Notes under the pieces: model-generated | Databases searched by the model: none | Seen by the model: the letters and a program-made list of their open reading frames with translations, nothing else | Told to the model about the DNA's origin: nothing | Shown: positions 1 through 64,000 of the stretch, in pieces | Position numbering within the stretch: position 1 is the stretch's first letter | Layout: each line of letters opens with the position of its first letter | IMG/VR virus record: IMGVR_UViG_3300030508_000019 | DNA length: 64,000 nucleotides | Source: a virus | Direction: 5' to 3' (one strand) | Program-made: the position numbers and the translations under genes

Positions 1-791
1 TGAGCGTCTAGCTGCTGTGCAACAAGCAGGTACTATCGTTCACACATTACATCAAGACAAAGATTCCACGAGGTTGCTATAATTGCTTACAAACTATTTC
101 GTCTACGCAAGGATGGCACCCTTGGCCCACTGTTTATTGGACAGCGTATCCGTGTACCTGTGGGCGAGTGGGTCAAAGCCAAGGCAATTCGCACCAGGGG
201 TTTCGTCTACAGGCCGGGGTGGCATTGTTGCCAGAAGCCTAATGCGCCGCATTTATCCATCAAAGGGCGCGTGTGGTGTAAGGTAACAATTCACAGATTC
301 GATGAGCATCAGAGGCCAAAAACACAAGGCGGACTATGGTATACAGCCAAATGGCTGCGTGTGGAATGTATCATCAACAAGGAAACCACCAAATGAAAAT
401 TCTTGATTTATTACTCCAACTAGAAGCGGCTGCTCCTCCGATTGTTCCCCATACCCATCATTGTTTAATGGTCACTAAGTATGGTTCTGATGAAATAGGA
501 TGGACAAACAAACTCACATTACAAATGAATGTAAATGGAAATTTTCAATCTTTTTTTATAGACGATAAAGATTTGGAAAAACCCGTTGAGGATGTTGTTG
601 CTGAGGTTATCGCTTTATTGAAAGCGCCGACACCCGATACTCAAATTTCATCTCAGGCTGGACTCGCACTAGAAACAGGTACCTGCTCCACCCCCGGACA
701 TTCGGGAGATAATCATATACACGAATATTCCTGTAGCGATTTCATCCCTGTCACACAATAATTAAGAATTAAGACTTTTCTTTTCTATATT

Positions 792-1427
792 ATGGGAAAA
801 TGGTTTGATGTTCTTCCAATGACTCAAGTTGACCATAGACTTTTTGTGGGGGGCACCGCTCCAGCTGCCGAACTCGCAAAGCAAAATCCAGCCAAAATAT
901 CCGCTGTTCTTTGTGTTCACCAAACAATGGATTATGAAAAAAACTCCAATATAATTTACATGCATGTACCGTTTGAAGATGGGGAACCTATTCCACCGCG
1001 CCAATTTATCAACGCTTTAGGCTGGCTCAAGTTTATGTATGAAAATGGGCATGTTATTTTGATCCATTGTGCCGCTGGTATCAGTAGGTCAGTGACTATA
1101 CTCGCTGCTTTTATGCACTATGAGGGAATATCCGATTTCAATACCGCGCTTGATTCAATTCGCATGAATCGACCTAGCATTGGTCCATCTCCAGCAGTTT
1201 TGGTGTCCGCAAAGAAGTTGTTGGGGGTATTTCCATACGATGGCAGTCTGCTTAAGACCCCAGGGCATGAAGTCATTGAACGGGTGCAAAATCAACGAAC
1301 AGCATACGCACATCCAGACCCTAATTGCCCCATGCGCGTATTTTTGCTTTCTCAGCAAGAAAACAACACCCCAAGGCACGAAATCGACTGTACTTGCGCA
1401 CTAAGCGGTGTGACTAGTTTGAAGTAG
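792..1427 (+). CDS. dual-specificity / tyrosine protein phosphatase
   Basis: Catalytic P-loop HCAAGISRSVT (HCx5R[ST]) in a 211-aa protein. Confidence 0.7.
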   Translation: MGKWFDVLPMTQVDHRLFVGGTAPAAELAKQNPAKISAVLCVHQTMDYEKNSNIIYMHVPFEDGEPIPPRQFINALGWLKFMYENGHVILIHCAAGISRSVTILAAFMHYEGISDFNTALDSIRMNRPSIGPSPAVLVSAKKLLGVFPYDGSLLKTPGHEVIERVQNQRTAYAHPDPNCPMRVFLLSQQENNTPRHEIDCTCALSGVTSLK

Positions 1428-1537
1428 TAGCAGTTAAAGAAAAATCTATCATTCCCGGTTCCGGTCGGCTGCATCAAATATAGCGGAAATAAATGGAAAT
1501 AACATTTTAAGCTAACAGTCTCTTAGATGGGGACTGT

Positions 1538-1885
1538 ATGGCTCAGACTTTGTATGTACTAACCACACTTATAGAAGAAACTACCCCATCAGAATGGAGA
1601 CCGGTGGGTATTGTTTCGAGTGAAGAAACCGCAAATCAATGGGCAGCACACGGTGGGAATAACGATTGGATTTCTTTTATTGTTGATGATTTGAGTTTGA
1701 CTGGACTTAGCGGAGAAAAAAGTCAATTTGAATCCAAGCCCCCCACGCCCGACGAAGAGAAAATCAGAGATATAGCGAATAAATTGATGGACACTAACGC
1801 ACGTTTATTGAAAATAAATGAAGCATTAGAAGCAAAATTGAAGGGAAGAAAAAAGACCTCTTCCCTTTGGAAGAAAAAGGAGTAG
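1538..1885 (+). CDS. hypothetical protein (coiled-coil C-terminus)
   Basis: Clean 115-aa ORF. SD 'ggggactgtATG' context. No recognisable motif. Confidence 0.4.
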   Translation: MAQTLYVLTTLIEETTPSEWRPVGIVSSEETANQWAAHGGNNDWISFIVDDLSLTGLSGEKSQFESKPPTPDEEKIRDIANKLMDTNARLLKINEALEAKLKGRKKTSSLWKKKE

Positions 1886-1894
1886 TATATAAGT

Positions 1895-2227
1895 ATGGCT
1901 GTTACACTTACACCAAAAGCTGTTACGAAAGTGAAAGAGATTATTGCTGGTTTGGATGACCCTAAACCTGTAGCTTTGCGCCTTAGTGTGATCGGGGGTG
2001 GCTGCTCTGGATTTCAATATTCCATGCAGTTCGAAAACGAAAAAGGCATGATGGATAAAGAATACGATTTTGATGGATTGAAACTTCTTGTGGATGGAAC
2101 ATCCGCAATGTACTTGGATGGTTGTGAAGTGGATTATTTGGAGACACTGGAGAGCAGTGGGTTCAAATTCAACAATCCCAGTGTGAGTCGAACCTGTGGT
2201 TGTGGTAGTTCTTTCGATGTAAAATAG
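1895..2227 (+). CDS. iscA: Fe-S cluster insertion protein, IscA/ErpA (HesB) family
   Basis: 110 aa. GGGCSGFQY...CGCGSSF C-terminal signature of the HesB/IscA family. Strong SD 'aaggag' upstream. Confidence 0.85.
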   Translation: MAVTLTPKAVTKVKEIIAGLDDPKPVALRLSVIGGGCSGFQYSMQFENEKGMMDKEYDFDGLKLLVDGTSAMYLDGCEVDYLETLESSGFKFNNPSVSRTCGCGSSFDVK

Positions 2228-2241
2228 TCGAAGGGGTAAAA

Positions 2242-2622
2242 ATGTACAGTGAAAAAGTAATTGATCATTATCTGCATCCCAGGAATGTCGGCTCCATGGA
2301 CAAAGCTAGCTCCGATGTGGGCACTGGTTTGGTCGGCGCACCCGAATGTGGCGACGTGATGAAGTTACAAATTAAAGTGAACAAAGAAACCAATGTCATC
2401 GAAGATGCAAAATTTAAGACCTTTGGCTGTGGTAGCGCTATCGCTTCATCATCTCTGGCTACAGAGTGGGTGAAAGGTCGTACGATTGATGAAGCCCTCA
2501 GTATTCAGAATATGGAGATTGTAAAAGAGCTGGCTTTACCTCCAGTAAAAATCCATTGCTCAGTGCTTGCGGAAGATGCAATTCGAGCAGCGGTTGCTGA
2601 TTGGAAAAAGAAACAAGTATGA
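2242..2622 (+). CDS. iscU: Fe-S cluster scaffold protein IscU/NifU-like
   Basis: GAPECGDVMKLQIKV...FGCGSAIASSS...LPPVKIHCSVLAEDAI: the three conserved Cys and the LPPVK/HCS motif of IscU. Confidence 0.85.
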   Translation: MYSEKVIDHYLHPRNVGSMDKASSDVGTGLVGAPECGDVMKLQIKVNKETNVIEDAKFKTFGCGSAIASSSLATEWVKGRTIDEALSIQNMEIVKELALPPVKIHCSVLAEDAIRAAVADWKKKQV

Positions 2623-2845
2623 AAAAATTTTTTAGGTATACCGACACCCAACGATCACTAGGTATTCAACGTCTGGTCAAGTACAGGAGAATTTTTGGTT
2701 TGGCGTCCTTACTGCTCTTCGTGGTAGCCGTGGTGTGCGTTGTCTTTCGTGTACCTTACGAACCGGCGATGGCCCTATTCACCTGCACGGTATGAAAAAA
2801 TTTTTTAGGTGGGAACCCTGTTGGTTTTCGTCATGAAGGTGAAAG

Positions 2846-3106
2846 ATGCCCAAAAAACGTAAACGTAAAGCCAGTCCCGCACCGAAACGCAGCGTTATTT
2901 CTCGTAAAAAACAACGCCTCCGCAGTCTTGAAGAACGTATTGGACAATTAGAGGTTCATATTCATAAAGAATGCCCTATTCCGTTTCTTTCTAATTTTGT
3001 TATTCAACGACTCTCAGATAAACTAATAAATTCTGCTATTGCGAAGCGTTTAGCATGGCTTCGAGCGAACAATGAAAAAGAACGCATGGGGCGCAGGAGA
3101 TATTAG
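2846..3106 (+). CDS. hypothetical basic protein
   Basis: 86 aa, Lys/Arg-rich N-terminus followed by a predicted helix. No motif. Confidence 0.35.
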   Translation: MPKKRKRKASPAPKRSVISRKKQRLRSLEERIGQLEVHIHKECPIPFLSNFVIQRLSDKLINSAIAKRLAWLRANNEKERMGRRRY

Positions 3107-3231
3107 ACTCACCGATCTCTATTGATTTATTTGGGAATTATACGCTTGACAATGGGAGGCGGCTGTGAGACAATAGGTAATTTGAAGCACGGGGTGGCTG
3201 CGTAACCTATTCGACACACCGGAGGCTCACA

Positions 3232-3417
3232 ATGAGACTTTTGTATTCCGCTTTTGCACTTGCGCTCGGACTCATTCTTTCTTACTTCCTCATAGTCGAA
3301 TCGGACATTGACTCTACGCCACTGTTCACGATCTTGTTGTTGATTGCTGTCATATGCGGTGCGTGTGGCCTCGCCTTCTTTTTCGATACTCTCGCGGATT
3401 GTTTAATTGTCAACTAG
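3232..3417 (+). CDS. small membrane protein
   Basis: 61 aa with two hydrophobic segments. SD 'ggaggct' upstream. Confidence 0.3.
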   Translation: MRLLYSAFALALGLILSYFLIVESDIDSTPLFTILLLIAVICGACGLAFFFDTLADCLIVN

Positions 3418-3453
3418 TATATTGCCATAGTTATTTTAAAAACGGAGGACAAA

Positions 3454-4341
3454 ATGAGTAAAGAGAAACAGATGCACAGCCTTATTAATATGGACTGTCG
3501 AGAGGGTCTCAAATCTTTGCCCGACGAAAGTGCTCATGTTGTTCTTACAGACCCCCCGTATGGGCTAGATGGTATGGGAGAAAACTGGTCTTCAGAAAAA
3601 CTATTTGCGAGGGAAAAAACCGCCAGTGCTAAAACCGCTTCGACTGGCGGGTTGCCCCCCGTGCAGAAGTTTGATCGAAAACAAATGGATGACCTGTATT
3701 CTTTTTTACTGCCTGTTTGGAAAGAAGCATATCGCATCCTATACCCCGGCGGGTTCTTACTTTCTTTTGGTAGTCCGCGGTTAATTGGTGCAATTTCATG
3801 GGCGGCACATGTGGCTGGTTTTGAGTTGCGAGACGAAGCCATCTGGGAGCACGAGGGCGGACAACCGAAAGCCCAACGCCATACTCGCTGGGTGCAGCAA
3901 ATGAAGATTTCTAGTGCAGAGAAAAGAAGGATAGTAGCTCTACTAGACGACCGAACTACTGTGCAGCTGCGTCCGAAATACGAACCATTTATTGTGGCGC
4001 AAAAACCGGCTAACGGTACGCAGGTACAAAATTTTGTTAAATATGGCGTCGGGCTGATTAAGTCTTATGATCTCGACGGTAAGTATCGAACACCGATTTT
4101 TCAACATCCCAAACCGCGAACGCGGGGAGAATTTGACCACATGACTATCAAACCACTGGAACTGATCGAGGATATTCTTGGTGTGTTTGCAGGACCACAC
4201 TCAGTTGTTGTGGACCCCTTCACCGGAAGTGGCACAACGGGAGTAGCCGCACTGCACTTAGGTCATAGTTTTATAGGTTTTGAAAAAGACTCGCAACACT
4301 GCGCTACAGCGTTGCAACGGTTGAAAGAAGCATATGAATAG
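3454..4341 (+). CDS. DNA methyltransferase (N6-adenine or N4-cytosine, beta class)
   Basis: Motif IV DPPYG near the N-terminus (VLTDPPYGLDG). Motif I FxGxG near the C-terminus (DPFTGSGTTGVAA). Confidence 0.85.
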   Translation: MSKEKQMHSLINMDCREGLKSLPDESAHVVLTDPPYGLDGMGENWSSEKLFAREKTASAKTASTGGLPPVQKFDRKQMDDLYSFLLPVWKEAYRILYPGGFLLSFGSPRLIGAISWAAHVAGFELRDEAIWEHEGGQPKAQRHTRWVQQMKISSAEKRRIVALLDDRTTVQLRPKYEPFIVAQKPANGTQVQNFVKYGVGLIKSYDLDGKYRTPIFQHPKPRTRGEFDHMTIKPLELIEDILGVFAGPHSVVVDPFTGSGTTGVAALHLGHSFIGFEKDSQHCATALQRLKEAYE

Positions 4342-5047
4342 TCTTTCACACGATGAGGTTGTAAAACGTTGCACCGACTCTCGGTTGCGAGGAGCATCTC
4401 ATGATGCCCAGACTATGGGAGTAGCCGCGTTTGTGAAATTACCCGACCCTCTGCTTAAAAAGAACGACAGAATAGAAAATTGGCGACTCATACAGATTCA
4501 AGTAGCTGTCGCAATTGCGTGTAAAAATCAACCCGTGAGCATAGCGGATTACACACACATCGCCAAAACATACAAACCCCAATCGCGCCAGCAGCAACCT
4601 TGGCATATGGCTGAAAGAGGGCTTCCTGTATACAAGGGCGGCGATACCCTCCCAAACGCCTTAGGCGTTGTGCCCGATGATTGCTATGTTTTTTATGTAG
4701 ATAATAACGGGGTTATGGGAGCACCCAATTCTTACGACAGACGAAAGACCAGAAGCCGCCGCCCGGACCCAAATTTCACCTTAGATGGTGGTTGCCAAAC
4801 TTGCGAAAATCCAAAAGCCACAGATCAAGGGCATCGAGATTACCGCAAGTCTCTGACCAATGAAAATAGTATTCGTCAGTGCCGCTCATGCAACCGCCCC
4901 GATAAAAATAATGTGATTTGGGGAGAAGGCAGCCGTCCGAGAGCCATTGGTTATTCCGCCAAAGGATTACAGCGGGTCGTTAAAAACTCTGACATTTCTG
5001 TCGAAAAGCGTGATAGAATACTTGAGATTCTCAAGGATATCGCATGA
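4334..5047 (+). CDS. hypothetical protein between the two methyltransferases
   Basis: 237 aa. Overlaps both flanking methyltransferase genes by a few nt, suggesting co-translation. Cys pairs CQTC…CRSCNR. No assignable fold. Confidence 0.4.
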   Translation: MNSLSHDEVVKRCTDSRLRGASHDAQTMGVAAFVKLPDPLLKKNDRIENWRLIQIQVAVAIACKNQPVSIADYTHIAKTYKPQSRQQQPWHMAERGLPVYKGGDTLPNALGVVPDDCYVFYVDNNGVMGAPNSYDRRKTRSRRPDPNFTLDGGCQTCENPKATDQGHRDYRKSLTNENSIRQCRSCNRPDKNNVIWGEGSRPRAIGYSAKGLQRVVKNSDISVEKRDRILEILKDIA

Positions 5048-5982
5048 TTTACGGCAGCGTGTGCAGCGGTATTGAGGCTGCAACCGTGGCGTGGGAGCCG
5101 CTCGGCTGGAAGCCTGCGTGGTTTTCCGAAATCGAACCCTTTCCGAATTCAGTATTAGAACAGCACTACCCAAAAATTCCAAACTTGGGAGACATGACAA
5201 AAATACATGAAACCAAAACTTTCCAAGAAAATAAAATCGACCTGCTCGTCGGGGGCACCCCGTGCCAATCCTTCTCTCAAGCAGGCCTACGACGAGCCTT
5301 TGATGATCCTCGGGGAGACCTTGCCCTCAAATTTATCCGAATTATCAGCCTTGCTAAACCTGAATGGTTCTTGTGGGAAAATGTCACCGGAGTTCTATCC
5401 AGTGACGGCGGTAAGTCATTCCAAGAGTTTATCTATCAAATTCAAAAACTCGGGTATGGGTTCGCCTACCGGGTGTTTGACGCTCAATACTTTGGAGTAC
5501 CCCAGAAACGCCGTCGAGTCTACCTTGTCGGACATCGCGGAGACTGGCGCACTGCCGCTCAAATATTATTTGAGTCGAAGAGCTTGCAAGGGGATATTGC
5601 GTCGAATGAAAACACGCAACAAAATCGTCCCGCAACTAGAGGCCGCGCTCAAGAAGGCAATCGGGTAATGGGGGCGGATGTCTACAACTATGCAATTACG
5701 GGAGACATTGCAGCGACTTTTGGGGCAAACTCAGGCGGCACGAATACCCATGGACCGAAATTCATCGACGAAAATGGTATCCGCAAACTTACACCCGTAG
5801 AGTGTGAACGCCTGATGGGGTTTCCCGACAACTACACCCGTGTCCCGCATAAAGGTAAAGTCAGTTCGGAGTGTCTTGACTCCTGGCGATATCATGCTTT
5901 GGGAAATAGCATGGTCATTCCAGCAATGCGCTGGATTGGCGAGCGGATAAAACTTGTGGGTGAAAGTATGCAGGCACTTTAA
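5044..5982 (+). CDS. DNA (cytosine-5)-methyltransferase
   Basis: Motif I SVCSGIEAA, motif IV GGTPCQSFSQAG (PCQ), motif VI FLWENV, and C-terminal LGNSMV. Confidence 0.85.
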   Translation: MIYGSVCSGIEAATVAWEPLGWKPAWFSEIEPFPNSVLEQHYPKIPNLGDMTKIHETKTFQENKIDLLVGGTPCQSFSQAGLRRAFDDPRGDLALKFIRIISLAKPEWFLWENVTGVLSSDGGKSFQEFIYQIQKLGYGFAYRVFDAQYFGVPQKRRRVYLVGHRGDWRTAAQILFESKSLQGDIASNENTQQNRPATRGRAQEGNRVMGADVYNYAITGDIAATFGANSGGTNTHGPKFIDENGIRKLTPVECERLMGFPDNYTRVPHKGKVSSECLDSWRYHALGNSMVIPAMRWIGERIKLVGESMQAL

Positions 5983-6082
5983 GGCCTAAAAATTTTTAAG
6001 TCACTACTTCCGTCGTTAAGGGGTTCAGAACCCCCGTAAGTAGAGCGCTACGAATGATTTACAAAGGAGGGTAGGGTCTGTA

Positions 6083-6112
6083 TTGACAAAAATTAAAAAC
6101 TATGAGTATCAT
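6083..6112 (+). promoter_or_regulatory. sigma70-like promoter (TTGACA-18-TATCAT)
   Basis: TTGACA at 6083-6088 and TATCAT at 6107-6112 in an intergenic region upstream of the 6185 ORF. Confidence 0.5.
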
Positions 6113-6184
6113 ATAACAGTAGTACAAATCTAGCAGAATTTCAAAAATGGGTCTTTATTCTGCGGGCCGTTTAAAAGGAGCAGT

Positions 6185-7012
6185 ATGTATAATAATCAAT
6201 TCGCTGCCTGTGTCAAAGTAGGCGGTAAAGTTCTTCGTGAAACCTCTGGTACAGTAAGTATCCCCTTCGGCGCTGAGTATAGCGTCCAACTCAAAAACCT
6301 TAAATCTGTTCGTATGCTGGTTAAAGTGTCTGTAGACGGTACTGATGCCACTGACGGTACTTGGTTGATCGTTAACCCCAATAGCAGCATAGAACTGGAG
6401 CGCTACATTCGCAACGGCAACTGGGATAAAGGAAATCGCTTCAAATTTATTGAGCGCACCGCAGAGATTGAACAATTTCGAGGCATTAAAGCCGATGATG
6501 GTTTGATCCGCATTGAGTACAAAGCCGAAATTGTTCCAGAACAAAGCGGGTTTGATAGGTTTTATGATGACTGGAATATTCCAGATATTCCAGATATTCC
6601 TAAATGTCCAAATCTTCCTAAAAGGCCATGGCGTAACATTCCTAAAAAACCATACCCATACTGGAAGGATCTTTATAAATCCAGTGGGACGATAATGCGT
6701 AGGGCTAAAATCACCGGACAAAGCATGAGTTTTGATTCACAAGATGTTCCAATAAGTGGACAAACCTTGAATGACACAGGAATCACTGTGCCTGGTAGCG
6801 AAAGCTCTCAAAAATTTGTTGCGGGTGAATATTTTCCAACCGAATCCCAAAGCAATGTGATCGTTATCAAGCTAAGAGGGGATGCTAAAGGAAAAAAAGT
6901 AGTTAAACCCATTACCGTAGAGCATAAACCTCAGTGTTCTACTTGCGGTAAAACTGGAAAACCTCAAGATAAGTTCTGTGCAAATTGCGGAACATCCTTG
7001 GTATTGATATAA
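6185..7012 (+). CDS. hypothetical protein with C-terminal zinc ribbon and IPDIPDIP low-complexity repeat
   Basis: 275 aa. Tandem 'attccagat' repeats at 6580-6600. C-terminal CSTCGK…CANCG. Confidence 0.45.
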   Translation: MYNNQFAACVKVGGKVLRETSGTVSIPFGAEYSVQLKNLKSVRMLVKVSVDGTDATDGTWLIVNPNSSIELERYIRNGNWDKGNRFKFIERTAEIEQFRGIKADDGLIRIEYKAEIVPEQSGFDRFYDDWNIPDIPDIPKCPNLPKRPWRNIPKKPYPYWKDLYKSSGTIMRRAKITGQSMSFDSQDVPISGQTLNDTGITVPGSESSQKFVAGEYFPTESQSNVIVIKLRGDAKGKKVVKPITVEHKPQCSTCGKTGKPQDKFCANCGTSLVLI

Positions 7013-7073
7013 TAACACTTGGAAAATCTCGATGTAGGTCTGGGAGTAAGTATTAAATAGGACACGGTAATGC

Positions 7074-7586
7074 GTGTCCTATTTTATGCCAGAAAAAAGA
7101 AAATATGTTGTTGGATTTTTATTTGACCCCACTCTATCCCTCGTTGTTTTGATTCGAAAATTACGCCCCGGTTTTCAGGCCGGTTTATTAAATGGCGTAG
7201 GTGGAAAAGTAGAACTAGGAGAAACTGGTTACCAAGCTATAAACAGAGAATTTTTTGAAGAAGCGGGTATTCCAGACCTACCCTGGAAACATTATCTCAC
7301 CTTAAACACCCCCAATTCCCATCTAGAATTTTTCAGCGCTATCGGCAATGTTCACAATGTTACAACTATACTTGATGAAGAAGTGGCCGTCTATGAAGTT
7401 CTAGATGTAATGGATCGTTGTGATACCATGCCAAATATTCGTTGGTGTATCCAGATGGCGAGAAGTTTATATTTTGGTGAACGAGCATCGGGGTTTGAAG
7501 TAACAGAAAACGCTCTTTCTGATCAACATCACGATCACGATCAAATGTCTTTTGATTTTGAAGCAAATGCAGTTGTGAAACCATGA
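7074..7586 (+). CDS. Nudix hydrolase
   Basis: Nudix box GGKVELGETGYQAINREFFEEAGI (Gx5Ex7REUxEExGU). Confidence 0.65.
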   Translation: MSYFMPEKRKYVVGFLFDPTLSLVVLIRKLRPGFQAGLLNGVGGKVELGETGYQAINREFFEEAGIPDLPWKHYLTLNTPNSHLEFFSAIGNVHNVTTILDEEVAVYEVLDVMDRCDTMPNIRWCIQMARSLYFGERASGFEVTENALSDQHHDHDQMSFDFEANAVVKP

Positions 7587-8605
7587 AAGTAGAATCCAAA
7601 CTTATTCTTACAAGTAAAAACCTACACACAGGTGTAAATTTATACACTTTTGTTCTTGTGTATCCTCGTTGCATTTTAGCCGAAGTTAACACGCACCGCA
7701 TGCTGAGTCGCAATACAGCATCATCTCGCGCTATACCCGCTCGTAAGCAACGGGAACGAGTGTTAACGGACCCCTTTGTGCCCCTTACCATCGGTCAAAA
7801 TAAAAAAGGAATGCAAGCAGGTGAAGAACTAGCTGGCTGGAGAAAATTTGTAGCCCTTCAAACCTGGAAGTTCGCTCGTTATCCAATGGTGGGGGCGTCA
7901 TGGATACTGGATAAAGTAGGAGCCCATAAACAAGTTGTGAATCGGATTGTAGAACCATGGACATTCACTCAACAAGTAGTAACTTGTACCGATCTGAAGA
8001 ACGTTTTCAAGCTGCGCAACCATCCCGATGCTGAGCCTCATTTTCATGAATTAGCTCGCCAAATGCAGGAACAAGTAGAGTATGTGAATCGTCTTTTTAA
8101 AATTCATGATCTTAACGCTAGGTGTAGAGGGGGTTATGAGAATGCCCCAGCATATCTAAACTCAGGGGTAAAGACCGGAAAATTGCAAGTATTACGCGCT
8201 ACAGGTAACGAAATAGGGGATATGGATTGGCATCTCCCATTCATTGATAACGAGGATGTTTATAAAGCGGTTTGTATTGAGCGAGAGGATAGAATAGCAG
8301 AAGAAAATCAAAGACATGGGCATATCCACAATCTCAAGCCAGTTCGAGGATTATATCTCATGGAAATCCTTAAGAAAATAAGTACCGCTAGATGCGCTAG
8401 AGTTAGTTATTTTCTACCTGAAAGCGGAGAAAGATCAGATATAAATCGTGATATTGAGTTGTGCGATCGTCTTAGCACCTCTGCACATTGGTCCCCCTTT
8501 GAACATATTGCTACGCCAATGGTATTAGATGAGTACAGTGGTAATTTTCGATCATGGAAACAATATCGAAAAGAATTTGAAGTAGAGGCAGGAGGGGATA
8601 GATAA
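7583..8605 (+). CDS. thyX: flavin-dependent thymidylate synthase ThyX-like (divergent)
   Basis: THRMLSRNTASSRA aligns to the ThyX motif RHRx7SxRY, with T for the first R and A for Y. Start overlaps the upstream Nudix gene stop by 4 nt, and dCMP deaminase follows immediately. Confidence 0.5.
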   Translation: MKVESKLILTSKNLHTGVNLYTFVLVYPRCILAEVNTHRMLSRNTASSRAIPARKQRERVLTDPFVPLTIGQNKKGMQAGEELAGWRKFVALQTWKFARYPMVGASWILDKVGAHKQVVNRIVEPWTFTQQVVTCTDLKNVFKLRNHPDAEPHFHELARQMQEQVEYVNRLFKIHDLNARCRGGYENAPAYLNSGVKTGKLQVLRATGNEIGDMDWHLPFIDNEDVYKAVCIEREDRIAEENQRHGHIHNLKPVRGLYLMEILKKISTARCARVSYFLPESGERSDINRDIELCDRLSTSAHWSPFEHIATPMVLDEYSGNFRSWKQYRKEFEVEAGGDR

Positions 8606-9099
8606 TGGAACCCAATGTAGATAATAAGTGGAATACTGATGATGAAGCGTTAAAAGACAACCAGAAAAAATGGGATTTGAGATTTCTAGAGATGGCGAAA
8701 CTAGTATCAACATGGAGTAAAGATACTAGCACAAAATGTGGGGCCGTAATTGTAAGAGAAAATAAATCAGTAGCATCCGTTGGATTTAACGGATTCCCAC
8801 AAAAAATGTCTGACGCGGATGAACTGTACAACAATCGAGAAGTGAAATATTCTAGGGTCATCCATGGTGAAGTAAACGCTCTACTTTTTGCTAATGAGCT
8901 GGTACAAGGTTGCACTTTATACACCACCGGCCCTTGTTGTGATAGGTGCGCTGTGCAGATGATACAGGCCGGTATAACCAGATTTGTTGCTTATACAGCC
9001 CCGGAAATGGAACAACGATGGGGAGAAGCTTTTAAACGCACATTTAGCTACTATGAAGAGGCTGGGGTAGACCATAAAGAATATTCTGTGGTAGAATAG
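8605..9099 (+). CDS. dCMP deaminase (cytidine/deoxycytidylate deaminase family)
   Basis: Zinc ligand motifs HGEVNAL (H[AC]E) and PCCDRCA (PCxxC). 164 aa. Confidence 0.8.
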   Translation: MEPNVDNKWNTDDEALKDNQKKWDLRFLEMAKLVSTWSKDTSTKCGAVIVRENKSVASVGFNGFPQKMSDADELYNNREVKYSRVIHGEVNALLFANELVQGCTLYTTGPCCDRCAVQMIQAGITRFVAYTAPEMEQRWGEAFKRTFSYYEEAGVDHKEYSVVE

Positions 9100-9103
9100 T
9101 TTA

Positions 9104-10033
9104 TTGAGGATTATGCCAACTAAACAAAGACCGTACAGAGTTGATTACTTCGACAAGCACGAGAGTCACATATACCCACCCAATATTAAATGGAACCAAG
9201 TTGATCATGATGCCAAGGCAGCGGTACTTGTTCATTCGGTAATCGTGTGGACCGGAACGGCTAAAGACGCGAAACTTCTTCTTAGTGTGCCTGGTCGTTT
9301 TATTATTAGGGCTTATCGTTTTTACAAAAAACTCTCAAAGAGAAAAGTATGGAAGCCTTATACCCCAGCGTTAGCTAAGATCAAAGAATGTGGTTCATTT
9401 GCAGAGAAGTTCGACGAACTGTTCGCCTCCGACAGCGCATCTGCTGCACCTTTAACTGTTCGAGGTTTGGGATACGGAGATCAGGTAGAGATGAAATTAT
9501 CTACCTTAGCGGATTGTCCAACTTGTCAAAGCACTGATAAAGATGTGCATCGTTGCACAGATGCTAGTTGCCTAGCAAGCCGAGAAGGAATATCAACTCA
9601 TGAATTCACAGCTTGTACAGATTCTTGGCATGTCACTAACCCAGAAGCGCCTAAGCTGAATGACCCGGTAGAGGCGGAACGAGATATTGAAGCTGCAACT
9701 CATTATTGCCCGGTATGTGGTAGCACCAGAAAAGAAGAACGCGGAGATATTCATTTTGTAAATGACGCCGGTAAATCTGAAATTGAATCATGCAAAAACC
9801 CTTGGCACGATAATGTATTTGATTGGACAGATATATCTAAGTCTAAAATAGAAGATCTGTCTGACCCTCTGGAAAAGCAGGCATCGGATCAACCTCCCTG
9901 TAATCAACCAAGTTTCCAACTCGCAGATGAAGGACAACAGCCCCGTGATCTCGGTCAAGTATTGGCTTGGGCTGCCATATTTAGTGGAGCTATAGTTATA
10001 GCCGCCACATTGATATACACCGCCACTCGTTGA
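9104..10033 (+). CDS. hypothetical Cys-rich protein with C-terminal transmembrane anchor
   Basis: 309 aa. Several CxxC pairs (CPTCQ, CPVCGS). Hydrophobic C-terminus VLAWAAIFSGAIVIAATLIY. Confidence 0.45.
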   Translation: MRIMPTKQRPYRVDYFDKHESHIYPPNIKWNQVDHDAKAAVLVHSVIVWTGTAKDAKLLLSVPGRFIIRAYRFYKKLSKRKVWKPYTPALAKIKECGSFAEKFDELFASDSASAAPLTVRGLGYGDQVEMKLSTLADCPTCQSTDKDVHRCTDASCLASREGISTHEFTACTDSWHVTNPEAPKLNDPVEAERDIEAATHYCPVCGSTRKEERGDIHFVNDAGKSEIESCKNPWHDNVFDWTDISKSKIEDLSDPLEKQASDQPPCNQPSFQLADEGQQPRDLGQVLAWAAIFSGAIVIAATLIYTATR

Positions 10034-10039
10034 TAAGCG

Positions 10040-11125
10040 AATACCTTATTAGGCGGTATTAGACACTATGCTACAAGTCCAACTCAAACTTCGACCTTGT
10101 AAGGCGCAAGAACAAATCTACGACCAGTGGCTCTATAATTTGGCTTCGGTTTACAACTTTGCCGTCCGCAAGATCGAGCTAAACGCCAAGGACAAAATCT
10201 ACTTCTCCAAGAACGATTTTCAAAACTTGTTGGCGAACCACGGAGAGAAGTTGGGTATACCGAGCCACACAATTCAGGGCGTGCTCTGCACCGTCCACGA
10301 TGCGTGGAAGCGTTGCTTTAAGAAGACCGCAGGCAAACCAAAACTCAAAGGGATGCGTAACAAGATGTCCAGCATCCCGTTCCCCGATCCCATCAAGGCA
10401 CCAAAAGGCAACCGCATTACGCTTCCGGGTTTGGGCAGTGTCCGCTTTCACAAGCAGGAAATATCAGAGGGAAAGATCAAGTGTGGACGATTGATCAAGC
10501 GTGCGTCTGGATGGTATCTGTGTCTATTCATAGACGCAGAGCCGAATCCGATTAAGCGTTTGGCGTTTGGGGCGATAGGCATTGATCCCGGATTTTCAAA
10601 CCTGCTCACAACTTCGGATGGAGAGGTCATCGAACACCCACGGGAGTTAGAAGCGGCAGCAGAGCGTCTTGGACAAGCACAGCGTGGTCACAACAAACAG
10701 TTGGCAGCGAGGATTCAGGAGCGCATCGCCAACCGCAAGAAAGATAGGAACCACAAGCTAACAACGAAGCTGGTATCTGAGAACGTGCTCATAGTTTGGA
10801 GCAAAGATGCAATCAAGGGAATCGCAAAACGATTCGGGAAGAGCGTGAACAGTTCATCTCACGCACAAATTCGACAGATGTTGTCCTACAAGATGCCCAA
10901 AAGCGGTGGGACGTTTATCGAAGTTGCTTCCAAGTATTCCACCAAGACCTGTAACGAATGTGGTAATCCGACAGGACCCACAGGGCTTGCAGGCTTGTCG
11001 GTAAGGCAATGGCGATGTTCTGCTTGTGGAGCAGAGCACGACCGCGATGTCAATGCGGCTCGTAACACGCTATTCGCCGGGGCAGGATGTGCCCACGAGG
11101 AGTTGGCTTATGTCTAACTCGGACA
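10040..11125 (+). mobile_element. IS200/IS605-family TnpB-only insertion sequence (IS1341-like); boundaries approximate
   Basis: A subterminal hairpin AATACC…GGTATT at 10044-10064 sits just 5' of tnpB. No tnpA is present. The 3' end overlaps the mazG-like start. Confidence 0.55.
10068..11117 (+). CDS. tnpB: TnpB (IS605 OrfB) RNA-guided nuclease family protein
   Basis: RuvC-I IGIDPGFSN. Zinc finger CNECGN…CSACGAEH. RuvC-III DRDVNAARN. 349 aa, apparently intact. Confidence 0.8.
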   Translation: MLQVQLKLRPCKAQEQIYDQWLYNLASVYNFAVRKIELNAKDKIYFSKNDFQNLLANHGEKLGIPSHTIQGVLCTVHDAWKRCFKKTAGKPKLKGMRNKMSSIPFPDPIKAPKGNRITLPGLGSVRFHKQEISEGKIKCGRLIKRASGWYLCLFIDAEPNPIKRLAFGAIGIDPGFSNLLTTSDGEVIEHPRELEAAAERLGQAQRGHNKQLAARIQERIANRKKDRNHKLTTKLVSENVLIVWSKDAIKGIAKRFGKSVNSSSHAQIRQMLSYKMPKSGGTFIEVASKYSTKTCNECGNPTGPTGLAGLSVRQWRCSACGAEHDRDVNAARNTLFAGAGCAHEELAYV

Positions 11126-11532
11126 GGAATCCCCAGAGTTTACTCTGGGAGCATCAATACCAACAATTAGCGTCCCGCACTGAAAGTACAGATTTTTCAA
11201 CCATAGCTAAGCGTCTTTCTAATGAAAGAACGATTCGTCTTCTTCACGGTTCTTTAGGCATTCAAACTGAAGGTGGAGAAATAGCCGACGCTTTAAAGAA
11301 GCATATATTTTACGGCACCCCCCTTGACATAGTAAATATTGCAGAAGAGGTCGGTGACTGCCTGTGGTATTTGGCTATATTCAGCAATGAAATCGGTATT
11401 GATTTTCCAACCATCATGGAAAACAATATTGCTAAACTGAAAGCACGATATGGGGAAAAATTCTCCGAAGATCGGGCAGTGAATCGAGACTTGAAAACTG
11501 AGCGAAAAATCCTTGAAAATATAAAAATATAA
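11110..11532 (+). CDS. MazG-like nucleotide pyrophosphohydrolase
   Basis: EGGEIADALKK…EEVGDCLWYLA, the EExxE/D helix pattern of the MazG family. Start taken as Met29 of the track ORF, overlapping the tnpB stop by 8 nt. Confidence 0.6.
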   Translation: MSNSDRNPQSLLWEHQYQQLASRTESTDFSTIAKRLSNERTIRLLHGSLGIQTEGGEIADALKKHIFYGTPLDIVNIAEEVGDCLWYLAIFSNEIGIDFPTIMENNIAKLKARYGEKFSEDRAVNRDLKTERKILENIKI

Positions 11533-11660
11533 CTCTTTGTCCCGGTTGCAAGCATCCAATCGATAGACACACTGATACGGGTTGTATGGACAGGGTTGAT
11601 GCCGCTGGAGATGTTGACTGGTGTGAGTGTTAGGGAAAAAGATTTTCGTGTTAGGAGTTT

Positions 11661-11870
11661 TTGATGAAAGCTCGTGTGAAAGTTACCCCCGCTCGGATGG
11701 AACGCCTAATGTCCGGTAAACCCTTAGTTTACAATGTTCCAGCGGGGGTGACTGAGCTTGAACTTGTCCTGGATGATGGCGTTTTCGCCAAATTTGATAA
11801 GCTATTCTCAAAAACCTGGAATAAAGTGATGGCGAAAGCTGAAAAAACTATATCTGAGATCCTTAAGTAG
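11661..11870 (+). CDS. hypothetical protein
   Basis: 69-aa ORF. Confidence 0.3.
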   Translation: MMKARVKVTPARMERLMSGKPLVYNVPAGVTELELVLDDGVFAKFDKLFSKTWNKVMAKAEKTISEILK

Positions 11871-11906
11871 GGTAGATCAGAGGTCTGCTCGTGAACAGGA
11901 TACAGA

Positions 11907-12491
11907 ATGCCACCACGTTTTGTTGAAGTCGAAGAATCTAAAATTGTTGAAATGCGGGATACCCTTGATCTTTTGGAGATGCTTGATGCTGACTCCATAA
12001 AGGATATGAGGTTGCATATCTACGGGATCACTACCAATCCTAATATTTTAGACGCTGCTAGAGAAGCCGTAGCTGATAGCGAGGATGTACAGGAAGAAGA
12101 TGTACAAGTCAGCGAAGTAGCGGTTGCATTGCCTCTCTCCGGAGATATTATTTATTACCTACACGGCAGCGGTTTGAAACTGGGGAACGATGATTTTGTT
12201 TACAGAGGAACTGGTGGTGAGGGTATACGAACTTTGTCTTTCACATTCTCCACATTTAAGCCGCGAGCCACTTTCAAGGATTTCAGCAAACTGGCCGTTG
12301 CCTCATCTCAAGATGAACTAGTTGATTTTCTTCAAAAATATGGAACTCCTAATGCCGCTGAAGTTGTTCCCGCAGTACATCGTACAGAAGAAGCCACGGT
12401 TCCTCAAGCACCAATTTCCCCCACCAACCCAGGCATTCCCAAGCAGACATCTTTCCTTTTAGCCGATATCGTCAACAATCTATTGGGCTAG
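11907..12491 (+). CDS. hypothetical acidic protein
   Basis: 194-aa ORF. No motif. Confidence 0.4.
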   Translation: MPPRFVEVEESKIVEMRDTLDLLEMLDADSIKDMRLHIYGITTNPNILDAAREAVADSEDVQEEDVQVSEVAVALPLSGDIIYYLHGSGLKLGNDDFVYRGTGGEGIRTLSFTFSTFKPRATFKDFSKLAVASSQDELVDFLQKYGTPNAAEVVPAVHRTEEATVPQAPISPTNPGIPKQTSFLLADIVNNLLG

Positions 12492-12544
12492 ACAACTCCA
12501 AAATTTTACTGTATTATTTCTTATCTATTTGCATCCAACTTTAT

Positions 12545-13390
12545 ATGAGCAAATCTAAAGCCGATTCCCTGGGTGATCGGATGAAACGGCATGAAAATGT
12601 GTACCGTTTTCTTCTGCCGAAGCGTACTTACACCATTCTTCGCGTTGGCAGAGCTTTCCATACATGGACTAAAGGACTGGCAAAGCCCTACGACAAGCAA
12701 TTTATGGACTGCATGAATGCCGCAGCAAGGGCACTTTGTGAGCAAATCAGCGGGGCTCAATTCGCCTACATTCAATCCGATGAAATCAGTTTATTGGCTG
12801 TGGATTTTCTCGATATCAAAACTGAGCCCTGGTTTGATGGTGTGATACAGAAATGGGTGAGCGTGGGGGCTTCCATCGCTACAACGGCATTTAACCTTCA
12901 AGTCGGCTACTACCAGAAGCTGGCGCTCCGCGACTCCTTCGGAGAAGGCTGGCTGGTAACGTCTGCCCGTGATACATCTTTGCTTGGCGGTAAAAAACTC
13001 ATGAACGCTATGTTTGACGCTAGGGTATTCACGATTCCTGATCTGGTTGAAGTCGAAAATTACTATGTTTGGCGACAACAGGACGCTGAACGAAATAGCG
13101 TAACCATGCTGGCACAAGCATACGCCAGTCACAAACAACTTCACGGAAAAAATCGTGCAGCGCAACACGAAATTATTCAAGCCGCAGGCGACAATTGGGC
13201 AAAGCACCCAGCTTCTTTTAAGCACGGACGCATAATTCGGAAAATTGACTCAGTAACCATCGGAAATACCAACTGGGTAATTGACGAAAATACGCCGGTG
13301 TTTACTCGAAATCGGAATTATTTGAGAGATTTAATTCCATATGCTTGGGAAAATGATATACTGGTGAGAAAGGCGGCAACGAGTGAGTAA
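12545..13390 (+). CDS. Thg1-like protein (tRNA-His guanylyltransferase / 3'-5' nucleotidyltransferase family)
   Basis: MSKSKAD…ILRVGRAFH…LAKPYD…YIQSDEISLL…WRQQDAERNSV matches the Thg1 N-terminal signature and catalytic acidic residues. Eukaryotic Thg1 reads MAKSKFE…VVRLDGRNFH…FAKPND…YGQSDEYSFVF…WRQADCHINN. Confidence 0.75.
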   Translation: MSKSKADSLGDRMKRHENVYRFLLPKRTYTILRVGRAFHTWTKGLAKPYDKQFMDCMNAAARALCEQISGAQFAYIQSDEISLLAVDFLDIKTEPWFDGVIQKWVSVGASIATTAFNLQVGYYQKLALRDSFGEGWLVTSARDTSLLGGKKLMNAMFDARVFTIPDLVEVENYYVWRQQDAERNSVTMLAQAYASHKQLHGKNRAAQHEIIQAAGDNWAKHPASFKHGRIIRKIDSVTIGNTNWVIDENTPVFTRNRNYLRDLIPYAWENDILVRKAATSE

Positions 13391-13706
13391 ATCTCTGGGC
13401 TATCGAGCCATTACAGTATTCGATTCTCAAGTGCGATTTTGTGTTCGACAGTTGGAGACAGAAATTTACATATTTGATCATGTCATCAAGGTGCCGAATT
13501 GGGATATAAAAGGAGTCAGAGAGCCTTTCTACAGGGAAGAATATGTGTCCGTTCCAGTAGAAGAATACCTTCGCTCCGTCGTGGCACAAGAAGAGCTAGT
13601 AGAGTACGGTATCAAAGCCTCGGATGTTAAAAGATACATTTTGGAAAGACGCAAATATTTTTCTGAATTGATCGAAGATAATTTTGCTAATATTCCCTTG
13701 GAGTGA
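13383..13706 (+). CDS. hypothetical protein
   Basis: 107-aa ORF. Confidence 0.35.
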   Translation: MSKSLGYRAITVFDSQVRFCVRQLETEIYIFDHVIKVPNWDIKGVREPFYREEYVSVPVEEYLRSVVAQEELVEYGIKASDVKRYILERRKYFSELIEDNFANIPLE

Positions 13707-13709
13707 TTT

Positions 13710-14144
13710 ATGTGTTTAAGTTCAGTTGAAAAAATATTCGACATCGCTACCAGAAGCTCAAAAAAAGCTTGGAAAATAGTTCGCTTTAATAAACCCATCC
13801 CACCAGCACCGAAAGGGAGTTATGAAACTTGTTGTTACCCTGCTTTTATTACTTCTTCTTGGCAAGTAGCCGAGGGAACGACGATAGAAAGTGTGGGGCA
13901 AGACCTCATTAACTTTTCATATAGTGCAGGATTCCATACCTTTGCCCGCAAAAAAGACGCCCAGAAAGAACTTTCCAAATGGAATGCAGAATATCCATAT
14001 TATCAACTCATTCCAGTTGAAATTGATGAAATCCACACACAGGGACTTGATATGGGTATAAAACCTATGTCAGCAATAAAATTCGTCTGTATCCCACAAA
14101 GAGGAAATAGCCATGTGTTTATACACAATCACTCAAACACTTAA
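13710..14144 (+). CDS. 'MCL-AWKIV' paralog family member (copy A)
   Basis: MCLSSV…KKAWKIV…GFHTFARKKDAQKEL…QLIPVEIDEIHTQGLD shares the N-terminus, the GFHxY core and the IPVEI motif with ORFs at 35343 and 35769. Confidence 0.5.
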   Translation: MCLSSVEKIFDIATRSSKKAWKIVRFNKPIPPAPKGSYETCCYPAFITSSWQVAEGTTIESVGQDLINFSYSAGFHTFARKKDAQKELSKWNAEYPYYQLIPVEIDEIHTQGLDMGIKPMSAIKFVCIPQRGNSHVFIHNHSNT

Positions 14145-14289
14145 TCCCCCAGATCATAAAGTTCGCAAAGCTTGGAAGATCGTTACTGGTCGTAACTCAT
14201 CCCCATTTTATCATATTATACTAACTTCTAAGTGGAGCATCGGATGGTGTGGGGCTCTAAAGAAGCACTCCTCGTCGCCCTCGTAGACG
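14113..14289 (+). pseudogene. N-terminal fragment of a 'MCL-AWKIV' family gene
   Basis: Not in the ORF track (58 aa). Translates as MCLYTITQTLNPPDHKVRKAWKIVTGRN… and matches the paralog N-termini. Ends 44 nt before the tRNA at 14333. Confidence 0.45.
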
Positions 14290-14332
14290 GTGTAAGCTCC
14301 AGCTTGCTTCATACTAATGAATACTGAAGTTT

Positions 14333-14410
14333 CGGCGCGTGTTGTTTAACGGTTAGCATATCTCCCTCTTAAGGAGCAAGGTGCAGGTTCGAATCCTGCC
14401 GCGCCGACCA
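14333..14410 (+). tRNA. tRNA (anticodon loop CUCUUAA, CUU-Lys by my fold; D-arm atypical)
   Basis: Acceptor CGGCGCG/CGCGCCG. T-arm GCAGG-TTCGAAT-CCTGC. Discriminator A and an encoded CCA. Confidence 0.55.
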
Positions 14411-14608
14411 AAATTTGAGTTTTGTGGTATTGTAGTGTATGGAACTAAAAATTGGACCGTACACAGCAACGGGGTCACAAGCATGGGTTGAGTTTTGCCG
14501 CTTCGTGATCGAGGATTTGCAAGACGGGGAAATTTTTCATTGGCCTCCGTATAGCTCGGTTGGATTTGCAGCGAAGTATCCCGAGCACGTCGGTAGACTA
14601 CAAGCTTT

Positions 14609-14854
14609 ATGAGTATAGACGGAAACGGGCATATCAACGTTGACGATCTCGCGGATGCTTTCGCGGCGATATTTCGTCACGACATGGAGCCGCCTGAACT
14701 GATGATTTGGGCTGATCCACCGGGAAGAGAATCGGGCACTTGGGTGTTCCGCAGGGGTCACGAACCCTATCGGATCGCCGATACCTCAGAGTTCGAGCGT
14801 ATCTGGATGAGCACTATCGGCATCACAGACGTGTCAATCAAAAGGTTTGCGTAA
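14609..14854 (+). CDS. hypothetical protein
   Basis: 81-aa ORF between the two tRNAs. Confidence 0.3.
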   Translation: MSIDGNGHINVDDLADAFAAIFRHDMEPPELMIWADPPGRESGTWVFRRGHEPYRIADTSEFERIWMSTIGITDVSIKRFA

Positions 14855-14860
14855 AAGTTT

Positions 14861-14936
14861 GGATCGGTAGCTCAATTGGCAGAGCAACAGACTCTTAATC
14901 TGAAGGTTGTGGGTTCAATTCCCACCCGGTTCACCA
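14861..14936 (+). tRNA. tRNA (anticodon loop CUCUUAA, CUU-Lys by my fold)
   Basis: GGATCGG-TA-GCTC-AATTGGCA-GAGC…GTGGG-TTCAATT-CCCAC-CCGGTTC-A-CCA. Canonical cloverleaf. Confidence 0.65.
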
Positions 14937-14942
14937 ATTTCT

Positions 14943-15143
14943 ATGCGTAGGACGTGCCCCAGTTGTCTCGGCGATGACGCGGCAAAGCGCGAAGGTCGGA
15001 ACTTTGACCCGCTCTACGGCACCGTCGAAATCTACTGCACGTACTGTGGGTCCTTCGTGGACATGCTCTGGCGCTGGCAGACGAGCGACAGCGTGTGGCA
15101 GAAGTTCAGGGATCAAGCAAAGTTCGGGTTAGCTCAAGGTTAG
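14943..15143 (+). CDS. small zinc-ribbon protein
   Basis: The track ORF starts inside the tRNA, so the start is trimmed to MRRTCPSC. Contains CPSC…CTYCG. Confidence 0.3.
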   Translation: MRRTCPSCLGDDAAKREGRNFDPLYGTVEIYCTYCGSFVDMLWRWQTSDSVWQKFRDQAKFGLAQG

Positions 15144-15240
15144 GCAGAGCAGCCGCGCAAGCGGAAGACCGGCGGGTTCGACTCCCGCCCCCTAAGTAAC
15201 AGGGTTTCACTCTTATTTTTCAAAAAAAGATGCTGATGCT

Positions 15241-15441
15241 ATGGTACAAGCCATTACTCCTTACCATGTTGATGGCCAATATTCAGTTGTACCTGTTGAG
15301 ATCAAAGATATAACTTACATAGGTACAGACGGTACTTTGTGGTACACCACTCCAGAGACGCGTAGTATAAGAAATTATGTATCAAATAAAATAAGACTTC
15401 TTCCAATCAAGAAAAAGAAAAATAAAAAGAAAGGAAAATAA
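15241..15441 (+). pseudogene. C-terminal fragment of a 'MCL-AWKIV' family gene
   Basis: VVPVEIKDITYIGTDGTLW…NYVSNKIRLLPIKKKKNKKK matches the C-termini of the 35343 and 35769 proteins. An in-frame stop lies 45 nt upstream. Confidence 0.45.
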
Positions 15442-15442
15442 A

Positions 15443-15847
15443 GTGAAAATTGGGATCAGAGGGTGGCTCTTGGTGTTCGTCATCTGGATGTACTGTAATG
15501 CTCTGGTTTATTTTCTAGCGTCTTTTGACTCTTCCGACCCTTGGCTTGGGAATGGAGGGATTAAAAACTTTCATTCTTTCATACCCATATTTTTAACTCT
15601 CTTGGCGAGTGCTTCAGCCATACTATTAACAAAAAAAAGAGTAGAAGGCATACTTCTCGCTGTGGGTTTTTTAGTCTTGAGTGTGGTTGTGACGACAGTC
15701 TTGGTATTTTGGAGTATATCCGCTAAGAGTTTGTTTGTACCCTTATATTTTTTATCTTTGGTACGAACTTCTATCGCTGCGTGTATTTGGATACCGTATC
15801 TTAACTACTCTCAAAGAGTAAGGAACACTTTCGGGACAAATCTATGA
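15443..15847 (+). CDS. integral membrane protein
   Basis: 134 aa with four hydrophobic segments. Confidence 0.4.
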   Translation: MKIGIRGWLLVFVIWMYCNALVYFLASFDSSDPWLGNGGIKNFHSFIPIFLTLLASASAILLTKKRVEGILLAVGFLVLSVVVTTVLVFWSISAKSLFVPLYFLSLVRTSIAACIWIPYLNYSQRVRNTFGTNL

Positions 15848-15878
15848 CCCTTTCATCTAACTTAGTCACAAAGTCCAC

Positions 15879-16205
15879 ATGGGGCAGTATATTTTGTATA
15901 ATATCGGCTTGATTCTACTGATATTGTTGGGTATGTTTGGGTACCAGTGGGCCTATGTCCTGTACGGTCTGTTGATGCTTATGTCTTGTATCGGATGTCG
16001 ATTGGTTTTATTCTATGGGCAGACAGAGGATAACAAAAAATTTCAAGCCATAATGAACCAATCAGTATCCCCTGTCTTTAGCGTCGGGGTTGACATGTTC
16101 CAGGTATTTTTGCTAGGCTTTGGCTGGCACTTGTTTTTAGCTGCACTGGTTGTCGTGTCCCAATGGGATGAGATGGAAATCCGAAAACGCAGACTGGGAA
16201 GATGA
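15879..16205 (+). CDS. small membrane protein
   Basis: 108 aa, hydrophobic. Confidence 0.35.
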   Translation: MGQYILYNIGLILLILLGMFGYQWAYVLYGLLMLMSCIGCRLVLFYGQTEDNKKFQAIMNQSVSPVFSVGVDMFQVFLLGFGWHLFLAALVVVSQWDEMEIRKRRLGR

Positions 16206-16732
16206 TTAGATTTTGGACAAAACGCGCAGGGGACGCGATATTCGCCATAAGGTGGGTGCTTTTTCCCATTAACTTGGCCTTGATCGTAGCGCTTTCTTTG
16301 TATGTGGTCGCTTTCTTAGTCAATGATTACATGTTTGTTGTCCATCAATTTACATGGGATATGGAATCCCTAATGGTGATGTTATTGGGATTCGTTGATG
16401 CCAGCATGGTAGCAAATTTAATTGTCATGGTGGTACAAGGCGGGCACCAAATTTTTATCCATAAATTTGATTTAGAAGAGAAGGATGAACGCCCCCAATG
16501 GCTGGATCATATTGACTCCGGTATTTTGAAAGTAAAAATTTCCTTGTCTATCGCCGGAATCACATTGATTCAAATTCTAAAAGACTTTGTACACATTGAG
16601 CGCACTGATTGGGGGCTTACGGAACACCGAATCATCATTCATGTGGTAGCATTAATATCAGCCCTAATGATGGCGTTAATTTGGCGAGTGACGCATCCTC
16701 AATGGGCACATGAGCATAAGGAACCTGTATGA
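16202..16732 (+). CDS. integral membrane protein
   Basis: 176 aa with multiple TM helices. Overlaps its neighbours by 4 nt. Confidence 0.4.
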   Translation: MIRFWTKRAGDAIFAIRWVLFPINLALIVALSLYVVAFLVNDYMFVVHQFTWDMESLMVMLLGFVDASMVANLIVMVVQGGHQIFIHKFDLEEKDERPQWLDHIDSGILKVKISLSIAGITLIQILKDFVHIERTDWGLTEHRIIIHVVALISALMMALIWRVTHPQWAHEHKEPV

Positions 16733-17145
16733 GCAATGTATCATCGGATACCCAAAATCCGCTTGTTTTAATCATCATCGCTATAATCACGCTCACCTTT
16801 GCATCTTGTAATGGGTGTGATACCAGGCACAAAGCAAAAATCTATAAAATAAAAAACCATCACATTGTAATGCAAGATGACCAAGGCAAATGGTGGGAGT
16901 ATGTACTAAAAAATATGGATATTGATGTAGATATCCCCTTTACCGGCGGAGAATTGAAATTACCCAGCGGGGGCAGCTGGCGTGCAGCAACAAAAGCAGA
17001 GGAAGAAGAAATAGACAAAGCTACCAACGAAGAAGAAACCACTGTAGATGAGTCTACGAATGACGCTGGCGCGTCTCCCGATGGTAGCGGAGATGTAGGG
17101 GGCGATTCAGGCGGGGGTGATGGAGGAGGAGGAGGCGATGACTAG
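16729..17145 (+). CDS. putative lipoprotein with acidic/Gly-rich tail
   Basis: Signal-like N-terminus ending FASCNGC. C-terminal GGDSGGGDGGGGGDD. Confidence 0.4.
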   Translation: MSNVSSDTQNPLVLIIIAIITLTFASCNGCDTRHKAKIYKIKNHHIVMQDDQGKWWEYVLKNMDIDVDIPFTGGELKLPSGGSWRAATKAEEEEIDKATNEEETTVDESTNDAGASPDGSGDVGGDSGGGDGGGGGDD

Positions 17146-17304
17146 TATATTTCATACAATTGTTTACCCCGGCGAGGATATGTTCAACGCTATTTGTCGT
17201 GCTGGGTGGGAGGCCGCACATAACGGGTTTTCCGGTTATTCAATAGATTGCGAGCGATGCGGTCAAGCAGTTGATAGCCATGAAGTTCCGTCAGACTGTA
17301 TCGT

Positions 17305-17733
17305 ATGGGCGGGATTGACGGCATGAAAAATCTCCAGCAAGAGAAATACGAGGATGATAATGGGCACGAGATAGGCGCATCAGAAGTGCAGATGCTCGCC
17401 TCGTATGTTCACCACGCCGACGGGTTCTACGACTGGACTTGTGGCTCGTGCGGTGCGGAGCACGCTGACCGCTGGTGGGATATTTCTGGCAGGGTAATTG
17501 CCTGCCCCGATTGCAAGAAAATGAACTTGCTTGTTCGCACTAACTGCGCCGAAATAACCGAACTTGCGCGGCGCAAGTTCGAGTCTGAGGAGCGTGACCT
17601 CGAACTGAAGCGACTCCAGGGAATAGAGAAGTACAACGACGATCAGCTTCTCAAGATCAAGCGCGAAATTATGGGACTCGTGGAAGATGCGATTCGCTCC
17701 CATGCAACTGCCGAAAAGAGGTTAGCCAAATGA
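17305..17733 (+). CDS. hypothetical zinc-ribbon protein
   Basis: CGSCGAEH…CPDCKK. 142 aa. Confidence 0.35.
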   Translation: MGGIDGMKNLQQEKYEDDNGHEIGASEVQMLASYVHHADGFYDWTCGSCGAEHADRWWDISGRVIACPDCKKMNLLVRTNCAEITELARRKFESEERDLELKRLQGIEKYNDDQLLKIKREIMGLVEDAIRSHATAEKRLAK

Positions 17734-18056
17734 ACAGTCAACAAAGAATCGAGACCAGCGCAGAGCTTAAAGCTGCCCGCGAACGAGGGCGCTTTACGCC
17801 AACGCAGATCAACAAACTCAAGGCCGTGAGTCAGAGTCTCAACGACTCGCGGTTTGATGTGAGGGCAATTGAATATAGCCTCACGCGGCAGCTTCACGAG
17901 CTTCAAGTGATTTGTCCGCATCCCTTCCGCTTCGTTAGCTGGACAGAACGAATCCCAGCTGGACAGGTCAAGGGTATCTGCGAACTCTGCGGCGACAATA
18001 ACATTTGGTTTCACACGTACCCGAAGAAAATGCGGGACACAGTGAAGTTCGTGTGA
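17730..18056 (+). CDS. hypothetical protein
   Basis: 108 aa. C-terminal CELCGD. Confidence 0.35.
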   Translation: MNSQQRIETSAELKAARERGRFTPTQINKLKAVSQSLNDSRFDVRAIEYSLTRQLHELQVICPHPFRFVSWTERIPAGQVKGICELCGDNNIWFHTYPKKMRDTVKFV

Positions 18057-18623
18057 TATGATAGAAAAGCTGAAAGCCCACCCGAGGCCCAAAAGTGGAT
18101 CTCGTGGGTCGGAAAGAAGACATTCTGATGCCCAAGAAAATGACCAAAGAGCGGCTGCTTCGTTTGGCCGTGGCGAAGGTGAATCGTCTCACTGATGATG
18201 AGTTGCACAATTTCGTTTTCAATATCAATTGCTGCCCGCACAAGAAGACACATCCAGTCGGCATGGACTCGTCCTGCGACGATTGCGGAGCGTGGGTCTA
18301 ATGCCAAGGCTTAAGATAGGAACTGGATCATGGCCGTACAAACGGAGATGGCGGGACGGCCCTACTTGGGATTGGCTTTGCCGGGTATTCGGGCATCAAA
18401 AAGAATGGTATCATTGGTATGCCAGTGCAGGGGACCAGTTGGGTACGGAAATTGCCCGTGCATTGGGCTGGGGAAGTGGCCGAATAAAACCGCATTGGCA
18501 CCGACATAGGACTAATTCCGCGAACGGTTTCATTTGTGGCAGGTGCGGAAAGGCTGGTATATGAAGATCACACAGAAGCAGGCACGAGCCAATGACAAAT
18601 TTTAGGTATCTTGTATCCTATTT

Positions 18624-19064
18624 ATGAAAACAAAAAAGAAAGTTAAAGCAAAAACTCAAAAAAAGGTGGTTATGGAAAAACATTTTGTAACATTTTTCAG
18701 CCCGGGTACATTTGTAGCAGAAACAAGCTGCTTATCTATTGATTCTTGGGATGTTGAAGAAGCCAAGAAAAAAGCTCGCGGGATCAAAGAACGTCATGAC
18801 GCTGTACCTTATGGATTTAGGTTTTCTACTCGCAGCAGGGGAGTGGATGATTTGGACTCCAAAGAAACCAAAACAAGCGGGATGTATTACTTGGGCGGTA
18901 AGGTCGAGACTTTGAAACAAGTGAAAGCTCGCGCAACTAAAGACGATGCAATACTCGTCTCCAACATGGAATGTAACAACTGGAAGCGTATTGTTACTAC
19001 CACGAATGGGTATCGATGGACTCAGCCTCTAAAAGATGAAGATAAAGTGGTGGATTGGTCTTAA
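18624..19064 (+). CDS. hypothetical protein
   Basis: 146-aa ORF with a Lys-rich N-terminus. Confidence 0.35.
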   Translation: MKTKKKVKAKTQKKVVMEKHFVTFFSPGTFVAETSCLSIDSWDVEEAKKKARGIKERHDAVPYGFRFSTRSRGVDDLDSKETKTSGMYYLGGKVETLKQVKARATKDDAILVSNMECNNWKRIVTTTNGYRWTQPLKDEDKVVDWS

Positions 19065-19112
19065 TACCATTTTTTTCTTATCTATAAACCGCTAGGTTCA
19101 GTATTAGGAGAC

Positions 19113-19598
19113 ATGGAAGAGTTTAAAAAAACAGGTGAGGAACGTGTATTTAAGGGCGGTGCGAGTAGAGACGCAGCGATAGGGAAAGGGGCACCACACT
19201 GGATGCCTTCTATTGCTCTTTTCCTTGTTTCTCGCATTTACGAGAACGGTAACATCCAAAGGGATAAACTCAACGGCGGCATCGGCAATGGGGATACTCG
19301 TAATTGGGAAAATGGAATGCCAATTAATGAGTTGCTTGGTTCCGCCGAACGCCACATTCAGCGTTATCGAGAAGGAGATCGCAATGAACCCCACCTCCCC
19401 CAAGCCGCTTGGAATATTCTTAACGCCATAATGATGTCTGTTTGGATTTGGCTTGGTTACAGAGATGTTAGTTTCAATAATCTTCCCGATCACATCCACA
19501 ATTGGAAACCTGGAGATCCTTCACCCTGCCCCTTAAGTCCCCAAGAAATAGAATGGTTGAAAGTACGTGGAATAGAAAAAAATAACACAACTCAGTAA
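19113..19598 (+). CDS. hypothetical protein
   Basis: 161-aa ORF. Confidence 0.35.
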   Translation: MEEFKKTGEERVFKGGASRDAAIGKGAPHWMPSIALFLVSRIYENGNIQRDKLNGGIGNGDTRNWENGMPINELLGSAERHIQRYREGDRNEPHLPQAAWNILNAIMMSVWIWLGYRDVSFNNLPDHIHNWKPGDPSPCPLSPQEIEWLKVRGIEKNNTTQ

Positions 19599-19642
19599 AT
19601 CCATAAAAACAGTGACTTTCTACTTCTTCTGTAGAAACCGTC

Positions 19643-22234
19643 ATGCCTAATCTTTTACAAAAACTTACTTATTTCGACCCAGAAACCAGTAGACAATTTG
19701 TCATTGGGGATAAGGGATTCGCCTGGAAACAAGCGGTAAAATCTCCCGAAGACTCAAAAGTAACTCGTCTGGTAGCTCAATACGGCTGGGAATTGAAGTA
19801 CGGTACGGATACATTTTTGCTTTTTAAGCGCCCCAAGCAAAAAGGGGAATTAAATGTACTGCGAGGTACCAAACAATGGTTTTTGGACATGGGCGGGCCG
19901 GTTTATGAAGATACCCCCGGGGGAACGGGATTAAAGAGCCTACAGAGGGCTCTAGAGGATAACCAGATGAATATATCAAAAGCGGCTAACCCCGCTGCTA
20001 CAGCTGTTAATAACGCCGCAAAAGGCACTCCAGGATTAAATAGACGCCCAGATTACGCAGAAGCTGATTCCATTGTTGCTTTGGATGGTGGGGTTAAAAC
20101 AGGAAGTACGGGTTTGCCAGCTACTTTATATGTTACGAGCGCCGATTACAAAGGCATTACTCTAGAGAAATTTTCTTTTAGCCCAAATATCGAAAAAGCT
20201 AGGATATTTCCTCCTCTTATGGCTAAAAGTTTAAGCAATCAAATCAAAGGTAGATTTGGTGTCACTTCCCACATCATTTTAGCCTATAATTATGAGGAAA
20301 TGTTTAAGTCTATACTTGCTTTAAACCCTGAATCCAAGTTTTTGATAGATAAAGAAATTACATGGGCTAAGCGGAGTCTCAAAAAACAGGATCGAGTTAT
20401 TTGGTTTTTGCGCTGGATCCGCTTGGCTATCATGCAAGAACTTTATCATGCCGCTGGAGCCGCTGGATCTGGTAGACCTGCTGAACCAACATCCCCAGGC
20501 GAGAAATCCAGAGAACAGATTTATAAAGAGCGAGTAAAGAATGTTCTAGATCAATACAAAAAAGACATGTCAGCAAAAGGGGGAAATCCAGATGCTGATA
20601 GTATGAGTATAGGAGATTTATCGACTATACATGCAAATTTAGATCACTTTTATGGTTTGAATGTACCGGAGATCAATAATTATAGTCCGACAGTAGAAAC
20701 TTGGACTGATTTACGACAACGATTTTCTAGCATTGAGCAGGCTTGGGCAGAAGCAGCAAAACGAGGACTTAAACCTAAAACAGAAGATAAAGTTTTTATT
20801 AAGTTTCCCGATGGTTGGGCTTGGTGGTTTTTACCTCGCTCTTCCTGTGACCAAGAAGCTAAAGCCATGGGTCACTGCGGAAATTCCCCTTTCGCCGGTA
20901 GAGAAGGTATCGGCATACTCAGTTTACGCAGACCAGTTAAACACGGAAAAGATTTTTTGTGGGAACCTCATCTTACATTCATTCTTCATGAAGACCCACC
21001 AGGTGCTGACAGTGGAACTTTAGGGGAAATGAAGGGTAAAGGTAATGCAAAACCTACTCCTCAATACCATCCATATATTATGAAATTATTGGAAGATCAT
21101 AGAATACAAGGCGTTGGCGGCGGTGGATACTTAGCGTCTCACAATTTTTCTTTTTCTGATCTTACCCCTGAACAACAAGCCATCGTCAATAAAATTAATC
21201 CAGGCGTAGGAATGACCATCGCAGGATATTATAAAGAACATGGAATGGATGGAAAGCTGTTGAAAAAAATCAAAGCTATTTTGGGTTTAGAAAGTGCTAC
21301 ATACGACCCAAAATACGGAGTAGCGGTTGCCTCTTGGCCTAATGAAGAAGAGTTCATTAAGAAAACAGGTGACAGTGAAGCTAAGAAAGCGTGGATGTTT
21401 GTTCAGACTGGTGAACACAACTATGACAGCCCGGATATCGATGAACTCACGGACTTGCTTAACGGAATCAATGATCCGCAAATCCATAATATTGGTTTAT
21501 CCCTCACTTATGATTTTCCAGTAGAAATGCAATCATGGTATTCAAATTTCAACCCTAATGATAAAGTTGCGGTGAAATTGGCGCTTACAGATTTATATAA
21601 TGCTTACATCGCTAAAGGGCAAAAAGTTTTTGACCAGGAAGTTGACAAACTCAAAAAATATTTAACTACTCAGGAAAATGAGATGAATGAAACGGGAGGA
21701 TTCGCAAATCCTGAAGTTATACAAGAGATAAAAGAAAAATTAAAGGGTTACGATCAAAATAAAGTGTGGGATGCTGTGCCTGTACTACAAAAATTGCATG
21801 CTGCATATGTGGCTGGGGGACCAAACCAAGCAGAGGTAAGGGCAAATATTAAAAAGAAAGTCCAAGAAGGCTTAAAAGATAAAGATAGGATCAAAATCAC
21901 AACAACCACCGATGGTCGTTATTTGCAACTCATGGATGAAAAGAAACTGGTAAAAGATGCCCAAGGCCACCAAGACGCTGGAGGCACGGGAGGGTATTAC
22001 GATACTCCCGAATTTCGCTGGTCATTCCCCTATGATTGGGATGAGTGGAACCCCGAAAGAACAAATAAGGCTGTAGCTAAACTTTTTGGCGAACCTTCTA
22101 AAAAACCATCAAGGAATGTGAAGCAAAAAAGACTGTTTCCTGAGCCAAAAACTAATGAAGATGCCGTGCGCAAAGGCATTGCAGTGTCAAGTTTTAGGAA
22201 TCCCTTATTACAAAAAAGACTCATTTTTGAGTAG
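19643..22234 (+). CDS. large hypothetical protein (863 aa)
   Basis: Long uninterrupted ORF. No motif recognised by eye. Contains HCGNSPFAGREG. Lies immediately upstream of the HD-hydrolase / AAA-ATPase cluster. Confidence 0.5.
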   Translation: MPNLLQKLTYFDPETSRQFVIGDKGFAWKQAVKSPEDSKVTRLVAQYGWELKYGTDTFLLFKRPKQKGELNVLRGTKQWFLDMGGPVYEDTPGGTGLKSLQRALEDNQMNISKAANPAATAVNNAAKGTPGLNRRPDYAEADSIVALDGGVKTGSTGLPATLYVTSADYKGITLEKFSFSPNIEKARIFPPLMAKSLSNQIKGRFGVTSHIILAYNYEEMFKSILALNPESKFLIDKEITWAKRSLKKQDRVIWFLRWIRLAIMQELYHAAGAAGSGRPAEPTSPGEKSREQIYKERVKNVLDQYKKDMSAKGGNPDADSMSIGDLSTIHANLDHFYGLNVPEINNYSPTVETWTDLRQRFSSIEQAWAEAAKRGLKPKTEDKVFIKFPDGWAWWFLPRSSCDQEAKAMGHCGNSPFAGREGIGILSLRRPVKHGKDFLWEPHLTFILHEDPPGADSGTLGEMKGKGNAKPTPQYHPYIMKLLEDHRIQGVGGGGYLASHNFSFSDLTPEQQAIVNKINPGVGMTIAGYYKEHGMDGKLLKKIKAILGLESATYDPKYGVAVASWPNEEEFIKKTGDSEAKKAWMFVQTGEHNYDSPDIDELTDLLNGINDPQIHNIGLSLTYDFPVEMQSWYSNFNPNDKVAVKLALTDLYNAYIAKGQKVFDQEVDKLKKYLTTQENEMNETGGFANPEVIQEIKEKLKGYDQNKVWDAVPVLQKLHAAYVAGGPNQAEVRANIKKKVQEGLKDKDRIKITTTTDGRYLQLMDEKKLVKDAQGHQDAGGTGGYYDTPEFRWSFPYDWDEWNPERTNKAVAKLFGEPSKKPSRNVKQKRLFPEPKTNEDAVRKGIAVSSFRNPLLQKRLIFE

Positions 22235-22266
22235 ACAAACCCCTGCTTCAACTGTATAATAATAGC

Positions 22267-23037
22267 ATGAGTAGTTTACTCGAAATAGCTATTGAGCTGG
22301 CGCTGAAAGCACACCATGGGCAAATAGACTCGGATGGTGACCCTCACATTCTTCACAGCTTAGAGGTCATGTTTGCTGTAAAAAAAGAACTGGAATGTGC
22401 CCCCAATGAAACTCCAGATTGTTGCCTTCCCGTTTTATATGGAGCTACAAAAGAGCAACTTTTAGTAGCGGCTGTACTTCACGATGTGGTTGAAGACACT
22501 GATTTTTCTCTTGATCAGGTTCGTAAAGAATTCGGAGATGTGGTTGCAGATATCGTAGATTCCGTTACCCGACGTGAATCCGATGGAATAAAAGAATTTT
22601 ATCGTGATTTTATTTATCGAGCCCGCGCGTCGAAAGGCGGAAGACTAGTTAAAATCGCAGACCTCCTCACAAATCTTAAACGCCTTCCAAATATTAAAAT
22701 CGCTCACCCAAAATGGCATGACAAACTTCAATATAAATATCACTTAGCAAAACGGGTGTTGCAGACTGAAGATGATGCTGCTTACAAGGTGGGTCAGTAT
22801 ACGCAGTTCGGAGGCTACGTGGTGCAGACTGAAGATGATGCTGCTTACAAGGTGGGCCAGCAGTTCGGAGGCTACGAAAAAGTGCGGCAGGTAAAGCTTT
22901 GGGAGAAGCTTTCTGGGGAGATTAGGGGTTATGACCCAAAGCAGTATTTTATTGCTGATCCCGATGGTAAACGCAAAGAAATTTCATCTGCTGAGTTTAC
23001 ATTCTTATTTCCTACCAAGCTACCCGAACCGAACTAG
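22267..23037 (+). CDS. HD-domain (p)ppGpp hydrolase-like protein (RelA/SpoT HD family, small alarmone hydrolase type)
   Basis: ALKAHHGQIDSDGDPHILHSLEV… AAVLHDVVEDT… FGDVVADIVDSVTR match the SpoT/Mesh1 HD hydrolase motifs. Confidence 0.65.
   Translation: MSSLLEIAIELALKAHHGQIDSDGDPHILHSLEVMFAVKKELECAPNETPDCCLPVLYGATKEQLLVAAVLHDVVEDTDFSLDQVRKEFGDVVADIVDSVTRRESDGIKEFYRDFIYRARASKGGRLVKIADLLTNLKRLPNIKIAHPKWHDKLQYKYHLAKRVLQTEDDAAYKVGQYTQFGGYVVQTEDDAAYKVGQQFGGYEKVRQVKLWEKLSGEIRGYDPKQYFIADPDGKRKEISSAEFTFLFPTKLPEPN
22760..22880. repeat. approx. 60-bp tandem duplication inside the HD-domain gene
   Basis: 'gcagactgaagatgatgctgcttacaaggtggg(t/c)cag' occurs twice in tandem. The protein repeat is VQTEDDAAYKVGQ. 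Confidence 0.8.
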
Positions 23038-23105
23038 CAGCTTGTGACCTAGAAAAGTATTATTCTTTTATGGTAAACTCAGCATCTAAGATTTGAGGAA
23101 CAAAA

Positions 23106-24617
23106 ATGTCGATGACTGACAAGGAAATCGCTGTTGTCAATAATGCGCGTGAAAAGATTACGGAGCAGCAAAATCTTTTAAAACGCCTCACCGCCGCCGC
23201 TTATCATGTGGGAGTCGTTACCGCTGTTTTGGATAAATCGGTGATTGTAGTTACGGCAAATCAAGTTTTTGAGTTAGATCAAGTTGAAAGTTCTATCCCA
23301 GTAAAAGTAGGAATGTCAGTAGACGTTCATCCCGAAACGGGACAAATTGTTCGGGTAAGCGACTACACTACTTACGGGGTATCTGGAACTGTCGTCCAAA
23401 TAGACGATAAAACAATCCAACTTAATACCCCATCTGGTATATTGGCTACTGATTACGCTACCGTCCCCGTGGAAATTGGGGATCATGTGATCATGGACAG
23501 TACAAACCATGTCATCATCAAAAAAATAAATCAGACTTCTAAATTTGCCTTTAAAACGAATGCAGTTTTAACCTGGGATGATATTGGCGCATGCGAAGAT
23601 GCTAAAAAGGCAATTATTGCAGCGCTGGAAACTCCTTATGTTAAAAAAGATATTTTTAAGTATTTCCACAAAAAAGAAGTTAAAGGGGCTCTTTTGTGGG
23701 GTCGCGCAGGGAACGGTAAAACGCTCATCGGAAGAGCGGCCGCAGGTTCCTTGGCTCGTATGCACAGCAAAGAATCAGTGGAATCCGGATTTGTTTACAT
23801 TAAAGGGCCGGAGATTTTAGATAAATATGTAGGTGAGTCAGAAAGTCAAATTCGTTTGGCATTTGATTTTTGTAAACGCCACTACAAAAAATACGGGTAC
23901 CCTGCTATTTTATTCATTGATGAAGCAGATGCTATTTTAATGCGCCGGGGAAGCCGCACATCCGCTGGCATGGAGCAAACCATTGTTCCCCAATTTCTCT
24001 CTGAAATGGATGGAATTGAAGATAGCGGGACTTTTGTGCTTTTGGCAACCAATCGGGCTGATACGCTGGATCCCGCTGTAATTCGTCCTGGGCGTATAGA
24101 TCGACCAGTTTATGTAGCGCCCCCAACGAAGGAAAATGCGCCATCCATTTGGAATATTCATATGCGGAATGTTCCTTTATCCAAGGGGGTCAGCTCTGAG
24201 GAATTGATTAAAACTACCAATGAAAGACTTTTTAGCGAACAATATCCATTGTATAAATTGGAAACAACTATAGGAACTAGGGTTTTCAGTTTAGGTAGTC
24301 TGGTCAGTGGAGCGCTCATCGCTGGTATTGTAGAGCGAGCTTCGGCGGTTGCTATTGATCGTAATAATGACGCTAAAAATATTGATGGGTTGTGTCAAAA
24401 AGATTTCGACATTGCTTTAACAGCTATGCATAAAGAGCAGTATGGTATGAATCACATGGATGAGCTACGAGAGTTCGTTGAGAATCAAAAATTGCAAGTA
24501 ACAGCTATGGAGCAGTACCATAACGGGGTGAAGATCGATGTTCGTTCTCCATCTTCACCTACGGCACAACTGGTAGCTGTTCCAATTCCAAGTTCAAAAC
24601 AGAGGTATGATTCCTAA
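23106..24617 (+). CDS. AAA ATPase, proteasome-associated type (ARC/Mpa/PAN-like)
   Basis: N-terminal coiled coil plus OB-fold-like region. Walker A GRAGNGKT. Walker B ILFIDEADAI. Second region of homology (SRH) ATNRADTLDPAVIRPGRIDR of classic AAA proteins. Confidence 0.75.
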   Translation: MSMTDKEIAVVNNAREKITEQQNLLKRLTAAAYHVGVVTAVLDKSVIVVTANQVFELDQVESSIPVKVGMSVDVHPETGQIVRVSDYTTYGVSGTVVQIDDKTIQLNTPSGILATDYATVPVEIGDHVIMDSTNHVIIKKINQTSKFAFKTNAVLTWDDIGACEDAKKAIIAALETPYVKKDIFKYFHKKEVKGALLWGRAGNGKTLIGRAAAGSLARMHSKESVESGFVYIKGPEILDKYVGESESQIRLAFDFCKRHYKKYGYPAILFIDEADAILMRRGSRTSAGMEQTIVPQFLSEMDGIEDSGTFVLLATNRADTLDPAVIRPGRIDRPVYVAPPTKENAPSIWNIHMRNVPLSKGVSSEELIKTTNERLFSEQYPLYKLETTIGTRVFSLGSLVSGALIAGIVERASAVAIDRNNDAKNIDGLCQKDFDIALTAMHKEQYGMNHMDELREFVENQKLQVTAMEQYHNGVKIDVRSPSSPTAQLVAVPIPSSKQRYDS

Positions 24618-24827
24618 ATGTCTCAAGTACAAAAAGAAAGACCACAAGAAAAGAAACCTCGCCCTCAAGAAAATCATGGTCCAACTCTCGATGCAAATAT
24701 TGACATAGGGGATGCGGATGATATTTTGAAGGAGCTTGAAGAAATTGAACACCCGAACCAGAATATACCAGAATATTTTAGAGCACCCTGTTGTGTAGCA
24801 ATAGCTAAAAAGAAATCGGTTCGCTAA
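24618..24827 (+). CDS. small acidic protein, Pup-like
   Basis: The start codon abuts the ATPase stop. GDADDILKELEEIEH…NIPEYFRAP resembles the Pup helix DDLLDEIDDVLEENAEDFVRAY. It lacks a C-terminal GG[QE]. Confidence 0.35.
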   Translation: MSQVQKERPQEKKPRPQENHGPTLDANIDIGDADDILKELEEIEHPNQNIPEYFRAPCCVAIAKKKSVR

Positions 24828-25135
24828 TGCAGGAAAAGAAAACAAAACCGGCAATTCCTGTAAAGAAAGGAAAAGGTATTTCTCCGATCAATATCCATCT
24901 TGACCCTGTAGGCGACATTGTGGGTGAATTGTATGAGATCTCAAATCCCCGTCAGCGATTCGAAATTCAGTACACTGAAATTGATATACGTTCCACAAGG
25001 GGTGTTTGCCCCAACACTGGGCAGTACACCGATTTATCATTTAGCGCTGAAAAACCTCGTATTCAAGCTTGTAGAGTGGGTTGTTCTTGCCACGCCTGTC
25101 TTTACAATAATTGTATCGGACACATAGAGCCATGA
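24827..25135 (+). CDS. hypothetical Cys-rich protein
   Basis: 102 aa. CRVGCSCHAC cluster. Confidence 0.35.
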   Translation: MQEKKTKPAIPVKKGKGISPINIHLDPVGDIVGELYEISNPRQRFEIQYTEIDIRSTRGVCPNTGQYTDLSFSAEKPRIQACRVGCSCHACLYNNCIGHIEP

Positions 25136-25446
25136 ATTTATCCGCTTTATTCCAACTGGTATACCTTAGCATCCCGTGTGGTGCTCTGAGTGCATTGATC
25201 ACCCAAGGGGCGATATTTAACCCTCTACATGCTGCGTTACGTTTACGTAGCCCTTGGCTGGACGAATTGCTTTCCTGCCCATGGTGTACAAGTCAGTGGA
25301 TTGCGGCTATTTTGGTGTGTATTTATCACCCAATCGTGATCTCTTGTTGGGCTCCAATTGACTATTTTGTATCAATTTTAGTGATGGCTGCACTTGCGTC
25401 TGTCACCGTTAAGCTGGTATACTCAATATACAAGTCTATGGACTAA
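25111..25446 (+). CDS. small membrane protein
   Basis: 111 aa with three hydrophobic segments and a CPWC motif. Confidence 0.35.
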   Translation: MYRTHRAMNLSALFQLVYLSIPCGALSALITQGAIFNPLHAALRLRSPWLDELLSCPWCTSQWIAAILVCIYHPIVISCWAPIDYFVSILVMAALASVTVKLVYSIYKSMD

Positions 25447-25451
25447 TAATT

Positions 25452-27548
25452 ATGGGTCTTCAAGAATACACCACAGCGCTAAACGCGAAACTAGAAAAAG
25501 CACGGGACGCTTATTACAAGAAGGGCGAACCCGTGATGTCCGATGCTGAATATGACGCTCAGGAAAAAGAGTTGGCGGATATAATATCGGCTAATCCTCA
25601 ATTGAAGGTGTTCGCCCCTGTACTCCATACAGTGGGTTCCGATGTAACGGCCTCTGGAAGAGTGAAGCACAGCCGTCCCATGCTCAGCATTGAGAACAAA
25701 TACACTGTTGATGACTTTGTGGAATGGGCTAAGAAAATATGGGCAGGATATCCCGACGCCAAATTCTGCTTAGAGCCAAAATTTGATGGTGTGAGCGTAG
25801 AATTAAGGTATAGGCATGGAAAATTGCATCAAGCCGTTTCCCGCGGTACGGGCAGTGAAGGAGAAGATTGCACTTTACAGGTAATGGCGATCAAATCCAT
25901 TCCAAAAACAGTACCTAATAGTTTTCCAAATGTGTTTGACATTCGGGGAGAAATGGTCATGCGGAATGACACCCTTGAACGTCTCAACGCTGAGGCCCAA
26001 AAATATGGGGGTAAAATTTATCAGTCCACCCGTAATCTAACAGCGGGTACCATGAAAAAGCAAGACGCTAAAATTGTAGCTAGTCGTGACCTTGAATATA
26101 GACCTTGGGAAGTGACAGGTTCAGATTTAAATGATAGTGGGTTTGCCCGCTTGGATATGCTTGTTGATGCGGGGTTTGTCGCTCCCTTGGGAGAACTGGT
26201 AGAAGATGAAGCTTCACTACGAGCTGTTTTAGCGAAGAAACTTAAGGAGCGCACAACTAAACTTCGTGATATTCTTTCCTTGGAAACTGATGGCGTAGTC
26301 ATTAAAGTAGATTCGAATGCTTTACGCACACAGTTAGGAGTTGCTTCTAAATATACCAACTGGCAAACCTGCTTCAAACCCCAATCTGCCTCTGGTACTA
26401 CGTATCTACGCAGCATCGAATGGCAGGTAGGACGAACAGGAAAATTGTCTCCTGTTGCGGAATGTGACCCCGTGATACTGGCTTCCGCGAAGGTCGAACA
26501 CGCCAGTCTTAACAACATCTCCTGGATTAAAGAAAAAGGTTTGAAACTGGGGGCAAAGGTAGAAATGCTGCGATCCGGGGATGTGATCCCTCAAATCGTT
26601 CGTGTGATTGACGAAGGGGATGATGAAATCATTCCACCAACAAAATGTCCGGAATGCGCTGGAAAAGTTGTGGAGATGGATGAGGGCGGAGTAGGCATCA
26701 TTCAACATTTTTGTACCAATCAAGCATGCCCCGGTATTCTACGGGGGTATTTGGCTTTTATTGGTAGTAGGGATGTACTAGAAATCGATGGGTTGGGTCC
26801 AGAAGCAGCAAGAACACTAGTGAAAGAGGAAGGGATCCATGATCTGGCTGGGCTTTTTAATTTTTATAATAGATGCCAAGATAAAAGACTCTCCATGGAT
26901 ACAAATAAAGAATTTATCGCCTATGCTCGAATGATAGGATTTGATGCCACTCTTCCCAAAATGTTGGATTCCTTAGAGAAGGCTAAAACCGCTCCTTGGG
27001 AGCGTTGGATCAAAGCTTTGGGGATTCCTATGATTGGGGAAACTCATGGTAAAGCTTTGGTGACATTTTTTAAGCTCACCCCAGAGAGCTTCAAAGATTT
27101 ATGGCAAATTACCCAAAACTTGGAAGAGAACAAAATTGAGGGTATAGGGCCGCAGAAAATAAAAGCTTTATCTGAATGGGGGGCGAACCCTGACAACAAA
27201 GTTTTGTGTTTGTCATTATTCAATTTAGGTGTGCGTCCTACTCCTCCGGAAACGCCTAAAATAGTAGCTGGGGCACCTCTAAGTGGTATTATTTTCTGCA
27301 TTACAGGGGAGTTTGACGAAGATAGAAACTCTCTTATCAAGAAACTTGTTAGCTTAGGGGCCGAATCTAAAACTGGTGTAACCAAAAAAATAAATCTTTT
27401 GATCGTTGGTGATGACGCGGGAAAAACTAAGTTGACTAAAGCCGCAGAATTAGGTATAAAACAAGTAGGGAAAGATTGGCTCGTTAAAACTTTGTCCGAT
27501 AGCGGCATTAAAATGTCGCAAAATAACTTTGTTCCAGAGCAGGCGTAA
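25452..27548 (+). CDS. ligA: NAD-dependent DNA ligase LigA
   Basis: N-terminal Ia domain. Adenylation motif EPKFDGVS. OB-fold, Zn finger CPECAG…C…C, HhH region and C-terminal BRCT (IFCITGEF). 698 aa. Confidence 0.9.
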   Translation: MGLQEYTTALNAKLEKARDAYYKKGEPVMSDAEYDAQEKELADIISANPQLKVFAPVLHTVGSDVTASGRVKHSRPMLSIENKYTVDDFVEWAKKIWAGYPDAKFCLEPKFDGVSVELRYRHGKLHQAVSRGTGSEGEDCTLQVMAIKSIPKTVPNSFPNVFDIRGEMVMRNDTLERLNAEAQKYGGKIYQSTRNLTAGTMKKQDAKIVASRDLEYRPWEVTGSDLNDSGFARLDMLVDAGFVAPLGELVEDEASLRAVLAKKLKERTTKLRDILSLETDGVVIKVDSNALRTQLGVASKYTNWQTCFKPQSASGTTYLRSIEWQVGRTGKLSPVAECDPVILASAKVEHASLNNISWIKEKGLKLGAKVEMLRSGDVIPQIVRVIDEGDDEIIPPTKCPECAGKVVEMDEGGVGIIQHFCTNQACPGILRGYLAFIGSRDVLEIDGLGPEAARTLVKEEGIHDLAGLFNFYNRCQDKRLSMDTNKEFIAYARMIGFDATLPKMLDSLEKAKTAPWERWIKALGIPMIGETHGKALVTFFKLTPESFKDLWQITQNLEENKIEGIGPQKIKALSEWGANPDNKVLCLSLFNLGVRPTPPETPKIVAGAPLSGIIFCITGEFDEDRNSLIKKLVSLGAESKTGVTKKINLLIVGDDAGKTKLTKAAELGIKQVGKDWLVKTLSDSGIKMSQNNFVPEQA

Positions 27549-27559
27549 GGAGTGAAAAT

Positions 27560-27928
27560 ATGAAAATGAAAATCGTTACTATGTTTATCGCACTTTTCTT
27601 CGTTTTGGGAGTTAATTCCCAAGCACAGGGTGTTTCTTATCCGTATTCTGTAGTTTTGACTTGGACTCCCCCATCTGGGGCTACAGGTATTAATGTCTAC
27701 AGAACAACTTATTCGTCTGGAGCTTGTGGAACTTTCGCACTCCTGACAACCACATCACTCACCGGTACAGCAAAGACTTATACGGATACAACGGTAGCCT
27801 CTTTGGGGGATTATTGCTACGGAGTTACAGCTCTGGTTGGTGCAGCTGAATCAGGAATGTCGAATATTCCTCCCCCGTCACAGATTCCGCCTACGCCACC
27901 TACAGCCTTGGCTACACAAGAACAATAA
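27560..27928 (+). CDS. secreted Thr/Pro-rich protein
   Basis: Signal peptide MKMKIVTMFIALFFVLGVNSQAQG. Confidence 0.45.
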   Translation: MKMKIVTMFIALFFVLGVNSQAQGVSYPYSVVLTWTPPSGATGINVYRTTYSSGACGTFALLTTTSLTGTAKTYTDTTVASLGDYCYGVTALVGAAESGMSNIPPPSQIPPTPPTALATQEQ

Positions 27929-28347
27929 ACTTTTAGGTGCGGCGTTAACGCGGAACGATTTAGGTCGCTCCGGATGAAGGGGTAAGGTTTAGGTTACGAA
28001 TCCTTACGCTAATCGGTTCCAATCCGGCCCGCACAAGAGTTTTAGCGGAGGGGAGAGCATGACGCAGAAGATTGAGTCGATTCAGGATTGGTTGCTGAGG
28101 CACGGCCACCATGCCGAAGATACGGTTAATGGAGAGCCGCTGCTCGACCTGCTGTGGAAATTCTGGGTGGACTCCGTAAAGGAGCGGACGAAAATTGGAG
28201 GGTCAGGGAGATGAGCGCTGAATCCACAATGACGCCTCAACAGAAAATCTTGGCGGCGAAATTAGCGAAAGAATCGCTGGAACAACACTCAAAAAATATT
28301 TTGTTCAATACGGCAAAAACCCACATCATACACAATGGAGATGATTT

Positions 28348-29001
28348 ATGTCAATTAAAGAAATGTTGGAAAGTGCGGCACATGCGGTATGGGTACCCGG
28401 AGATGAAAAACTTTCAACTGCTGCCCCAGCTAAAGGTGCAACTCCAAGTTTTACTTTTCCGGGTTTAGGTAATTCAGGTACTGCACCTACAGCAGCACCA
28501 TCTCCATTTTTGGTACCTGGTTCCGTGGCTCTAGACGAGGGCGTATACCAGAAAGTACTCGCTAAAACAAACTTTGAAACCACACCGGCTTGTATCTCCA
28601 TTCATAAGTATTATGACGCTATGGAAGGTATGCCGATGGACATTAAAACTAAGTTCAAGATGGCAATAGCGCAAGCCGCCAAGCTTGACGGTCTGACGGC
28701 AGATAAAATCCTCGCCACATTTGATGGCTTGAAAACCGCTCTGGCAGCAGATGCGAATAATTTCGCTAAGTTTGCCGAGGAACGAGAAAAAACTCAAATT
28801 ACATCCCGGCAGACAAAAATACAGCAAATCACTGATCAAATTACCGCCCTGGAAACTCAACATACCCAGCTCGCCGCTGAGTTAGCGGATGAACAGAATA
28901 AACACGTTGCTGGTACAACGCAATACGCCTTGGCACAACAACGCCGAGCGACAGAAATTGATCAACAGAAGGCGGAATTTGCGGCCCTGCTATCGCACTA
29001 G
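28348..29001 (+). CDS. hypothetical protein (Ala/Pro-rich N-terminus, coiled-coil C-terminus)
   Basis: 217-aa ORF. Possibly structural. Confidence 0.4.
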   Translation: MSIKEMLESAAHAVWVPGDEKLSTAAPAKGATPSFTFPGLGNSGTAPTAAPSPFLVPGSVALDEGVYQKVLAKTNFETTPACISIHKYYDAMEGMPMDIKTKFKMAIAQAAKLDGLTADKILATFDGLKTALAADANNFAKFAEEREKTQITSRQTKIQQITDQITALETQHTQLAAELADEQNKHVAGTTQYALAQQRRATEIDQQKAEFAALLSH

Positions 29002-29037
29002 ATCAGGAATAAAATCCAACCACGGAGCGAAACATAT

Positions 29038-30132
29038 ATGAGCACAACACCTTTGAATCTAAGCAATTTCTCCCCGAAGTCTTTCTTCAGTCGGCCAGAG
29101 GGTAAATGGTTTGGAATACCCGTTTTACTCGCTCTAGCCGCGGTTGGTATTTACGGGTTTTTTCAAGCTCTCCCTTTCCTGCTAATCGCCTTTACAAACA
29201 TGATATATCTGGGTGTACTCGGTGCAGTTTTGATCGGGATGATAATGCTCGCTCTGAACCCTACAGTTCAGTGTGTTGTCAAGAACATGTTCCAATCTTT
29301 TTGTCGTGGGGTAGCCGGTATCCTGGTAACAATTGACCCCATCGGAATTTTAAAAAATAATCTCGATGATATGAAAAAGGGCAAAGAAAAATTAAGTGCC
29401 ACAATTCGCCGGATGGCTGGCAGTGATAGCAAACTACTTAGAAAGATATCCGACCGCAAAGAGGCAATTAAGCAGTTGATGGCAGAAGCCCAATCTGCTG
29501 AGCGTATGGCAGCAGCAGCTAAAACTCAACTAGATGCTGATCGCTTCAAAATGAAGACGACTACTAATCAGCAGAAAGCCGGATTCCTAATGTCTGGAGT
29601 TGACCAGTTGTCCCAATTGGAAGTGCAAACTAAAAGTCTCTTGGATAAATTTCGACGCTGGGAAGTGGCAACTGATGCTAAGATTGAGCGAACAGATTTC
29701 CAAGTAAGTTACTGGTCTGATCAACGAGAAACTATTCTGGATGCTCAGAAAGCGCTCAAATTTGCCGACCGAATTCTTAAGGGAGACCCAGAACAGTTGA
29801 AGCTGGTAAACAGTGCAATTGAATTTATGGCCGATGATGCTGCACGAACTGTAGGCGAAATTGAAGATTTTAACCGTTTCTCTGAAAAAATGCTTACAGA
29901 TTTCGATGTTGAAAATGATGCCAATGCTACTAGGGCTAAGGAGAAATTTACAGAATTTGGCGCAAAGTTGGATGCAGACGCGAGTCGCCCCACGGCGGCG
30001 GATGCTTTACAGGCGGCTATTAATGCAGCACCATCACCCACACTCCCAAATTCTCCGATCCTTGGTCGCGGTGTTGGGGTAGGAGCTAACGGAACAACGG
30101 GCTCTGATTACAACGATTTGTTTAACAAATAA
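29038..30132 (+). CDS. membrane-anchored coiled-coil protein
   Basis: Two N-terminal TM helices, then a long predicted coiled coil. 364 aa. Confidence 0.45.
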   Translation: MSTTPLNLSNFSPKSFFSRPEGKWFGIPVLLALAAVGIYGFFQALPFLLIAFTNMIYLGVLGAVLIGMIMLALNPTVQCVVKNMFQSFCRGVAGILVTIDPIGILKNNLDDMKKGKEKLSATIRRMAGSDSKLLRKISDRKEAIKQLMAEAQSAERMAAAAKTQLDADRFKMKTTTNQQKAGFLMSGVDQLSQLEVQTKSLLDKFRRWEVATDAKIERTDFQVSYWSDQRETILDAQKALKFADRILKGDPEQLKLVNSAIEFMADDAARTVGEIEDFNRFSEKMLTDFDVENDANATRAKEKFTEFGAKLDADASRPTAADALQAAINAAPSPTLPNSPILGRGVGVGANGTTGSDYNDLFNK

Positions 30133-30181
30133 AATTTAATTTGTTAAATGTTTGCATCTTAATTTACGAGGAGAAAAATTT

Positions 30182-32083
30182 ATGGCTGGACATGTTACCC
30201 CACAAGCGAAGGTTCTTTTGGTTATTGTTGGAGTTGTAGGACTCTGTTTCTTAGGTAAGACAGCGATGGAACGGGGCTGGATGCCAACTCCCAACATCAT
30301 GAAGGCGATTGTCCCATCCCACATTTCACTTCCAGAAGTGAAAGATGCACAGGTTGCGAATGTTGTACCGGCACCCCTACCACAAAGCACACCGGCAACC
30401 GTTTCTAATACGCCTATCATCGGAGAAGTTTGGGAATGGAATGCTATGTTAGGTCATCTATTGGCAAACGGCGGTAAACATACAACCGCTGGTTCCCTGA
30501 TGGCAAAGCGTAATGTTAATCTGACACTTAAGAGGCAAGATCTCACCGATCAAATGCAATTGGATTTGATCGCTTGTGCCAGCCAGCTAGCGGGGGGGTC
30601 TACGGATTGTTCCACCGGAGCGAACTATGTTATTATCATGGGCGACGGTGCGGGGCAATTTGCAGCTGCTACCAATCCAAAGCTTTATGACTTGGACTGC
30701 AAGGGAAAGCCAAAGGGCTGCGTTTCGAAGTATACGCTCAAGGTTATCGCCGCAACTGGATATAGCCGCGGAGAAGATGCCTTTTTGGCCCCTCCGAATG
30801 TAAAGAAAGATTCCAAGTCTTTCAATCAATCCCCTATGCCTGGGTCGCAAGATTCCAAGGGTCAGGAAATTACTGGCCTATTGGTTGAAGGCGTTCTTCG
30901 TGATGGTGATTGGAACATCGCCTTAAAGTGGGCTGGTGATAACGCCATCCCCAATAACCCGGACGAAAAGACTTTCGATCCAGATGCAGTTAACTGGATC
31001 AATGCTCCGGATTACAACACCGCCGCTACAGATTATGTCGCCGGTAAGTGCGAAGATCGTAAACTCGTGCATGCGGGGCGTCCTACAGGGGATATGGTGC
31101 ATGTCTGTGTAAACTCCCTTGTGACTTGGACACCCGGAGATGTTGTAGCCGTGACGAAGAAGGGCGGCGTAGTGAAGGTTGTTTCTTCCAAACAAAATCG
31201 CAGTCAGATGCCCGCTGTGATTATTGGTCCGGCAAAGTTTTTCCAAGACAATCGGGAAGAAATCACTAACATGCTCGCTGCTACTTTCGAAGGTGGCGAC
31301 CAAGTGAAGGCGTTTGACTTGGCTCTGCACAAGGCGGCAGCTATTTCATCCGATGTTTATGACGATAAGGGTGATGCTCCAAACGAAAACGGAGACTACT
31401 GGTACCGTTATTACAAGGGTGTTCCGTACAAGGATCCCACCACGGGGCAGATAGTCGAACTAGGCGGTTCGTCTGTGAACAACTTGGATGATAACCTTAT
31501 CTTGTTTGGTATGAAGGATAAGGGGAATGACAACTTCCGCTCAACTTATACGCTCTTTGCGAACATTGATGTACAGCAATACCCAACTTTGTTCAAAGAG
31601 ACTCCAATTCCTGATGTGAAGCTTGTGGAAGATAAGTCTTTCATCCAGGGAGCGAAGGATATACTCAGCGGGGATAACAACACCGGCTCCGAAGCAGCGG
31701 AACCAGCGTATGAACAGCAAGCTACGGGAAGTGTCATTGGTCAGCGTGCCTATGATATCAACTTCAAGACGAATGAAGCGAAACTTACCGAGGCTGGTGA
31801 GGCACAGTTGAAGCAATTGAAGGATGGCTGGGCAATCACCGGAGCGTTTATTCAGGTCGATGGCTATACAGACAGCACAGGCAATGAAGATCACAACCTT
31901 GAACTATCAAAGGGACGTGCGGCCGCTGTGGTTACATACCTGCACACAAACTGGCCGACAAACTTCCCGGCAAAGCGTTTCAAAGCCACGGGTCACGGTT
32001 CTCAAGACCCCGTAGCTTCTAACGCTACAGCCGAAGGGAAGGCTCAAAATCGTAGGGTTACGATTACCCTGCTAGGCAAGTAA
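30182..32083 (+). CDS. OmpA/MotB-domain protein
   Basis: The C-terminal roughly 110 aa, TGAFIQVDGYTDSTGNEDHNLELSKGRAAAV…NRRVTITL, is an OmpA-like peptidoglycan-binding domain. N-terminal TM or signal. Start placed at the Met after a GAGGAG SD. Confidence 0.65.
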   Translation: MAGHVTPQAKVLLVIVGVVGLCFLGKTAMERGWMPTPNIMKAIVPSHISLPEVKDAQVANVVPAPLPQSTPATVSNTPIIGEVWEWNAMLGHLLANGGKHTTAGSLMAKRNVNLTLKRQDLTDQMQLDLIACASQLAGGSTDCSTGANYVIIMGDGAGQFAAATNPKLYDLDCKGKPKGCVSKYTLKVIAATGYSRGEDAFLAPPNVKKDSKSFNQSPMPGSQDSKGQEITGLLVEGVLRDGDWNIALKWAGDNAIPNNPDEKTFDPDAVNWINAPDYNTAATDYVAGKCEDRKLVHAGRPTGDMVHVCVNSLVTWTPGDVVAVTKKGGVVKVVSSKQNRSQMPAVIIGPAKFFQDNREEITNMLAATFEGGDQVKAFDLALHKAAAISSDVYDDKGDAPNENGDYWYRYYKGVPYKDPTTGQIVELGGSSVNNLDDNLILFGMKDKGNDNFRSTYTLFANIDVQQYPTLFKETPIPDVKLVEDKSFIQGAKDILSGDNNTGSEAAEPAYEQQATGSVIGQRAYDINFKTNEAKLTEAGEAQLKQLKDGWAITGAFIQVDGYTDSTGNEDHNLELSKGRAAAVVTYLHTNWPTNFPAKRFKATGHGSQDPVASNATAEGKAQNRRVTITLLGK

Positions 32084-32104
32084 AACAGTCCCACAACTGA
32101 AAAT

Positions 32105-32977
32105 ATGTGGGTGGTGGGAGTGGGAGTAGACCTACTTAGGGTCAGAAGAAATTCTGACCCTAATTCTTTTTATTCGCATCTTAAATATATGAACGAGATT
32201 CTATCAGCGTTTATCCCCAATCGGGCAATTAGCAAAACCACGGTTACCTATCTGGTGACGGGTTATGTTATTATGTTCTTCTTACTTTGGGCGTTCTCTC
32301 CGTTTGTCCTATTGCCTACCATTGGCGCTACTTGGGAGGCATTTAAAGAGCAATGGGGGCAGGGGTTGATGGGCGAATTGTGTATAAGCCTCTTCGCCAA
32401 CTTAGAAGCGTTGACAATCGCCACGCTCATTTCCCTGGGGTTGGCGTACCTCACAGTCTTGGAAGGGCTGCGTCCTATAGTAGGGGTGTTGAGCAAATTC
32501 CGCTATATGTCTATGGTAGGGTTGAGTTTCTTTTTTACAGTTGCCGCCCACAATCAGCATCAATTGAAAATCTCCCTGCTAGTTTTTAGCGTTAGTGTTT
32601 TTTATGTCACAGGTATGGCAGATGTTGTAGCATCTATCCCTAAAGAGCAGTATGATCTAGCTCGTACGCTGCGTATGGGCTCTTGGCGTACGATGTGGGA
32701 AGTTGTCGTACTGGGGCAGATAGATAAAGCCTTTGATGTACTGCGTCAGAACGCCGCTATTGGCTGGATGATGCTCAGTATGATAGAATCCATGGTGAGG
32801 TCAGAGGGAGGCATCGGAGCCATGTTAGCCACTGCGAATAAGCATTTCTATTTGGACGCTGTTCTTGCAATTCAAATAACAATTTTGCTGACGGGGTTGG
32901 GGCAGGATTACCTCATCGGTGTGGCTAAAAATATGTTCTGCCCGTATGCTAAAATTGGATCGGAGAGAAAGTCATAG
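32105..32977 (+). CDS. ABC transporter permease (NitT/TauT-like)
   Basis: Six hydrophobic segments. EAA-like loop region LISLGLAYLTVLEGLRP. The start may be Met29 at 32189. Confidence 0.5.
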   Translation: MWVVGVGVDLLRVRRNSDPNSFYSHLKYMNEILSAFIPNRAISKTTVTYLVTGYVIMFFLLWAFSPFVLLPTIGATWEAFKEQWGQGLMGELCISLFANLEALTIATLISLGLAYLTVLEGLRPIVGVLSKFRYMSMVGLSFFFTVAAHNQHQLKISLLVFSVSVFYVTGMADVVASIPKEQYDLARTLRMGSWRTMWEVVVLGQIDKAFDVLRQNAAIGWMMLSMIESMVRSEGGIGAMLATANKHFYLDAVLAIQITILLTGLGQDYLIGVAKNMFCPYAKIGSERKS

Positions 32978-33270
32978 ACCCAGACTAAAGTCTGGGCTTG
33001 GGGAAGCCTGACCAACAGGTGGAAGCAAGTTAAACCTATGTACTAGACAAGTAGGGCTTGTATAGCCGCAAAGTTAGCCTGCTGAGGGTGGTTCCTCAGA
33101 GCATGTTTGGGATGCTTCTCTAGTCTCAAGCCTCTGTGCAGGCAACCGTCGAAGAGGCAAGAGATGGGGACAAAGTTTCAAGCCAGACGATTGCACATTT
33201 CTGAGTTTCAACACATGGAGGACGGCGCTCCTCCCAGCATAACTGCTGGGTTTCCGCGCCTAAAATCACG

Positions 33271-33606
33271 ATGAATACACTCAGGTTATTTTGTGAATTA
33301 TTCGTAATTATTGCTGGGGGTTTCTGTTTGATGTATTTTATCAAAATCGCATCGAAATGGCACCCACATGAGTGGGAGATTGTGGGCGCGTTTTGCGTGG
33401 GTAAAGATCAAGTTGATACCGAAGTTCTTCATCGGTGTAAGATTTGTGGCGCTGTGAAGATTGTCGAGTTAAAGGGCGACTGGGCCATGGATCAACTCGT
33501 AGAATCAAAATCACCATATGACGACGCATGGCTTAAATCTAAGAAAGGAGAGAAAGAGCAAATTAGAAGGAGAACAGATGACAATAAAGACATACAAGAA
33601 CGGTAA
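33271..33606 (+). CDS. hypothetical protein
   Basis: 111 aa. Shares the C-terminal 'DDAWLK' motif with the next ORF. Confidence 0.35.
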   Translation: MNTLRLFCELFVIIAGGFCLMYFIKIASKWHPHEWEIVGAFCVGKDQVDTEVLHRCKICGAVKIVELKGDWAMDQLVESKSPYDDAWLKSKKGEKEQIRRRTDDNKDIQER

Positions 33607-33916
33607 GGTTGTTCTCAAAGAAGATGGAATCAAAATTTGGATAAGTCCCAAAGATCATCCGCAGGTTCATCTATGGGATGATCTTAACAGATATGGCTAC
33701 TATGTTTATCGGGGCATCTCTCTTGGTGATAACCCAACAATAGAGATAAGGACTGAACTAGTAAAGGAGATTTTGATTCAATACAAAACAGTTCGCGGAC
33801 AAAGAACAAGCTGGACTGTTGACGACGCATGGCTTAAGAAATGGAAAGCAAGAAATGGAAAGGAAATAGATCCTCCGGTTCCTGTTAAGCCGGATGTAAA
33901 AGGAAAAAATAAATGA
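33518..33916 (+). CDS. hypothetical protein
   Basis: 132 aa. A 'gacgacgcatggcttaa' repeat at 33522 and 33822. Confidence 0.35.
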   Translation: MTTHGLNLRKERKSKLEGEQMTIKTYKNGKVVLKEDGIKIWISPKDHPQVHLWDDLNRYGYYVYRGISLGDNPTIEIRTELVKEILIQYKTVRGQRTSWTVDDAWLKKWKARNGKEIDPPVPVKPDVKGKNK

Positions 33917-34779
33917 GCGCACTTTATCCATACAGTTACGGTGATACTCTCCTAAAGATTGATCATGTGTACCTAAGCGCGTCCGCGGATGGGAATTCCC
34001 TGCTAACGAAGCCTATGCCTGGAAGCCGCGCTATTTTGACGGATGTCTGTGCAGAAATCAAGAAGATCAAACGCCCTAATCAAATTCAAGGGCAGATGGT
34101 AGGGTTATTGGGGCCTTCCGGACGGGGAAAAACACAGCTATTTCGTATTATTTCAGGTCTTAATAAACCCACATCCGGACAAGTTTTGATAAACGGGAAA
34201 GCGGTTCCCGTGGTCGCCGGAGAGGTAGGAGTAGTAGCACAAGATTATCCGTTGTTTGCGCATCGCACAGTTATGGGTAATTTAACGTTGGCGGCAGAGA
34301 AAAAAGAAAAAGATGCAAAAACCGCTCATGAAAAAATCATGACCTTTCTTAATGAATTCGGCATTGCAGATAAAATAAATTTGTACCCTGCTCAATTATC
34401 AGGGGGGCAAAAACAAAGAGTAGCAATAATCCAGCAAATTTTATCATCATCATATTTCTTACTTATGGACGAACCTTTTTCAGGTCTCGATATTATCATG
34501 GAAGATAAGATGTTACAACTGATCATGAAGATAGCCAATATGGATGATTTAAACTGTGTGATAGTTGTAACCCACGATGTAACAGCAGCGGCATCAGTGT
34601 GTGACCATATTTGGGCTTTGGGGTGGACCCCAGGTGGGGATAAATCTTCTAGCATAGTAAAGACATATGATTTGATTGAACGGGGATTGTGCTGGGAACA
34701 ATGGCAAAATATGGCGGCATTGCGCCCCGCTTTGACAGATTTTATTAAAGAGGTAAAAAACGATTTCTACACACTGTGA
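33913..34779 (+). CDS. ABC transporter ATP-binding protein
   Basis: Walker A GPSGRGKT. ABC signature LSGGQKQRVAI. Walker B LLMDEP. H-loop VTHD. Confidence 0.75.
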   Translation: MSALYPYSYGDTLLKIDHVYLSASADGNSLLTKPMPGSRAILTDVCAEIKKIKRPNQIQGQMVGLLGPSGRGKTQLFRIISGLNKPTSGQVLINGKAVPVVAGEVGVVAQDYPLFAHRTVMGNLTLAAEKKEKDAKTAHEKIMTFLNEFGIADKINLYPAQLSGGQKQRVAIIQQILSSSYFLLMDEPFSGLDIIMEDKMLQLIMKIANMDDLNCVIVVTHDVTAAASVCDHIWALGWTPGGDKSSSIVKTYDLIERGLCWEQWQNMAALRPALTDFIKEVKNDFYTL

Positions 34780-34858
34780 AATTTTTGTGGTATACTAAAA
34801 CAGGAGTAAATAAAATGGCATCTAAAAAGTCAGTAAAACCCAAGAGGAGAAGTAAGTC

Positions 34859-35122
34859 ATGGCATATGTAATTGCTGAGCCATGCATAGGGGTAAAGGAT
34901 ACCGCATGCGTGGACTCTTGCCCTGTAGACTGCATACACCCCAAGAAGGGGACTCCTGAGTTTGATCAGAATCCCCAACTTTACATTGATCCTGTGGAGT
35001 GTATTGACTGCGGAGCGTGTGTTCCTGTGTGTCCTGTATCCGCTATCTTTCCAGTAGATGATTTACCCGAACAATGGAAGCATTTTACCGCTATCAACGC
35101 AAAGTATTTTGGGAGAGAATAA
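34859..35122 (+). CDS. 7Fe-type ferredoxin
   Basis: CIGVKDTACVDSCP plus CIDCGACVPVCP cysteine patterns. 87 aa. Confidence 0.75.
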   Translation: MAYVIAEPCIGVKDTACVDSCPVDCIHPKKGTPEFDQNPQLYIDPVECIDCGACVPVCPVSAIFPVDDLPEQWKHFTAINAKYFGRE

Positions 35123-35123
35123 C

Positions 35124-35333
35124 ATGAGTTTGGAAATCATCGCCAGGAATCGTTGGCATGAGCCTTTAGCTACCTGGCCGATTCATGATGAAAACCACAA
35201 AACAACGATATTTGGAAGTAAAGTGTTCGATTTAGACTGCCTACGCTGTTGGGTAGAAAAAGTAGCTACTGAAGAGTATGAAAAAGCAATTAACCAGATG
35301 CAATCTGACAACGGAGACTCAAGTCACGAATAA
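35124..35333 (+). CDS. hypothetical protein
   Basis: Start trimmed to MSLEI, which follows an SD. About 70 aa. Confidence 0.3.
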   Translation: MSLEIIARNRWHEPLATWPIHDENHKTTIFGSKVFDLDCLRCWVEKVATEEYEKAINQMQSDNGDSSHE

Positions 35334-35342
35334 GGAAAATTT

Positions 35343-35765
35343 ATGTGTTTACTAAGCGTTACAAAAAATCATCGTAACCCAATCAAGGGACCTATTATCG
35401 CTTGGAAGATAGTTGAAGTAATATCGGGTAAAGTTTTTACCCCGTTTCAACAGTTCCGCATAACTAAAAAATGGAAGTCTGCTTGGAAAGGCTACCTGGC
35501 CGCAAATGATAGTTGCTGCACTCGCTACAAAAGTGGGTTTCACTGTTATACTACACAACAAGATGCTGCAAAGGCGCGTGTATTGTATATGTATATGAAA
35601 ACAAAAAAAGTGATCCCAGTTCAAATCGATGAAATTACAACTACCGGCATTGATGGCACAACTTACGAAATTAAGCAAGCGATGCTAAAAAACTATGTTG
35701 CTCAAAAAATTCGATTGATGCCCCAACCAGCAAAGAAAAAGAAAAATAAACTGAAGAGAGGATAA
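35343..35765 (+). CDS. 'MCL-AWKIV' paralog family member (copy B)
   Basis: MCLLSV…IIAWKIV…GFHCYTTQQDAAKA…IPVQIDEITTTGIDGT…NYVAQKIRLMP…KKKKNK. Confidence 0.5.
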   Translation: MCLLSVTKNHRNPIKGPIIAWKIVEVISGKVFTPFQQFRITKKWKSAWKGYLAANDSCCTRYKSGFHCYTTQQDAAKARVLYMYMKTKKVIPVQIDEITTTGIDGTTYEIKQAMLKNYVAQKIRLMPQPAKKKKNKLKRG

Positions 35766-35768
35766 GTT

Positions 35769-36275
35769 ATGTGTCTCGCTCGCATACTTGAAAATCATGA
35801 AGATCAGCCAATCCCAGGTCCTATAAAAGCTTGGAAGATTGTCTTACGGGGTAAGAAAGCACTCTCCTGTTTTAAGAACAATTCTATAACGATCACCTGG
35901 CAAACAGATACGCCAGGTGATAGAATCGCTTCTTGGGAGTGGGATGAAAAAGGCTTGACCGTCGTCCTCGAAATTCGCGCCGGAACCGGCGGCGACGAGG
36001 CTACGCTCTTCGTAGGTGGTTGGAAAACTTATAAAACAGGATTCCATACTTACTTCACTAAGGAAGCAGCTCAAGAAGCTTTGAATTCTTGGAACAAGAA
36101 TTCGGATGATGCATATGGTACATGTAAAATTATTCCCGTGGAGATAATGGATATCACAACTATTGGAACTGATGGTAGTGTGTCAGACTCTTGCGATCTT
36201 AAAAATTATGTCTCGCAAAAGATCAGACTATATCCGATAAAAATGAAAGCGAAGCCCAAAACCAAGCGAAAATAG
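35769..36275 (+). CDS. 'MCL-AWKIV' paralog family member (copy C)
   Basis: MCLARI…IKAWKIV…GFHTYFTKEAAQEA…IIPVEIMDITTIGTDGS…NYVSQKIRLYPIK. Lies immediately downstream of copy B. Confidence 0.5.
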   Translation: MCLARILENHEDQPIPGPIKAWKIVLRGKKALSCFKNNSITITWQTDTPGDRIASWEWDEKGLTVVLEIRAGTGGDEATLFVGGWKTYKTGFHTYFTKEAAQEALNSWNKNSDDAYGTCKIIPVEIMDITTIGTDGSVSDSCDLKNYVSQKIRLYPIKMKAKPKTKRK

Positions 36276-36359
36276 TTGCAATATGTTGATTTTAAAAGGT
36301 TTAAAAATACACAAAATAGGTGTTCTCAATGTATACTATAGGTGGAGGGGACACCGCTA

Positions 36360-37070
36360 ATGGAACTCAGCGTAGCAGAAGTGCTTGCCAAGAAACTGAT
36401 GCACGAATTCAATCTCTTCCCGCGCTGCTGGAGATTCGAGTTTGATAATTCTAAAAGTCGCTTCGGATGCTGTCATACTAGAAAAAAATTGATTACTCTC
36501 AGCCGTCATATTGTTCAACTCAACTCCCAAATAGATGTTGAAGATACCATCCGTCACGAAATCGCCCATGCTCTGGTAACAGAAGATAAATTAACTTTCC
36601 ACGCAAAAAACCCTTTTTCCAGTGATTTCGGGCGCAGAAGCATATCGCGTAGAGACATCCACGGGGCGGATTGGAAAGCAAAGTGCCTTATTACCGGTGC
36701 TAAACCGGAGCGCTGCTACGATGGCGCTGTTGTTGTAGCACCCAAAGGCAACTGGACAGCTACTTGCCCGAATTGTGGTAAGGTGGTTCATTATCATCGT
36801 CGTTCCACTAAAAGTAGCCCCACCGCATGCTATGAATGCTGCAAAAATTTCAATCACGGCAGATGGTCAGAAAAGTTCATTTTTATCTATCGACACAGAG
36901 ATTCGATTGGAGAGCACATCCCCGCTAATGCACCCAAACCAGCACCACAGACTCAAACGCCTGACCACAGGGCTGCAATTGAGCGGATGAAGGAGCAGAT
37001 ACGACTAGCTGAAAAACAGGAGATTTTAGACCGTATCATAGCATTAGAAACCCAATTGACCAGGAATTAA
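36360..37070 (+). CDS. SprT-like zinc metalloprotease domain protein
   Basis: HEIAHAL (HExxH) in an SprT-like context. Zn ribbon CPNCGK…CYECC. Start placed after a GGAGGGG SD. Confidence 0.55.
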   Translation: MELSVAEVLAKKLMHEFNLFPRCWRFEFDNSKSRFGCCHTRKKLITLSRHIVQLNSQIDVEDTIRHEIAHALVTEDKLTFHAKNPFSSDFGRRSISRRDIHGADWKAKCLITGAKPERCYDGAVVVAPKGNWTATCPNCGKVVHYHRRSTKSSPTACYECCKNFNHGRWSEKFIFIYRHRDSIGEHIPANAPKPAPQTQTPDHRAAIERMKEQIRLAEKQEILDRIIALETQLTRN

Positions 37071-37079
37071 GGAGGAATT

Positions 37080-37382
37080 ATGGGTGGTTGCGATTTTATG
37101 TTTAAAGTGAACGGGAACGATTTAAACAAAGCGTTCAGTGAAGCAGTAGATCAAGCCGCTTGGGAACATGGACACGGCGGGTACAGCGGGACTATCGCTG
37201 AAAAACCCAGTGTTGAACTTCGGAAGAAGGAGCCTATGTTGATGGGTGACGCTGAGGTTTTCGCGGAAGAAGACATCGAAAATAACGATAAATGGGGTTC
37301 TGCTTTCGCCATTCCCCTTTGCGCCAGCTTGGAAGACAAAACCATAATTGGATTTTTGTTGTATGGAATTGTGTCCAGTTAA
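37080..37382 (+). CDS. hypothetical protein
   Basis: 100-aa ORF. Confidence 0.35.
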   Translation: MGGCDFMFKVNGNDLNKAFSEAVDQAAWEHGHGGYSGTIAEKPSVELRKKEPMLMGDAEVFAEEDIENNDKWGSAFAIPLCASLEDKTIIGFLLYGIVSS

Positions 37383-37389
37383 AATAAGT

Positions 37390-37418
37390 CTTGACAAATT
37401 TTCCAACTATCAGTATTA
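37390..37418 (+). promoter_or_regulatory. consensus sigma70 promoter TTGACA-17-TATTAT (copy A of duplicated element)
   Basis: -35 at 37390-37395 and -10 at 37413-37418. An identical promoter and leader recur at 48025-48053. Confidence 0.65.
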
Positions 37419-37424
37419 TATAAA

Positions 37425-37617
37425 GAGTAGTTGGTTCGGAACGAGCCATCAGGCGTTAACGTAGAAGTATTAAATTCAAGCGTAGCCTGAGAATCTTTAT
37501 GTGGGGGAGAACCCGCATTTAAAAAAGAAGTTCAACTAGTAGCTCCAACGGGGTGTGTTTGCGTAAAGCAATTAAAGAAACACTGATAGCCGCCGATTAA
37601 GGCGGCTTTTTTATTTT
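37425..37617 (+). ncRNA. candidate small RNA (promoter-to-terminator unit, about 190 nt, no ORF)
   Basis: Lies between the consensus promoter and an intrinsic terminator. The first roughly 110 nt are conserved with the 48060-48160 leader. Confidence 0.4.
37589..37617 (+). terminator. rho-independent terminator
   Basis: GCCGCC-gattaa-GGCGGC followed by TTTTTTATTTT. Confidence 0.7.
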
Positions 37618-37619
37618 AA

Positions 37620-37709
37620 GGAAGTGTGGGTGAATGGTTAAACCAGCGGTTTGCTAAGCCGCCGAAGCCTGAAAGGGCTATCCGAGTTCGAGCCTCGGCA
37701 CTTCCGCCA
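37620..37709 (+). tRNA. tRNA-Ser (GCU), type II
   Basis: Acceptor GGAAGTG/CACTTCC. Anticodon stem GCGGT/GCCGC with loop TTGCTAA. Variable-arm hairpin AGCC-TGAAA-GGCT. T-arm CCGAG-TTCGAGC-CTCGG. Encoded CCA. Confidence 0.7.
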
Positions 37710-37741
37710 TAACATCAAAACAAACTTTCTGTGTTCTTAGC

Positions 37742-38191
37742 ATGGACACTAAAATAGTTTGTAGGGAAAAACGGCATCGTTGGGCTAAAAGGCGTAGGCA
37801 AGATCCTAAATTTTTACCTAGCATTATTTGGCGAGATTCTCGTAGCTCAGATAAAAAATTGCTTCGGGAAAATGATCTTGACAAAGACTTTATTAAGGAT
37901 AAAATTAGCAATGGATGTTTTTACTGCGGAGAGACAAAAATAAGGATGACCTTGGATAGAATAGATAATAGCTTAGGTCATTTAAAGACGAATGTCAATC
38001 CAGCATGTATGCGATGCAACTATCTACGCAGGGACATGCCATACGATGCCTGGTTGTTTTTAGTTGAAGGTATTCGTAAAGCCACAGAGCAGGGAGCTTT
38101 TAACGGATGGCTAGGCGGTAACACTAGTAAATATGCTGGTGGGGAAGATTTAATGGACTTCATCGAAGTCGGTGAAGGTCCAGAAGAGTAA
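37742..38191 (+). CDS. HNH endonuclease
   Basis: CFYCGE…LDRIDNSLGH…CMRCNYLR (HNH/AP2-type). Adjacent to tRNA genes. Confidence 0.6.
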   Translation: MDTKIVCREKRHRWAKRRRQDPKFLPSIIWRDSRSSDKKLLRENDLDKDFIKDKISNGCFYCGETKIRMTLDRIDNSLGHLKTNVNPACMRCNYLRRDMPYDAWLFLVEGIRKATEQGAFNGWLGGNTSKYAGGEDLMDFIEVGEGPEE

Positions 38192-38290
38192 AAATTCGCA
38201 GCGGTGTTGCGTACAGTTACTTCGATACCCACTGGGGGAAACCCGGCAGTGGAGTTGTACCAACTGTATGTTTTATGTTCCCTGCGATTT

Positions 38291-38379
38291 GATGACATGG
38301 GGGAGATGGATTAACCCAGTAGCTTGGAAAGCTACCATACCGCAAGGTATCGATCGTTCGAATCGGTCTGTCATCGCCA
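38291..38379 (+). tRNA. tRNA-Ser (GGA), type II
   Basis: Acceptor GATGACA/TGTCATC. Anticodon stem GTAGC/GCTAC with loop TTGGAAA. Variable hairpin ATACC-GCAA-GGTAT. Encoded CCA. Confidence 0.65.
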
Positions 38380-38384
38380 AGTTT

Positions 38385-38471
38385 AGAGAGTAACCAGTGG
38401 GCATGGTAGGTCGCCTCGAAAGCGACTGCTTCTAGAAATAGGGCACACCGGTTCGAGTCCGGTACTCTCTG
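38385..38471 (+). tRNA. tRNA-Ser (CGA), type II
   Basis: Acceptor AGAGAGT/ACTCTCT. Anticodon stem GTCGC/GCGAC with loop CTCGAAA. T-arm ACCGG-TTCGAGT-CCGGT. Confidence 0.6.
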
Positions 38472-38478
38472 CCTTTAC

Positions 38479-38567
38479 CGAGAGATGGGCGAGATGGATT
38501 ATGCCGCCAGTCTTGAAAACTGGTATACCGTAAGGTATCAAGGGTTCGAATCCCTTTCTCTCGGCCA
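38479..38567 (+). tRNA. tRNA-Ser (UGA), type II
   Basis: Acceptor CGAGAGA/TCTCTCG. Anticodon stem CCAGT/ACTGG with loop CTTGAAA. Variable hairpin ATACC-GTAA-GGTAT. Encoded CCA. Confidence 0.65.
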
Positions 38568-38596
38568 ACTTTATGGTATTATCGTAAGGAGTTACG

Positions 38597-48450: not shown

Positions 48451-48531
48451 GGTGGTGTTGGTAACTCTGGGGATGTTACAGCAGTCTGTGAAACTGTCTT
48501 CTGGCGGGTTCGACCCCCGCACACCACCCCA
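48451..48531 (+). tRNA. tRNA-His (GUG) with encoded G-1
   Basis: G(-1)+GTGGTGT/ACACCAC with C73 and CCA. Anticodon stem GCAGT/ACTGT with loop CTGTGAA. T-arm GCGGG-TTCGACC-CCCGC. Confidence 0.75.
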
Positions 48532-48632
48532 AGATTAACACGGAGATATGGGGGCTTGCCCAGCGTGCGACGGAGACAATACGATTCGCTACTTCGTAGC
48601 TGAGTCTAATTGCGCACATCAAGCCCCCATCG

Positions 48633-48830
48633 TTGGGTATAATGGTAAGTGATGAAGAATTTATGGATGCTTTAAAGGGACTGAATATGAAGGTGCCCGA
48701 TATCGCAGAAAAATTTTCGGTGAGTAACAACACGATCGCGCGTTGGATGGTAGGAGAAAATCTACCGTACAACGCAGTACGAGAATCGATTTTAAAGAGT
48801 TTGGTGCCTACGGTGCAAAATGATAACTGA
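48633..48830 (+). CDS. small HTH DNA-binding protein
   Basis: A paralog of the next ORF. KFSVSNNTIARW is a helix-turn-helix. Confidence 0.45.
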   Translation: MGIMVSDEEFMDALKGLNMKVPDIAEKFSVSNNTIARWMVGENLPYNAVRESILKSLVPTVQNDN

Positions 48831-49008
48831 TGAAGAATTTATAGCCTGTATCCGAGCTTCAAAACTCACCATCAGTGAATTGGCTAACGCTGTGAGTGTT
48901 AGTCAGCCGACGATAAGGCGTTGGAGATCAGGTATGAACCTCCCGCATCAAGCAGTACGCGAGTCGATTTTAAAGTTTTTGAAAGCAGCTCTATCGGCAA
49001 TTGGATAG
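48820..49008 (+). CDS. small HTH DNA-binding protein (tandem paralog)
   Basis: ISELANAVSVSQPTIRRW…HQAVRESILKFL, similar to the preceding ORF. The 3' end overlaps the next tRNA. Confidence 0.4.
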   Translation: MITDEEFIACIRASKLTISELANAVSVSQPTIRRWRSGMNLPHQAVRESILKFLKAALSAIG

Positions 49009-49064
49009 TCATCCTCCCTCCGAAGGAGGTTTAAGTGTGGGTTCGAGTCCCACTGGAGCTACCA
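48987..49064 (+). tRNA. tRNA-Arg (CCG)
   Basis: Acceptor AGCTCTA/TGGAGCT-A-CCA. Anticodon stem CCTCC/GGAGG with loop CTCCGAA. T-arm GTGGG-TTCGAGT-CCCAC. D-arm has a 3-bp stem. Confidence 0.6.
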
Positions 49065-49116
49065 AGTTACGGGGAGAGATTGTAGACAAGCACAGGGTCA
49101 CCAGATTTTAGATTTC

Positions 49117-49192
49117 GCTCGTGTAGCTTAACTGGATAAAGCGCAGCCCTGCGAAGGCTGATTTTACGGTTCGAGTCCGTTCACGAGCACCA
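49117..49192 (+). tRNA. tRNA-Arg (GCG)
   Basis: GCTCGTG-TA-GCTT-AACTGGATA-AAGC-G-CAGCC-CTGCGAA-GGCTG-…-CACGAGC-A-CCA. Clean cloverleaf. Confidence 0.75.
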
Positions 49193-49197
49193 GATTT

Positions 49198-49274
49198 GGT
49201 TCCATCGGCAACTGGAGAGTCAACTGCGTTACGAACGCGGATCAGTGTAGGTTCGAATCCTACTGGGACTACCA
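49198..49274 (+). tRNA. tRNA-Arg (ACG)
   Basis: Acceptor GGTTCCA/TGGGACT-A-CCA. Anticodon stem CTGCG/CGCGG with loop TTACGAA. T-arm GTAGG-TTCGAAT-CCTAC. Confidence 0.6.
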
Positions 49275-49394
49275 AGTTTAACTACGAACTTTGTTTGACT
49301 TTCGTATTAAGTAGTGCTGTGCCAATTGTCATCGGAAAAGAACGGCGTCCCAACGCAATTGGTACTGGCTTGAATTTTTGGAAAAGTTTAACAC

Positions 49395-49471
49395 GCCTCC
49401 ATCGGCAACTGGATAGTCAACATCGCTTCGAACGATGATTAGTGTAAGATCGTACCTTACTGGGGGCACCA
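49395..49471 (+). tRNA. tRNA-Arg (UCG)
   Basis: Acceptor GCCTCCA/TGGGGGC-A-CCA. Anticodon stem CATCG/CGATG with loop CTTCGAA. T-loop ATCGTAC (atypical). Confidence 0.55.
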
Positions 49472-49476
49472 AGTTT

Positions 49477-49704
49477 ATGAAGATTAATTTTCGAGGACAA
49501 ATGGTCGAAGATAGGTCTGGTATAGACGAAGATAAACAGTATCGTTGTACCGATTGTGGGAAGGTGACATTTGGTAAAGATTTATCTTTAGTTTCTTACC
49601 AAACTTCAATGGAAGTAAGGGGAGAACTTGTTCCTACAGGAGAAATGGTAATTAACACTCGTCTGTGTCCCGAAGATAGAGGACATGTAGTAGAAGAGAT
49701 TTGA
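49477..49704 (+). CDS. small zinc-ribbon protein
   Basis: Start trimmed to lie after the tRNA. YRCTDCGK…C. Confidence 0.3.
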   Translation: MKINFRGQMVEDRSGIDEDKQYRCTDCGKVTFGKDLSLVSYQTSMEVRGELVPTGEMVINTRLCPEDRGHVVEEI

Positions 49705-49708
49705 TTTT

Positions 49709-49795
49709 TGTGGAGTAAACCGTAATTGGCAGCGGGCTGCACTGTTAATGCAGTGTCGTAAGACTCTGGGGGTTCGAGACCCTCCTCCACAGCCA
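49709..49795 (+). tRNA. tRNA-like gene, type II architecture with anticodon loop CUGUUAA (GUU)
   Basis: Acceptor TGTGGAG/CTCCACA-G-CCA. Anticodon stem CTGCA/TGCAG. Variable-arm hairpin GTC-GTAA-GAC. T-arm GGGGG-TTCGAGA-CCCTC. Confidence 0.45.
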
Positions 49796-49903
49796 AATTT
49801 TAGCGCTCCGGTAGAACAGGTGGGTCTTCAACTCCCTTAGCTAGTTCATCGGTAAACACTCTTCGGGGTTGAAGCCGGGAGTAGCAGCGCTAAAAATTTT
49901 TAT

Positions 49904-49992
49904 TGGGACGTAGGAAAACCGGCAACCCCACTGGGTTCTGACCCCAGCGACCAATTTGGTCACTGCATGTTCAAATCATGCCGTCCCAGCCA
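49904..49992 (+). tRNA. tRNA-like gene, type II architecture with anticodon loop UUCUGAC (CUG)
   Basis: Acceptor TGGGACG/CGTCCCA-G-CCA. Anticodon stem CTGGG/CCCAG. Variable hairpin GACCAA-T-TTGGTC. T-arm GCATG-TTCAAAT-CATGC. Confidence 0.45.
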
Positions 49993-50013
49993 AAAATGAT
50001 ATTTAACGATTAT

Positions 50014-50088
50014 TCCTGCGTAGCTCAGGGGCAGAGCGAACGGCTGTTAACCGTTTGGTCGGTGGTTCGAATCCATCCGCAGGAGCCA
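50014..50088 (+). tRNA. tRNA-Asn (GUU)
   Basis: TCCTGCG-TA-GCTC-AGGGGCA-GAGC-G-AACGG-CTGTTAA-CCGTT-…-GGTGG-TTCGAAT-CCATC-CGCAGGA-G-CCA. Confidence 0.85.
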
Positions 50089-50166
50089 AATTTGGGTCAG
50101 GAGGTCGGCGGTCTCGTACCCGATCTTCCCGTATACTGTACGCCTTCGGGCTACAGGCAGATGACG

Positions 50167-50200
50167 GGTGTAGCTCAGTAGTAGAGCACCTGATCTAATT
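50167..50200 (+). pseudogene. tRNA 5' fragment (acceptor plus D-arm only)
   Basis: GGGTGTAGCTCAGTAGTAGAGCAC, then no anticodon or T arm. A 10-bp inverted repeat follows (TTGAGCGAGT…ACTCGCTCAA). Confidence 0.3.
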
Positions 50201-50291
50201 TACTTTGAGCGAGTTACGTGGAAGGCAACTTTGTTCATGGAGGGCAACGACCAAAGCGACTCGCTCAATAAGTTTTGAAGTTTGAAGTCAT

Positions 50292-50363
50292 GATACACGT
50301 AGCTCAATTGGTAGAGCAGCGCCATTAACGGCGCTGATGTGGGTTCGATCCCCACCGTGAGGA
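50292..50363 (+). tRNA. tRNA-like gene with non-canonical anticodon loop (GCGCC-ATTAAC-GGCGC; 6- or 8-nt loop containing UUAA)
   Basis: D-arm GCTC-AATTGGTA-GAGC and T-arm GTGGG-TTCGATC-CCCAC are canonical. Acceptor pairing is poor. No CCA. Confidence 0.35.
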
Positions 50364-50443
50364 AGGCTTCTTGGGAGAAGATAGACACTTGATCAGTGGA
50401 CCGTTTCGTGAAATCCTTCAATCCCACCGGTTTTAGAAAGTTT

Positions 50444-50519
50444 GCGTTGGTAGCTCAATTGGCGGAGCACTCGACTCTTAATCGATAGGCTGTGGGATCG
50501 TTGCCCACCCAGCGCACCA
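50444..50519 (+). tRNA. tRNA (anticodon loop CUCUUAA, CUU-Lys by my fold)
   Basis: Acceptor GCGTTGG/CCAGCGC-A-CCA. D-arm GCTC-AATTGGCG-GAGC. T-loop ATCGTTG (atypical). Confidence 0.55.
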
Positions 50520-50694
50520 AGATTTAGGAATTGATTATAAGCCAGTAAGCGTGTATTATTATGATTGACCCAAATCATCTCTACACTTTGCATCAGACAT
50601 ACACAGGAACTGATTGTGCTTTGTGCGGGAAGCCAGCGACAGAGCATCCATTAGAGTATTGGATGATTAACGGTAAACAACAAGAATTAGTTAG

Positions 50695-50770
50695 AATTCA
50701 TATTGGGGAATGAGCTAGTAGGGTTATAGCGTTCCGCTGAAGACGGAAAGAATCCAGTTCAACTCTGGGA
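50695..50770 (+). tRNA. tRNA-Phe (GAA)
   Basis: Acceptor GGGGAAT/ATTCCCC-A-CCA. D-arm GCTA-GTAGGGTTA-TAGC. Anticodon stem TTCCG/CGGAA with loop CTGAAGA. Confidence 0.75.
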
Positions 50771-50877
50771 TTCCCCACCAAATTTAAAAAGGAGAAGTAA
50801 AATGAACTACATGAATTTAAAACAGGAGGTACAAAATATGCATACTCATTAAGATACTGCAAAGGAGCGGTAGAACT

Positions 50878-51693
50878 ATGCGCCCAGACATGGCCAAACT
50901 CCTCACTGAAGCTGAGAGGTACGGTTCAAAAAACCGATCTCAGAAGTGGGGTAAGCGGTTCAAATATAACCCTGATTCGGACTACGATGATCAACCATAT
51001 CGTGCTTCGATGTCCCGACATCGGCAAGATGACTGCGGGAAAAACCTTAGCGATGTACTCAACCCATTAAAGGGTTATCTCCACAAAAGCGTGGGACGCC
51101 ATTGGGATGATGTCTACAGTGAAATTTGTCAAAACCTTGATCGTCGTAGTGTAACTGGATTACATGTATTCACTCATCTTTGGCAATTCGTAGCCAAAAA
51201 TACTGTGATGTGCATTGACGGAAAGGTACGAGAATGGGCCGGTGGTGGCGGCTATTTGACTGAGCCCTATAATTATTATATCCACCCATATACCGGGATT
51301 TTGTGCGACAGTGGGTACAGCGGATGGCGCGAATGGCGGCGCAGCAATCGCACCAGGAAAGAAAAGCCCGTCACCGAGATTCGACTTTCGGACATCGGGC
51401 GTTACGAGAAGTTCGACGGCATCTGGTACTACTGCGAGAACTACGCTATCAAGCACGAGGGCAAGACGCTGATTCGTCCGGGCTATTTCCGGGTCAATGA
51501 CGCCATCAAGATCGATGGCGAAGTCAACGAGGAAGGCGAGCCCTTGGTTTTTTACTTAATCAAATGGACTGAGCACATCAGCACGAAACGCCAGCTTAAC
51601 CGGAAAGAACTGAAAAAAGCAGGATTGAAAAATGACCCTCCGAATCCTAAAGCTTTCAGCAGACGGGAACGAAAGGCTTTGGAGAGAAAGTAA
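50878..51693 (+). CDS. hypothetical protein
   Basis: 271-aa ORF. SD 'aaggagcggtagaactATG'. Confidence 0.4.
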   Translation: MRPDMAKLLTEAERYGSKNRSQKWGKRFKYNPDSDYDDQPYRASMSRHRQDDCGKNLSDVLNPLKGYLHKSVGRHWDDVYSEICQNLDRRSVTGLHVFTHLWQFVAKNTVMCIDGKVREWAGGGGYLTEPYNYYIHPYTGILCDSGYSGWREWRRSNRTRKEKPVTEIRLSDIGRYEKFDGIWYYCENYAIKHEGKTLIRPGYFRVNDAIKIDGEVNEEGEPLVFYLIKWTEHISTKRQLNRKELKKAGLKNDPPNPKAFSRRERKALERK

Positions 51694-51762
51694 GTATTAG
51701 GGGGTATGAGCAGAATGCAAAATGTTTTAGGCTTTTAGACTCCTTAGAAAGGAAGGTAAATT

Positions 51763-52308
51763 ATGGCAGACACTTTAATTCTTGACCAAAACTGGCAACC
51801 ACAGTCTTTTTGTAACTGGCAGAACGCTGTGAAATTGATATATGAAGGGCGTGCTCAAGTTATCAAAGAAGACGAGGGTGGGCGCATTTTACGGTCTCCT
51901 TCTCTGGAATGGAAGATGCCAAGGGTTATTGTTGTCAAAAACGCTTGGGTTCGTAGGAAGCGTTTGTCCGTTCCTTTCTCCAGACGCAACATCGCGGTTA
52001 GGGATAATAGCGGGTGTCAGTACTGCGGTAGGGTATTGAAGACTCAGGAATATACTCTTGACCACGTAATGCCTCGTTCTCAAGGTGGTGTATCTTCATG
52101 GACCAATTTGGTGCTCGCCTGTGTGCGCTGCAACAAGCGTAAGGCCGGTCAGACACCTAAGGAAGCTGGCATGCACTTACTTAAGCAGCCCGTGGAGCCG
52201 AAGAAGGACGATCCGAAGTACAACTTCAAGCTTCACATTAACAAGCTACGGCCAGAATGGAAAGAGTGGGAAACCTGGCTATATTGGAATGTGGAACTAG
52301 AAGCGTAG
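51763..52308 (+). CDS. HNH endonuclease
   Basis: CQYCGR…LDHVMPRSQGG…NLVLACVRCNKRK. Confidence 0.7.
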   Translation: MADTLILDQNWQPQSFCNWQNAVKLIYEGRAQVIKEDEGGRILRSPSLEWKMPRVIVVKNAWVRRKRLSVPFSRRNIAVRDNSGCQYCGRVLKTQEYTLDHVMPRSQGGVSSWTNLVLACVRCNKRKAGQTPKEAGMHLLKQPVEPKKDDPKYNFKLHINKLRPEWKEWETWLYWNVELEA

Positions 52309-52406
52309 AAGCTTTGACACGATCCTTTACGTGTCACATCTGGTCCCGGATGTGCTGACCCAGCTTAAAGGGTAGGGACTACCAATTTATGAACGGAAGT
52401 TGAGCC

Positions 52407-52483
52407 ATCCTCGTACCGGCCTCGTTTCCTAAACGAGTAACCGTAAAGGAGCAATGTGGGTTCGAGTCCCACCGAGGATACCA
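52407..52483 (+). tRNA. tRNA-like gene (candidate Arg-CCU; internal fold ambiguous)
   Basis: 77 nt. Perfect acceptor ATCCTCG/CGAGGAT-A-CCA. T-arm GTGGG-TTCGAGT-CCCAC. Helix CTCGT-TTCCTAA-ACGAG. Confidence 0.4.
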
Positions 52484-52769
52484 GGTTTTTATGTACATCA
52501 AATGCAGCATATTCGATGTGGATTTGGATCATGTATTTGATGAGCTGCTTTTGCAGTTGACAGAAATAACACTTCCTGATACACTGGAACTTGATGATCG
52601 AAAGATAGATAATCAAGAAGATTATAAACTACGAGAGTATTTATTGAAGGCTACAAAATAAGCATTGAAGGTCTTGCGAAAACCAAGCTGGCTAAATCAA
52701 TGCTGGATGTTGCATTCGGGAAATAAGAATTAAGAATTCTCGACGCCTTGGGATACATGGAGTCGTTAA

Positions 52770-52880
52770 ACGACTGCGGACAGTGTGTAAGTCTGGCGAA
52801 AGCCAGCAGCGCTGGTTGAAACAGTTAAGGGCGGCGTTAGCCGCCTAGAATCTCCCGCCTTTAGGCGTGGGAGTATCAAT
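52770..52880 (+). ncRNA. candidate structured RNA (three consecutive hairpins including a GNRA tetraloop)
   Basis: CTGGC-GAAA-GCCAG. GGCGGC-GTTA-GCCGCC. CTCCCGCC-TTTA-GGCGtGGGAG. Lies in a roughly 450-nt ORF-free stretch between tRNAs. Confidence 0.3.
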
Positions 52881-52963
52881 ATGATGGTAATTCTTAACAA
52901 CACGCTCACCACGCTTCACCTCAGACCTAAACGCTAAATTTCCGCGTTCAAAAATCTCTAAAT

Positions 52964-53038
52964 GCCTCTATCGTCCAACTGGAAGGGCACCGGCCTTCTA
53001 AGCCGTGGATCCGGGTTCAAGTCCTGGTGGAGGTACCA
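52964..53038 (+). tRNA. tRNA-Arg (UCU)
   Basis: Acceptor GCCTCTA/TGGAGGT-A-CCA. Anticodon stem CGGC/GCCG with loop CTTCTAA. T-arm CCGGG-TTCAAGT-CCTGG. Confidence 0.7.
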
Positions 53039-53048
53039 AAAATTTTAA

Positions 53049-53124
53049 TGCCCCCGTAGCTCAGTTGGTAGAGCCACCGCCTTTTAAGCGGAGGGTCGCT
53101 GGATCGTTCCCGGCCGGGGGTACC
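53049..53124 (+). tRNA. tRNA-Lys (UUU)
   Basis: Acceptor GCCCCCG/CGGGGGT-A-CCA. D-arm GCTC-AGTTGGTA-GAGC. Anticodon loop CTTTTAA. Confidence 0.7.
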
Positions 53125-53130
53125 AAACTT

Positions 53131-53207
53131 TGGGTGTATCGTCTAATGGCTAAGACCCCGATCTTTTAAATCGGCCGATTTCGGTTCGAGTCCGAATGCA
53201 CCCACCA
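53131..53207 (+). tRNA. tRNA-Lys (UUU), second copy with a different body
   Basis: Acceptor GGGTGTA/TGCACCC-A-CCA. D-arm GTCT-AATGGCTA-AGAC. Anticodon stem CCGAT/ATCGG with loop CTTTTAA. T-arm TTCGG-TTCGAGT-CCGAA. Confidence 0.7.
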
Positions 53208-53293
53208 AATATTCTACTTGACAAATTCCCTTAAAACCTCTTAAAGTAAAAATAGGTAACCGAAACCTCGTCAGACCAACCGGAGATGTTTTA

Positions 53294-53647
53294 ATGCCCA
53301 AATACGATTACTACAAGGTGCTCGAATCGCTCGAACAGGAATTGCGCGTACTTCCAGCCGAGGTTCAGGCGCTCGCTTACGAGTTCAAAGAATTGATTGT
53401 CAAACACTACGCGGCGCTGACTCCGCAGTACAAAAAGAAGTTATCAATCCGTTTTCCGTTCAAAGCGGGCAAGAGTCGCTTTGGTGGTGACAACATCAAC
53501 GTTAAGTACACCATCGAAGTATGTTCGAGAACCGAGCCCTGTCTCGATCAACCTCTTAAGATCCAGACTCTTAAGATTTATGTTAAGAGTCGCTTCGTTG
53601 AGAAGGATCAGTGGGAACCAATCAACTTGCCTTGGGATAAGGCGTGA
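53294..53647 (+). CDS. hypothetical protein
   Basis: 117-aa ORF. Confidence 0.35.
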   Translation: MPKYDYYKVLESLEQELRVLPAEVQALAYEFKELIVKHYAALTPQYKKKLSIRFPFKAGKSRFGGDNINVKYTIEVCSRTEPCLDQPLKIQTLKIYVKSRFVEKDQWEPINLPWDKA

Positions 53648-53805
53648 AGTGCGGAACCACAGTATTAGTACAGCACCAAAATACGACACTATCATAGAAC
53701 CTTTCCTTCCCCTGAAAATAATTATCGATAATCTATTGATTTTTTTCTCTACGTAGTGCATCATATGCAGTATTAAGAATTTGCGCAACTGCGCTACAAA
53801 GGCTA

Positions 53806-55122
53806 ATGATGAAAAAAGAAATGACCCTTTTGGGTCTAGTCGCCGCTACGTATTTTATGGTAAGCGGAGGCCCGTACGGTCTAGAAGACCTAATTGCTCA
53901 AACTGGTTACGGATGGGGAATACTCATTCTTTGCTTAGTGCCCTTCCTGTGGGCACTGCCAACCGCTATGATGGTTGGTGAACTCGCCTCTGCGATACCG
54001 AATCGCGGGGGTTTTTATATTTGGGTGCAACGTGCCCTTGGAAAATTTTGGGGATTCCAGGAAGCTTGGCTTTCATTAGCGGCTTCCATATTTGATATGG
54101 GAATCTACCCGCTACTTTTTATTTCTTACCTGGGTGTATTGGCTCCAAGTTTCACCGCAGGGTGGCACGGCTCGCTTATAGCAACGGCTCTAATCGCTGT
54201 TTGCGTATTGTGGAACCTTCGGGGTGCCAAAGCTGTAGGAAACGGCTCTGTGGCGTTAGGAGCCCTTATGGTGAGCCCTTTTGTGATTATCACCCTAGCA
54301 GCTCTCCGACACGCCCATCCGACCCATGTTACGGGTCATCCTCACGCCGTCAGTCTTATGGGCGGTATTATGGTCGCTATGTGGAACTTCATGGGTTGGG
54401 ATAACGCCAGCACCATAGCCACAGAAGTCAAAAAACCTCAACGAACCTACCCCATCGCCATGATGGTGACTATGCTGTTGATTGTTGGAAGCTATATTCT
54501 CCCCGTAGCAGCGTCTTGGTATCTGGGAGTACCCCTGTCTGCCTGGTCAACAGGGAGTTGGGCGACTATTGGTGAAATCATCGCGGGTTCTTGGGTACGA
54601 GACGCCATTGTACTGGGTGGAATGATCAGTGCAGCGGGGATGTTGAACTCCCTCATGATGAGCTATTCTCGTATTCCCCCAGCGCTGGCTGAAGATCATT
54701 ATCTGCCTCGCATATTCACAAAAATAAATGCAGTGTCAGTTCCCATGATAGCTTTATTTGCCTTGGCGACAGTTTGGGCAACAGCGTTCGGTTTGAATTT
54801 TGACCGTCTGGTGATGCTGGATATTTTACTTTATGGAACGAGTCTTATTCTGGAGTTTATCGCTTTAGTGGTATTGCGTTGGAAAGAACCAGATTTGCCT
54901 CGACCTTTTCGTGTGCCTGGGGGAAAATTGGGCGCTATCTTGGTAGGAGTTTGCCCAACGATACTTCTCTTCGCGGCCGGTATTTTTGGGGATCATAACG
55001 GACTATTGCTAGGCTTAGGCATGATTCTATCCGGGGTGGGTGCTTGGTGTGGAATTCATGGATTTCGTGCCGCTAAATATGAAAAAATCGCTCCCACTTT
55101 CTCAACTACCACGATCCCCTAA
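53806..55122 (+). CDS. amino acid permease (APC superfamily)
   Basis: 438 aa with about 12 TM helices and a GGPYG-like N-terminal motif (SGGPYGLEDL). Confidence 0.65.
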   Translation: MMKKEMTLLGLVAATYFMVSGGPYGLEDLIAQTGYGWGILILCLVPFLWALPTAMMVGELASAIPNRGGFYIWVQRALGKFWGFQEAWLSLAASIFDMGIYPLLFISYLGVLAPSFTAGWHGSLIATALIAVCVLWNLRGAKAVGNGSVALGALMVSPFVIITLAALRHAHPTHVTGHPHAVSLMGGIMVAMWNFMGWDNASTIATEVKKPQRTYPIAMMVTMLLIVGSYILPVAASWYLGVPLSAWSTGSWATIGEIIAGSWVRDAIVLGGMISAAGMLNSLMMSYSRIPPALAEDHYLPRIFTKINAVSVPMIALFALATVWATAFGLNFDRLVMLDILLYGTSLILEFIALVVLRWKEPDLPRPFRVPGGKLGAILVGVCPTILLFAAGIFGDHNGLLLGLGMILSGVGAWCGIHGFRAAKYEKIAPTFSTTTIP

Positions 55123-55127
55123 TAGAG

Positions 55128-55442
55128 GTGTTTTTTATGGGATCTAATTTTTCACTCGCGGTTATTGTTAACAATCTAACCACTATTTTCGGTATTCTAG
55201 CAGGATTGCCAGTTCTAGTAATTGCATCCTGTCAAACTGCCGGAGTTGTTTTGGATTCAACTTTAACGCATGTACTTGCACTCGTTGGAGCAATCGGTTT
55301 AATTGGTCTTGGTGTTGTAGCTAAAGCATTTAATGTCCACTCTACTGTGGCGCAGACACAAGCTTCGACAGCTGTAGTCACAAATAATCCACAAGCCCCT
55401 GAAATGGTTGCTGCGGCAAACAAACAAGCAGGAGGTAAATAG
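55128..55442 (+). CDS. small membrane protein
   Basis: 104 aa, hydrophobic. Confidence 0.35.
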   Translation: MFFMGSNFSLAVIVNNLTTIFGILAGLPVLVIASCQTAGVVLDSTLTHVLALVGAIGLIGLGVVAKAFNVHSTVAQTQASTAVVTNNPQAPEMVAAANKQAGGK

Positions 55443-55457
55443 CAACTTTTTTGCTGC

Positions 55458-55964
55458 TTGGGTGTTATAATAGTGTTAAAGAGTAAGGAGACAATTATGC
55501 GTAAATCATTGTTTTGGCTGTTTTCAACCTTCCTATTTTTCACTCTCCCTGTGTATGCTCAGCATTCCACTGGCGGTTCTCATGGTGGCGGTGGGACTCA
55601 TGGTGGCTCACAGCATGGCGGTAATGTGCATGCAGGGGGTGCTGTACACCAAGGAGTGCAACAACGCTCTGCTCATTCTAGGATTTCCCGCGGGCATTTC
55701 CATAACGGAAGATTTGATCATGGTTACTTCGCGGGTCATTGGGGAGCTGGCAATCCCTTTTTCTGGGGTGAATGCCGTTGGTGGGGTCCACGATTCGGCA
55801 TAGGTAGCTGGTTCTGGTACAATGATGCCTACTTTGTGATTTTGGAGCCTATTCCATCCGACTGGTACGATGATGAAGTGTATGTAGATGAATACGATGG
55901 CGGATATGTTCTAGTAAATCCAATGTACCCCGGAGTACATTTCGGTGTTAGAGTAAGATTATAA
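55458..55964 (+). CDS. secreted Gly/His-rich protein
   Basis: Signal peptide. HGGGGTHGGSQHGG repeats. Confidence 0.4.
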   Translation: MGVIIVLKSKETIMRKSLFWLFSTFLFFTLPVYAQHSTGGSHGGGGTHGGSQHGGNVHAGGAVHQGVQQRSAHSRISRGHFHNGRFDHGYFAGHWGAGNPFFWGECRWWGPRFGIGSWFWYNDAYFVILEPIPSDWYDDEVYVDEYDGGYVLVNPMYPGVHFGVRVRL

Positions 55965-55997
55965 CTCTAATTTAACAAACTTTTGCGTATTTATTTG

Positions 55998-56025
55998 AGG
56001 GGCTATATCTTAGCCCCTTTATTTT
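55998..56025 (+). terminator. rho-independent terminator
   Basis: AGGGGCT-atatctt-AGCCCCT followed by TTATTTT. Confidence 0.7.
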
Positions 56026-56375
56026 ATGCTTACTGAAGAAATTCGAGTTTTCAATTCCGATATTCAAACTTACTATTATCTTCACATTCGTAAAGATAGA
56101 GTACAGGCTTTTTATAGCCTTATAGCACAAGAACGACACCCAGCACGGGTTTCCTCCATGCCAGGGTTAAGCTGGGCTGCTATCTCTGGTTTGGATGCTA
56201 TTTTTGAACGCCGACCTTTAAAATTTCCCGTCTACGATATCTTACATTGGTTTTGTGATAACGCCCTTACTTACGCCCCACAATTTGATCCTCCACTTAC
56301 CCAAGCGGAAATAGAACATGCTTTAGAGCGATTCGCAACTCTATATCCCCCTGATGTTTTAACTGAGAATAGAGT

Positions 56376-56885
56376 ATGAACTATCAAAATAAACTTCAAA
56401 AAATACAAAAAGAGTTTGTGCTGGGAATAAAAGATAAATTCACCTGTATGACTAAATTTGAGCAAGTTTTATGGGAATACGGTCTTCTACCAAAACAAGA
56501 AGAGTTAGATAGGGAAATGTCTAATGAACATTTTTCTCGCTTGATACAAATGGCTATGGAACATACAGATACTCATTCAGATCGAGATCCTGAAAATAGT
56601 GAAGAATTGGATAATGAATACGCAGCGGCTTTTTATTCTGTAAGAGTTTGCCCAATTTGTCATATTACGCAATCCCGTCCATTAGTTGGTAGCGTGAGTG
56701 ATTTAGCTCGAAAAATAACTGCATTAAACCCTCCTCGTTGTGAACGCTGCGCCATTGATTGGATGAAAAAACATCTAGAGAATTCCCCAAAAGGTGAAAA
56801 TGTAGATTTGATAAAACCACTTAGCAAAGAAGAGAAAAAATTTTTTGATGAGTATGAGAAGGAAATGGAAGACTTTGAGGTTTAG
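56376..56885 (+). CDS. hypothetical protein
   Basis: 169 aa. CPICH…CERC. Confidence 0.35.
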   Translation: MNYQNKLQKIQKEFVLGIKDKFTCMTKFEQVLWEYGLLPKQEELDREMSNEHFSRLIQMAMEHTDTHSDRDPENSEELDNEYAAAFYSVRVCPICHITQSRPLVGSVSDLARKITALNPPRCERCAIDWMKKHLENSPKGENVDLIKPLSKEEKKFFDEYEKEMEDFEV

Positions 56886-57108
56886 TGGTATTATTATGGT
56901 ATATGAATATGAATTTCACTGGATTCATGCAAGTCATTCCTAAGCCCACGCACTGGTGGCGGCGTCCACACCAAATACATTTTTCTTTGTGGCCAGCTTG
57001 GCTAGCTCAAGCATTATGCCCGCATAAAGTCAAAACTTATTTCACTGATGATCAATGGCGCTGTGATGATTGTTTCAAATTCAATTTCCATCAAAAGGAA
57101 GACAAATA

Positions 57109-58203
57109 ATGATTCACTCCCTTATTTCGGTTACAGAATCTACATCAATAGAAAGACGAAAAAATAATGTTATAGGTGCAGTTTTTGGACAAGCCATTGG
57201 CGATGCTATAGGACATCCGGTGGAGTTTAAAAAAACTCATTATGTTGTAGACCTAGATATCCCCAATCAATTTACAGATGACACACAAATGTTTTGTGCT
57301 TTGGGTGAGGCGTTAATTGAAGGGAAACCCCATGAAATGGAAGATGTATTCATGGATGTTCTTACTAAGAAGTTTGTTGAATGGCGTACAAATCCTTTAG
57401 GCGGTAATCATCGTGCTCCAGGGGGTACTTGTATGGAAGGAGTTCGAAAATTAGGTGCAAAAGTTCCTTGGACAAAATCTGGAGCTCTAAATGGTAAAGG
57501 TAATGGAACGGCGATGCGTAGCGGTGTCGTAGGGGCGATGTACTGGAAGAATCCTAATTATGCTTTTCGTATAGGAGCTTTGCAAAGCGTCAACACCCAC
57601 AATAATCTAGAAGCGATATTAGGCGGGGGAACAGTTTCTTATCTTGTAGCAGCGGCTATTAATGGTATGAGGTTTTCTATCGCCATATCAAATGTTTTGA
57701 TGCTCTGTTCTCAATTTCTTAATCCATCTGTTATAGCTACTTATCCTCAAAATGTAGCATTCAATGATCTGCGTAAAGGTCAGAGTCCGTGGAAAACCGT
57801 AGCAAAATTCGGCTCCGCATTTGCGTTGGGTATCTCAGATATACAGGTCGGTGAATTCGCTAAATTCAATGGAGATGATTTTTCTGTAGTGCCAGCGGTA
57901 TCCGCCGCTATTTTTTACAATACTAGATTCGCAAATTCAGGTTATGAACAAACAGTGTTAAACGCCGCCAATTTTGGAGATGACGCGGATACTATAGCAG
58001 CTATTAGTGGGACTATCGCCGGAGCTAGACACGGCGTGGATGGTATACCTACATCATGGGTAGAGAATATCGAACAAAGTGAGTACCTCAGGGATTTCTC
58101 AGACCGTTTATGGGAAGCCAGTCTTGCCGCAAATGTAACTGTTGATAATGAAACTCCAGTTGACACGGATAGTCTACTGGATATGGATGAAATCGAATTT
58201 TAA
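57109..58203 (+). CDS. ADP-ribosylglycohydrolase family protein
   Basis: GAVFGQAIGDAIGHPVEF, GTAMRSGVVGAMY and DDADTIAAISGTIAGARHG match ARH/DraG family motifs. Start placed after an AAGGAAG SD. Confidence 0.75.
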   Translation: MIHSLISVTESTSIERRKNNVIGAVFGQAIGDAIGHPVEFKKTHYVVDLDIPNQFTDDTQMFCALGEALIEGKPHEMEDVFMDVLTKKFVEWRTNPLGGNHRAPGGTCMEGVRKLGAKVPWTKSGALNGKGNGTAMRSGVVGAMYWKNPNYAFRIGALQSVNTHNNLEAILGGGTVSYLVAAAINGMRFSIAISNVLMLCSQFLNPSVIATYPQNVAFNDLRKGQSPWKTVAKFGSAFALGISDIQVGEFAKFNGDDFSVVPAVSAAIFYNTRFANSGYEQTVLNAANFGDDADTIAAISGTIAGARHGVDGIPTSWVENIEQSEYLRDFSDRLWEASLAANVTVDNETPVDTDSLLDMDEIEF

Positions 58204-58213
58204 GGAGATAATT

Positions 58214-58936
58214 ATGATCAGCCCACTTCCGGAAATGCTTGAAACTTTAGGGAAAATGCTAGCACCTGGGATGACAGGAAAATTTCTTGACAGCTTTGCC
58301 GCCAATCTCTGCAAACTTCACGATGTAAAGCCAGCTTTCTTGGGGTATAAACCCCCCAATTTTAGCGGCAAAGAAGGGTTCCCCAATACAATTTGTGTCT
58401 CCATAAATGATGAAGTAATTCATGGTATCCCATCGGATAGGAAATTTGAGGAAGGAGATGTTATAAAACTTGATATGGGAATCGAGAAAGACGGGGAGTT
58501 TGACGATGGAGCGATTACCGTACTTTGTGGTACAGTAGATGATGAAGGGCGCATACAAGGGTGCTCTGCGACCGCTAGGAAGCTTGTAGCAGCGACTAAG
58601 GAAGCTCTTGCCGCTGGGGTGCAGCAAGCCAAGGCAGGGAACACAACCCACGATATCGCCAAGGCTGTGGAGACGGTAGCTAAAAATCATGATCTTCATG
58701 TAGTTCATGGTTATGGAGGACACGGTATTGGAAATCAACTACACATGGAACCTCATATCCCGAATGAAGAAGATGGGTCAATCGCAAAAAAATTGGAGTC
58801 CGGAACCAGGGTAGCGATCGAACCCATGCTGGCTACAAATCATGGATTTACTTATGTAGCAGCTGATGGTTGGACGGTAAAGCTTCGTAACGGAGGACTG
58901 GCCGCTCATTTTGAGCAGACGGTAGAGATAAAATAA
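58214..58936 (+). CDS. map: methionine aminopeptidase (M24, type I)
   Basis: HGIPSDRK…GDVIKLDMG…DGAITV…HGYGGHGIGNQLHMEPHI…EPML metal-ligand pattern. SD 'taaggag'. Confidence 0.75.
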   Translation: MISPLPEMLETLGKMLAPGMTGKFLDSFAANLCKLHDVKPAFLGYKPPNFSGKEGFPNTICVSINDEVIHGIPSDRKFEEGDVIKLDMGIEKDGEFDDGAITVLCGTVDDEGRIQGCSATARKLVAATKEALAAGVQQAKAGNTTHDIAKAVETVAKNHDLHVVHGYGGHGIGNQLHMEPHIPNEEDGSIAKKLESGTRVAIEPMLATNHGFTYVAADGWTVKLRNGGLAAHFEQTVEIK

Positions 58937-60445
58937 GATGCGTAGTTGTCAATTTGTGGGCTGTGAGAAGGATGCCAAGCACTGGTTTCCTCCTAGTGAG
59001 AGTAAGAGATGGGTAAAAGGAATGTGGGTATGTTCATCTTGTTACGACAAAATAGCCAGTCATTTTAAAGAGTGTTTTAATGGTATAGGTACTGATGGTC
59101 AAATAAGTAGAGTAAGAAAATACATTAACAAATACGGACTGAGGCTTTGATGCTTACCTGCCCGCCAAGTAATAATACTGGATTTTTGGATGAATAACGA
59201 CGGTGAGAAGCCGCACAAGTGTGATTTCTGGGGCGAGTATTCCGTCATGGTCTGCAACGAACCAGCACCGTACAAGATGACCTACGTCGATGCTGATATC
59301 CAAGTCTGGAAAGCTGACTGGTACTGTAAGCACCATTACGAAATCATGGCGGATGTCATTATGAAAGATCGCGACAACAACTCCCGCCAACGCCGTCGAA
59401 TTGACAGGATGTTGGAGATTAACAATTGGTTTCAGCATGAATGAAATGACAAGTTAGTGGAAGAAGAAGGCGCAAATGAAGAGAATTAGCGACGAGAGCG
59501 GCGAATCGGCGGGTTGGCGCAATTGGGGACGGTTGATGTTGTCGCTGATTCCCGCTGCGCTCGGCGGTGCAGCAGTGCTATGGATAATTGCTGGGTTAGG
59601 ATGGATCGACTTAACCAAAGAGCTACGCATGGAACGGCGGACTATGCAAAGCGTTGGAATCAGTGTCCTCCCAAAAACACCAATTCAGCTACTTGCGCAT
59701 GACGGAACATGCCTCAAGATTCAATCATCCTACATGGATGGTGACCGTCTTCAATTTTATGCTTTCAACTCTTGCCGCCACTGGCTTTTCAACCCGGCTT
59801 TCTACTATCGCGTTAAGGCGCACGATGGCACGGTTGTGGACAGCCACGAGTGGGCTTTCGATGGGGACAGGGATTTAGGGCCACAGGAACGTAGAGAACA
59901 AGTCATTAATCTGGAAAATGATGACAGAGCAGAACAGGTGGAATTGTGGATGCGAAGGTAGCCACAAGGTAAATAATAGTAAAAAAAAATACACGCTCTA
60001 TATGAGTACGGATGGGAAATTGATGGATAAACCAAAGCAAGTAACAGAACAAACTTTACGTGCCCAAGCTGCGGAACTTAGAAAATTTTTTATAAAATTG
60101 GATGCTTGGGAGAAAGGTCTTCGACAAAGAGAACTTCTGTTGAAAAAACAAAAAAGCGAGCATACAGAGCGTAAAAGTGAAAAAGATCAAATGTCCTTTG
60201 ATTTTGATGTTAGTAAAAAAGGTATACTCAAAATGCAAAAAATGTTGGAACCCGGACATTTTAAAGAAGGGGATATGTATGACGGGCTGAAAGAAGAAAT
60301 ATTTAAAAGAGCAAAAGAAAAATACTATAGTCGCTCAAAACCACCCGTTGGTGATGAGATAGATTTTTTGGAGAAGTTGTTTGATTTAGAAGACCCTCGT
60401 AAAGACACAAAGACCCCTACGTAAGAAAACAGTTTTCCCCACGCC

Positions 60446-60480
60446 GGGATCCTGTGCGAAATTAGGATCACCCCCTTTTA
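60446..60480 (+). terminator. rho-independent terminator
   Basis: GGGATCCT-…-AGGATC followed by CCCCCTTTT. Confidence 0.5.
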
Positions 60481-60656
60481 ATCTAATATAATTCTGAAAC
60501 GTGCTCTCCCGTAGGGACAGATGTAAGTTTGGGTTATGGTTGGTAACTGAAGAAGGGTCATAGGCAAAATCTCCTCTGGACTCAGTATTTGATAAAGTGG
60601 GCAAATAAATTGCCCTTACTATCTAAAGGGGTGTATAGATAGAAAAATAAGGATAA

Positions 60657-62189
60657 TTGATTATTATGGCAAGCGAAAATGATGGTAATGTTGTACTCAA
60701 ACGTATATTTGGAATGCTGGCTGACAAGGTTCGCATCTATCAAATTTTAGAAGAAACTGAAGTGCAACGAGACGAATTTGTTTACTGTCAAATTATGCAT
60801 CAAATTGTTTTTGGTGAAAACGGTTTTACAAAAACATTAGGGCATGTTTGGGGTATGGTACATGACCCCCGTTTCCAGGAAATAGAAAATTTAATGATTG
60901 TAGATCGCCACGCTATTTTCGGTGGTGATGCTCGATTAGGTAAGCAATACATAAATGACGATGGAACTTTTACTTCTCCTATATCTGATCTGGAGAAGTA
61001 TTCTGAGATTGTTGGTGAAGGAAGGAATTTTCATAATGTTCTTACTCACCCCGATGAAAAATGTCCTCAACGGTTGTGGTTAGAACGAATTCATCGCGGC
61101 TTTACAAACATTAAACCTCACTCCACTCTTCAATGTATTTGTGCTACCGGTAAAGAAAATCCCACTACATTTAAAGATATGCCCGATGAAATTATATGGG
61201 CATTGATTAAGCAAGAATGCCCCAATCGTGGGTTCAATGCTGACAAAACTCCCAATGCCTACGGTCAATTGATGTATGATCTTATTCGAGCGGATATTAT
61301 CGGACTTATTCATGATTATGCGGAGACTCCTTTGATTGACAGTTATGTTTATTTAAGAGATAACGGCATTATTAAGTACACAGAAACAGAATCCGTAGCT
61401 TCAATAGACCCGTTTGGTTTAGAAAATCCCAGAGTTCTTCAAGAACTAGATATATTGGAACAGGCCCTTACTCACCGTGCTACTTTGCGAATGACGGCCT
61501 TAAAAATTCTCAAAAAAGCAGGGCTACAAAATGAAATCCGTGAGGCTGATTTAACGGATATAGAACGGGATGAATTGTTATGTTTAATATACAGTCATGA
61601 TTACCCTGATGTTGAAAATACAGATAGTACGATGTACAGAGCTGCAATAGATGCTTGGGAAAAACAAATTAAAGAAATTGTTAAAGACTATATTTTATCG
61701 GTAATTACAAAAGATTTGAAGGAACGTGAAACCGTTCAATTGAATCAATTACAATTAGAGTCTAACGAAGCTGTAGATGGTCTGATGAAAGGAACAATTC
61801 AACCTATTAATTCTTACACCGAACCTACGGTAGAAATTCCTACTGAGCAAGAAGAATCGGAAGTTGTTAAATATGCTCGTATGCTGGAAGCTATTATGGG
61901 GAACGAGTTCAAATCCGAACTTTATCTTTTGTTGATTGAAGCAGAAAGACAAAAAAATACGGCTATTGTAGATTTGTTAACTCCAATATTTCTTACTCCA
62001 GATTACCCTTTAGATGAAAAGATTTTTTATAATTTCATTGAAAGTATTAGAATAGGTAGTAGAAGTCTGCGAGCGGATCGTCTGGAGGCGATTCGAGGTA
62101 CGAAGCAAACCGGAATGAACTTAGATCCTGCTAAGACTACGCAAATCGATGAAGAGTTTCACAGCAAGGATTCACCATTTAGAGGTTAA
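60657..62189 (+). CDS. hypothetical protein (510 aa)
   Basis: Long ORF. No motif recognised. Confidence 0.45.
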   Translation: MIIMASENDGNVVLKRIFGMLADKVRIYQILEETEVQRDEFVYCQIMHQIVFGENGFTKTLGHVWGMVHDPRFQEIENLMIVDRHAIFGGDARLGKQYINDDGTFTSPISDLEKYSEIVGEGRNFHNVLTHPDEKCPQRLWLERIHRGFTNIKPHSTLQCICATGKENPTTFKDMPDEIIWALIKQECPNRGFNADKTPNAYGQLMYDLIRADIIGLIHDYAETPLIDSYVYLRDNGIIKYTETESVASIDPFGLENPRVLQELDILEQALTHRATLRMTALKILKKAGLQNEIREADLTDIERDELLCLIYSHDYPDVENTDSTMYRAAIDAWEKQIKEIVKDYILSVITKDLKERETVQLNQLQLESNEAVDGLMKGTIQPINSYTEPTVEIPTEQEESEVVKYARMLEAIMGNEFKSELYLLLIEAERQKNTAIVDLLTPIFLTPDYPLDEKIFYNFIESIRIGSRSLRADRLEAIRGTKQTGMNLDPAKTTQIDEEFHSKDSPFRG

Positions 62190-62741
62190 ATGACTACAGA
62201 CACCCTCTCTTAGAGGGCAATCTATGGCAAACTGTTTGCACCTGGAAGTGGATGACGGCTCTGGTTGCGGTGTGAATGTGACAGAGATTAAAGAACCAGC
62301 ACCAAATGTCGGCAACATCGGTGGAATCGTCAAATTGATTAATGCGACGGTGAAAACTTATACCCAACTTGTAAGAGAAAATACAGACCCTAAAAACCCC
62401 TCACTCCCTCGCCTCCGTCTTATTGGAGGTCAGTTCGTCCGTATCCCACACAAAAATATCTATAATGATTTGATCGGCCCTTCATATATTGCAGCCAGGG
62501 CCTTGGGGTATAGGGGTGGAATCGGCCGCTGGGCTGACTTGGTTCGAGAAAATATTTCTCTTTAGCCGAATCCAGTCAACACCCACTAATTCACATGCCA
62601 CCTTGTAGGGCCCCGTACATACGACCTAAGCACAAGTTTACTCTGAGCATCAAAACTTTCCCGGTTATAAGTTGTTGATTTTAAATACTTTAAAAATATC
62701 CATTTTCAGTGTTTCCGATGTATACTAGGGATGGAGGCGAT

Positions 62742-63647
62742 ATGACAAAGAAAAGTAGCTCTGATGTGGCGGCTGATTTGAAAAGTGCAATGGGTTCCGC
62801 TGCCGATGCAAAGACTATTCTCGATACACCAGATAAGAAAACCGCCAGCCGTTCCACATGGAAGGGTTATATTTCCGCTTTTGGCGTTATGCTGATTCCC
62901 GCCGCAACCCTGAAAGCCACTGATGTTGATGCTATCGAAACCCACATGTACCATAGCGCTGCTTGTCCGAATCGTTTGGTGCAGAAATACACCTGCTCTT
63001 GCTGCGACACCGAAGTCCCCAACGCTCGTACAAACGCCCTTAAGGGTGTAGAAGTGGGGGACAAAGTCATTACTCTCACTCAAGCGGAATTAGACGCTCA
63101 GAAGCCCACTAGTGACAAAATTCTCAAAGTCACCGAGTTTGTTCCCGCTGATGCGATTGATGTTACCTACTACGAATCCAGCGAATACATCGCCGCTGAT
63201 AAGGGTGGGGAAAAAGCCTTCGCCACATTCCAGCAAGCCTTGGCGCAAACGGGGCGTATCGCTATCGGCACCTTCGTAAGCCGCGGTCACCAATACACTG
63301 TTGCACTTCGCCCCAAGGGTCAGTATGGTATCGTCATGTCTTATTTGTTCGCGGAATATGAAGTTCGCAACTGCGGCAAGTGGACGCCTGTTGTTGTCAA
63401 TCCGGCAGAAGTTGATTTGGTCAAGCAGCTTATGACTGAAACCGAACTGGCAAAAGAAGTATTCACCCCCGCCGCCTATGACCCCTATCTCTCTGGCGTG
63501 CGCAAGATGATTGCTGCTAAGGCAAATGGTACGGAAGTTTGCACCCCGGCTGCGGACGAAGTTCCCAAGGCTACGGATGATTTGTTGGCGGCGTTGAAAG
63601 CTACCCTGGAGCAGCAAAAGGCAAAGGCTGCAAAGGCTGGTGTATAA
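62742..63647 (+). CDS. ku: Ku-like DNA end-binding protein
   Basis: RSTWKGYISAFGVMLIPAATLKAT, TYYESSEYIAAD and GRIAIGTFVSRGHQYTVALRPKGQYGIVMSYLFAEYEV match bacterial Ku. It has an extra Cys cluster insertion. Start set after a GGAGG SD. Confidence 0.8.
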   Translation: MTKKSSSDVAADLKSAMGSAADAKTILDTPDKKTASRSTWKGYISAFGVMLIPAATLKATDVDAIETHMYHSAACPNRLVQKYTCSCCDTEVPNARTNALKGVEVGDKVITLTQAELDAQKPTSDKILKVTEFVPADAIDVTYYESSEYIAADKGGEKAFATFQQALAQTGRIAIGTFVSRGHQYTVALRPKGQYGIVMSYLFAEYEVRNCGKWTPVVVNPAEVDLVKQLMTETELAKEVFTPAAYDPYLSGVRKMIAAKANGTEVCTPAADEVPKATDDLLAALKATLEQQKAKAAKAGV

Positions 63648-63669
63648 GGCTGCAAAGGCTGGTGTATAA
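63626..63669. repeat. perfect 22-bp tandem duplication spanning the ku stop codon
   Basis: 'ggctgcaaaggctggtgtataa' occurs twice, at 63626-63647 and 63648-63669. Confidence 0.85.
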
Positions 63670-63765
63670 ATGGATCAGGTCAATACCCCAACCCCAACGC
63701 CTAAAGGCGGATTTAGTATGCCGCATACCCATGCGACTCGTTAAGAAAGGCACCAAGGAGAAACT

Positions 63766-64000
63766 ATGACAATCTACTATAAACTCACGACGCAAGAAGG
63801 AAAGACTCGTAATGAAACTCAATGGGGAGAGAATGTAACTCATGAGGCTACGGGAGACATTAAACAAGACTTGTGCTCCAATGCATGGATACATGCGTAC
63901 ACTCATCCCCTACTCGCTGTGCTTATGAACCCGGTTCATGCAGATATAGAGAATCCCATCCTTTGGGAAGGAAAGGGAGAAGGGGAGGCAAAATTCGAAC
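63766..64000 (+). CDS. hypothetical protein (partial, runs off the window)
   Basis: ORF with SD 'aaggag' and no stop before the window end. Confidence 0.3.
   Translation, partial: MTIYYKLTTQEGKTRNETQWGENVTHEATGDIKQDLCSNAWIHAYTHPLLAVLMNPVHADIENPILWEGKGEGEAKFE

Follow-up and report, generated by a model that had tools for sequence, protein, structure and literature searches.

What would a virus do with a proteasome-type AAA ATPase whose gene runs directly into that of a small acidic protein reminiscent of prokaryotic ubiquitin-like protein Pup? The question is raised by the huge-phage-like genome of IMG/VR virus record IMGVR_UViG_3300030508_000019, of which a single stretch of 64,000 nucleotides (the window) was analyzed. 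An initial annotation had described an 863-aa ORF, an HD-domain gene, the ATPase and the acidic ORF, and all four lie where it placed them. The unit itself occupies positions 23106–25446 and comprises four translationally coupled genes, which encode an Mpa/ARC-type ATPase, two small proteins and a DUF1360 membrane protein. From the ATPase onward the gene-to-gene spacings are 0, −1 and −4 nt: the TAA of the ATPase gene directly adjoins the ATG of the 69-aa ORF, as annotated; the stop of that ORF shares one nucleotide with the start of the 102-aa ORF (TAATG); and an ATGA overlap joins the start of the DUF1360 gene to the end of the 102-aa gene. The range first assigned to the cluster, 22267–24827, ends too soon, with the coupled genes at 24827–25135 and 25132–25446 coming after it. 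The initial annotation did not mention DUF1360, the other small Cys-rich ORF or the conserved pair of cysteines near the end of the 69-aa protein. Genes of nucleotide metabolism and replication surround the unit (the HD hydrolase, a dGTP diphosphohydrolase-like gene and NAD ligase). The features are as follows.

19643–22234, + strand: 863-aa protein, lineage-specific neighbor, no family match
22267–23037, + strand: HD-domain protein, RelA/SpoT-hydrolase-like, 256 aa, neighbor outside the core module
23106–24617, + strand: Mpa/ARC-type AAA ATPase by profile and model, 503 aa (NCBIfam pup_AAA, N-domain profile, AF2, Foldseek)
23118–23189, + strand: predicted coiled-coil helix of the ATPase, residues 5–28 (AF2 model)
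23205–23528, + strand: two predicted OB-like barrels of the ATPase, residues 34–141 (AF2 strands 34–85 and 90–141)
23568–24230, + strand: AAA module of the ATPase, residues about 155–375
ATPase, to residue about 470: C-terminal helical domain
ATPase, residues 474–503: disordered tail, ending RYDS
24618–24827, + strand: 69-aa disordered small protein, putative Pup-like handle (coupling, orthologues, family alignment)
Small protein, residues 1–25: basic Pro-rich N-terminal tail
24714–24749, + strand: acidic helix DDILKELEEIEH of the small protein, residues 33–44
24789–24794, + strand: cysteine pair C58–C59 of the small protein
Small protein, after C58–C59: basic C-terminal tail, 11 residues
24827–25135, + strand: second small protein, 102 aa, Cys/His-rich (overlap, counterparts in L002–L005)
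25132–25446, + strand: DUF1360 membrane protein, 104 aa from ATG (Pfam PF07098, locus-derived HMM); an alternative TTG start at 25111 gives 111 aa

Judged by profile comparison and predicted fold, the ATPase is of the hexameric Mpa/ARC type, combining a short coiled coil with a pair of OB barrels and a single AAA module, so that the Mpa/ARC/PAN-like architecture proposed for it at the outset stands. Its top-scoring AAA model is NCBIfam TIGR03689 (pup_AAA; 246 bits versus 171 for CDC48), in which residues 6–446 align to model positions 19–483 of 512, and the score falls short of the curated equivalog cut-off (246.3 versus 504.75 bits). Pfam AAA matches at E 3e-29. A profile of the N-terminal 152 residues alone matches Mpa (3m9b) at E 6e-5 and also finds ARC (2wfw), PAN (2wg5 and 3h43), Rpt4 and Rpt2. 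When the AlphaFold model (pLDDT 82.5) was searched with Foldseek, the best 30 PDB matches were all M. tuberculosis Mpa, extending over about 470–500 columns (E 1e-35 to 1e-28, TM 0.6–0.7) at only about 25% sequence identity. The catalytic invariants are present as the Walker A lysine K205, the Walker B residues D272 and E273, N316 and arginines R327 and R330; in the pore loop, which reads KYVGE, K240 and G243 are invariant. A rough NJ tree places the clade of module ATPases as sister to the Mpa homologues of UBact-bearing Nitrospira, Nitrospina and Fimbriimonas.

The C terminus of the ATPase, ...KQRYDS, is not a GQYL or HbYX-type tail with a penultimate aromatic residue, on which docking to the 20S core depends (PMC8223512). 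In the close subfamily the C terminus is conserved as K-x-[YF]-D-[AS], with the aromatic residue third from the end, and more distant module ATPases are missing this tail.

The 69-aa protein is, according to family profiles, a divergent member of a family of Cys-ended small proteins encoded next to such ATPases. These are disordered proteins of 56–87 aa, always encoded after Mpa-like ATPases, in which a basic Gly-rich N-terminal tail precedes an acidic helix of consensus PDVDDxLxEIDxAL and a terminal Cys pair replaces GG[QE]; M1 and both Cys are invariant in the family alignment (A3). An exhaustive search of 1.84 billion representatives with the family profile returned 36 matches, all but one of 56–87 aa; every match inspected had the same architecture, and none of those was a Pup. 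With the window's own lineage left out of the profile, the 69-aa ORF is the best-scoring ORF of the window at E 0.21, and its orthologues reach E 3.7e-4 (L002), 0.013 (L003) and 0.056 (L001). The ORF was also called by independent gene callers, and it is kept in related genomes, occupying the same position in the 450-kb relatives L001 and L002 at 51–53% identity. It is atypical in having adjacent cysteines and an 11-residue basic tail, as against the usual terminal CxC[WF] of the family. In the AF2 model (pLDDT 60, pTM 0.2) helix 33–44 is the only structured part. The C-terminal end reads ...APCCVAIAKKKSVR and the last residues ...PCCVAIAKKKSVR, and the GG[QE] ligation end is missing, as annotated.

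The resemblance to Pup is best considered at the level of the family, and there only part of what had been claimed holds. The 69-aa ORF itself is detected by no Pup profile, giving no match to the Pup Pfam model (PF05639) even at E ≤ 10, and the same model matched 2 of 32 family members, with a best E of 0.046. An hhalign comparison nevertheless aligns the family profile to Pup residues 32–50 (probability 76%, P 2e-5), which we take to be central to the stretch of Pup (residues about 21–51) that contacts the coiled coil of Mpa. When a Pup HMM was run over 6705 small ORFs, 16 of the 25 top matches were ATPase-adjacent (P 4e-20). Reversed control profiles reach 21 against 26 for the real family–Pup comparison, so that much of the similarity is what any acidic amphipathic helix would show; UBact against Pup scores only 12. 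Of the segments originally likened to Pup, DDILKELEEIE is the only part kept across the family, and the NIPEYFRAP/NAEDFVRAY segment varies even between 94%-identical variants (P0137, P0143). The putative handle is always N-terminal and is sometimes fused to larger C-terminal parts, as in L011 (6820–7230) and in the second small ORFs of L002 and L003. In Bacteroidales-type relatives the handle has no cysteine and DUF1360 is missing, so the Cys link is not required for pairing with the ATPase.

The second small protein, of 102 aa, has a basic N terminus, a helix-like motif PVGDIVGELYEIS and a C-terminal Cys/His cluster CRVGCSCHACLYNNCIGH. Searches of Pfam and PHROG gave no family for it, and its counterparts in L002–L005 carry the same C..GC.C..C...NC motif. 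A natural variant, L128, has a stop at codon 34 of this gene.

The last gene of the unit encodes a protein with three hydrophobic helices that matches DUF1360 (27.2 bits against a 21-bit cut-off for Pfam PF07098; E 6e-36 with the locus-derived HMM). A CPWC motif (25276–25287) opens helix 2, and both Cys of this CPxC are invariant. The loop before it is rich in K/R, so by the positive-inside rule, applied here to charge distribution only, the motif probably faces the cytoplasm. The locus-derived HMM finds a single copy in every locus (35 of 35), in each case closely following the ATPase, and DUF1360 is the sole other family common to all 35 loci with ATPase and small protein. By a hand classification of phylogenetically related loci, 28 of 34 classified loci with DUF1360 have two-Cys termini, as against 1 of 13 without it (Fisher P 4e-6); an automated version of this count was noisy and gave no significant association. 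In the remaining classified loci outside the two-Cys group, the small proteins end with three or more Cys. Where relatives lack DUF1360, the same handle is followed by a larger domain or by a self-sufficient knuckle with at least three Cys. A literature search returned no description of the module, and DUF1360 does not appear to have been reported before as a strict companion of an Mpa-like ATPase and a Cys-ended peptide.

The upstream genes that had been grouped with the ATPase are neighbors only in the closest relatives and are not kept across the module. The HD protein matches Pfam HD_4 (36.1 bits, cut-off 27.2) and PHROG 990 (E 4e-32); its residues 8–140 align to the N-terminal hydrolase part of NCBIfam spoT_relA, and its LHDVVEDT fits the predicted HDxxED catalytic motif of RelA/SpoT-type hydrolases. 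The gene lies upstream of the ATPase only in the close relatives L002 and L003. For the 863-aa protein there was no match in Pfam, PHROG or NCBIfam; at its position L003 has a protein of 848 aa and L002 one of 592 aa with a GP88 match.

The partners expected of a Pup pathway were sought in the window and beyond it. When the 82 longer + strand ORFs of the window were searched against Pfam, neither Pup_ligase nor Proteasome was among the families listed, at most 25 of them for the second half, in agreement with the initial annotation, which saw no PafA/Dop ligase or 20S subunit in the window. Likewise, dop/pafA, pup and prcBA were not found in the flanks of loci from phages, from Saccharibacteria/Parcubacteria-binned contigs or from Bacteroidales, and their association with the ATPase is seen only in Nitrospira/Nitrospina-type loci. 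No Proteasome family was found in the flanks of about 75 loci, except for those Nitrospira/Nitrospina-type clusters, and no conserved protease was found near the module across loci. The module, with one or two small disordered proteins, is found again in many contigs of huge phages and in others binned with Saccharibacteria and Parcubacteria genomes, the latter having cellular-looking neighbors such as a P-type ATPase and regulators. The same phage variant is present in 120 blocks of the sequence collection and is thus widely sampled.

We tentatively favor a model, to which we give somewhat less than an even chance, in which the small protein is a ligase-free Pup-like handle whose Cys pair links it to DUF1360, tethering or engaging the unfoldase. 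The acidic amphipathic helix (DDILKELEEIE in the window) would dock on the N-terminal coiled coil of the ATPase, and the free, basic Gly-rich N-terminal tail would enter the ATPase pore. The C terminus would bear a cargo or an anchor, so that the polarity would be that of substrate-attached Pup. There the Cys pair, in place of GG[QE] and its isopeptide bond, would join the invariant CPxC of DUF1360, perhaps through a shared metal ion by analogy with the CD4–Lck zinc clasp; an Fe–S cluster or a disulfide could serve instead. The unfoldase would in this way be tethered to DUF1360, or be able to pull on it. Because no 20S proteasome, PafA/Dop or GQYL tail was found, the outcome would probably be remodeling or extraction rather than proteasomal degradation.

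Other readings take different parts of these data as their starting point. The small proteins might be short-lived regulators or metal-binding peptides that are themselves ATPase substrates with a built-in degron, with DUF1360 a separate protein that is only co-expressed. Unfoldases typically engage a protein at a disordered N terminus followed by a helix, the variants whose knuckles have three to six Cys resemble small zinc-binding domains, and one natural variant has lost the 102-aa paralogue. We nevertheless consider this reading unlikely: DUF1360 co-occurs strictly (35/35) and the genes share overlapping start and stop codons, two-Cys ends associate with the presence of DUF1360, and there is no conserved nearby protease to finish degradation.

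A protease could also be supplied from elsewhere. Every characterized coiled-coil/OB AAA ATPase partners a proteolytic core (PMC8223512), and the 64-kb window is part of a genome that may exceed 178 kb, so that the ATPase might feed an unlinked protease (host ClpP, FtsH or HslV, or a 20S encoded elsewhere) with the small proteins as adaptors. The RYDS end, however, is no penultimate-aromatic docking motif, most relatives are tailless, and in neither the window nor the flanks of the ~75 loci, save the Nitrospira/Nitrospina-type clusters, was a Proteasome family found, which makes this arrangement distinctly improbable.

The role suggested by the initial annotation, that of a decoy, adaptor or inhibitor acting on the Pup-proteasome or unfoldase pathway of a host, has fared worse still. 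It would account for a Pup-like helix without a ligatable end, and mimics of host factors are common in phages. Against this, the gene for the small protein is in every case found with, and translationally coupled to, those of its own Mpa-like ATPase and of DUF1360, and the trio is also found on Saccharibacteria/Parcubacteria-binned contigs beside cellular-looking genes. A decoy gives no role to the conserved cysteine pair, and nothing in the loci indicates a Pup-bearing host. We regard this role as very unlikely; the observation that prompted it is confirmed, and its interpretation is partly supported.

We hold in equally low regard the notion of an export machine, in which the ATPase would sit on a DUF1360 oligomer replacing the 20S core and thread the Cys-ended peptide across the membrane as an effector or signal. 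Proteasomal ATPases do release substrate through the face that carries their C-terminal tails, the conserved K-x-[YF]-D-[AS] of the close subfamily could dock on a partner, and the DUF1360 partner is a membrane protein. Nothing, however, points to a pore in DUF1360, a small three-helix protein; most module-bearing ATPases are without the docking tail, the handle also exists as larger fusions, and an AAA-driven exporter of this kind is not known. A lysis timer, in which the small protein would hold a holin-like DUF1360 in check and the ATPase would set it free by taking the small protein off, is scarcely credible: DUF1360 is indeed a small three-helix phage membrane protein coupled to a remodeling ATPase, but the unit lies amid nucleotide-metabolism and replication genes rather than lysis genes, and the module also occurs on bacterial-binned contigs beside a P-type ATPase and regulators.

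The favored model, a ligase-free handle joined to DUF1360, can be stated more broadly, and in that form we think it doubtful: huge phages and ultra-small bacteria of the Saccharibacteria/Parcubacteria type may possess a ligase-free counterpart of pupylation, in which the handle is metal-joined (CxC–CPxC) to DUF1360 and acted on by a proteasome-free unfoldase. Should the favored mechanism hold, it would provide the first functional context for DUF1360 and would open to testing, with an easily expressed four-gene cassette, a novel type of unfoldase linked to the membrane during phage infection.

The proposed metal link has a counterpart in the CD4/CD8alpha–Lck zinc clasp, where the CxC of one protein and two Cys of another hold one Zn2+, one partner being membrane-bound (PMC12198760). 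That system is eukaryotic and unrelated and serves as an analogy; in the phage the membrane protein would contribute CxxC and the soluble peptide CxC.

The ATPase shares with PAN and Rpt1-6 its coiled-coil/OB/AAA organization and a conserved Pro at the coiled coil–OB junction (LTAP in the phage protein). PAN and Rpt, in contrast, contain only one OB domain and dock on the 20S core through an HbYX tail, and they recognize substrates via ubiquitin, SAMP or unstructured ends rather than a dedicated co-encoded peptide. The ATPases of the UBact systems (Nitrospirae, Nitrospinae, Armatimonadetes) form the nearest cellular sister clade in the NJ tree, at 29–35% identity. UBact is also a small disordered partner, its N-terminal half being basic and Pro-rich and its helix reading D-x-LLKRM, but its locus has the order mpa-dop-UBact-prcB-prcA (L083–L094) and its C terminus is RTG[EQ]. 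By hhalign, UBact against the phage family gives P 0.01–0.02, inside the range of shuffles. The 69-aa protein was also considered as a UBact and rejected: it has no R-x-G-[EQ] end and does not lie between dop and prcB.

The closest parallel is Mpa/ARC with Pup. Both ATPases have the same domain order and fold; both partners are disordered, with a basic Gly-rich N terminus and an acidic helix, and in both the N terminus would be free and the attachment C-terminal, as proposed here for the phage protein. The phage partner differs in ending with a Cys pair and no GG[QE], and in being encoded right after the ATPase and before DUF1360, at a locus in which no PafA/Dop, 20S or GQYL tail was found. 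The coiled coil of Mpa is about 50 residues long, and that of the phage ATPase, at ~24 residues, is about half this length. To our knowledge, Pup recognition by Mpa has so far been known only alongside a ligase and a 20S core, in Actinobacteria and a few UBact-bearing phyla. The ATPases described here form a large sister clade of Mpa type, distributed among huge phages, Saccharibacteria/Parcubacteria-binned contigs and Bacteroidales bins, each paired with its own Pup-like peptide and with no ligase or proteasome nearby. If the favored model is true, the principle of coiled-coil/helix recognition would be older, and in wider use, than pupylation itself.

An Mpa-type AAA ATPase, Pup-like peptides ending in cysteines and a DUF1360 membrane protein form one translationally coupled unit. 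The features of the window that concern us are as follows.

14333–53207, plus strand: 22 tRNA genes, all on this strand, clustered mostly at 37.6–39.4 kb and 48.3–53.2 kb
19643–22234, plus strand: 863-aa ORF upstream of the ATPase cluster
22267–23037, plus strand: HD-domain protein, 256 aa
23106–24617, plus strand: AAA ATPase, 503 aa
24618–24827, plus strand: small Pup-like ORF, 69 aa
24827–25135, plus strand: second small ORF, 102 aa
25132–25446, plus strand: DUF1360 membrane protein

The positions in the initial annotation for the HD, ATPase, 69-aa and 863-aa ORFs are all exact, and the ATPase stop does abut the start of the small ORF (TAA then ATG, without a gap). The unit proposed there was too short: the coupled genes run on past 24827 to the 102-aa ORF, whose start shares one base with the 69-aa ORF stop (TAATG), and to DUF1360, whose start overlaps the end of the 102-aa ORF as ATGA.

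The window resembles the non-structural portion of a very large phage genome. Its long ORFs all lie on the same strand, several match auxiliary PHROG families, and its ATPase has relatives on viral contigs in IMG/VR and on contigs of 450 kb. The 64 kb hold no virion gene, so the label “phage-like” rests on the contigs of these relatives. One ARAGORN tRNA call (50293–50363) has an irregular anticodon loop. Elsewhere lie a TnpB-like protein with Cas12f1-like TNB and OrfB_IS605 domains (10068–11117) and a 626-aa protein with Major Vault Protein shoulder and vault-repeat domains (43016–44896; Pfam E 2e-24 and 1e-8), the latter unusual for a phage-like genome. There are also IscA/HesB-like (1895–2227), IscU/NifU-like scaffold (2242–2622) and 4Fe-4S ferredoxin (34859–35122) genes; phage-borne Fe-S assembly genes might have a bearing on the cysteine link proposed for the module.

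Three independent lines place the ATPase with the proteasomal coiled-coil/OB AAA ATPases, nearest to Mpa/ARC. The best NCBIfam model is TIGR03689 (pup_AAA), with 246 bits (CDC48 scores 171, PAN 153); the alignment spans residues 6–446 (model positions 19–483 of 512), and the score is below the equivalog cut-off of 505. A profile of residues 1–152 only, from 23 homologues, has no noteworthy match beyond Mpa (3m9b, E 6e-5), ARC (2wfw), the N-domain of PAN and Rpt subunits, in keeping with the Mpa/ARC/PAN architecture first assigned. On the Mpa side the alignment takes in the last part of the coiled coil and OB domain 1. The AlphaFold model (pLDDT 82.5) comprises a helix (5–28), two β-barrel regions (34–85 and 90–141), the AAA module, a C-terminal domain and a disordered tail (474–503). 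Its best 30 PDB matches are all M. tuberculosis Mpa (∼470–500 columns, E 1e-35 to 1e-28, TM 0.6–0.7), followed by Rpt subunits (E ∼1e-25), and the BFVD viral structures gave generic AAA matches only (TM ≤0.48). Across 36 homologues there is no variation in Walker A, Walker B, the pore loop (KYVGE), sensor 1 or two arginines.

Compared with Mpa, the coiled coil is shorter, at only ∼24 residues, and the C terminus is RYDS in place of GQYL, with its aromatic penultimate residue (PMC8223512). In the close subfamily this C-terminal tail (24525–24614) is conserved as ...VVAIPxP...K-x-[YF]-D-[AS] and could be a docking motif for some partner; K-x-[YF]-D-[AS] is absent from more distant module ATPases. 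The sequence collection has the exact ATPase of this phage in 120 blocks, and a selection test on near-identical variants (L126–L129) gave no usable synonymous/nonsynonymous signal.

The small ORF is conserved. An ORF of 60–68 aa occupies the same position in three ∼450-kb relatives (L001–L003) with ATPases 50–64% identical to that of the window, its ATG abutting the ATPase stop in two of the three. These small proteins share an ERPQEKKPRPQ N-terminal stretch, a DDILKELxxIEHP helix (more divergent in L003) and a C-terminal cysteine pair. Downstream of ATPase homologues in 40 viral and ∼36 genome loci we found a recurrent hydrophilic ORF of 56–100 aa that starts at most a few nucleotides from the ATPase stop and has a basic N terminus, in many cases with a run of Gly behind it, the general motif hP-D-V-D-D-x-L-x-E-I-D-x-A-L and an extreme C terminus that is usually CGCW, CGCF, CTC or CCCC. 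Only the initiator Met and two Cys are invariant among 32 aligned members. An exhaustive family-profile search of 1.84 billion representative proteins returned 36 matches at E ≤ 1e-3, all but one 56–87 aa long; those read have the same architecture throughout, and none has a GG[QE] end. Pfam, PHROGs and NCBIfam have no match for the 69-aa or the 102-aa ORF. Judged by this conservation, the small ORF is a real gene belonging to a large family.

With a family profile built without the window's lineage, the orthologues in L002, L003 and L001 score E 3.7e-4, 0.013 and 0.056; the window ORF scores only 0.21, yet is the best among all window ORFs, so we take it to be a divergent member. Two features are atypical: CC stands in place of CxC, and behind it comes a basic tail of 11 residues, variable even between near-identical variants. 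For this protein AlphaFold predicts a helix at 33–44 and otherwise no structure. The 102-aa protein begins with a basic tail, carries a helix-like motif, PVGDIVGELYEIS, and ends in a cluster of Cys and His, CRVGCSCHACLYNNCIGH. It has counterparts in L002–L005; in L128, a naturally occurring variant of this phage, codon 34 is a stop, so the gene may be dispensable. We also considered whether the Cys-ended peptides might be RiPP precursors and rejected the idea, as the neighborhood has no conserved modifying enzyme.

The family's handle, a basic N-terminal tail plus acidic helix, also occurs with other C termini. Bacteroidales-type relatives carry it as MKRRFRQKQ...DIDDVIxEIDTxL, with neither cysteine nor DUF1360, and elsewhere it is fused to larger C-terminal parts (L011 6820–7230 and the second ORFs of L002 and L003). 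These two kinds of variant show the N-terminal handle to be the constant of the family and the C terminus its variable part. In the Bacteroidales bins (L053–L074; e.g., L057 5239–5433 and L069 5239–5439), several contigs of which are 300–1100 kb, a 595–630-aa ATPase precedes a 55–70-aa cysteine-free ORF with RRFRQKQ...DIDDVIxEIDTxL and no DUF1360. The L011 ORF (6820–7230), 136 aa and beyond DUF1360, joins the handle to a ∼70-aa cysteine-free part (family HMM E 2e-6) and looks like a genetically tagged protein.

How Pup-like is the helix? The Pfam Pup model does not match the 69-aa ORF even at E ≤ 10 and gives weak matches in 2 of 32 family members. The likeness first drawn between NIPEYFRAP and NAEDFVRAY of Pup is to be dropped, that stretch not being conserved; what stands of the resemblance is the acidic helix, at the level of the family. 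Profile-profile comparison with 24 actinobacterial Pups gives a probability of 76% (P 2e-5) over 19 columns, Pup residues 32–50 (LTEETDDLLDEIDDVLEEN), which make up the core of the helix by which Pup joins the coiled coil of Mpa (PMC8223512). Column-shuffled Pup profiles never score above 14, against 26 for the real pair; reversed profiles reach 21, so much of the signal comes from the acidic amphipathic helix pattern. Shuffled and reversed Pup profiles served as controls because column shuffling of the small-protein alignment was unstable (gap columns; outliers to 132).

The strongest evidence for Pup likeness is collective: among 6705 small ORFs of the fetched loci, 16 of the 25 best Pup HMM matches start beside an ATPase stop codon, a position held by 175 (2.6%) overall (hypergeometric P 4e-20). 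Some members come very near Pup (ETDRLLDEIDEILE in L055, VDDLLGEIDQLL in L051). Two Saccharibacteria-binned loci (L055 3298–3540, L049 3313–3558) have an extra paralogue ∼1.1 kb further downstream that ends in CGSCWG; no other helix that we saw is as near to Pup as its ETDRLLDEIDEILE, with a Pup HMM E of 0.0025 when 8193 sequences were searched. UBact, encoded in Nitrospira-type loci, scores only 12 against Pup in the same comparison, and its profile homology to the phage family is not significant. We read the Pup likeness of the helix as meaningful and as a property of the whole class, whether by homology or by convergence.

Searched with an HMM derived from the loci themselves, DUF1360 turns up once and once only in every one of 35 loci, always on the ATPase strand, just downstream, and never elsewhere in the flanks. 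By all-against-all clustering of flanking ORFs, only DUF1360 besides the ATPase is common to all these loci; they have no protease, ligase or HD protein in common. DUF1360 aligns as three hydrophobic helices; the first is followed by a ∼35-residue K/R-rich loop, and the second opens with the invariant S-C-P-[YW]-C-x-S-H-W; from the charge pattern, the positive-inside rule predicts a cytoplasmic CPxC.

The HD and 863-aa proteins adjoin the ATPase only in its closest relatives. The alarmone-hydrolase-like label for the former is fair, since it scores above the Pfam HD_4 cut-off, can be aligned with the RelA/SpoT hydrolase part and contains LHDVVEDT. Its gene holds a 63-nt tandem duplication (22756–22797 and 22819–22860, peptide VQTEDDAAYKVGQ repeated), which Tandem Repeats Finder missed and a separate repeat search found; this is polymorphic, the L129 version being 235 aa, 21 aa (63 nt) shorter.

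Cysteine pattern and DUF1360 may go together. We classified by hand the ORFs between ATPase and DUF1360, or directly downstream of the ATPase where DUF1360 is absent: 28 of 34 classified DUF1360 loci have two-Cys termini (C-x(0-2)-C), and in 12 of 13 DUF1360-less loci with a small Cys protein it has at least three cysteines in a knuckle (CGICHDENCPY, CCCENPNCFIGP, CRECGERHCPYGY). Fisher's P is 4e-6 for loci that are related and not phylogenetically independent, and an automated count, contaminated by spurious ORFs, is not significant (P 0.12); for these reasons the association is suggestive only. The pattern would fit a single site made from two peptide and two DUF1360 cysteines, with the knuckle variants self-sufficient. 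Instead of zinc, such a site could equally hold an Fe-S cluster or be a disulfide link, CPYC being also the glutaredoxin active-site motif. For zinc, the two-protein clasp of CD4/CD8α and Lck provides a precedent (PMC12198760).

A single-protein scan of viral contigs gave no match, whereas an alignment-based scan found relatives. Among isolated phages the ATPase has no close homologue; the Brevundimonas phages with an annotated “proteasome-associated ATPase” were set aside, having only the AAA part in common (31% identity) and no module. The trio of ATPase, small protein and DUF1360 is present in one deposited uncultured phage (LR756500.1, 462 kb) and on contigs binned with Saccharibacteria, Parcubacteria, Woesebacteria and one Gammaproteobacteria genome, beside cellular-looking genes (heavy-metal P-type ATPase, TrmB regulator, LexA-like repressor, PspA), and is therefore not limited to phages. 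On one Saccharibacteria-binned contig the P-type ATPase (HMA and E1-E2 domains; L047 6604–8907, minus strand) adjoins the trio, which may be coincidence or a hint of a metal link. In a rough NJ tree of AAA cores, phage contigs, Saccharibacteria/Parcubacteria-type bins and Bacteroidales bins form one clade, sister to the Mpa homologues of Nitrospira, Nitrospina and Fimbriimonas.

We tentatively favor a model, possible though somewhat short of probable, in which the peptide docks by its helix on the coiled coil of the ATPase and inserts its free N-terminal tail into the pore, both as for Pup, while the C-terminal cysteine pair joins the CPxC of DUF1360; the unfoldase would thereby be tethered to this membrane protein, or pull on it. 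The peptide-ATPase pairing seems likelier than this overall picture, and a metal clasp less likely. That the peptides are mere degron-bearing substrates or regulators we consider unlikely. As first noted, no ligase or 20S subunit was found in the window; nor was one found in the flanks of the module loci, and a docking tail is likewise missing in both. Completion of degradation by an unlinked protease is less likely still. It is quite improbable that the small protein is a decoy of a host Pup pathway, as initially suggested, and export of the peptide through DUF1360 seems just as improbable. A lysis timer is the least credible reading.

The literature searched contains no description of an Mpa/Pup-like system in phages or ultra-small bacteria, and DUF1360 comes up in only two of its papers. 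In a broad comparative survey of jumbo phages, no ATPase of this kind is mentioned. The sister loci of Nitrospira, Nitrospina and Fimbriimonas are ordered mpa-dop-UBact-prcB-prcA and so carry dop and both prc genes, in contrast to the module loci, with neither ligase nor 20S subunit in their flanks. Here the recognition principle of Mpa and Pup appears to be reused without ligase or proteasome, and with a cysteine-based link to a membrane protein.

Follow-up and report, generated by a model that had tools for sequence, protein, structure and literature searches.

The window analysed here is the 64,000-nt stretch of the virus record IMGVR_UViG_3300030508_000019 (IMG/VR). It contains 23 tRNA-like genes, 20 of which have an encoded CCA. 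The features considered below are the following.

49709-49795, + strand: long tRNA-Asn(GUU), 87 nt, called by ARAGORN and by the Rfam tRNA model (RF00005, 31.8 bits)
49796-49903, + strand: structured spacer between the two long tRNAs with a 10-bp closing stem, from folding energy
49904-49992, + strand: long tRNA-Gln(CUG), 89 nt, ARAGORN and RF00005 (42.4 bits)
50014-50088, + strand: canonical class-I tRNA-Asn(GUU), 75 nt, ARAGORN and RF00005 (65.7 bits)
50090-50203, + strand: 114-nt stretch with a truncated tRNA 5ʹ fragment (about 50164-50203), delimited by alignment with the closely related locus L010
50204-50292, + strand: hairpin with an 11-bp stem (50205-50268) and an A/T-rich tail, 99% identical in L010
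50293-50363, + strand: degenerate tRNA-like gene, reported by ARAGORN as 'tRNA-?(Stop|Leu)(ta)', RF00005 (44.5 bits)
52407-52483, + strand: tRNA-Arg(CCU) without a D arm, with an 18-nt variable region and an encoded CCA, found by Rfam only (36.6 bits)

The gathering score of RF00005 is 29 bits, and both long genes, the canonical tRNA-Asn and the gene at 50293-50363 all scored above it. The tRNA-Arg(CCU) gene without a D arm is kept in L014 and L020, with two compensatory pair changes. Promoter and terminator scans gave no enrichment over shuffled sequences. One near-consensus site of these scans lies upstream of the array, at 48017-48045.

A long variable arm is, by the textbook, limited to Leu, Ser, bacterial Tyr and Sec tRNAs. 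In both long genes of the window the acceptor stem is 7 bp and the T stem 5 bp long, the latter with one G-U pair in the long tRNA-Asn. The anticodon loop has 7 nt and includes U33, G18-G19 and a UUC T loop are present, and CCA is encoded. Infernal alignments placed a 12-13-nt insertion in the variable region of both. The variable region is 14 nt in the long tRNA-Asn and 17 nt in the long tRNA-Gln and was drawn as a hairpin by ARAGORN in each, which is class II architecture (a variable region of at least 10 nt that forms a stem-loop). In the long tRNA-Asn it is composed of 1 nt, a GUC-GUAA-GAC hairpin with a 3-bp stem, and 3 unpaired nt, and in the long tRNA-Gln of 1 nt, a GACCA-AUU-UGGUC hairpin, and then ACU. 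The anticodons, GUU and CUG, are invariant across homologues and are not those of Leu, Ser or Tyr tRNAs. The A/T-rich trailer that follows CCA is the same as in the neighbouring tRNAs.

The original prediction described these genes as two class II bodies carrying Asn and Gln anticodons, with a canonical tRNA-Asn just downstream. ARAGORN and Infernal agree on the long variable arm of both, and this structural reading holds because the software gives no type-I refolding for either gene and keeps the long-arm geometry. The canonical tRNA-Asn is present where it had been placed, with U1-A72, G73 and CCA, and in a distant blastn search it matched tRNA-Asn from numerous cultured phages. An archaeal-type bulge-helix-bulge intron was also considered for the variable region, and was rejected given the bacterial context and the absence of the motif. 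The spacer between the two long genes folds at -34.1 kcal/mol (z = -2.69, with none of 200 shuffles folding as well) and is 97% identical in L010. In an Rfam search of 48000-53500 (E <= 1), neither the spacers nor the hairpin nor the 5ʹ fragment had a match, and no group I or other intron family was reported.

Identity marks of the long tRNAs

We applied the tRNA identity rules reviewed in PMC9976931. The long tRNA-Asn carries G34, U35, U36 and G73, in agreement with the rule for tRNA-Asn, and its first pair is U1-A72, the amidotransferase determinant of tRNA-Asn. The long tRNA-Gln has U1-A72, G2-C71, G3-C70, G10, A37 and G73, which together with C34, U35 and G36 agrees with the rule for tRNA-Gln, where the 1-72 pair is weak. 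Its homologues vary at single positions: G37 in L010, A1-U72 in L011 and C3-G70 in L014.

The search pattern for the long tRNA-Asn left the acceptor end unspecified. Among 41 distinct long tRNA-Asn sequences, 36 have G73 and 32 have U1-A72. Four more have U1-A72 with an 8-bp acceptor stem as drawn by ARAGORN, and this stem is drawn one base out of register. All six distinct long tRNA-Gln sequences have G73 and five have U1-A72. Of 14 short Asn tRNAs from the same loci, 13 have G73 and 10 have U1-A72. Within the same sample, A73 was found in every Tyr tRNA (20/20) and every long-arm Leu tRNA (26/26), and U1-A72 in only one of 35 long-arm Ser tRNAs and one of 20 Tyr tRNAs. Relatives also carry long-arm tRNAs with A73 for Lys, Arg and Met and with A1-U72 and G73 for Trp, and the discriminator base tracks the anticodon in the Asn, Gln, Lys, Trp, Arg and Met long-arm tRNAs.

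It had been suggested that the two tRNAs might be mis-acylating, which would mean that they are substrates of SerRS or TyrRS and bring Ser or Tyr to Asn and Gln codons, in the manner of nematode nev-tRNAs or acidobacterial allo-tRNAs. Serine identity centres on the long arm together with G73, which SerRS recognises without regard to the anticodon (PMC5389517, PMC7609411), and the switch from Leu to Ser needs little beyond the change of A73 to G73 (PMC9976931). Both long tRNAs have G73 and G2-C71, and the long tRNA-Asn coexists with a canonical copy, as would suit such a role. However, the first pair is U1-A72 in most of the long tRNAs and hardly ever in the Ser tRNAs, as counted above, and the discriminator base follows the anticodon across six amino-acid identities; in contrast, all 115 of 115 nev-tRNAs keep the parental A73 (PMC3333845). 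The placement of the arm argues in the same direction. Three unpaired bases separate it from the T stem in both long tRNAs, whereas most bona fide Ser tRNAs of the same phages have one, and the variable stem of the long tRNA-Asn is just 3 bp. The three-base spacing was also found in Tyr tRNAs of related and viral loci, and in long-arm tRNAs for Gln, Trp, Lys, Arg, Thr, Cys, Pro and Ile that had not been selected by the pattern. Charging with Tyr is opposed by the discriminator and the anticodon, since bacterial tRNA-Tyr identity lies in A73 and the anticodon GUA, and the long tRNA-Asn has G73 and U as base 36. Mis-acylation is thus rendered quite unlikely by the Asn/Gln-type first pair and discriminator base.

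We therefore regard cognate charging, with Asn and Gln, as the best reading of the long tRNAs: U1-A72 and G73 fit Asn and Gln and do not fit Tyr, Leu or Ser, and the discriminators of the relatives follow the anticodon. This assignment is made from identity positions in the genes.

Conservation and distribution of the long tRNAs

The long tRNA-Gln was aligned in the window, L010, L011 and L014, where 23 pairs were 100% paired in all four sequences. Both partners had changed in six pairs, including one of the variable stem, against 0-1 such pairs in controls with a slid register. A fifth lineage was found in L075, a 463-kb IMG/VR phage, whose long tRNA-Gln has an identical D arm and differs in the anticodon, variable and T stems.

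For the long tRNA-Asn, homologues in L010, L026, L027 and L014 made up, with the window, five divergent copies. Compensatory changes were present in the acceptor, anticodon, variable and T stems, and U1-A72, G73 and the CUGUUAA loop were invariant. The search pattern matched 52 IMG/VR loci, and ARAGORN called a long tRNA-Asn in 44 of them. The 41 distinct sequences of the family come from IMG/VR phages, three cultured phages with Acinetobacter, Mesorhizobium and Aeromonas as hosts, and one Phycisphaerales chromosome. Dozens of phages, and at least one bacterial chromosome, thus carry the long variable arm on these tRNAs. Relics, another suggestion of the original prediction, are contradicted by the compensatory changes in all stems, including the variable stem, and by the dozens of homologues; from the pattern of paired changes, both long genes are judged to belong to conserved phage tRNA families.

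The whole tRNA segment of the window, including spacers, is about 98% identical to that of L010, and a flanking protein only 75%; this comparison says little on selection of the tRNA segment. A megablast search with the tRNA region found no match among 50,697 phage records, and in the distant blastn search the canonical tRNA-Asn was the sole match of this region. Exact and degenerate patterns of the long tRNA-Gln had no match in IMG/VR or GTDB genomes, and in JGI metagenomes their only match was a further copy of this phage. For the flanking proteins, one search for relatives in IMG/VR yielded a single weak match and the other none.

The conservation also bears on the idea that the genes are decoys, which would not take part in translation and would, as tRNA look-alikes, sequester host anticodon nucleases or other tRNA-binding defence proteins, or serve as dedicated substrates of a phage enzyme. 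Phage tRNAs are known to work against defences that cut tRNAs, and T5 tRNA-Tyr is protected by its distinctive variable loop (PMC13096335). Many genes of the array are for tRNAs that nucleases typically target (Lys, Arg, Ser, Asn, His and Gln), RNA-repair genes (RlaP and a PNKP fragment) are nearby, and homing nucleases are in the same region. Long and canonical tRNA-Asn are kept side by side both in the window and in the Acinetobacter phage Acibel004. A decoy, however, would need no intact acceptor, discriminator, CCA, U1-A72, G18-G19 or UUC T loop, and all of these are kept across divergent sequences. In addition, the long form is the only Gln or Asn tRNA in the examined DNA of L011, L014 and the Aeromonas phage locus. 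We consider non-translating look-alikes quite unlikely.

The bacterial member of the family raises the question of origin. In a contig of a Phycisphaerales metagenome-assembled genome (MAG), the long tRNA-Asn lies directly downstream of tuf, which encodes EF-Tu, and the contig also carries trpA and a gene for an ECF sigma factor. The D arm of this tRNA is identical to that of phage L026 and 1 nt off the window copy. The long tRNA-Asn may then be a cellular design of the host lineage, possibly Planctomycetota (Phycisphaerae), that was copied by the phage. Against this, long tRNA-Asn also occurs in cultured phages of Acinetobacter, Mesorhizobium and Aeromonas, and the known tRNA-Asn of these host groups is class I. 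The Gln tRNAs of the MAG are ordinary, with 74 and 76 nt, and a single bacterial contig was found. Copying from the host seems unlikely to us on balance; as an account of origin and not of function, it is compatible with working tRNAs of cognate identity.

The tract downstream of the canonical tRNA-Asn

At 50293-50363 the original prediction saw a tRNA with canonical D and T arms and an anticodon arm GCGCC-ATTAAC-GGCGC, reminiscent of ochre or frameshift suppressors. The arm is as described, and the gene starts one base later than had been given (50293, not 50292). Both the D arm and the T arm are intact. ARAGORN and Infernal each give an anticodon loop of 6 nt (AUUAAC), and opening it to 8 nt places A at position 33, where U is canonical. 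In the acceptor, A1.G72 and A3.A70 are mismatched and U2.G71 is a wobble pair, and CCA is absent. In the copy of the nearest relative, L010, the middle base of the loop differs (ATTTAC in place of ATTAAC), and BLAST (E <= 1e-4) gave no homologue in the more distant relatives among the fetched loci, including L011 and L014.

A suppressor would be expected to have a 7-nt loop with U33 and UUA, a chargeable acceptor, and stops needing readthrough. The loop does contain UUA/UAA, and the distant relatives L022 and L023 carry a tRNA(CUA) and a genuine tRNA(UUA) of 76 nt, but the loop size, the mismatched 1-72 and 3-70 pairs, the lack of CCA and the loop change in L010 all speak against suppression. 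At 44894, the supposed readthrough target, the in-frame TAA is replaced by GAA in the eight contigs L001-L008, which are otherwise near-identical and bear an identical copy of the tRNA-like gene. TAA also ends 18 of the 28 ORFs counted. An ochre or frameshift suppressor is therefore highly improbable, and a suppressor tRNA tied to the in-frame stop can be set aside. Descent of the gene from the CUA or UUA suppressors of the distant relatives was considered as well; it shares with them only the common 22-nt D arm. To judge by its loop and acceptor, the gene is a degenerate, decayed tRNA copy. Thg1-like 5ʹ editing of its mismatched acceptor was considered and dropped, as no supporting gene was found.

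Upstream of this gene, a tRNA 5ʹ half and an intron-like hairpin had been noticed. Both exist, but they do not belong to an intron-containing or split tRNA. The 5ʹ fragment consists of a whole D arm flanked by the acceptor strand and by one strand of an anticodon stem, and its 3ʹ partner was sought by direct reading downstream of the odd tRNA, where only a 4-bp match was present. The halves are non-complementary, and the parts within 50164-50363 do not make up one cloverleaf. In the pairwise alignment, L010 lacks 50090-50203 and keeps the hairpin and the odd tRNA, so only one of the two halves is there; the stretch 50090-50203 had no match in the other fetched loci. The folding of the hairpin at 50205-50268 is not unusual (z = -1.08), nor are the folding energies of the 5ʹ segment and the stretch after the tRNA. 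The 5ʹ half is a truncated tRNA fragment. The fragment and the odd tRNA may be debris of recombination, as could arise in nuclease-rich tRNA arrays.

A working model and its comparison with known systems

We propose that the long genes are probably working phage tRNA-Asn(GUU) and tRNA-Gln(CUG), and that the odd gene at 50293-50363 is a decayed copy. Each long tRNA would have acquired a short hairpin in the variable region, or would have inherited it from a scaffold that already bore one. The long tRNAs would be co-transcribed with the remainder of the array and trimmed in the same way as its other tRNAs. They would then be charged with Asn and Gln, either directly or by the route through Asp or Glu followed by amidation, which also reads U1-A72, and would decode AAY and CAG codons. 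The extra arm should be accepted by the ribosome and EF-Tu, as it is for Leu, Ser and Tyr tRNAs, and the 3-base spacer should aim the arm away from the position read by seryl-tRNA synthetase. The arm may alter how the tRNA is seen by enzymes other than the cognate synthetase, for example host tRNA-cutting defences.

The reason for the retention of the arm is the weakest step of this proposal, and the benefit named here is our best guess. Some observations are in tension with the model. Asparaginyl- and lysyl-tRNA synthetases belong to class IIb and approach the tRNA from the side of the variable loop, so that a long arm could hinder them. The serine-like combination of G73, the long arm and G2-C71 described above counts here as well. 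For Gln the phage uses CAA (267 codons) more often than CAG (130 codons), so that its commonest Gln codon is not the one served by the Gln(CUG) tRNA. The presence of the long tRNA-Asn beside a canonical one suggests that the two copies are not equivalent.

Extra-arm tRNAs of class-I identity were most commonly Asn, with Gln, Lys, Thr, Ile, Met, Arg, Trp, Pro and Cys versions as well. A wider reading is that phages, especially large ones, maintain a class of such tRNAs, not described before, in which the arm is a functional tag or a means of synthetase redirection; we hold this doubtful. As a tag, the arm would hide phage tRNAs from host defences or from a phage nuclease that destroys host tRNAs. 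With redirection, a different synthetase would charge them, and Asn and Gln codons would be deliberately mistranslated during infection.

The known exceptions to the textbook distribution of the long arm, nev-tRNAs and allo-tRNAs, are mis-charging or suppressor oddities. Here the arm is on tRNAs that otherwise look fully cognate, and it is conserved by compensatory change. If the long tRNAs are charged correctly, the Asn and Gln synthetases and the amidotransferase route would tolerate a class II shape, which would be useful for the design of orthogonal tRNAs, and the phages would keep the arm for some reason, plausibly conflict over tRNA-targeting immunity.

Compared with bacterial class II tRNAs (Tyr, Leu and Ser), the long tRNAs share the variable-arm hairpin on a 7/5 cloverleaf. 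The tRNA-Tyr of the related phages L022 and L025 has the same spacing of one base, stem-loop and three unpaired bases, and the Ser tRNAs of the phage itself have GNRA-type arm loops, as the long tRNAs do. The differences are the GUU and CUG anticodons, G73 where Tyr and Leu have A73, the first pair (U1-A72 here and G1-C72 there), and the 3-base 3ʹ spacer, unlike most Ser tRNAs.

Class II architecture with anticodons of class-I amino acids (Gly and Ile) was described in the nematode nev-tRNAs, all of which keep A73, the Leu discriminator, and accept Leu in vitro (Hamashima et al. 2012, PMC3333845). The likeness to the window tRNAs lies in this combination of architecture and anticodon. The nev-tRNAs are eukaryotic nuclear genes, whereas those of the window are phage genes in which the discriminator and the first pair follow the anticodon in place of a parental discriminator. 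Allo-tRNAs have an acceptor/T branch of 8/4 or 9/3, a D arm like that of tRNA-Sec, mostly Ser identity, and a long arm with non-Ser anticodons, and were found in Acidobacteria, soil and peat metagenomes and phage tRNA clusters (Mukai et al. 2017, PMC5389517). The long arm with non-Ser anticodons and the location in phage tRNA clusters are common to both, but the window tRNAs are 7/5 by ARAGORN and Infernal and bear Asn and Gln identity marks.

Phage T5 offers a parallel on the side of defence, as an altered variable region of its tRNA-Tyr was reported to give nuclease resistance against retron-Eco7/Septu (PMC13096335). Both systems have a phage tRNA with an unusual variable region and homing nucleases that reshape the array. 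In T5 an existing class II arm was altered and the effect has experimental support, whereas here the arm is on class-I identities and the link to defence is hypothetical.

Our literature searches brought up no account of Asn or Gln tRNAs with a long arm, in phages or in bacteria. The closest counterparts are in cultured phages, where long tRNA-Asn(GUU) is annotated without comment and no paper on its architecture was found: t08 of Acinetobacter phage Acibel004 (86 nt, with a 76-nt copy), Cp1R7A-A1_101 of Mesorhizobium phage Cp1R7A-A1 (88 nt) and the gene of Aeromonas phage AhMtk13a (83 nt). As in the window, these have the variable-arm hairpin, G73 and CCA, and Acibel004 has long and canonical tRNA-Asn together. 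They are of different lineages, with 73-79% identity to IMG/VR members and none to the window copy in BLAST, and the Aeromonas phage gene has G1-C72, unlike U1-A72 of the window. Since three cultured phage-host pairs carry a long tRNA-Asn, the charging and function of this tRNA can be tested at the bench now.

Long-arm tRNA genes and their phage setting

ARAGORN found 22 tRNA genes across the window. Around the two long genes, the following four calls all scored above threshold with the Rfam tRNA model:

49709-49795, tRNA-Asn(GTT), 87 nt, long form (31.8 bits)
49904-49992, tRNA-Gln(CTG), 89 nt, long form (42.4 bits)
50014-50088, canonical tRNA-Asn(GTT), 75 nt (65.7 bits)
50293-50363, called 'tRNA-?(Stop|Leu)(ta)' (44.5 bits)

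The long variable arm originally predicted on tRNAs with GUU and CUG anticodons was confirmed by both programs, and neither long gene was refolded to type-I geometry. Both were drawn by ARAGORN with a 7-bp acceptor stem, a 5-bp T stem and a 7-nt anticodon loop. The variable-region hairpins were GUC-GUAA-GAC in the long Asn and GACCA-AUU-UGGUC in the long Gln, and the extra arm appeared as a 12-13-nt insertion in the Rfam alignment. The spacer between the two genes (49796-49903, +) had a branched fold with a 10-bp closing stem (z = -2.7); its conservation in the close relative L010 equaled that of the tRNAs, and it had no Rfam match.

The window derives from a large uncultivated phage that carries a long array of tRNA genes. 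The sequence was present in many peat and bog metagenomes, with 100% identity over 49400-50800 in eight contigs, and no close cultured phage was found. All genes lie on the + strand and include an NAD-dependent DNA ligase, an OmpA-domain protein, an amino-acid permease, an ADP-ribosylglycohydrolase and the following, listed with one Rfam match:

41589-42313 and 45773-46606, +, PNKP phosphatase-domain fragment and RlaP nucleotidyltransferase (RNA-repair associated), a few kb upstream of the array
43016-45496, +, gene similar to eukaryotic major vault protein, with Vault_3 and MVP shoulder domains
46685-47014 and 51763-52308, +, two HNH nuclease genes, beside and inside the array
48243-48345, +, weak similarity to the Rfam model of the Trp operon leader (26.2 bits against a threshold of 41, E = 0.04)

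The last match is directly upstream of the phage tRNA-Trp and ends in a terminator-like hairpin (48318-48339); it probably arose by chance.

Conservation and identity of the long tRNAs

Relatives were fetched by anchoring on a 271-aa protein encoded downstream of the array (identity to the window: L010 75%, L011 53%, L014 47%), and each of the three carried a tRNA-Gln(CUG) of 88-89 nt. When these were aligned with the window copy, 23 of 23 pairs were standard in all four sequences and six had changed on both sides (two acceptor, one variable stem, three T stem), while shifted pairing registers yielded 0-1 such pairs. The window-L010 comparison is nearly uninformative on selection, as the entire segment is ~98% identical. 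A fifth long Gln, in the 463-kb IMG/VR phage L075, had an identical D arm and different anticodon, variable and T stems. Judged from these alignments, the long Gln is conserved. In L011 and L014 the long form was the sole Gln tRNA within the DNA examined, and a decoy or other non-translational role of the long tRNAs is quite unlikely.

Long Asn genes were also found in L010 and L014/L015, the L014 copy having the same plan as that of the window and little sequence in common with it. A degenerate pattern made from the window and L014 forms, with the acceptor end unspecified, retrieved two IMG/VR contigs and one Phycisphaerales MAG contig. A looser pattern retrieved 52 IMG/VR loci, and ARAGORN called an 82-88-nt tRNA-Asn(GUU) in 44 of them, whose three-base spacer was imposed by the pattern. 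Across five divergent copies, every stem showed covariation (acceptor by hand), and U1-A72, G73 and the CUGUUAA loop were invariant.

With two IMG/VR members as queries, BLAST retrieved cultured phages that carry a long Asn: Acinetobacter phage Acibel004 (86 nt, next to one of 76 nt), Mesorhizobium phage Cp1R7A-A1 (88 nt) and Aeromonas T4-like phages (83 nt). The same kind of gene is already in GenBank, where these records label it plain tRNA-Asn; full-text literature searches found no description of long-arm Asn or Gln tRNAs from phages or bacteria. In Cp1R7A-A1, two 88-nt long-arm tRNA-Lys, CUU and UUU (1074-1161 and 1395-1482), adjoin the tRNA-Asn.

The long Asn of the Phycisphaerales MAG (JAQGHM010000081.1, 1609-1694, -) is directly after tuf (EF-Tu); trpA and a gene for an ECF sigma factor are nearby. 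This contig is cellular, a bacterial chromosome fragment, and the only bacterial contig found with a long Asn. The D arm is identical to that of a phage copy (L026), and no Pfam-matching ORFs were found in the AT-rich DNA beyond the tRNA. This tRNA-Asn could belong to the cell itself or mark an integration site. This copy prompted the idea that the long Asn was copied from a host lineage, which is unlikely and would account for its origin, not its function.

Asn identity consists of the anticodon and G73, and for both Asn and Gln the amidotransferase recognizes U1-A72 (PMC9976931). The acceptor end was outside every search pattern and thus provided an independent test of identity.

Acceptor-end marks of tRNAs in the collected loci
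Long Asn, n=41: G73 36/41; U1-A72 32/41, plus 4 in which the drawing is shifted by one base
Short Asn from the same loci, n=14: G73 13/14; U1-A72 10/14
Long Gln, n=6: G73 6/6; U1-A72 5/6, A1-U72 1/6
Tyr, n=20: A73 20/20; G1-C72 17/20
Leu long-arm, n=26: A73 26/26; U1-A72 0/26
Ser long-arm, n=35: discriminator base not compared; U1-A72 1/35

The window Gln additionally has G2-C71, G3-C70, G10 and A37. Other long-arm tRNAs in relatives had the discriminators expected for their own amino acids: Lys(CUU) A73, Trp(CCA) A1-U72 and G73, Arg(ACG) A73 and Met(CAU) A73. Mis-acylation by SerRS or TyrRS would draw on G73 and the long arm, the core of Ser identity; with U1-A72 in a single Ser tRNA and A73 in every Tyr tRNA, it is quite unlikely. 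In long-arm tRNAs recovered independently of the patterns (Gln, Trp, Lys, Arg, Thr, Cys, Pro and Ile), three unpaired bases separated the arm from the T stem, as in the Tyr tRNAs of these loci; for genuine Ser tRNAs the usual number was one. We infer that the three-base spacing reflects selection against a Ser-type arm orientation.

Both long genes thus probably encode working Asn and Gln tRNAs that are charged with their cognate amino acids and bear an accessory arm. Given the T5 tRNA-Tyr precedent and the repair genes close by, our guess is that the arm might allow escape from tRNA-targeting enzymes.

The tRNA-like gene at 50293-50363

This gene was originally likened to ochre or frameshift suppressor tRNAs. 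Its D and T arms are perfect, but the suppressor idea fell on a 6-nt loop, one base short in the Rfam alignment, unpaired 1-72 and 3-70, and the absence of CCA, which is encoded in 20 of the 23 tRNA-like genes of the window. Its sole homologue, in L010, has four differences, none in stems and one in mid-loop (ATTAAC in the window, ATTTAC in L010); L011, L014 and the other fetched loci gave no BLAST similarity. An orphan tRNA 5' half and an intron-like hairpin had also been noted upstream of the gene. The 5' half is within 114 nt that are missing from L010, which keeps the hairpin and the tRNA-like gene, so the three do not make up a single split gene.

The proposed readthrough of TAA at 44894 was not borne out either: the position reads GAA in all eight near-identical contigs, which carry the same tRNA-like gene. 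There the vault-like gene runs through 817 codons without a break; it is cut in the window alone, by a G-to-T change. TAA is the commonest stop codon among the ORFs counted.

We concluded that 50293-50363 is a decayed tRNA copy. Such debris is to be expected in tRNA arrays that are reshuffled by homing nucleases (PMC13096335). A suppressor ancestry is possible. Distant relatives (L022, L023) have intact tRNA(UUA) and tRNA(CUA) genes; loci of this branch are L022 12717-12792 and 13233-13308, L023, L016 7689-7763 and L017 12834-13060. Some of these tRNAs have Gln-like U1-A72 and G73, and the branch also has a tmRNA in permuted form and a fragment of release factor 1. There are hints of stop-codon recoding in it.

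Extra-arm tRNAs in phage arrays and known systems

In 80 IMG/VR loci chosen solely for a canonical Asn, ~15 of 474 non-Leu/Ser/Tyr tRNAs were at least 82 nt long, a few calls being doubtful. Extra-arm class-I tRNAs are a minority in phage arrays, yet recurrent. A tRNA-Ile(UAU) of 92-96 nt recurs in unrelated IMG/VR phages, with a conserved arm loop (approximately CAGAUUAG) and, in some copies, a shortened D arm. Other unusual forms were also seen:

Long-arm tRNA-Ile(UAU): L031 1697-1792, L032 6358-6449, L041 7444-7538, L054 4161-4252, L067 12394-12488, L093 4469-4560, L155 4203-4294
tRNA-Arg(CCU) without D arm: window 52407-52483 (+; Rfam only, 36.6 bits), L014 7866-7950, L020 1806-1891
T loop AUCGUNN: window 49395-49471, 50444-50519, 53050-53125; also L011, L014, L026

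In the D-armless Arg a 7-nt connector takes the place of the D arm, the variable region is 18-20 nt long, the acceptor stem is intact and CCA is encoded. It is conserved in L014, where G1-C72 replaces A1-U72 and C31-G39 replaces U31-A39; in L010 a normal 77-nt Arg(CCU) occupies this position. The usual reverse-Hoogsteen pair of the tRNA T loop is U54 and A58; the AUCGUNN loop has A54 and U58, a coordinated swap seen repeatedly in this phage group, in its Arg, Lys, His and Gln tRNAs.

The suppressor story falls, and what stands is a family of extra-arm tRNAs that is under-described and can be tested at the bench. The two long tRNAs lack the 8/4 or 9/3 branch that defines allo-tRNAs, and also the parental discriminator base that defines nev-tRNAs. 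In nematodes, 115 of 115 nev-tRNAs keep the Leu discriminator A73 regardless of anticodon, and they are leucylated (PMC3333845), whereas in the phage long-arm tRNAs the discriminator follows the anticodon.
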